In this document: piece by piece, positions 1 through 64,000 of the stretch
How the letters are laid out: each line of letters begins with the position of its first letter
Position numbering within the stretch: position 1 is the first letter of the stretch
Origin: Synchiropus picturatus
Taxonomy: Eukaryota
NCBI GenBank assembly: GCA_044231675.1
Contig: CM094664.1
Coordinates: 14,232,162-14,296,161 of the forward strand
DNA length: 64,000 bases
Direction: 5' to 3'
Translations under genes and position numbers: made by a program
The notes under the pieces: generated by a model
Seen by the model: only the letters and a program-made list of their open reading frames with translations
Database searches by the model: none
What the model was told of the DNA's origin: nothing

Positions 1-1616
1 AGAGCTGGCCTCCAAGCCATTGTTGAAGTCTGTCACTGCGGAGCGAGAGAGCAGAAGATGACGAGTCTGACCAACATCTGTGAAGCAGATGAATCATCTG
101 CTGCCAGAAGTGACTTGAGACACGAGCTAAACAAACCTGACAGAAAGGCTTCAAAGACATTTATCTGAACCCGACCGTCCGACATGAGCTCTTCCTGGAC
201 CGCTGGCGCCTGACAGGAGGAAAGTGTTCTCTGCACTGACCCACAGACGCCAGCAAGGGTTTCATTGCGAGCCCCATCTTTGTTGCATCGCAGCAATATT
301 CTCCACCGTCTTTAATCCTGTCACTCAGAACCACCTGAAGCCAACACACAGCGTTCCTGGTCGCCTTCTTCCTCCTTTGATCTAAATTCCGTGATTCCAC
401 CTGCCGCGCACCTTTGTTCCCTCAGTTTGTTTTTGCGACTCGACTGGTCATCAAGACCACGAGAGGTTCTAGGCCAACCCCTCCTGAGGAGCGAGGGAGC
501 GAGCAGGTGACTCTTCTCACCGCCAGTCATACGCGATGACATCATCAGCTAACTGTCCCTGACACGAATGGAAGAAACAAACCAGCTGCCTTTGAGCTTC
601 TAGAGTTCAGGGACTCACAAAAACACAACTCAACAACCCGACAGTGACTCCACTACACGACTTAACCCAACCCACTGTAATCCTGGTTTAACTGAACCAG
701 AACCCTCATGATCCTCAGGTAAACCAGAACCAACTCGACCCAGTCTGGTTCAGCAACAACCAGGAGGAGCATGGATGAGAGAACACGAGCAGCAGCAGTG
801 ATATCAGTGTGTATCTGTGTGTGTGTCTTGTCGTCATGGCGACCTCCTTCTCTCCTTGATTGTGGATCACACCTGCCCTCCATTAACTAATCAGCAGCAG
901 TACATCATCCTCAGTCTTCGGCCGCGCGCAGACGGGATTGTCTCAGCAGCCGCGGCCAGATTTGTTCAGCCCAGCACCACATGAGGAAGGGACTCGACTA
1001 ACAAAGGCAAAATGAGATACAGACTCCAGAATGAGTTTGCCTTAAAATCAACTAATAAAAAGAGAATTCAAATGTTTTCCTGCTCAGGAAGCTGAAAAAA
1101 TAGTCAAAGAATCCCCAGACAAAAAAAAAAACAAAACTCTAAAATAATTATTGTCAGCCAAATATATATATATATATACTTCAAAGGTAATTAAAGCTTC
1201 TCGATATTCCGTGGCAGAAAAATAACAATCAAAATTACAAAATATTGTGTGAAAAAATAGCAATTTCCAATAGATATTTCACAAGGCCTTTTATGTTTTT
1301 AAATGTCAGCTGTAGTATAGCTTTAATTTCTCCAGGAAAAATATACTACAAAAAAAGAAATATGCATGTGGCATAATAGATAAATACATACAATAAATAT
1401 GTCTTTGTATTTAAGTCAAGTTGTTAACTACCGGTAAATTGACGTAAAATTGGAATACATGAAAGAACTTTCTTCAGAGAAAATAGAAAAACGATAAGCG
1501 ACGTTTTTAATGACGTCATAAGCAGGTGTAGTAGCAGCAGTGACAGATAGATGTCAGCAGTGTGCGGAAGCATCGACGCTACCTCATCGCTCGTGACACA
1601 CAACTTTCTCTTACGC

Positions 1617-1618
<2 letters not shown>

Positions 1619-1647
<29 letters not shown>
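1619..1647. repeat. (GT)n microsatellite
   Basis: Visible gtgtgt run. Similar (GT/CA)n runs occur at 2626-2650, 4270-4292, 15703-15718, 15849-15864, 21688-21718 and 23264-23286. Confidence 0.9.
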
Positions 1648-1649
<2 letters not shown>

Positions 1650-2612
1650 TGTTCGGCTGAAGAGCGACCCACGCCGCATCACGACAGGTCGACTGTTCCC
1701 CCTCCATCTGGGGGTTTGAAAAGAGGCGGGGTGGCTGAAGTCTAGACGGCAGGATCTTGTCTTCCCGAGTAAACTCGCATTTATTAATCATCATTCGAGC
1801 TCACGCACGCTTCATTATTTAGAGAGAGAATGAGCAGCGATCCTTTCAGAAGTGACTCATTTGACTGGATCAGAGGTCGTTTTCCTCCGGACTACAGGCA
1901 GAGCGCCTGACCCCACGCCAGATCACGTGACCGGCCAGCCAAACGCATCGCAGGTATCTGGCTCAAAGGTCAACCCGCGCACCGGACACTTGAGGAAAAC
2001 CAGGAATAGACCGGAGGGGAGTTGGTTTCCCAGCAGACACGCGCAGGTGGACCACATTCTCTTCAAAGCTCTGAATCTGGTGACGTCGTTTTCACTGCGT
2101 CTCGAGCAGTGATCATCAGTGAATTAAGAGATAAAGACAAAAATGTTCAGAAATATATTTTAACTCGAGGAGAAGAGCTAAAATGTGACTGGAAAAAAAT
2201 TATATAAAATGTCTTTAATGGCTTTAAAAAATGTGGAACAAATATTTAAAAAAATCTTCAAAAATATTCAGATAAATGGAAATCATATTACATTCATATG
2301 TTTTTAAAAAATAAGATAATTCAGCTGTTAATCAAAGTGTAAAAGCTTTGTTTAGAATTAAAGAGTAAATATTTGATAGAATAATAAAATACAATACAGT
2401 TGAACATAATGTGAAATCAAAAAATAAAAGTCAAAGTGTTTTTGATCTTCAGTTTCCTGACCAGCAGACATGTGAGAGGACTTGATGATGAGTGTGTGTG
2501 TGTGCATGTGCGCGCGCACGTGTGTGTACATCCAGTGCAGCTGTGCAGCATGGGACCACTGCCAAAACTCTAACAGACAATTACCCCACTGTGTCGTGCG
2601 CGTGCTCATGCA

Positions 2613-2651
<39 letters not shown>

Positions 2652-3675
2652 AGCAGCGCATCACTAAAGCTGTCTGTCTGCTACACCATGTGAACAGACA
2701 TTAACATGGTGAGCAGCTGCAGCGAGAGTTCACCATCTTAAAGGGCCAGACACACATTTCCAGCTGGGTGTAGCTCCCTTGCGGCAGGTGCAGCCTGGAT
2801 AACCCTCACAACTTTAGTTAAACGGTGTGTCTAACGCTCATGTCATGAAACAGTCACAGCGCTCAGACTGCTTCATTTTATTCAAAACATCACACTAACC
2901 TGCAGCACGCCACCTGGGGCCACTGAATACATGTAAGGTACGTAGTGAAGATTCAGGTGACACTAAACCAACTATCTTTAGCCTATACAACAGTCAGAGT
3001 GAGAGATGTGATAAACTGACAGAAAGGAAGGCACAAAGAAAGGTAATAATTTGGTGAGTGAATGTTTTCACCCGCCCTCGAATTGATGAAATTTAAGAAA
3101 CGCCTGGACATCATGTGTTTCCTGAGGGAGGGGCCTTTTGCCGGGAAACAATAGGTGATGTCACTGATGGGCAATAATGGGCTGCTGACCGGTGCTGGAT
3201 ACGGCCACACGTGAGCCCAGTCAGGAGCTGCTGAGTCACGGACCTGACGCGAGCCGCGCGCAGCCGCTGGGGTGTGGTCGCTCTGCTCTCCTCCACAAGA
3301 GAAGGTGATGAATGCACTTCTCCTATTAGCAGAGTTGAGCAATCACAAGTCGCCAGCTGCTTCCTGTTCAGCCCAGGTGCTTCATCACAAGGCTCTGGTT
3401 CTCTCTGGCTCCGCCGCCGTCAGTGAAACAGGAACTGTGCTGTGTGTCGACCAGAGCTCAGTTTTTCACGCTCGCTTGATCAGGAGTCAATAAAAAGGTG
3501 GGAATCTGTCATTAGCTTAGCGAAAAGGCTACAGCCTAATTCCAGACATCATCTTAGGTCAGATTGTATTTACTTTTAATTCGATCATGAAGTTATGAGC
3601 TCTATTTTTAGGACTGAGACCATGCTAGTGATGCTAACTGTTAGCCATTAGCTTGTCGGCCATCCTCGATTTGTT

Positions 3676-4090
3676 TCACCTCAATAATAGCGGCTTACAC
3701 TCCAAATTTACCAAAACTTTACTTCATATGTCAAAGCAGTGTGACATAAATATCAAAATGATACACAGCCAGCTTCTGTTTCTACTTTTATTACAGCTAT
3801 ATCAAGTAAAAATCGTTTTTTGGAGCTTCAAAACAAACTATACCTTGCGTCCCACTCTCATAGCAGCGACTGTTTTACCTCAATAATAGCGGCTCACGCT
3901 CCAAATATACCAAAACTTTACACCATATGTCAAAGCAGAGAGACATAAATATCAAAAGGATGCGCACCCAGCTTCTCTTTCTACTTTTATTACAGCTATA
4001 TCAAGTAAAAATATCCTTTTTAGCATCAAAACAAAACTATACCTCGGGTCCCACTCTCATAGCAGCAACTGGAATTCCTCACATGGTTCC
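3676..4090. repeat. Two tandem copies of a ~215-bp unit (diverged ~85-90%)
   Basis: 'cctcaataatagcggcttacactccaaatttaccaaaactttac..tcaaagcag.gacataaatatcaaaa..cagcttct.tttctacttttattacagctatatcaagtaaaaat..' is repeated. The paired ORFs 3653..3886 and 3927..4130 give near-identical peptides. Confidence 0.85.
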
Positions 4091-4895
4091 AGAAGCTTCT
4101 CTGCGCTACACCCTACACTGTGACCTTTGACCCAAAAGGGGCAGGCGACTGGAAGTATCATGATTCTGCCTCCTCCATCTAGAAACCATAAAAGTCATGT
4201 GACATGTTTACCTGTGTCCCACACACACTCACGCTCGCAGCTGCTCATATGTGACTGTGATAGCATCTGGGTCACACACACACACACACACCCCTCACCC
4301 ACACATACAGTACAATCACAGCGGTGACCTACATTTACGAGCATCATCACTGAACCTCGGGTGGACAAGTGGAAGGGCTTTTCAGTGTACAGGAAGTGAC
4401 ATCGGTAGAGGTTAAAGTGGTCACTTCCTGTTTGTCACAGCACCTTCCCTCCTCCTTCCGCTGTCAAGCCTGTCCCATCAAACTACTCTCCAGACATATG
4501 CATGTGCTGGTTAGTGGGTGGTCATAATGTTCAGGCTGGCTGATGCTTGTGAACATGACCTTTGTTAAAGTCACACGACAAAGCAGAATACTCTAAGGTC
4601 AGATAAGGGCTCTGTCTTCGTCTGACGCTGCGGCATGTTCCAGAACTTATTTGTGGTTTTGACCATGATGATGATGAAGAAGATGATGATGACATTAAAT
4701 ATTGACGGACTTAGCTTTCAACTACACCACATGATAAATCATCCGTGATGAATTAGAGCATGAGGCGCTGTAATCCAGGAGCAGAGCAGCTAATTTACTC
4801 AGATTACTGGAGCGGAGGTGGACATGGCGCGGCCCGAGGGCCACATCAGGCCTTTCAACAGCATGTCAGCGAAATGTCAGATAATAAATCTGTTG

Positions 4896-4897
<2 letters not shown>

Positions 4898-4947
<50 letters not shown>
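4898..4947. repeat. (AT)n microsatellite (~25 units)
   Basis: visible atatatat run. Confidence 0.95.
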
Positions 4948-4949
<2 letters not shown>

Positions 4950-7900
4950 TCTTGAATGTTTTTATAATATATTTTAACATGCTTTTTAAATTTATGAAAT
5001 GTTCAATTTGTGTTGTTTTTTTATGTCAATATTCAAATATCTATTTTTCTTCTTTTTTCTTATTCTTTCTTTTTTTAATCTCATTATTTTAAATGTAAAC
5101 CAAGTCTTTAAGACTATTTTAATTATTGGTTAAATTTATTCACTTTTGAATAAATTAGATAGTGGTCAGAATGAATCTACATTTATATTTATAATCACAA
5201 ATTTGATCGGATAGTTCAGTGGTACCAGGCTCCCGAGGCTTTGATGGAGAACAGGTAGAAGAGCTGCGTGTGTGAGCAAAGAGAGCTGACCTGGATTTCA
5301 GGTCTCAGAAGAGGAACCCACAGGGATGAGAGACTGTGATGGTTACATAATCTGCGTTCCCACGAGGCGAGCGGAACTAAATCCACGGTCGCACTGGCGG
5401 TAGCGGCCCGCGCACGCCGCACGCCACAGCCGAGTGAGAAAGTGGTCAACATGCTGATGAGCCGTCGACTTGCGCTTCTGAAGACGCGGGTGGAACAAAG
5501 AGGAGAAAAAAAAATCAATGTGATGGCTTGGGTTTCCATGCCAGGGGCCGCACAAGAGCCTGATCGACCGGGGAGCAGGGCGCGGGGGCGGGGGGTGATT
5601 GAATTTAGCAGCCCGGCCATTACTGCGAGCCAGAGACGTCCGAGTGAGCGTCTGTTGCCAAGCAAAGATGCTGTCTAAGCAATTCTCTTCTTCATCTCAG
5701 AGGTCTCCACCAGGAGTCCTCCAGCGAGGGTCCGCTCGTGACTCTGAGTAGAAATAGACTGCACGAGTGTGACCTGCAGTAAACCAGTTCAGTGTTACTG
5801 AGGAACTCCAGGCATGTGGGCCAGAATTAGCCGCCGTGGAGGAGGAGGCCTGGATCTGCCATCAGTCAAACCTGCAGCACATCCGGAGCAGGAAGCTTCG
5901 AACGATCGGATCCAGTCAAACGTGCGTCTGGAAGGATCATGTGACAGACAGAGCTGCGCCGGGAAGACACGCCGGGTGCAGATCTGGGTCACCGCCACAT
6001 CGGCAGCTCGACCCAGAACTGTCACGCGACTCCAACTTTACCTGTTCGCCTCCAAATTGGAACTCCAGGTTTACAGCGCGACGGTATTTTGATGTCAACA
6101 TCTAAACGGCCATCAATAATAAAGCGTGATGAATCATTCAAACTGGATGAGAGCGCTCAAAGCCAGGCCCAACACTACGGCTCAGACTCGCCTCCTCAGT
6201 CAGTCTGGAACTCCTCCGAGTGGAAAGTGTGAGTGGAAAATGGCTGTGATTATTCTGGGCCGCTTCCAGGAGCCATTGTGTCCATCTGTATGAAAATGAA
6301 GTGGAGCTGCGGCGCCGTGTTTAACCTGAGAAAATGTCAGACGACACTCGCGTGTTTTCATGGGATCAGAGCGGAAACAGCTGCATGCGAATCAGCTGCT
6401 TTTAAAGACGACACTGCAAATAGTTTCACTCAGTAGCTCAGGAGCTGATCTGAGCATGCTCAGTTCTCACAAGCGTAACTGCAGCTCCAACATCACCTGC
6501 CAGGTCGCCTCTATTTAAAAGGTCAACACACGATGAACTGCAGTAGAATCTTTGGTTCAATATTTTTTTTTAATACAAGAAACTCTCAATAATCATGCTT
6601 GTTGTTACTGAGACCCTTCAGTCTGTGTGTCAACAGACCGAGACACAAACCCCCCCCCAAAAAAAGATCAAATTAAAACATGAAAAACTACAGTGAAATA
6701 ACTGCTACTATGCTAAGTCAGTAAACACAGATATATATAAATATATCACCTGTGTTGGCACAGTGGTGACAAGGAAAGTGAACTCCACATCTGACCAATT
6801 GCAACCGAGTAGGCGGGGCAACTGCTATTTTCTGCAGACTTCCTGTTTCTCTCTCACGCAACAGCACCCTCAGAAGCTCCATAAGAAGATTTGGACCCAT
6901 CACTTAAGAGCGAGAAGACAAACAGGTGTATATAGTATTACCAAAAAAATACTATGTACAGTCTGACTGGCAGGGCCACTAAGTACTCTATGCAATGATC
7001 CGGACAAGCTCAGCACAAAGGTCATCGTAGCATCTTTACTCAAGTATAGTTTGTATGGTAATGTGTACAAGGTAGCGTTGTTCATGTCCAGCACAGTAAA
7101 CAGGTTCCTGCGCTGCAGATAAGAGGACGTGCGGCGCAGTTGACCAGATGGGCCGTCCTCCTCTGCGGTCCACCAGAGCAGCAGTCTGGCTCGCAGCATG
7201 GTCAGCTGAGGTTTGTGAGTCCATGATGTAGCTCGACGCTGTGTAACCTTTCACACACGGCGGCCCAGCCCCCCCCGCTTCCCTCCCTGCCAGAGTGGGG
7301 GAGGGGGCGGCGGCAGCCAGGTTAACATCCTCGCCGTTAAACCTGCTTCCACCTACGTGTGATGGGATGTGGCACCTGGGCGACGAGCCGCTGATAAACA
7401 ACCACCGGACGTCCGTGTGACTTTCAGAGGGGCGTCCGTCATGGAAGCAGGTGTCACGTGACCTCCGCCGGCTCTGCCTCGCATGCTAATGGCGTCCTCC
7501 GTGGCACGCCGCTGTTTGTGTCCTCCTCAGTCCAGGCTCTCATCAGGAGAAGCAGGAATTAGCCTGCTCGTCTCACGGCTCGCTGACAGCCGACCCCAAT
7601 TACGACAAATATTTTGAGCTCATCCGGCTCCAAACCAAAACACAAATCTGAGCAGGTTCATGGAGTCTGTCAGATCTGGGACTCGGAGGGTAGAAATGGC
7701 TGCTGACCGGAGTCACAAGGTGGAGCAGATCACTTCTCTCGACTCCACAAGTCAGAGCTTCCAACCGTACGATTCTGTAGCCATAAAAAGAATGAGCCGG
7801 AGTCGCCGGCATTGATTGGGCTGCCTCTACATTACCTAATTGCCTGCAGGATATAATTTGTTTATCACGGGTGGAGGATCGCGCTAATGGATATTAAACT

Positions 7901-8924
7901 CTCTGTGATGTTCTCAACATGAAATTTCCCTTTTGTGGAGGCGGAAACTGAAAGCTCTCCTCTTAAAACACACTCGGCCACAACCTGGCTTTGACAGTCA
8001 CATGATCCCAGCGGCGGGGACCGTCCCTGGAGGCTTCGCTGGAAGGATGTGGGATCAGATTTGTACGGCAGATGACCAACTTCCTGTTTGTGCACGAGGC
8101 TCAGGTTAGCTTCACACTTAAGGATTCTCGCTGGAGGCTCTATAAAAGGCGACAGAAGGTCAAATTAAAGCGCAGAAATGCTGCCTCCGGATTGGGCCAC
8201 GCCCACCTGGACCCTCGTGTGGGCAGCCATCACTCACAGAAACTGTTCGCTCACCTTCACGGTCAGTATTTTGGTGAGAGCAAGGTGAGACCACCTCTAT
8301 TAAGGCTTCGAGTTGAAGTCACGTGAAAGTCACTCCAAAGTAGCTAACAAAGCGGCTAACTCCACCTCCAAACTGATGAAGAAACCAATGGCAGCGATTT
8401 GGAGGAAGATGTCGGACCATTCAGAAACCATGCCAAGCATTTGATGTTGTACTTATGTGATAGTTGAACTAGTCGGGAGCTCTCCTTCCACACACCTTCT
8501 CCCTCCCCTGACAGAACACGTGCGGGGGCGAACAAAGATGTTTAAAAACTGTGATGTAAAACATGACTTCTGAGGGTTTAACATCTGTTCCGTCCTGGAA
8601 AACACCTGCGCGACGCTAACAAACAATGTGAAGACCGGAGGGTCTCCCAACATGGCAGGAAAAGTTCCAAACACCTTCAGACTTCCTGCAACAGCTCATT
8701 CTCTTCTCCTGTTTTCAGTATAACATAAGACGAAATATTATCTCCAACAATCTCCCAACACTTTCAAAAATAAAAGCAATTCAACAGAGAAGTGAATGCT
8801 AACTGCTAAAAACATCAATGCTAACATGCATAAAAATATAATGACTGATCTGAAATCATTAAAACCACAAAAACTAATATGAAAGAAGAAGCATACTTTG
8901 CTTTTAAAGTCGTAAAGAAATATC

Positions 8925-9010
8925 CAGCTCCGCCCCCTGATGACATCACCTGACGCTGGGAGAATTCTCACCACCACAAGTTGTCAATCCAAGATGGCGT
9001 CCTTGAACGT
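8925..9010 (+). repeat. Copy A of a dispersed element with core ..GACATCACC..GAGAATTCTCACCACCACAAGTTGTCAATCCAAGATGGCGTCC..
   Basis: It is ~75% identical to the reverse complement of 11270-11355 (..GACGTCACC..GAGAATCCTCTCGCACAAGTACACAATCCAAGATGGCTTCC..). Confidence 0.6.
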
Positions 9011-11269
9011 AAACAGGGCGCAGAAGTTTAGAATAAATGTAATACAACAACGGAAAACAAACGCATTCCACAAATTCGCACTTGATCCTCAAGGTTTTCG
9101 TGGCTAGTAGTTGCAAAGATATTATTTTGGACGTCTTCAAAACAAGGCAACACTGGCTCTGAGGAGCACTTTCTGCGGAACTCTGTCGATCTAATCTTTC
9201 ATCACAGCCTCTTGCGTAACTTTCATCTCGAGCTACGAACATTTAATCCTGACTTCCACCTGCTGCACGCCGTCTTCATCTTCGTCTCCAACATTCACAT
9301 GCAGCAGATTAACAAGTTGGCATCTGTAGCTCGTGGAAAAGCAAAGCAGGTGTTGTGTTCACGCCAGAGCTGGTCGGCCCGGCAGAGACGGGACGGATGA
9401 ATGAAGCTCCACATGATTGTTGTGTGAAGGGGAAAAAAAAGCTTTGTTTCTCAGCTCAGGTGTGTTGAGGGGGAGCCGCAGTGTTTGAGGATTACAGACA
9501 AAAGGTTTAATCCTGGAGTGGCCCACTTAAGCTGTGTGGTGAAGTGGTGGGAAACTCAGAGCGAAACATCGCAAACCTGCAGAATGACTCGGAGATGGAT
9601 GAACCAAACTCAAGTTAGCTGACAGCCAGAGTGTTGGGTCAGAACCGCTGGAGGCCACAGACCTGTGCAGAACCTTATCTTGGGCCATTTCAAGTCCTGG
9701 ATGAAGTCTTCAATGCTAACATGCATTAGGATAGTAGCACCTCGGCTACATGAGTTTAAGGAACCTGGTTCTCTTCATCACACAACTGAGTTAGAGTCAA
9801 GACAGAGGTGGGTAAGCTGCGGCCTGGGGGCCCCATGTGGTCCTGTGCCTGTATTGATGCGGCTGAAACCAAAGTAAAACTTGAATTATAAATAAAACAC
9901 ATTTTGTATTTGTTTATATACATCTTCCTTTATTCTTGCTGGATTTATAGTTTTAAAGAATGAAGCTCATTTTCTCTCTCAAAATAAATAAATATAAATA
10001 TTGAACAAAAAACCTTATATAGTTACTTTTAAAAATCACATTTACATGTTTTGTTGCCAAGATATTCATCACCCAGAAATATTATTCATTAATTATGATT
10101 TACCTATAGAATCTTTAAATTTAATAAAATAATACAGAGGAATTTTAAAAAGTCTAAACATTTACAAGGACTAAAACTGATTACATGTATGAAGCTAATC
10201 AACATTACATTAAAAAAAAAGGGTAATAATTCCATTTGGCATCTGGCTCTGTCCCCCAGCCGTTGCATGCCCGGGGCCCGCAGATGTCTGGGCCGAGCTC
10301 TGCCATCATGACCTAATTCCACTTTAAACCAGTGCAAGACTTTCAGTTCCTGCAGCAGATAGAGCGTCAATTCAGTGGAATAAAGTCTTTATTTGCTGTG
10401 TTATTCAAGCTAACTAAATAGTGAGCGCTGTGTCAGCCGACTCAGGATGACTCAGCAATAAGAACTTAAAGGCATCCATCTTTCGACTGCGATATTAAAA
10501 GGCCGAGGTCCCCCCCTCATGTTGGCGAGCCTGTGAATATTCATCCGACGTCCCGCCGAGACTCGAGCTAATGTCCACCTGAGAGCTAAGTGAAGATTCT
10601 GGAATATTTGTGTGTCAGTGTGTGACACTGTGAGCCACCGCAGGCGAGTGTGTGTCACAAGAAAGGAAGCTATTCACTAAATCTTCTGTGTGAGTGCGTG
10701 TGTGTGTGAAGTCTTTCACTCACACACACCCGGTGGGAAACTCCTCTGGCGCTCTTTAGCTGGCGGTGGAATTAGCATATCTCACCCTCCTCCACTCGTC
10801 CTCCCGCCTCCGGAGAACAGAGGCTCGCAGCTCAGAGAATATCGGCCAGGAATCGTCCCAAACCCGCCGCCTGCAGCCTCGACACAGAGCCGCCGGCCAC
10901 TCTGGCGGCCGCTCGCACTTTAAATTGGGACACGTCGGGCTGTCGGCAGGATCACATGTGGAAGAGGCTCGATCGAAGAGCTGAAACATTATGACCACTA
11001 CCATGTCAGCCTACGTTTTACCCCACAACAGCAGCTCTAGAGCCTGTTTTGACGAATATATCACTCGTATTGATATTGATTTTAAATGATTTGGAACAGC
11101 TATCACCATTAGGTCCGACTTTACAATGAAAAAATATGCAACTACCAACTGTACTCCTCTTACTATCCTCCTCTTTTATTTAAATTTCAACTATCATAAA
11201 TAGTACTATAACTAGCTTGACTTCTTTAAATCCTTCCCAGTACTACTACTTCATCCATAATATTAAATT

Positions 11270-11355
11270 TCTACTTCCTGTTCCGGGAAGCCATCTTGGA
11301 TTGTGTACTTGTGCGAGAGGATTCTCCGAGTGCGCGACTTGGTGACGTAGCTAAG
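11270..11355 (-). repeat. Copy B (inverted) of the CCAAGATGGC-core element
   Basis: It is inverted relative to copy A, 2.3 kb away. Confidence 0.6.
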
Positions 11356-14300
11356 AATTTCACAGTTTCGAACACGACTGGAACTGGAACATGACTCCAT
11401 GGCTATCTCACTGTTTTAACTTCCTCTACAGAGACTACACACAATAAAACACACTTCTGATTCTAGAAATATTATGAATACTTCTTAAAAACATGCTTGT
11501 TCAGAAACACAAGAACAGGAAGTGATGTCAGCTCGACCAAGGTGCTAGTGCTTTGTTCCCATGGTTACTGTTCAGTCCTCCCACCCCTCCTCCTCTTTGA
11601 ATGCCTCTCCAACAGCAATATATTAGTCTCTACTACTCTGACTCCAGGTATTTGAATAACCTCATACTAGTCCACAATAACATGAATAAATGAACGCAAA
11701 TCCATTTGACTTCACTGAAGGAGAGAGGCTTTAAAAGCGGGAGCGGGGCCACGGCCGGCCTCTCAGGAGACGTGAATTATGAGGCGGACAGGTGGGCGAG
11801 GAGGAGCTGAGCCCTCTAAACACCCCCCAGAGACGCCCGAGGTTGAGGCGCAGCAGCAGGACAGGTGGGAGTGGAATACGCGATGAGATCCTCGCCACCG
11901 TTTTAGCTCACCGAGCGATGGGCGCGAGCAGCGATCCTTTGGTTTGGAACATTCTGCTGCCAGTCACTACCACTGCCTCTTTTTACTGGAACTATATATT
12001 GAGAAAACTTGAACAGGAAGTCATGAACTTTCTGAACTTTGTTCTGAATAATCTCTCTTTTGTGCGGGTGTCCACTAGAGGGCCCCATGGTGCAGAGAAC
12101 AGCAATACATGAATGACCTCCACGTAGCATATCTAGATGTTGACGTCAGTTTTTGGCCCAAACAAGACAGGAAGTGAGTCCCAGACCACAGACCAAGCGG
12201 ATCTGACTCTCTCAGACTGCCGCCCAGGTTTAACCTCCTTCCTCACACACGCTGCAACACAGTCACTGCTGCGCTGTTTTGGCTAGCTATATTCTAGCGC
12301 GACGCGGCCGGCCCACTCGGCCCGTGATTGGACGGATATTCTGTCCCGCAGCCGTCTGCCTCTCTGGCACAAGACAAAGTAGTTCATCTCCACCGAGGCT
12401 TTTTTTCTGGTTTGGAGTCCCACTAGCTCATTAAAGTTACATCACACAGAATTACATAAGTCAGCAGCAGTCGGCGCTGTGCATGTGAGTGTGTGTGTGT
12501 GTGCGCTCTGCTCACTGTGTTTGTTGACAGGTTGGCTAATACTGTAGCTGCTGTGAGCAGCAGACGAATATAGCTGCTCCCTGGCTTCCTGCGAGACGTG
12601 ACTGAGATATTAAAGTTATATTTAAGAGCAGCAGTGTGGTGATTTATGACGCAGATATTTACGACGTCATTGCATGTGTTGGCTCAACGTGCCTGACTGT
12701 GTGGACACTTGCAGATGAAACTCATATATTTGTGTGTACGTGCACAACAGTTTTGTGTACATGTGCTTTGCTGCTTGTGTAGAAATGTGGTTGCCTGTCT
12801 GGATATGTATGTTGTGTATCTTTTGGTGAGTGTCCAGATTCATCGGCGTCTCATCAGGTGTGTATTTTTTGTGAGCTTTGCGCGCTAAACTAGTCAAGTC
12901 AGAATGAAATAAAGAGAATGTGAGGCGCACTGATTGACTATAACGTTTTCCTCAAAGCTTTTGGATATTTTACATTCATATTTTAACATCTAAATAGCCA
13001 CAAACCTGCAGCATCTACCCTGCGAAGAAGCCAAAAACTTAGGACACTAGTCTGGGTGTTTCACTTAATATCTACTGACTTTATTGAATTGTAAAATCAA
13101 AAACTACTGAGTTAGCAAATATTCGTTTTCAATAAAACAAGATCAAAACATTGAAGGTGTTTCCTTTCAGTTACAAAAAAACAACATCAAAACCATTGCA
13201 ATGCAAGAGAAAACAGGCGGCAGCTCAAGCTTCAGCCTCGATAACTCTGTTAAATCTGTTCCAATAGCTATTTTAAAACACATAATTAATCTTTTATTCC
13301 TTCAGAATAAAATCAAACTTTTATTATATAACATCACTTGAAGGCTCATATTAGGAACTTGGACTCACAGTAGAAAAAAGGAAAGGCAACACAAACCACA
13401 CACACAACAAAATATTTGCTAGAAAACAAATTCCACAACACTGTCCAATCCAGATCTAACAATCCTGTCACATACTACGCAAAACTTCAGTTATGCTAGT
13501 TGCCAGCGCTCGAGCAAGACTGCGTCGAGGCTTTTTCAAAACGTACATGATCACAATTCTGGGATGACATTAGTAAATATATTATCACCTGGCAACCCTT
13601 TGTTCATGAGGCAGACATGACAAATGGAGCACAGCTACAATGATGTTTGCTTATGTTGTGTAGCAGAGGGGCTGCGTGGACGAAGAGTATTGATGTGTTG
13701 GATTACAGCGGTGAGATGGACCGTCAGGAGACAGAGATCGTCTGAACTCGCACGACGTTCGCTCCTTTCCTATGTTGGACCATGAGCTGGAGAGGACACA
13801 ATTGAATTGATGTCTGCTAATAGGGCCCTCTAGAGAGAGCGCGATGTGTGTGTGTGCGCGCGACGCCCGGGGGAATGTGATGTGGCTGTTAAAGTGGCCC
13901 TTGTGAGTGTGTGAGAGCAGCGCTGCAGAGGCTTCCCCGTCCCTGTGGAGGAGCGCTAATGGAGGCACCGGCCCACCAGCAGCTCCTGGAGGGTGATGTC
14001 ATGCAGGCCGCTGCTCAGGTGCACGAGGAAGCAGGTCAAATCGCTAAAATAAGTCCCTGTTTGGTCTGAAAGCAGAGACACAGATCTGCAGCATCGGAGC
14101 GAACGCTGGTTACAGCTCAGTGACAGAAGGCAGTTTGAGTGAGGAATGATGGTTTTGTATTTCCTGTGAGACTTCACACGCCGCTGGAGCTGCAGGTGAC
14201 TTTCACTTCTGTCGGGTGAGGCGGAAGTGATCGAGCAGTGTTCACGTTGGCTGGGCGTTTTGTAATTACTCAGCTGATGATAATATGCATATAAACAAGG

Positions 14301-40400: not shown

Positions 40401-40995
40401 ATGGAATGGTGCTACCAAGCTGGACCAAGAGCCCTCCATCTCCTCAGACGTTTCATCATCGCTGGTAGAAGACTGAAGATCACAAGATCACAGAATAAGA
40501 AACACAATTGTACTTGCTGGAGCCACAAAAATATATATGTACATATATACAATATACCGAAGTCGTCTGGTCAAAACTGCTGGGCTCCGCCGCAGATATT
40601 TCCTTTTCACCTCCATCTAGAACAGCTGGTTTCTGCTGTTCACCACCGAGGAATGAGGGAGGATGACAAAAGCGACTGGTGAGGCACGGGGACTGAGAGG
40701 TTGTGGGGAATGAGGCGGAAGGGGTGAGCGTGGAAGAGGCGTCCTTTTTTAGAAGCTTGTTCTCAGTGCTGAGCAGAGAGGAGGGCATGAAGGATGTTGA
40801 GAGCCTTGAGGAGGTGGAGGTGAGAGTGGAGGGTTGCAATGAGGAGCTGGATAGCAAAGGAGGTACAAGCGAGGGGGTCTGCTTCAGGAACTTGTTCTCC
40901 AAGCAAGGGGGCACATAGTTGGAGGTCAAGCTTCGCCCAGCGGGGAGCTGACATGGCTCCCCGACAAGAGTCGGCTGCAACGTCAACGCCTTCAT
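25305..40995 (-). CDS. tep1: tep1, telomerase-associated protein 1 (gene-level CDS span from ATG to stop; >25 exons)
   Basis: Minus-strand exon-sized ORFs carry the diagnostic domains. Reading 5'->3' along the gene, lowest coordinates are the 3' end:
- The TEP1 N-terminal ~30-aa repeats (LENKFLKQTPSL.., ENKLLKKDASS..) are in 40558-40995.
- The TROVE domain (LPFMAMLRNL.., SRQFPFRFLSAY) is in 36734-39486.
- DUF4062 ([39 protein letters not shown]) is at 34334-34867.
- The NACHT Walker A motif (LVDGAQGEGKSVFM) is at 33388-33570, with LLVDGVDL at 32847-33077.
- Ten or more WD40 repeat exons lie in 25305-30700 (e.g. ..GHSGAVTCLTFSPDGAQLLTGGRDQ.., ..VRLWSVPTS..).
The C-terminus ..GDGLGNVYFLSWRG* parallels human TEP1 ..GDVQGNVYFLNWE*. 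Confidence 0.9.
33388..33570 (-). CDS. tep1: tep1 NACHT P-loop exon (EDDEAMSDVLEQEVHQEALQTQCSGRGRQLLAAVDMVQQIQLGGGMMLVDGAQGEGKSVFM)
   Basis: The Walker A motif GAQGEGKS is present. The exon is flanked by CTGCAG acceptor and GTACCT donor on the minus strand. Confidence 0.75.
36196..36673 (-). CDS. tep1: tep1 internal coding exon containing an in-frame acidic tandem repeat (QRHYTVELLDRYRAALEVSVQISCRYNIPPLPGRTVILLP..[NEENGEEEEDSK]n..KLTPS)
   Basis: The single minus-strand ORF 36100-36702 covers it. The acceptor is ..tcttccAG and the donor is GTGAGA. The phase is consistent: 1 nt + 159 codons. Confidence 0.75.
36290..36500 (-). repeat. 36-bp tandem repeat (~5-6 copies, unit cttggagtcttcctcctcttccccgttctcctcatt on +) lying inside a tep1 coding exon
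   Basis: Direct repeats are visible at 36301-36480. On the minus strand they translate in-frame as repeats of N-E-E-N-G-E-E-E-E-D-S-K. The plus-strand poly-Ser ORF 36203..36598 is the antisense mirror of this repeat. Confidence 0.85.
40558..40995 (-). CDS. tep1: tep1 first coding exon (ATG; TEP1 N-terminal repeat region), 146 codons, donor GTATAT
   Basis: MKALTLQPTLVGEPCQLPAG..LENKFLKQTPSLVPP..STENKLLKKDASSTL..SSFDQTTS. The ATG is immediately preceded on the minus strand by a polypyrimidine stretch and CAG, so a non-coding 5' exon upstream is possible. Confidence 0.7.
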
Positions 40996-41883
40996 CTCTG
41001 TATGGAAAGAAATGATCAATAATGAATCAGGCTCACTCAAGATAATACGAGGCGTTCTGCAGCATTCCGCCAGCTGTTTGAACAAGAGCTGCGCAGGGTG
41101 TGTAAATGAAAGACAAAGGTCTATAAAACAACAGGTACAAAGTCTAAAGAGTCCAACCAGACGTTTAATAGGCATCCACTGTGCAAATGTTGATAGAAAT
41201 GTGTACGTTTCCAAGCACGCAACCTGGAAACTCATTTTGAAAATAGTACATCTACACTAAGCTGCAATAATTTGTCGAGACAAGTAAACCCTGCAACAGG
41301 GTTTTTTTTATGTTGCCAGCAGTTATTAAGTATCAAAATGCTAATAATGTTAAGAATTCTTTAACTTCGTGGATGAAAAACTGACTTAAATTCGCGAAAT
41401 GACTGGCAAATCTGAATTGTCGTTGACCAAATGCAAGTCCAAGTTCATGATTGAAGCATGACTCATTACTTTTATGAATGCGTCATGCAATAAACAACGA
41501 GCTGCAAATGAACACAACTTACCGCTGAACATCAACAGTAGAGCTCCGAGGCGGTGTAAACGGTGTTCGAGAACTAAGTCATGTGCTCAAAAGTCGTCTA
41601 AAGCGAAGCTCATTCTGGTTACTATTTACTTCCTGAATCCTTGTGAATCAGGCTGGGCATTGCAGTTACCGTAATGACAGTCTTATGAGAGCAGTCGAAA
41701 AACAACAGCGATCCTTTCTCCCGTTTCCAACATAAAATCCCGTTTAAAACGCTATGATCACCAAATATATCTCATTGTTACATGACAATATTTGCACGGC
41801 AATATTTACATGACGATATTATTTTCTCACAGTGGAATATGTAACGCTTATTCAGGTCGAATTTCCGAAAGGGAATTCGTTTT

Positions 41884-41885
<2 letters not shown>

Positions 41886-41937
<52 letters not shown>
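41886..41937. repeat. (TA)n microsatellite (~26 units) in the tep1/znrf divergent intergenic region
   Basis: tatatatatat... visible in sequence. Confidence 0.95.
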
Positions 41938-41940
<3 letters not shown>

Positions 41941-42536
41941 ATTTAACTTTAATTACATTTACATGATTACATATTTATACTTTTATTAAGTCAAGAAATT
42001 TGAGTTTGAATTACTGCTTGTTTAGATTAACTTTTTTTTTTTACTTAAAACACATTATTGGTCTCACGGTTTTAAAAGCAGTGAGCAATATCTTCTTAAA
42101 AAGTCAACGCTGCGATTCCTTGCTATGACACACATTTTGACTTTGATTTTTGGCATTGGAAACCTCACAGCGTCATCGCGGCGCCCCAGTAAAGGCCTAT
42201 GTTGTGACGTCAGCAAGGGAGCGGAAGTGTACAAGGATCCCAGCTGGAGTCCATCAGGTACCAGAACCGTTACCGTAACTATTGGAGTACGTGGGCTCTT
42301 AAGAGGAAGCGAGCCTGCCAGTTTCCGCTGCAGCACTGAGACCGTGAAAAGAAAGAAAATGTGTCCGGAGAGGACCAAGTGAAGGCCGGGAAGGACAGCT
42401 ATTGTTCCGACACAGTCTTCTTCGACTCTGGGTGGAAGACAAATGTGATCAGCTGGTGTTGCTGCGTTGAGTATCGAAGCGTCGTTTCGAGGTCGTCGTT
42501 GTTGTTTCTCGGTGAGCTAACTCGCTACATAAAGAG

Positions 42537-43062
42537 ATGGGGACGAGAGCGAGTCGCCTCCAGGAAGACCCGGTTCCCCCTGCTTTCGGGAAGGATGGCC
42601 CAAAGCGGGATTCCTACCGGCGACCCCGCTGCGCCAGGCCCACCAGCCTTATGGTCGACTTCTCTGGGAGCTTCGAGGACACGGAGGCCAATCGGAGCCG
42701 ATCGGAGGAAGGCAGCGACTCGGATCTGGGGCAACACGGGGCGAGCGCCGACGGCAGCCCCGCGGACCACCACAGCATCCCCGCTAGCATTAGCCAACCG
42801 TCGCCCGCGGAGGACAACAACAGCGAGGGGAAGCCCGAGGAGGACGCGAGCGTCAACCAGGAGGCTGCGGTCGGGGCCGAGCACCAATCCGGAGAGGAGA
42901 CAGGCCGCACACCCCACCGCACATTTTCCGAGCGGCTGCCTGGAAATCGGCACTCTTCTACCCGCAGCGTTAGCGCCAGATCCGCCCGGGTGCGGGGCTC
43001 GCACCAGCGGCCGGTCTCCGAGGCTTGGATCGGCCTGTACCGCGTTAACAATCGCCATGGCA
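42537..43062 (+). CDS. znrf1: znrf1-like coding exon 1 (175 codons + 1 nt; donor GTAAGT at 43063)
   Basis: ORF 42537..43142 is Ser/Gly/Arg-rich and low-complexity, as ZNRF N-termini are. Phase 1 is compatible with exon 2. Confidence 0.75.
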
Positions 43063-46000
43063 GTAAGTTGGAACGCACTCTGTCGAACCAGTTCTCAGAC
43101 GAGGTGTTTGTTTTGGCCCCTGCATTCACTTATCCAGCGTGAAAATGAAGGTCTTTGCAAACACTCTTAAAACGCGCTGTTTTTATGATGTACAAATAGT
43201 AATACATAATATTAATGGGATGCTTTAGATTTCTCGGTAACATACTCATTAATGCATATGTATCTTAAGTTCTTCTGCATTCCCGAGTCAATCAATTCTG
43301 TCTGTAAACATGTAAAGCAAACCCACAAAAAACACGTTTCTCCACTCTTGTATCGTAAGTAACGGCTGTTAAAGGGGTGTTACTAGGTCTCTAAGGGGGT
43401 TTAAAATGGGGGACAACAAAGTTGCCAAAACAAACTTACAAAGAAAGTGATATTAAACCATTGATGTGCTGTTTATTAAAATGCCACTCTGGCTGCTGTT
43501 ATGATGAATTAATAAGCATCAATGATAATGCATTTTTAACATGAAAACTCTATATTAGACGGCGTATTATTCCACATCTCTAGTACTTCTGTTAAAGACA
43601 ACGTACACATCACACCTTTTATTGATGTTAATATTTACTCACTGGTGTATCAATATTAGCCGATAACTTCAAGTACTTCTTGATGTTGCAGAGCTCTAAT
43701 GATGACATAATTGAGAGGAACTAAAAGTTAAAATACTTCTATAGTCATGTGAGCGGTCGTCACAACAACACGTTCAGAAATACTCCAATAATGCATGACA
43801 TATTGTAGCATGTGTTGTTTTATTATCGTCAGGCCATAAATAACTTGTGACTTCTCAAGTTCCCCTTTGTCAACATGATGGTTGCAGAGCTGTTGTGCAA
43901 CTTATTGAACAAGAATATCCTTTGTGCTAAATAATGAGTAAATTCATCTGGGTACGCTCATTTTGTTGATCTTCACAATTAAATATGACTTATGTGGGCA
44001 CAAACAGCAATTAATATGAAGTGAAATGGGAACGTTTCCTGGCCTAGGATGCAGAAGAAGTGGTCTAATGTTTCTTTTTTCAGCATTTGTGTTGAGTAAT
44101 ACTGTGTTTTTCAGATGCTTTGCTCAGGTTCCACTTCAATCTTTTGTCAGTTATTTTTATGATAATGAGTAAATTCATCTGGGTACGCTCATTTTGTTGA
44201 TCTTCACAATTAAATATGACTTATGTGGGCACAAACAACAATTAATATGAAGTGAAATGGGAACGTTTCCTGGCCTAGGATGCAGAAGAAGTGGTCTAGT
44301 GTTTCTTTTTTCAGCATTTGTGTTGAGTAATACTGTGTTTTTCAGATGCTTCGCTCAGGTTCCACTTCAATCTTTTGTCAGTTATTTTTATGCATGCAGA
44401 GCATAGTCCAGAGAAGCCGCGAGTTAGACCCACGACCAGATGGCAATTAAGTCACCGCTCTGGCTTAGGAATGTCTCTGGATTCTTCAACACACTGTGTT
44501 GATGTAGCGTGGTAATCCCTTGTACTGTGTTGGTGAAGATCCAGTACTCATGATGAACCATTGAAGCAGCCCCTGAACCCAGCCTTACGGAGAACATGAG
44601 CACAAGCGTGACTCCATCCTGTCTGACCTTTTGACCTACCTGGGACATCCTGGTCATGGGTCAGACACACCAGCCTCTCCAATGTAAAGTCAGGCAGGAC
44701 AAACTGGTCCTCACAAGGGTGTCGCCTGGCCACTTCCTCCGTGGGTCGTCTGCGTCCTGCTGGACGGAGTCCAAGCAGCTGACCTAGGACCGGATGGAAA
44801 AATACAATTTTTACTGTGGCTCAAAGAACAGAGATCCATCCGTTAAATTTGTTAGGAGGAGCAACAATGGCTGCATTTTAGCTCCTTGATTTCAATGAAA
44901 ATGAACACGTCAGCAGATGCTGTATGAAACAGTTGACACAGTTTTTCAACCAAGGCCAGTGTAGCTAAATTTGAGGCTAGAATGGGAAATGTCTACTGGC
45001 AATGAACTTGGGTTAGCGGCTATTCAAGTTTACAGGATCCATTTCTAAAGTAGAAAGATGGCAGGCTTGAGTCGTAAAACACAATCTGATGTGCATCATT
45101 TGGCTCGATGCCCACTTGGCTTGTCATTCTTCCCATGAAAGTTCAATTCAGAGAAATCAGAGGCGCTCCCTTGTAATGCGGCTCATTTCATAATATTCAA
45201 CCGGCTATATTCAGATATGCTGATCTTGTGCTGACATTGTTGGCATTCTTGTAGCACTAATCTGTCCATGAACATAAGAAACTCCGCTCAGCTGAAAAAC
45301 TCAAGGGCGTTTAATGCGGCTGACGTGGTCTGTGGTTCACACCTGTCTTTGTTGGTGAAAAGAAAGGCGAGTGTAGAGAAATGTCTCAGCAACATCACTC
45401 GTCAGCGCAGTGGGTTTCCTGCGCCTGAAGTGTAGGGAAGTGGGTCAGAACTTCACATGCTGGCAGCAGCTCAGCGATGGAGAATGTAGGGCAGTGTCGG
45501 CGAGGCGGCGCTGGTGGTGGGTCCCGCCGGCCCGGCCGTCCCTCAGGCAGCCGCGGCACCAAACAATCCGTCGTCACATTGTTCGCAGCTATCTCAGCCA
45601 TGAGAATACTTCCCTTTATACACCAACAGATTGTGTTTCAGCTGTGAAATCTAGATGTCTAAACACGGCGCCGTGGCTCGCTGTGACGTCGGCTTCATGC
45701 ATCTTTCATGCCCGTGTGTGTTAATCTCGGCTCTGATTCTCTCCGCACAGATATCCGCTGTCCTTTCTGCTCCAAGCCTTTCCCCGGGGGACGGATCGAG
45801 GATCACCTGTTGAGCTGCCTCACCTCTCCTCCACTTCCTTACAACAGTGAGCATCCTCTCTGAAAGACGTGTTGTGGTTTTGACAATCTGGAGCTCAGCT
45901 TGGTTCTCTCAACTCTTGGTTTCTAATGTCAGAGTTAAGTCCAGGACACTCTTCACGTGGCTTTTGGAGTCTTACTGCGAGACAAAACATGACCAAAGAT

Positions 46001-48024
46001 TACCTCCGCAACTCGACAACACAAATAACCTCAAGTGTTATTACAACACAGTAGTTGTTAAAAGATTATTTGAGGTATTTTTTGCTGAGTATTTGACCTC
46101 TTTTTTTGCTGAGTAATAAAGCTAATCTTGCCGTCAGTGTTTGAGGACGAGACATCCTGAACCGTCTCAGATCACAAGTGTCACTGTGTCAACAACCGAC
46201 CGGCATCCTCCTTGAGCGTCCGTCACGCCGTTGTCAAACTAACATCACATGACTACGTCGATGAGTCGGCTGGGGAGAGAAGATGACGAAGCTCTTTTTG
46301 AATTCACCTAATGTAGTGATGAACACGCGGCCGACGACACCAGATATTTGTGTAGTGGGGCGGCTGCCTGGATGACCGTGTGGTCCCTTCCATCCAGATG
46401 AATTGTCCTTCAGCATCCCACTTCTTACAGTATTTGTTGAGCTACAAACAAGCTTTTCAATGTCTCAAATTAGAAGGTATTTCAATTTTGTTAATAGTGA
46501 TTTGAAAGCACCTAAGTGCTGAAAGTGCCCCAAATGTCACCAAAAATCCTGGTAAAATTCCAATGTTGCACAGAGCAGGCGACTGGTCTGATGCTGCTTT
46601 CTGTGTCACTGCAGTGTGCACCGAACCAAAACACATCTCAGTGCAGTACTGCAGTGAAGTTTCAAAACAGCTCATCTGAAACTCTGTGACCACTGTGGTT
46701 ATTAGTGCTCAGTGTGTGCGTGTCTGTGTGTTCACAGCGGACGTGCTGAGTAAAGACAGCGGCGAGTGCTCCATCTGCCTGGAGGATCTGGTGCAGGGGG
46801 AGACCATCGCCCGGCTGGCCTGCCTGTGCGTCTACCACAAGAGGTAACCGTCCAGTCATTGCGGTCGCTTCCTACAAGTCAAATGTGTGTTTTCGTGGAA
46901 ACGGGAAGCAGCCAGTCTGCGTGTAACCACACACTTCTGTCTCCGCCCACGGCCCTTCTTCTGCAGCTCAGTGTCTTGGTCTGAAAAGCTCTGCGTCTAC
47001 CAGCAGAACCCGAGTTGTGCTGTACTCCTGTAGAGTGTTGAAGTGGTGAAAGAGTCTAGTCCTCCTGAAGGGTCTTGTCTTCGTCACACTTGCCTCAATA
47101 GGCCTCTTATCCAAGATGGTCTTCTGATAAAGAGCCCCTGAAACCTGTCCTGTCAGGTCGTCTTGCGCTGAAGCATCTTCTCGGGTCGTCGTGATCTCAG
47201 CTGCCATGTGATCCCGATTCTCACCAAGAGCGTTCGCAATAAAAACCAAATTAACAAGGACTGCGGACTCGAGTTTCGGCCCGACTGTGATTGGACGACT
47301 GCAGAAACTGAAGACGGCATCAATGATTTAAGTTTTGACTGTTTCCTAGCCCGTGTACTTTCCAGCCACAGCAAGTCTGGCCTTGCCCCGATCTGTCGTT
47401 GGCTCCGCTCAGACGTTTTCTGGGGGGAAATTGATATCGCAACAAGCTGCTGCGTAATTCCCGATCACAGCTCTTCCTTCCTTAAAACGCTGCTGCGCAA
47501 CATTGCCAACTTGTCGCATGAATCAGTGGTTCTTGCATCTGTGCGTTCTTAGGTGTCTTCCTGTAAGGTCGACTGTGGCGTCAGAATGAATGCTCTCCAA
47601 GCTTTAGCTGTCCTCGTATTCTTCTAGAAGTTTGCCATGATGGCTCATCTGCCCATCTCAAGCTCACACCTCCTATTGATTCAGTGGTCTAAGACAGTCT
47701 TCTGAAGCATGTTCTCATGTTTTAGTCAGGTCTTCACCTGGAGTTCTTTCATCTTCTCGTTGTCTAACTTGTGTTTAGTGGTGTCAAACAGACTTGGTGT
47801 TCTCCAAAACCCACTATCTTGAGCAGCTAGGGTTCCTGAGCTGCTGGTCTTGTGACATCCCAAAAGCTTCTTCTGGTGGGAGACCTGGTGCTGTCTTGAC
47901 TGTTGCTGTATCAACCTCCAGATGGATCAATTGACCAAACTAACCCTGTCTCTTCTCTCCCTTCAGCTGCATTGATTCCTGGTCCAAGGTGAAGCCCTGT
48001 TGCCCCGAACACCCCTTCGATTGA
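42537..48024 (+). CDS. znrf1: ZNRF-family RING-H2 E3 ubiquitin ligase (znrf1-like), gene-level CDS span, 4 coding exons
   Basis: Exon 1 begins MGTRASR.. with Gly2 (an N-myristoylation context, as in ZNRF1/2). Later exons encode IRCPFCSKPFPGGRIEDHLLSCLTSPPLPYN|DVLSKDSGECSICLEDLVQGETIARLACLCVYHKS|CIDSWSKVKPCCPEHPFD*. Human ZNRF1 has FKCPICSKS..LSYNDDVLTKDAGECVICLEELLQGDTIARLPCLCIYHKSCIDSWFEVNRSCPEHPAD. The 'YHKSCIDSW' motif favours ZNRF1 over ZNRF2 (YHKGCIDEW), but the paralog call is tentative. Confidence 0.8.
43930..44400. repeat. Two near-identical tandem copies (~237 bp each) within znrf intron 1
   Basis: 43921-44166 and 44160-44400 repeat 'taatgagtaaattcatctgggtacgctcattttgttgatcttcacaattaaatatgacttatgtgggcacaaaca..' with only a few mismatches. 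Confidence 0.9.
45751..45846 (+). CDS. znrf1: znrf1-like coding exon 2 (zinc-finger region ..IRCPFCSKPF..HLLSCL..)
   Basis: The acceptor is ctccgcacAG and the donor is GTGAGC. The frame is continuous with exon 1, giving the split codon a|at = N. Confidence 0.75.
46738..46843 (+). CDS. znrf1: znrf1-like coding exon 3 (RING-H2: DVLSKDSGECSICLEDLVQGETIARLACLCVYHK)
   Basis: The acceptor is ttcacAG and the donor is GTAACC. The Cys/His spacing matches RING-H2. Confidence 0.8.
47967..48024 (+). CDS. znrf1: znrf1-like terminal coding exon (S)CIDSWSKVKPCCPEHPFD*
   Basis: The acceptor is cccttcAG and the stop is TGA at 48022-48024. The C-terminal CPEHP motif is conserved in ZNRF1/2. Confidence 0.8.
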
Positions 48025-51000
48025 CTTGCAGGTCACGTGGACCCCCAGCAGTGACCAATGAGACTCAGGTAAGTGAAAGAAGAACAGAGCGTCTTTCGTC
48101 TTTCTTGTAGTCGCCTCTTGGTGCTATTAAAGGAGTCTCAGTAGAATACAATATTTGCCCATGAGAACCTTGGCATGGACCTTCTGGGCAGTGAGTGAGT
48201 CCTGACTCCAAACTGAGATTGTTTTTATCCCAGATCCCCACTTTTAGGCCTCTCTTGCCACAACTAGAAGGTGGATTTTGGCTTCTTTGACTTTAGGGAA
48301 CTGCTGTGTTGTAATTCCACCTGGGATTTTCATGATGGTGTGAACCATGAGAATGAAGCTTCAGAACACCCTCTAACACTCCTCCTCCTCCTCCTGCAGG
48401 AGACGACACTGAATCCTAAATATCTACACGACTTTTCAAAAATGTGGAGGAGAGAACTCCAGTGACAAAGGGGCACCAACCTTTTCAACCCGGTCCGGAC
48501 CATTTCGCCTCCTCCACTGAAAGAACTGCTGCTCCATCTGATCTGCACGAGACCTTCGTAAGGGTCTCGGTTTTATGAACTTATTCCCAAACAATGAAAC
48601 CATTGATGACTGACGTCGCTCCTGATGAGGACTGTGGCGTCTCCTGTTTGTTTTCTCTCCCCCAAAAAAGGTTTGCTCGAGTGTTTTGCTTCATCAGATG
48701 AATGTTTGTCTCCTCGGTCAAGCCCATGAGGAACCAAGCGATGATCCGGGCCACCGGTGAGGGCTTGATTCTGGACTTCCTATGATTTTTATGACCTTGC
48801 CTGTAAACATTTCATGGGGGACTTGGGGCTCATCGCTCTCCAGCTCAGTTTTCACCGGGTTCATGTGCTGCTACTCGTCTGTAAGACAGTGTTTGGTAGA
48901 GTAGCTCGCTGCTCTGTTTCTGCACTTTTGTTCCTCCGTGAAATGAGTCAGAGGCTGAGCTCGTTCGGCTGTGGAGCGGGATTCTTCCACAGGTTACCTG
49001 TGATGTAGGTACGCAATGTTGAATGTGGGTCTGGATCCTCCCCTGGAGGTCTGTCAGACCTTAATCTGGAGAAGAACAAAGAGCGTCAGGTTTGATTTCC
49101 CACTACTCTTTTTTTCAAACTTTCTTCTTCAACGTGTCATGGCCATCGCTATCTCTTATCTGGGGTCAAAGTGCATTCGGATGTGAGGCAGGATTTTTAA
49201 CCTGTTGCATGTGGTAGAAAAGTGTGGGTCCGGACCCGTCCCTCTCCTGCTCTCCTGATTTTGGTTAGGCCAGTCCCGAGGCCATGATCTGAGACCATCT
49301 GGTTGTGGATTCATGGCTCCACCGCTGACGGTTCATACATTTTTTTTTTTTTTTAAGATTGCTAATTGTGCTCCTGGATTGCCTTTATTTGCGCGTGATG
49401 AGGCCTTCTGTCCTTACTTTAGGGCTCGGGTCGACAATAGAGGGCGCTCTCAGATGGCATCATCACTGACGCCACCTATCCCCGCTGCTTCTCCCCCGTT
49501 TTTTGCTTTTTGCAGTCTGAGGTGCTATGACCTGTCCCGCCACTAGAGGGCGGCCCCGTGCATGTTTTTGTATTGGTGAATTAAGAGTTTTTATAAAAAT
49601 GCCAAAAGTCTGTGAGGTTGTGCACGAGGAGGTGCGTTCGATGTTACATTTGTCGTGGTGATAAGTTATGACGTTGTATACTCTCGCAAGGCCGGGTGGG
49701 GTGTTTCAGTGTGTTTTTATTCGCCGGGGTGGGATGGGCGTTTGGGTTGTCAACGAAAACATGAGCGACAATCTGAGACCCCGCTGTTTCTGTAACCCCC
49801 TTGACTTTCTGAGCTGTGTGGTGCAATACCTCAATTTTTACCAATGCTAACTATCAAAAACGCTTGCGTGTGTGTGTGCAAACTCTCCAGCCAAGCGCCG
49901 TCTTTTGTGCGTCTTCGGTTCCCCGTCACAGAACACTGTCCTGCGACGGGGAGCCGACGTCTTTCGGATGTTTGTCGTTTTTAAAAGAGCAACCACATGG
50001 ATGGGGTCGTCTTCACCCCCTCGCCCCGAGATACGGACAATCTGCCTTTACTCCGGTTTAAAACAAATTGAGTTTTATTTATTAAATTGTAAATATGTGA
50101 TGAGAGAAGATGGCTTTGGTCTCTGTCTGTTCAATATACTGTTTCTAAGCTCCGATCTTTTGTATGTCTCAGAAATTGTTTTTATATGTATTTTTTACAA
50201 TAAATATGTGTGAAAGAGGATTTGTCAGTTTGTGTATGTTAATAGTATCATTGTTCCTGCTGAGCAATGGACATACTGTGAAGTTACGTGACACCGCTTT
50301 GGATTGTAGGATATCTGCATCAACACAATTGTAAATACAGTGGTACCTCGGTTTTCGAACATCCTGGAATTTGAACAAATCGGATTTCAAACAAAAAATG
50401 TTACATTTTTTTTGCTTTGGATTTCGAACAAAAATCCAGAACTCGAACGGCCCCGAAAAAAGTCGGAAAAACATAACATGCACGGACCGATCGGCTGACC
50501 CACGACGCGCTTTATTGTTTATAACGCAGCCTCTGTATGCAGACGTGTCCTGTTAGCTACATTTACTGACTGTTTTTTCTTCATATTGAGGTGTAGAACC
50601 TTTTCTGTCTCCGCACTGGACCGTGGTAGAGTGCCACAGGGCAGGTGCTCGCTCTCCACACCTCCACTCCAGGGTTTGATGTCCTGTTGTGGGCTGGAGC
50701 TGGGACAGGGATGAGGCGAGTCTGGGACAGAGCGTGACTTGGTTTATGACTTGGTCACAGCCAAACTGCACAGAAGCGCACATTCAGAGCTGGACACGCA
50801 CCGGGCACCTCTTCACTTCTGGAGAGACGTCACTCACTCGGCAACCCCTCCCACATGCAGCGGCCACACACATAGAGGAACAGCGCACCTGCAGCAGACA
50901 CTCTACATTCACTCCTACAAAAGACTATTTTAAGGCTGGGAACGCATTAGTTCTTTTTCCATTCATTGTAATGGGAAAAATCGATTTGGATTTCAAACAA

Positions 51001-53365
51001 ATCGCTTCTTGAACGGCCGTCTGGAACGGATTGTGGTCGAGAGCCCTGGTACCACTGTAAATACAATTCCATTACTCGGATTTTTTGGCGATGGTAATGA
51101 AAAAACTAAAAGCTTCTATGGCATATTTAAAAAAAAAGGAAAATCGACAGTTAACTGATTTCAGAGACAAAAAGCCTGTCTCCAAGCATTTTCTTTCCAC
51201 AGTAAGAACAAAAGAACAGCAGATGGTGCTGTTTCATTCGTTACTCGGAGAAGCAACGCTGAGGCGCCGTGTTAGAAAGTTGAGGCTCAAAAATGTTGTC
51301 ATAAATGGCTTTAAGTGGATTTAATTGTGCAGATATTCGTTTATGAAACTGAAATGATAATGGTCACACAGTAGTCGACCAAACTGAAGATGAGATTGTA
51401 AAAATAGAAAGGCTGTAAAACGAGTAACAGTAAGAAAATAGAGCTTTTTTTTTGTGGAAAAAATACGATTAGAATAAGTTCAAGGGTCAATAACCATTAA
51501 AAATCATCTCAGTAAAAAAGTTGATAAAGAGCCTCACACACCTCAGCATGACCTCGCAAACAACCACAGAACCTTCTCTGACTCACGTTCTCACTCTCTA
51601 CATGTTGACAATCACGTTCATCAAACCACACAGATGTGACTATGAAACAACACTCTATCCGGATTTTAATCAAAACTGTCATGCACGACAGCCAGTGTTA
51701 GCTTTAGCGCTAGCTCTGCTAACGGTTAGCAAAGTTTACAAAACAATTTACTCAGCCACAACACTCAAACATTTAAAATTAAAGTAAAAATAGACTAAAG
51801 TGTTTAGTCAATTAATAAATATGCAGAAAGAAAAATAATGTCACTAATGTAGCTAAGCGCTAATAAGCAAGTCTGTTGTTTTTTTCCCTCCAAAACATGG
51901 AGTGAGTTAAATGACTAAAGAAGACTTTGCTTGATAGAACTGACTTTAAAGGAACCAAAAATCTAAATTTAGAAAAAGAACAGCAGGCTACACACTGAAC
52001 GCCATTTGGATTGTTGAAATATTGGGCTTACTTTCTCAATACTGGGTTGTCGAGGAGAAGCCGGAAGCCCCCCACCCAAGGTACTGACGCGATCAAGTGG
52101 AGCAACTAACTTCCAGCTCTGCTCAGGTCGTCTCTCTTGCTTCACCACTGAGTCTTTAAAAGTCTGAGCACGCAGAGCCGAGTCACATCAGAGACCTGAT
52201 CTGCGCTGAAGGTAAGAGACCGCTTGATATGAGCCACGTATAAAGACATTCTTCAGGTCGGAGAGAATGTTTTATTGAACACAATATTACACCGTGGAGT
52301 CATATATATAGTACAAATATGTGATCGCACAGGTTGTACTTCATGAACATGGAATTACTGAATAGTGAATTGTATACATTATGCAGACGTGATATTCAAT
52401 ATTGTAAATTACAGTTTCCAAAAACATGCTGTTATTATACTGTAATTATACTGTAAGAATGCATTTTGATGCCAAACATTCTAATGTATCATTAGTATCG
52501 CAGCTACGAGGGGTGGGACTCACCCTGGACATGACGTCACATGTAAATAGGGTCATTATATTGTAAAAACGGACAGTACGGATGAGTAAATCTCATTTCA
52601 CTTGGATGAAATATTTTGAGAACGCTGAAATCCGTGACGGGAATCACAGGGTCATAATGTTGTCAGTGATTGACAAACTGGACTCTGTATCATTGAGGAG
52701 TGACGGAAAAAAAACGTACTCGGTCTCGATGTAGAAATGTGAGCGTTGCCGTAATTGCGCGAACGTAGGTAGGAAGTGATGCAAATGTACCTTTTGCTGC
52801 TGTGTAACAGGAAGTGAGGTCACACGTGTGAAGCCTCTGCAAGGAAGTGTGACCAAACTTTGGAAATTTCCTGTGAGAATACTGAATGTTGACATTTTGA
52901 GTCCAGTCAGAGTGGAGATGTTTCTATAGGTCAACTTGTTTTTGTTGGTAAACCACAAACAAAAGTAGCATTCCCGCAATCAACTTTGATTCGTCAACTA
53001 CACTTACTAACTAGGAAGAACAATAAAAAAATGTATCTCCATAGATCAGAAAAAATACAATTTAACGTGTTTTTAATTAAATTTTTTATTTTTTTTGGTT
53101 ACATTTTTCATCTAGAGAACTGTTTTTAAAATAATATTGTATTTACTTTTTTTTGCCTGAGATTTTAATTCAAATCTGTACCAGCGAAAAGTTTTCTTTA
53201 TTTATATTTATTTTTCATCCAACTGCATCAACGCCATCTTTCTTCAAAATACACCAAAGTAAAGTACAAAGTTGTGTTTTAACAGTTTGTACCAGTAACC
53301 CAGGGTGGGTTGAGCTTATCTCATGAATACTGTCAGTCACAGCTGAACCTCTGCCCTGCTTCAGT

Positions 53366-54807
53366 ATGTCTGGGGACTCGACTGTCGAGAGTTTTCCGTC
53401 ACCAGATGTGACACCACCTCCGTATGAAACCCCACCATCGCCGCCGCCTACGTACACCGAAGCAGTAGATCCCCTCCCTGTGGCCGAGGGTGAGAGCGAT
53501 GGATTCTGCGTGGATCCGCCTCCAGGAGAAGACCAGTGTCTCCCCGACGACAAACCCAATGCTTCAGAAGCACCGCTGGCGGAGACGCCATCCGCGTTCG
53601 ACGACAAGACAGTGAGACGGGCGTTCATCAGAAAGGTGTGCGACCTCTGCGGGACGGTGTCAGCTCCGCCCAGATGTTGTCATGTGACAGCCTCTCCCGT
53701 CTCCTCTCAGGTCTTCAGCATCCTGACGCTGCAGCTGCTCTTCACCTTCAGCATGGTGTGTCTGTTCACCTACTCCACCGTGGTCAAGAAGGCGATCCAG
53801 TCCAGCATCTGGATCTACCTTAGCTCCTTCTTCGTCTTCGCCTTTGTCGCCATCTCCCTCTCCTGCTGCAAGTCGCTGAGTCGGCGACACCCGTGGAACA
53901 TCCTGGGCCTGGTGGGTCTCGCATCAAACTTCTTCTCCAAACGTTTTCATGTCCTCCATTCCATTCATTTTCAGATTCACCACTATAATTTCATCAACTC
54001 ATTAAAAATTTGCCTGGTTTTCACATTTCCTGAATCTGAACTTGTGTTTCCAGGCTGTGGTCACAGTGAGTCTGTCCTTCATGGTGGGAACCGTCGCCTC
54101 CTACCACGACACGCTCGCCGTCGTGATCACCATGGCAGTGACTCTGGCCATCTCCCTGGCCATCATCATTTTCTCAGTGCAGGTCAGAGGTCACCATGTT
54201 TCACCAGCTTGTTTCAGTCTATAACACTTCTGATCTCTCCAGACCCGCTTCGACTTCAGCTGCTGCTACGGTCTGGGGCTGATTCTGCTGGTGGATCTCT
54301 TCATGTTCGGAGTCTTCTCCTCCTTCTACTACAACCACATGGCCGACATCGCCTACGGCTGTCTGGGCGCGCTTCTCTACGCGATGGTATGTCCACAGTC
54401 TGTCATGTTTGAAGGGTCAGCAGCAGATTTAACCTTGTGAGGGCAGGAAAAATACCCGACAGAGCCGAGAACTAATCTGGATCCGAAGTGGATCTAAAAG
54501 GAGTTGATATTTGGGGGAACAAATCAGCGCATTAAGTCGAGAAGGGAAAGAACGAGTCAAGATTCAGCGACCGGAAACTTAAGAGAGCAGTCGAGAATCA
54601 GAAAGAGTCGTGATAATGATTCATGAAGCCTAAAAAAGAGATGGATGGTGAAAAATTAAACACTTTTTGTTGCTCTTCCAGTTCCTGGCCGGCGACTGCG
54701 CCGTGATAATGACGGGCGACATGGATCCGGAGGATTACATCACTGCCGCGCTCAAGATTTACTTGGACATCGTCCTCATCTTCCTCTTCCTGTTGGGAAG
54801 GAGGTGA
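53366..54807 (+). CDS. tmbim1: TMBIM/Lifeguard-family 7-TM protein (tmbim1-like); 5 coding exons: 53366-53635, 53711-53911, 54054-54182, 54243-54386, 54682-54807
   Basis: The exons carry family signatures: ..FDDKTVRRAFIRK|VFSILTLQLLFTF..RRHPWNILGL|AVVTVSLSFMVGTVASYHDTLAVVITMAVT..|TRFDFSSCYGLGL..|FLAGD..DPEDYITAALKIYLDIVLIFLFLLGRR*. These compare with TMBIM1 WDDRKVRHTFIRKVY, RRFPWNI, QTKVDFTSC and ISPEDYITGALQIYTDII. Every junction is a canonical GT..AG with phases 0/0/0/0. The N-terminus has PPPY and PPTY motifs, as in TMBIM1 (SAPPPYEDRN). Assignment to a particular paralog among TMBIM1/FAIM2/GRINA is tentative. Confidence 0.8.
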
Positions 54808-55805
54808 AACTGCGACGGACGCTTGAACCACGTGAGCACTGCTGGAGACGTTAAGCTTGTCTGTGATCACCTCATCTGTGAAACTTGTTTCGTGAGTCAT
54901 TGCGGTACAGACTCTTTTGTGACAAACAAACAATTGTCTGTCTTATTTTGGCACAAGAATAAATAAAAATGTTGAAGGACGACGGCCTATTTTCATGTAG
55001 ACATTTTGTCATGATGATGATCCGTTTACAGTGACCGCGGCGACTCGGCTGCAATCTAGTTGTGAATCAGAACCCCAGCCCCAGAACTACAAGACACATG
55101 ACTCAGCAACTAAATGGGGGTCGATAACAGAATGAGATCCGGAGCATGATTGTCACGATTCAGATGATGAACTGGTGTGGACAGGTTCAGATTGAGAGTC
55201 AAAGTTCAGAAGAAGAAGTGATTCGAACGAACTGAGGCTCAGAGAACTTGTCACAATTCAAATAAATGTTGAATCAGACAAACAACAGAGTTAGAAAATA
55301 ATTTCAGGATCAAAACCTGAGATTCAGAAAACAATTGAAGCAAAGTGAAGCAAAATGAGTTTTGAAATAGAGTCAAGGAACATAAAAAAAACTTTAAACT
55401 CAAGACTCGGAAAATGAGTTTCAAGTTACAAATGAAAAATGTGCCAGGAATTTAAGAGTTCAGAAAATGAAAACTCAAAAATTGGATTGAGAGTGAGTCA
55501 AAGAAAACATTTTTTTTGTTTGTGGCAGTTGTTGAATATACAAAGCTGTGAAACACAAAAAAATGAAAGTTTGAAGGAGAAATAACGGACAGAATAAATA
55601 GAGGGAAAAAAACAAGAAAGATTTGTACAAAACATTTATTGATGGTTTGGAACACACCTGTTTCCTGTCCTTGAACAACTGTCATCACTTCCTGTCTACG
55701 TTCTGACTACAAGTATTTAAGGAAGCATGTTTCCCCTCAAAGATCCATAAAAGACAGTGAAGAGTGCCACACAGTGTCTATACCTGGAGGCGTGGAGTGA
55801 TGACA

Positions 55806-55965
55806 TCACCAGAGTGACGAGTAGTTGAACTGGATCCTCAGCAGGTACCGCATGCGGACCTGTGCCGGGTTGTAGACGATGAACTCATTGTAAAGGAGGG
55901 AGTAGCCGGTGCTCCGGGTCGAACCGGTCTTCACACCCGGACCCATCGGAACCGTCACACCGTCG
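55806..55965 (-). CDS. parp2: parp2 terminal exon (L)[52 protein letters not shown]
   Basis: The TGA stop is at 55806-55808 on the minus strand. A poly(A) signal (AATAAA on the minus strand) lies at ~55635-55640. Confidence 0.9.
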
Positions 55966-58900
55966 CTGAGGAGGAGCAAGTGACTGCACTTAATGTCTTC
56001 ATTTTCATATGGAAAAATATATTTCCGCAGACTCCAGATCAGTGACTTACAGGGTGACGGCGTTGGCAGGGTCCGGTCCAGTTTGACCCACTCCTTTGGT
56101 GCTGTGTTTTCCCTCAGGAAGTTTGTTGGCCTCGTAGTTGGCATCCAGCAACTCATTAGCGTCGCCCAGAGCCACCTGGACACACACACAGGTGAGACAG
56201 GGTCCCCAGCATCGGCAGCTCCGTCGCTATCAGAACTGACCTCACACAGAAGCAGCAGCCCAATCTTCCCGCTGCTGTTAGCGAAACAGTAGTTGGCGCT
56301 CTTGGACGACATGTCGGCAAAATAGATCCCTTTGCCAAACTGAAAAACGAGCACATGGATGGATGAATGGATGTACAACGCTCTGGTCCCATGAAGAACT
56401 GATGACATGCTCATAACTAATGAATGGGTGATTAACAATGGATTTATCATGTGTGATGAAGGGATGGATAATTTCAAAATAAATACACAAATACTAGAAA
56501 AAGAATAAGTAAACAACAAAAGTGAATGATGATGTAGCCAGCAGATGAATACATTAAAAATGATGGGGCTTCAGCCTGCACAAATAGGAAAAATACTACA
56601 CAGCGCACCGGAATATGAGCCACACCCATGAAATTTTAGAAGGAAAATATATCTTTTTCGTACATAAGCGGCGGGCGCACTGGTGCTGACTGTGCCGCAG
56701 AAAATGCATGAGAGTCACTTCTAGTGATCCACTAGTTTTAGGTTTGAAAACAGCGTCCAGCATCGAGACTGAGTCATGAAACACTCTTGGCAATGTTCTG
56801 AACCTGAATCATGAACTTCTCACATCTTATTTACATTTGAAAAGTTCAAAATGCGCTGTTCTCACCCTCCATAGATTCTCTGTTGGCAGAGCTGCGGACA
56901 CGCAGTCGTAAACAGTGCAATTTTAGCGCTTTAAAGGTAAATAAAATGCCTGTGATGTCATCGTTTTGATGAGACGAAACTCAATATTTTTGCAAGCATG
57001 ACGCTCGTTACACTGTAAAAATAAGGGACGCGCCGAGAGACAGGAAGCAGCGGTCTTCAACCTCTTTTGTGAAAGTTCCCACTCTAGTTTGCAAAAGTTT
57101 CAGGTGCTTCATCAGAGTGATGGCTGTCACATGTGATCGGATTTTGTGATCGGCAATGACAGGCAGTGATCATCCTTCACCGATCACGCCGAGATCAGCC
57201 TTTCATAATCGGTGGCCGATCAATTGGAGCATCCTTAGTATAAATCCATATATTAGCCGTGTCATCGTATAAGCCGCAGGATTCAGACCACGAGAAAAAA
57301 GTCCAGTATATGGCATATAATGGATGAATTAATTAACAAAAAAAAACCTTAAACATGAATGGATGAATGATGGTTTGATCATGGTTAGATGAAAGCGCTG
57401 GATGAATGGCTGAATTGCGAAGCCACTGAGAGAACCTTTTAGCCCAAATGAAAGGGTGAAGATGTTCCTACCATGTAGCCAGTGACTGGAGCCTCAGGTG
57501 GTGCCACTCTGAGTCCCTGGCTGAGGATTCCGACCCAGTTGGACATGCGGGACCCGTGCCACAACAGAGCTCTGGACCAGAACCAGAACAAACTTTCAAC
57601 AAAAGTCAAAATGTTTGGGGCCAGGCGAACTGAGACGTCACCTGTTGTGAATGTCAGACAGGAAGCTGCCACGCTCTCCATCGCGGTCCACCGAGAAAAT
57701 GTCCAGAATCGTCATGGTGTAGTCCGAGTGGGTCGGAGCGTGAGTGGACTGAAGGTACCGCTCCAGTACCTTCACAAAACAGTTTGTGTTAAGTTAGTTC
57801 AGTGAGTTTGGATTCACTGAGTTTCATTCCTGAATAATTCCACTTCTATGAAGTGACTGAATTTCAAAGATGAATGAGTGAATGAGCCAGGAATGGACAA
57901 TAAAGATGATTACTAATGGGTGAATGCATGATGGCTAAAAAATGATGAGATGAATAACGAGTGGAGGGATATAATTTAAAGATGAGAGGATGAATAATGA
58001 CTGAGCTGGAAATTGTGTGGTGAAAGGAGGAGTAAAAAAATGATGAGAGGATGTATAAACAATGATGGTATGTAGGGTAAATGAGGGTTAATGATGAATA
58101 ATAAAATGAATGAATAGATGGCTGGCTGAATGAATGTGAGATGATGACTAGCTAAGGATTCAAAGAATGAATGGGTGAACATTTTGAAAGGAGACTTAGG
58201 AAGAAGGTTGAATTAATATAAATTATTGGTCCGTCAATAAATGAATATTTGTTAGATTGTGTATGAATGGATGATGAACTGATGAATGAATGCGTGAAAG
58301 AACAAATGAAGAGAAGACAGGAGAGTGTGGGGGAGTGGGCCAGAACCTGGTACTCGTGGCTGCTGGAATCCAGTGGGTCCAGTTGACAGCGGAGCGCTCG
58401 GTACTGTCGGTCCAGAGGATGTTCGTCGTCGTCTTTGCCGGACTGGACCATCTTCACCGCGATCTGGATGTCGCTCAGCGCCTGACGGACAGTTTCAACA
58501 GGAGATTTAGAACCAACGGAACCATCATCTGACGCAGGAACGTCTCAGAGAGCAACATTATCATTGTCTAACCTCAAGCAGAGAGATTTTCTCCTTCAGC
58601 TCGTCTTCAGTGCGAATCAGCGGAGGAGTCTTCAAGCTGCAGACACAGAATCACCACATGACCAGGAGACCACAGCTCTTCTTTCATACTTCATTCTGTC
58701 TCTTCCTTCAACCATCCATTCTCCTCCTTTTCCAGCCTCATCTCTTTTCCTCCTCTCCTCCTCAAATACACTTTCAATTAAGGTTCTGACCCGAAGTCAT
58801 GAGGGATGCGGGTGTAGAACTGGTTGCAGGCCTCCAGCAGCTCTTTGTTGCTGCCCTTCTTCTTCAGACAGGACTCGATCCTCTGCAGCGCCGTGTAGCC

Positions 58901-60923
58901 AGCGCGGATCTGCTCTGTCGTCAGCTTGCCTGCAGGAGGGGGCCGGAGGAAGTTAGCTCAGCGAAACAACGGACGAGGGGGAGGAAGGTTCTGACCAAGA
59001 GGAGCTTTGCGGGTGTCGAACTTCATCTCCAGCACACACTCCTCCATTGCCTTCAGGTCACAGATGAGCTCCAGCAGAGAGCGGACCTTCTCATGCAGCG
59101 TTGACTCTCTTTTGGTGACTGGGCTGTCCACCTGGCTCTCCTCCTGAAACAGGCAGAGGCAGCGACTTTACTTTTCCTCTTTCACTTTATCATCTCTACC
59201 TTTTTCTATTTTGTATCTTACCTCGCCCTCACCTCCTCTGCCTCTTGTCCTTCTTCACTCATCTACCTATCCTTCCCGCCAGTCCCTCACACTCTCCCTC
59301 TTTCCTCCGCCCCTTGTCCTCTCTCTCTCTACACTGGTCCCTCCACCTTCTAAAGATCAGCTCACCTTCTCAGGAGCGCTGTAGTCCATCTGCACCATGT
59401 CGTACTTTCCAGCCACCTTCTCAAACTGGGCCCTGTGGTCCCACTCGTTCTTGGTCTTGTCCAGGAACCTGCATCACCAACAATTTATTTGAATCATATT
59501 AAAACACGACACAAACACAAACTAACTTTTTCTTGAAGAGGTCTTTGGCCTTCATCAGATCGCCACCGCACAACGTCAGACTGTTCTGACCCACTTTGCC
59601 CACTGAAGAGAGGAAAATGAGCTTCATTTTCATGGAGACAAAGACGACAGGATCTCTGGGCTCACCTCTGCCCCACCTCATCCACACACTGTAGAGCTTG
59701 GAGCTGTCATCCTTCAGGAGCTGAATCAAGTAATATTTGTTGTTGTTGAATTGAAGGTTCGTCTGAGAGAAACAAGATGCTCTTTAGTTTCTATCCATCC
59801 ATCCTCTATTTGTCTGAGGTCAGGTCGTGGAGGGAGCTGCTCATGTACAAAGGTCCATCGCATGGTTTATATGTATGTGTTCACAACATCACACACTACG
59901 TTCTGTCAGTTACCTGGTTCAACATCACATCGTAAACATCGCTGCCTTCGCTGTAGACATGAGCCTGATGAGGAAAAACAGAAACAACAATCCTCTATTT
60001 TGTCCGACACACAACAAACAAGTTATCATTGATGTGCTCCACAAGAAGAGACTTCATTCCACAGTTAACAGGCCACTTCACCTTTCCGACTTTGGCTTTA
60101 CACTCTGGGTCCACCGGAGCTTTTCCCTTCATCACCACCGTCCTCACCACCTCTGAGAACACAACAACTTGAGCTGGATATTCTATTTAAACATGAACAT
60201 AAACGTGATGAAGACTCACCTTCTGCTTTTATTTCCTCTTTGGGTTGTTTGTCAGCTGTTGCTTGGCTCTTAGCTCTGCCTCGTTTCCTCTTGGCAGGCG
60301 GCTGATCTTCACTCTCCTCCTCTTCCTCTTTAATTGACGCGGCATTTTTAGTTATTTCTCCGCTGTCATCCACCGCGTTTTCTGAAAACAACACGAAAAT
60401 TGTAGCCCACCTGAGTCACAAAACTTGAAACAAAACACAGACCTGGTTTCACCACATGACAGCGAATCTTCCTCTTGTACTTGGTGACAGGGTTCGTCTG
60501 AATCATCTTCTTCAGGTCCACATCATAGACGGTCCCGGAGGGTGCGGTGAGAGACAGTGAGGTCTGTCCTGAGGCGACGGCGGCGTCCAGCAGGGAGCTG
60601 TCGGCTGAGGAGTAGGGTTCCCACTGGTCCTGGTCTCCCTGCCACTGCCACACTGCTGACAAGTCTCTATCGTTAACATTAAACCACTCTCGCAATATTT
60701 TTCTATGATTTACTAATATCTGCAGGCTCCTTATATTCGAGTGCATTTTGACTGTTTGGGGTATATTCCTGAATATGGCTCTCAACAGTGCATCGCAGCC
60801 TCCATGTCCGGACATGTCCAACCCTGTTCATGCGCACGCTCGACACTCACCGGTGGTTTTGGGAACGTCTTCTTCTTCTGTGGCATTATTGCGTTTACAC
60901 CTGGCGCTCCTGTTTCGCCTCAT
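55806..60923 (-). CDS. parp2: parp2, poly(ADP-ribose) polymerase 2 (gene-level CDS span; ~16 exons), with an extra N-terminal WWE-domain exon
   Basis: Minus-strand exons match human PARP2 nearly colinearly. The basic N-terminal region is ..[13 protein letters not shown]... The WGR domain is [16 protein letters not shown] | [17 protein letters not shown] | [32 protein letters not shown] | [27 protein letters not shown]. The regulatory domain is ..[21 protein letters not shown]... The catalytic domain is ..[21 protein letters not shown].. | [33 protein letters not shown] | [19 protein letters not shown].. | ..GKHSTKG.. | ..[28 protein letters not shown]... Human PARP2 ends ..[28 protein letters not shown]. 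Confidence 0.9.
56051..56175 (-). CDS. parp2: parp2 catalytic exon [41 protein letters not shown](L)
   Basis: The acceptor is gtgtgtccAG and the donor is GTAAGT. It contains the catalytic Glu of the ..LLxEVALG.. region. Confidence 0.85.
56241..56339 (-). CDS. parp2: parp2 catalytic exon [33 protein letters not shown]
   Basis: Identical in 17 of 19 residues to human [19 protein letters not shown]. The acceptor is tttttcAG and the donor is GTCAGT. Confidence 0.9.
57472..57571 (-). CDS. parp2: parp2 catalytic exon (R)[33 protein letters not shown]
   Basis: The PARP signature H-G-S is present. The donor is GTAGGA. Confidence 0.85.
57641..57768 (-). CDS. parp2: parp2 catalytic-domain exon ([42 protein letters not shown])
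   Basis: The acceptor is ttttgtgaAG and the donor is GTGACG. Nearly identical to human [42 protein letters not shown]. Confidence 0.85.
60220..60381 (-). CDS. parp2: parp2 basic/NLS exon ([54 protein letters not shown])
   Basis: A ~60-bp intron (GTCTGT..ttttcAG) separates it from the WWE exon. The donor is GTGAGT at 60219. Confidence 0.75.
60443..60655 (-). CDS. parp2: parp2 WWE-domain exon (..[70 protein letters not shown])
   Basis: It matches the WWE consensus W-x-W-..-W-x-P-Y-..-Y-x-[IV]-D-[FL]-x-x-M-x-Q-T-N-x-V-T-..-R-x-I-R (cf. RNF146 YEIDFRAMTQTNLVTGTQRPIRR). The exon is flanked by ..tcAG acceptor and GTCTGT donor. The phase-1 end plus 'aa' of the next exon gives GAA, continuing into [11 protein letters not shown]... 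Confidence 0.7.
60851..60923 (-). CDS. parp2: parp2 predicted coding exon 1 ([24 protein letters not shown] + 1 nt; donor GTGAGT)
   Basis: The basic Arg-rich start resembles human PARP2 (MAARRRRSTGG..). The phase-1 end joins in-frame to the WWE exon acceptor. An alternative is that translation starts at the in-frame Met at 60821 or 60746 within a longer first exon. The WWE domain remains in-frame under either model. Confidence 0.5.
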
Positions 60924-61526
60924 ATCGTGTAATGTAGGTTTAAATGCGAAGAAACGTAGAAGAGAAACTGGCTGCGAGAAGGTGGGCGGGAAACTTTCTA
61001 AAAGACTTCCGCGCCGGTGCAAAAGATCGTATAACAAGAAGAGGACTACTCGTTGCGTTTTTGACCCAATATTATTTTATGTTTATTAATTTGTTGTCAA
61101 AAGTACACAGTATCGAGGTGAAGGAAGAGCTGAGCTGAAAGATTTCGTTTCCACTCTGATCGGTTGTCGTCAGCTTTGTAGCGACAGAATGAACAAGAGC
61201 ACAGAAAAATGGAAAAATGTTCTCCGCACAGTTCGTAGAAATAGAGGCTCAATCATCCAGGAAAGACTATCAGTACAGAATTTATTTCCAATTATGTCCT
61301 TCTTCACAGACTCAGCACAAAACGTTTTAAAATAATACTGTGAACGGAAAGACAACCGAGTGAGCTATCGGTATATTTTACGATCGAGCGGAACATAACA
61401 TTGATGGTAAAGGTTCCGCCTGTGGAGTTGTCGGAATTATTTTGTTGAAGGAACCGTGACAGCAAATGTGCTCCGCTCTGGGATCCTCGTAGACCTTTTT
61501 AATTGATAGAGAAAGGAGTTTTTAAA
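60924..61526. promoter_or_regulatory. Divergent (bidirectional) promoter region between parp2 (minus) and mettl17 (plus)
   Basis: Roughly 600 bp separate the two start codons. An E2F-like GGCGGGAAA (TTTCCCGCC) site lies at ~60960-60970. A TTTAAA element lies at ~60948. Confidence 0.5.
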
Positions 61527-64000
61527 ATGTCTTCTCGGAGCTTCAGAGTCAATTTGTTGTGTCACCGGACGAGCGTGATGAGGATGATGCGGAGGGTGAG
61601 TGAAGTTTGCGGGTGTCATTGAACGCATCATCACTATGACAGAGGTCAGGCACCGAAAAAAACCCTTCGACGATCTGAAACTAATAAAATAGACGTTTAT
61701 TAAGTGAGGAATCATTATGGACGCATTTCTTTCCTGCCCTCTTTCCTGGCTATTGCAATCCAAACCATTCATAAAATCAGTAATATTCTGTGGTTTGTGA
61801 AGAATTTTCAGTTCTAATTTGTCCGTATATGTCCAACATTATTTCGCAGGCAATGACTGCAGAGGCAAGAGTCCAACCCCAGGCAGACTTCCTGAAGGGG
61901 AACCAACACAAACGACACCCGGGCATCAGCAGCATGAAGACTCTGCGGCTTCCTGTGGAGCTCCAGGCAGCTGCGTGCTCCGTCATCAAGAGTAGGTTTG
62001 TTTATTTTATTGACACCTTTTTCTTCTGATGTCTGGTCATGTTCACTCATCCGACCCTGCAGAAGCGAACATTCCACAACTTGAAGAGCAAGCTCATCGT
62101 ATGAAGAACGTCCTGTGGAGCAGGAAAAGAGCGGTGGAGGAGTCAGCTCTGAGGAAGAAGGCCGTGGGTCTGGAAAAGGAGCTGTGGGAGAAAGCTATGT
62201 TGAAGCGAGGCGGTGAGTGACTCATACGCTCCACACAATGTTGGTTGTGAAACTCTGCTTGTGCCCTTTAAATGCAGATGATGATGAGCCAGCTCTAGAG
62301 GAACAAATCCAGAGGAGAGTGCTGTCTGAGCTCAGAAGAACGACGTACCGCTGGACCCCCATCAAGTAAAATACTTACTTTGTTTTCAAATCACAATCCA
62401 CCAAGTCCTGATCCAGTTGCGGGTGTAGCTGCAGTGTTTCTGCCGCTGACATGTTGAAAATACAGAGTATCAAAAGTGACTATCTCTGTGTTCCAGGTAC
62501 AATGAGGAGACCAGTGTAGTCTACATGGCAGCCCGGCTAGCTGGGGGTTACGCAGCAGTGAGGAGAGCTTTGAATGAGGTTAGTGGCCATATCTAAAGAT
62601 GGCACCTACGTGTGCGCCATCTAGTGGGCTAACGCTGCATACACTTGTTCTAAAGTTCTAAAAAGAAAGTGTCTGCTCCTCAGATCAAAAAGCGAGACCC
62701 TGCTTTCGCCCCCGAGTCTCTGCTGGACTTCGGGTCTGGGCTGGGGAGTGTGGCCTGGTCAGTGCTGCGACGGCTTGAGCGTCTTAACTCACCGTGATGT
62801 TCTGAATCATCATCCTCTGAATCACCGTCTCATAGGGCGTCGCACTCCTGCTGGCCTGACTCGCTGAAGGAGCTGGTGTGCGTGGACAGCTCCGGCACCA
62901 TGAACACTCTGGCGGAGCGACTTCTCAGAGGTCCACGTTCCACACTGTGTTGTCTGATAACAGATGATTCTCTCTTTTATTTACACAACTGATGTTGTTG
63001 CAACAGGAGATGAAGAAGAAGGGGAGCCCAGATTCAAACATGTGTACTTCAGACAGTTTCTTCCTCTTTCTCCAAAGGTACCAGACCCGGTTCTGCTTGT
63101 CAGTCCACCTTTTTTATAATGTGAACTGTTTTAACACGAGCAGAAATGAATCGTGCATCTGTAGTCACCTGATCACTGCAGTCATGTGACTCATATGAGA
63201 CGACAGGATCTCTGAATTATTTATCCCACAGGTCCAGTTCGACCTGGTGTCGGCTGCGTTCACACTGTCCGAGCTGCCTGGCGTGAAGGAGCGAGAGGAA
63301 GCTGCGTTCACTCTGTGGAGAAAGACCAACAGATACCTGGTCAGTTACCAGTCTGGACCAGGACACGAGACAAAAACATACTCTGCAGAAACAGAAACAC
63401 ACAATTAAACACACTTGAATATGCCTCACACACAAACCCAATCAGAAAAAATTCATCCAAAATCATTTCATACACACACAGGTGTTGGTGGAGAGCGGAA
63501 CCAGAGAAGGTCACCAGATGCTACTGGAGGTCAGAGACGCTCTGCTGCAGGTGAGAGTGCAGACCCTCTCACGTACATCATCAGCTTCTGACTCGATTCT
63601 GTGCTTCTAGAACCAGGAGAAGACGGTCCATGACAGCAGACCTGCTTCCGTCTTTGCTCCGGTACGGTTCACTTTCATGTCATGGCTTCATCCCTGCTGT
63701 TGTGTGTTGATGTACTTGTGATGTCTTCCAGTGTCCTCACGAGCTGCCGTGTCCCAAGCTCGCGCTGAAGCCGCCGGCCCCCTGCAACTTCCAGCAGGTT
63801 CACCACCCGCTGCCTCTGACTGGGGTGAGACTTGTCAGAGCTCCACACCTTGCTGAGTCGTCTTTGATCTTCATTCTTGTGGTGTTCAGAAGCCCGACAT
63901 GCAGACGGAGAAGTTCAGCTACCTGATCCTGACTCGGACCGCGGCACCGGTCCCCAATGGGGACTCCGACCCGGACTGGGCACGACTGATCTCGCCAGTG
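61527..64000 (+). CDS. mettl17: mettl17 (mitochondrial methyltransferase-like 17 / Rsm22 homolog), 5' part of gene; 13 coding exons within the window: 61527-61595, 61850-61991, 62063-62212, 62278-62365, 62497-62578, 62684-62757, 62836-62930, 63007-63077, 63232-63339, 63482-63550, 63611-63661, 63732-63824, 63890-64000 (partial)
   Basis: Exon 1 is MSSRSFRVNLLCHRTSVMRMMRR, resembling a mitochondrial presequence. Later exons match human METTL17: ..HKRHPGISSMKTLRLPVELQAA.. (hs HRQHPGILKLPHVRLPQAL), YMAARLAGGYAAVRRA, the SAM motif LLDFGSGLGSVAW, VQFDLVSAAFTLSELP, TLWRKT, VLVESGTREGH and FAPCPHELPCP (hs FVFAPCPHELPCP). All junctions are GT..AG with consistent phases. The gene continues beyond position 64000. 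Confidence 0.88.

Follow-up and report, generated by a model that had tools for sequence, protein, structure and literature searches.

The 64,000-nucleotide stretch of the Synchiropus picturatus genome analysed here (the window) raises the question of whether a fish parp2 gene encodes a WWE domain in its N-terminal part, whether such an architecture would be new, and which ligand the domain might read. The explanation that we favour, with a probability of about 0.78, is that the region represents an intact teleost parp2 gene at its 5' end, exon 2 of which encodes one complete WWE domain, an ancestral remnant that is probably a PAR reader. The domain follows a short N-terminal peptide, which is conserved, and precedes the basic-WGR-regulatory-catalytic core.

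The gene could be modelled from start to stop codon (Table 1), and the encoded protein has the domain order WWE-basic-WGR-PARP_reg-PARP. Exon 1 encodes 24 residues and the first base of the following codon, and it has its MRRxRS N-terminus in common with annotated teleost PARP2 proteins (P0001-P0007, P0013-P0016, and P0020-P0021). The junctions from exon 1 over the WWE exon to the basic exon are in frame and canonical (GT/AG), all of them in phase 1. An in-frame N-terminal WWE exon in parp2 had been proposed in an earlier note on this DNA, and the gene model bears this out: the interval named there, 60443-60923, comprises the WWE exon, exon 1 and the intron between them and nothing else, the phase-1 end of exon 1 (donor GTGAGT) joins the predicted tcAG acceptor (tgtcAG) to read ...KTT-A-VWQWQ, and the intron of about 60 bp that was expected between the phase-1 end of the WWE exon and the basic exon has 61 nt. 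The upstream in-frame ATG from which the WWE frame was said to be open lies at 60815, and the frame stays open as far as a TTG at 60821; if intron 1 were retained, the frame of exon 1 would reach a TGA, while translation from the ATG at 60815 would nonetheless continue into the WWE domain. The basic exon reads E-NAVDD...KRKRGRAK...KAE, is the counterpart of the basic region at the N-terminus of mammalian PARP2 and was matched by tblastn to residues 23-77 of the annotated protein P0009. The motifs LLWHGSR, GIYFAD and YNEFIVY, which, as established for PARP1 and PARP2, represent the H-Y-E triad of poly-ADP-ribosylating PARPs, are all present in the model. The only neighbouring gene on the 5' side of parp2 is located on the opposite strand. 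In mammals, the RNase P RNA gene sits head-to-head with parp2; an Rfam scan of the whole 64-kb window gave no match to an RNase P RNA gene in this arrangement.

Table 1. Structure of the parp2 gene of Synchiropus picturatus; positions refer to the window.
Feature	Position	Strand	Description
parp2 gene	60923-55806	minus	17 exons, 647 aa, intact
Exon 1	60923-60851	minus	73 nt, ATG at 60923, donor GTGAGT, ends in phase 1
Intron 1	60850-60656	minus	195 nt, GT...AG
WWE exon	60655-60443	minus	213 nt, acceptor tgtcAG, donor GTCTGT, phase 1 at both ends
Intron 2	60442-60382	minus	61 nt, GTCTGT...TTTTCAG
Basic/acidic N-terminal-region exon	60381-60220	minus	162 nt, acceptor ttttcAG, phase 1 at both ends
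WGR exons (n = 5)	60152-60082, 59964-59914, 59762-59666, 59602-59527, 59468-59366	minus	model residues 184-263
PARP_reg (helical) exons (n = 4)	59143-58996, 58929-58791, 58636-58573, 58481-58347	minus	
Catalytic-domain exons and stop codon (n = 5)	57769-57642, 57571-57472, 56339-56241, 56175-56051, 55965-55806	minus	

Searches with Pfam profiles confirmed the identity of the domains. The 71-aa peptide of the WWE exon (residues 25-95 of the model) matched the WWE profile PF02825 over positions 1-66 of 67 with 68.9 bits (E = 5e-19; gathering score 21.1 bits), which is far above chance level, and in the context of the full 647-aa protein the domain still reached 63.6 bits. In the same 647-aa model, the WGR profile (PF05406) scored 84.6 bits (85.8 in a separate search), PARP_reg 154.6 bits at residues 296-426 and PARP 254 bits over positions 1-199 of 199. 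Among the 120 matches listed, almost all of those with a name were poly [ADP-ribose] polymerase 2, the exceptions being generic or uncharacterised names and a single 'PARP1-like' label on a paddlefish fragment. Judged by these similarities, the gene is a PARP2 orthologue, a Clade 1 DNA-damage PARP that is closest to PARP2 and not to PARP1 or PARP3.

In the WWE fold, six strands make up a half beta-barrel, over which a single alpha-helix is packed (PMC11269756). The AF2 model of the exon peptide, for which two PDB-derived sequences had been left out of the input alignment, has a pLDDT of 92.4 and predicts just these elements, namely strands at residues 2-6, 12-14, 33-37, 43-47, 52-54, and 61-67, with the helix formed by residues 17-29 (exon-peptide numbering). 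When the model was compared with the PDB using Foldseek, the top 24 matches were all WWE domains, led by TRIP12 and HUWE1 (TM 0.85-0.87) and followed by RNF146; by sequence as well, the closest solved structures were those of TRIP12 (E = 1e-9) and HUWE1. In the genomic contigs of two other fish (L004 and L007) the exon order, the AG/GT sites and the phase-1/phase-1 WWE exon are all the same, and a short intron is found at the position of intron 2. The WWE exon is 72-73% identical in nucleotides to these loci, versus 52-57% for the flanking introns, and a dN/dS of 0.20-0.26 (dS about 0.9-1.0) against the orthologous exons shows that it is under strong purifying selection.

These results also bear on the idea that the WWE stretch lies outside parp2, whether as a chance open reading frame, as a pseudo-exon or as an exon of some other transcript, upstream of parp2 or overlapping it. 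Apart from its Pfam E-value, the stretch has canonical splice sites of compatible phase and is located on the parp2 strand, flanked by the conserved exon 1 and the basic exon. The sole neighbouring gene on that side has the opposite orientation, L004 and L007 show the same exon boundaries and phases, and annotated proteins of more than a dozen species, vertebrates as well as a mollusc, combine the WWE domain with WGR and PARP domains. We give this reading practically no weight, and a chance open reading frame or a separate upstream gene is effectively refuted by the Pfam score, the splice phases and the conserved exon boundaries.

A WWE-bearing PARP2 had been taken in the earlier note for either a lineage-specific architecture or an unannotated isoform, and neither proposal holds. 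PARP2 proteins with PF02825, PF05406, and PF02877 (in part also PF00644) are annotated in Champsocephalus, Ataeniobius, Oryzias, Phycodurus, Prochilodus, Dissostichus, Labeo, Collichthys, Gouania, Channa, Clarias, and Haplochromis. Outside the teleosts, this domain combination is found in PARP2 of a frog (Leptobrachium), a paddlefish (Polyodon) and a mollusc (Littorina), each of which has two WWE stretches according to Pfam. The statement that mammalian PARP2 lacks a WWE domain stands, as PF02825 was absent from all mammalian PARP2 proteins among the matches listed. Moreover, non-mammalian PARP2 bearing a WWE domain at its N-terminus has already been described (Perina et al., 2014; PMC4245714). 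WWE-PARP2 is an ordinary, already published architecture outside mammals, and the result of the genome scan, albeit correct, carries little weight by itself since the architecture was annotated and published before.

Since the WWE domain is present in non-mammalian PARP2 (PMC4245714, together with the annotated proteins), the WWE-less mammalian form, and with it the textbook layout of PARP2, is the derived state. The WWE domain of S. picturatus was not acquired but is a remnant of an ancestral metazoan PARP2 N-terminus with two tandem WWE domains, a state still present in the mollusc, the paddlefish and the frog; teleosts have retained only the second domain and mammals have lost both. Intron 1 is too short to conceal an exon for another WWE domain, and this possibility was rejected.

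Inclusion of the WWE exon in the parp2 mRNA of S. picturatus is predicted from the gene structure, and the WWE-containing form may not be the only, or even the main, product. Because the exon is phase-symmetric and has 213 nt, it can be skipped without a break of the frame, and annotated models of eight teleost genera skip it in exactly this way: Larimichthys, Cyprinodon (as 'isoform X2'), Thunnus, Megalops, Tachysurus, Brachyhypopomus, Scleropages, and Electrophorus. Some other annotated teleost models start at an internal methionine within the WWE exon. The coexistence of models with and without the domain suggests that inclusion may be regulated, as for a cassette exon. It is conceivable that the exon is mostly skipped in S. 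picturatus, so that the main Parp2 would be mammalian-like (...KTT-E-NAVDD) and the WWE form minor or tissue-specific. We consider this unlikely, however, given that a dN/dS of about 0.2 and an intact pocket show that the exon is translated and functional, that models with the WWE domain exist in many species, and that the label 'isoform X2' of a skipped form suggests that the longer form was ranked first. The exon 1-WWE-basic junctions are outside the span of the two cDNA-like Logan contigs with PARP2 homologues of related fish, one of which (L001) has a retained intron directly 5' of the exon starting with EVVKTVVMKGK, while the other (L002) begins within the basic exon. A query with the N-terminal 180 aa returned mostly isolated open reading frames of the WWE exon on short genomic contigs and supplied the orthologous loci L004-L007.

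With regard to the ligand, the exon peptide has the Trp/Trp/Glu signature motif, and across PARP2 WWE domains from mollusc to fish as well as in TRIP12 and HUWE1, W5, Q53, N55, and R62 are invariant and W12 and T58 nearly so, while all second-WWE sequences retain Y44. The conserved pocket residues coincide with the ligand contacts of TRIP12 and HUWE1 (PMC11269756). According to the roles assigned to their counterparts (PMC11269756; PMC10877565), Trp5 (position 29 in the full-length protein) would stack on the adenine, to which Gln53 (77) would form hydrogen bonds, Tyr44 (68) and Arg62 (86) would contact the proximal phosphate, and Asn55 (79) and Thr58 (82) would provide further contacts.

The designation of the domain as 'iso-ADP-ribose-binding' in the earlier note was too specific, and its claim that, apart from this case, vertebrate WWE domains occur only in mono-ART PARPs and RNF146/DTX overlooked HUWE1 and TRIP12, which carry the closest relatives. 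The WWE domain of RNF146 (PDB 3V3L), the canonical iso-ADP-ribose reader, has the same fold (TM 0.82, rmsd 1.1 A, 26% identity), and its adenine-binding Gln, phosphate-binding Tyr and Arg, and Trp114 (here W12) have equivalents in the fish domain. In RNF146, however, Tyr107 forms a hydrogen bond to the distal ribose of iso-ADPr, the preference for which is also set by a basic loop that contains Arg110 (PMC11269756), whereas the alignment of the fish domain places Trp (W5) at the position of Tyr107, as in HUWE1 (Trp1619) and TRIP12 (Trp771), followed by the acidic loop GDQDQ, which has no basic residue and resembles the Asp-Asp loop of HUWE1/TRIP12. An iso-ADP-ribose-reader label by analogy to RNF146 is unwarranted for fish PARP2. 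The TRIP12 and HUWE1 domains prefer ADPr or a terminal ADP moiety (PMC11269756), and the shared Trp and acidic loop predict that terminal ADP-ribose/PAR is read rather than iso-ADP-ribose. By this analogy, the fish PARP2 WWE domain most likely binds the ADP-ribose units of PAR in the manner of TRIP12 and HUWE1, through the terminal ADP/ADPr. The fish domain has Tyr at the position of TRIP12 Thr825 and HUWE1 Asn1674, a position at which the HUWE1 exchange N1674T left the binding of PAR 11-mers unchanged (PMC11269756).

An intact WWE domain might also have ceased to read ADP-ribose and serve for protein-protein interaction or stabilisation, a role that has been suggested for the diverged WWE domain of PARP14. 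Some WWE domains do not bind PAR, among them that of PARP14 (PMC10450202), and the TRIP12 domain binds PAR 11-mers weakly despite its conserved pocket (PMC11269756), which implies that an intact pocket is no guarantee of strong PAR binding; the literature searched yielded no PAR-binding measurement for any WWE domain of PARP2. On the other hand, all pocket residues that contact adenine and phosphate in TRIP12/HUWE1 are kept in S. picturatus, the four invariant ones from mollusc to fish, and in fold and sequence the ligand-bound TRIP12/HUWE1 structures (TM 0.85, 38% identity) resemble the domain far more than PARP14 does (14% identity). The loss of ADP-ribose reading seems quite improbable to us.

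If the domain is a PAR reader, as we expect, it would help to bring or hold Parp2 at sites that are already PARylated, for example by Parp1, and it would add to the PAR/DNA binding of the adjoining basic region, which is documented for human PARP2. A more far-reaching and rather doubtful extension holds that the teleost WWE domain is a TRIP12/HUWE1-type reader of terminal ADPr on a regulated cassette exon, whose inclusion would switch Parp2 from DNA-break-guided to Parp1-dependent, PAR-guided recruitment or activation, and that PAR binding by the disordered N-terminus of mammalian PARP2 might have taken over the function of the WWE domains that were lost. The ligand and role of the PARP2 WWE domain are of importance for how PARP2 is recruited by PAR made by PARP1 and for how mammals could dispense with the domain.

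Compared with known systems, the gene product has the same order of WWE, basic, WGR, PARP_reg, and PARP regions as non-mammalian PARP2, including that of many fish (PMC4245714). Annotated teleost PARP2 proteins are 55-70% identical over the first 330 aa and match in the MRRxRS N-terminus and exon structure. PARP2 of frog, paddlefish and mollusc has two WWE domains where S. picturatus, like other teleosts, has one; nothing essential differs. The best matches of the WWE domain in sequence and fold are those of TRIP12 and HUWE1 (PDB 9BKS/9BKR and 6MIW/8RD7; for TRIP12 9bks, E = 1e-9, 38% identity, TM 0.85, rmsd 0.8 A), which share with it the Trp where RNF146 has Tyr107, the acidic loop and the Tyr, Gln, Asn, Thr, and Arg contacts, and differ from it by the Thr825/Asn1674 equivalent, which is Tyr in fish PARP2. 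Their hosts are HECT E3 ubiquitin ligases, whereas the host here is a PAR polymerase and ligand binding is predicted. Mammalian PARP2 is orthologous in the WGR, regulatory and catalytic regions (55-62% identity over the WGR and regulatory part of the 330-aa query) and has the basic KR-rich N-terminal region in common with the fish protein, but not the WWE domain, and its PAR recognition is attributed to the disordered basic region instead of a folded reader domain. A feed-forward loop between PAR reading and writing, as suggested in the earlier note, is a reasonable expectation, but PARP2 already offers a precedent: in the human protein, the N-terminal region binds PAR although it lacks a WWE domain, and both PAR-dependent activation and PAR-stimulated synthesis of branched chains require it (PMC6089979), the same kind of reader-writer coupling as the WWE domain would give.

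The 5' splice chain of parp2, which lies on the minus strand of the window, was reconstructed manually. Exon 1, the WWE exon and the basic exon are joined in frame with canonical GT/AG signals and phase 1 junctions, and the conceptual product, whose basic region includes AKRKRGRAK, is identical to the one read in an earlier note made from the sequence alone. The note also had the WWE frame open from an upstream in-frame ATG; we find that this frame extends upstream as far as 60821 and that the ATG lies at 60815. A Pfam search with the 71-aa peptide of the WWE exon matched the WWE profile over positions 1-66/67 (68.9 bits, E = 5e-19; gathering score 21.1 bits), and the exons downstream of it scored 85.8 bits for WGR, so that the WWE domain is confirmed far above chance level. 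A full gene model, obtained by tblastn with two teleost PARP2 proteins and a subsequent search for frame-preserving GT/AG pairs, comprises 17 exons from 60923 to 55806 and encodes 647 aa. The catalytic His, Tyr and Glu motifs (LLWHGSR, GIYFAD, YNEFIVY) were found in this model, and by its sequence the gene looks intact and functional.

Exons of the parp2 5' end (window coordinates) and Pfam domains of the 647-aa model (residues)
Feature	Position	Strand	Details
Exon 1	60923-60851	minus	73 nt; starts with ATG 60923; donor GTGAGT; ends in phase 1
WWE exon (exon 2)	60655-60443	minus	213 nt; acceptor tgtcAG; donor GTCTGT; phase 1 at both ends
Intron 2, between WWE exon and basic exon		minus	61 nt
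Basic exon (exon 3)	60381-60220	minus	162 nt; acceptor ttttcAG; phase 1 at both ends
WWE domain	residues 25-89		63.6 bits
WGR domain	residues 184-263		84.6 bits
PARP_reg domain	residues 296-426		154.6 bits
PARP catalytic domain	residues 440-641		254 bits

The search for homologs with the 330-aa N-terminal model led to annotated teleost PARP2 proteins that combine WWE, WGR, PARP_reg and PARP domains (Champsocephalus, Ataeniobius, Oryzias, Phycodurus, Prochilodus, Dissostichus, Labeo, Collichthys, Gouania, Channa, Clarias, Haplochromis). The window's model and these WWE-bearing proteins share the N-terminus MRRxRS..., directly spliced to VWQW.... Moreover, the exon order is repeated in genomic contigs of two other fish (L004 and L007): a short intron separates the WWE exon, again with an AG acceptor, a GT donor and both ends in phase 1, from the basic exon downstream. 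Nucleotide identity was 72-73% in the WWE exon versus 52-57% in the neighbouring introns, and a dN/dS of 0.20-0.26 at a dS of about 0.9-1.0 indicates that the exon is under purifying selection. Two cDNA-like Logan contigs from other fish, one with a retained intron (L001) and one incomplete at the 5' end (L002), did not reach across the WWE junctions. In the latter (Logan SRR19345912, positions 1-50), a TAA lies in frame within the basic-exon region, immediately before the called start Met (KRRRGQSKTQTEKE*MPKEK); an assembly error, a polymorphism or a genuine truncating change in that species might explain it.

Both the WWE exon and the basic exon begin and end in phase 1, so that skipping of either one leaves the frame intact. 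Annotated teleost PARP2 models without the WWE domain fall into two classes. Those of the first start at an internal Met of the WWE exon and still include part of it; these look like truncated models, or might reflect an alternative start. In the second, the WWE exon is cleanly skipped and MRRxRS... is joined straight to the basic exon (for example in Larimichthys, Cyprinodon 'isoform X2', Thunnus, Megalops, Tachysurus, Electrophorus and Scleropages). A few models (Collichthys, Gouania, Takifugu) skip the basic exon instead. In-frame skips of one or other exon, corresponding to 60220-60655 on the minus strand of the window, are seen in the annotated proteins P0014, P0016, P0018, P0020, P0021 and P0053. 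These models suggest that the PARP2 N-terminus is modular and alternatively spliced, and inclusion of the WWE exon in the window's species may be constant or occasional.

The earlier note took the architecture to be lineage-specific or unannotated, and this does not hold: the same search found WWE-bearing PARP2 in the frog Leptobrachium, the paddlefish Polyodon and the mollusc Littorina, and the architecture is already known from publication and from annotation in many genomes. PF02825 is missing from all mammalian PARP2 proteins among the matches listed. "Bird, frog and fish" have been given as examples of WWE-bearing PARP2 (Perina et al., 2014; PMC4245714); the frog and fish examples match our searches. 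The bird example is internally inconsistent and not to be relied on, because PARP2 is later called undetectable in birds in the same paper. An earlier survey placed WWE domains in clades 2 and 3 only (Citarelli et al., 2010), which may be the reason for the textbook picture of PARP2 without WWE.

Two WWE stretches each were detected by Pfam in the Leptobrachium, Polyodon and Littorina proteins. We thus read the ancestral metazoan PARP2 as having carried tandem WWE domains, of which teleosts retained the second alone and mammals neither. A hidden additional WWE exon in intron 1 was ruled out here, since this intron, at 195 nt, leaves no room for it. At the position of the phosphate-binding Tyr (Tyr44 of the exon peptide), the first WWE of the tandem proteins carries Leu or Met instead and may therefore be a weaker or non-binding copy; by alignment, teleosts have kept the copy whose pocket is complete.

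Head-to-head with parp2 is a gene for an Rsm22/METTL17-like mitochondrial methyltransferase (61830-64000, plus strand; 114.6 bits for Pfam Rsm22 with the exon ORFs concatenated), which continues past the window end. From its likely start codon (ATG near 61934; MKTLRLPVELQ...) to the parp2 ATG the distance is roughly 1 kb, so that a single bidirectional promoter region probably serves both genes. Mammalian PARP2 is reportedly head-to-head with the RNase P RNA gene, as Amé and colleagues are said to have described in 2001. The Rfam scan of both strands of the window (1-64000) gave nothing above gathering score, so an RNase P RNA gene does not adjoin parp2 here; the METTL17-like gene sits in its place.

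Among solved domains, the nearest in sequence to the window's WWE are those of TRIP12 (9BKR, E = 1e-9) and HUWE1 (6MIW). An AlphaFold2 model based on an alignment of 14 PARP2 WWE sequences (pLDDT 92.4; six strands, one helix) found only WWE domains among its best 24 structure matches. It superposed best on TRIP12 (TM 0.85, rmsd 0.8 A, 38% identity), then on HUWE1, with RNF146 behind both (TM 0.82, 26% identity). In WWE domains, a conserved Gln hydrogen-bonds the adenine, which is stacked by a Trp (Tyr107 in RNF146), while the proximal phosphate is bound by a Tyr together with an Arg; Asn820, Thr823 and Thr825 of TRIP12 make further contacts, and TRIP12 and HUWE1 favour ADPr over iso-ADPr, the terminal ADP moiety being what they seem to recognise (Münzker et al., 2024; PMC11269756). 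At the aligned positions the window's WWE has Trp5, Tyr44, Gln53, Asn55, Thr58 and Arg62, and W5, Q53, N55 and R62 are invariant in all PARP2 WWE domains aligned, TRIP12 and HUWE1. The sole contact unlike TRIP12/HUWE1 is Tyr60 (Thr825 in TRIP12, Asn1674 in HUWE1). The earlier note had called the domain iso-ADP-ribose-binding. Both features credited with the iso-ADPr preference of RNF146 are, however, missing: the Tyr107 hydroxyl, the residue being Trp, and the basic Arg110 loop, replaced by GDQDQ, which resembles the Asp-Asp loop of TRIP12/HUWE1. Given also the ADPr preference of the latter, we find no support for this label, and "ADP-ribose/PAR-binding, TRIP12/HUWE1-like" would be the better prediction. 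The earlier interpretation is supported in part: a genuine WWE domain is encoded in frame, but the architecture is neither lineage-specific nor unannotated and the domain is not RNF146-like.

Literature searches returned no ligand-binding measurements for any PARP2 WWE. Most likely, the WWE would act as a folded PAR/ADP-ribose reader that brings Parp2 to PARylated chromatin or holds it there, and would thereby link Parp2 to Parp1 output. The concept of a PAR reader is not new for PARP2. Indeed, the N-terminal region of human PARP2, which has no WWE, binds PAR and is required for PAR-stimulated activation and branched-chain synthesis (Chen et al., 2018; PMC6089979). The fish Parp2 model has both a WWE domain and a basic region.
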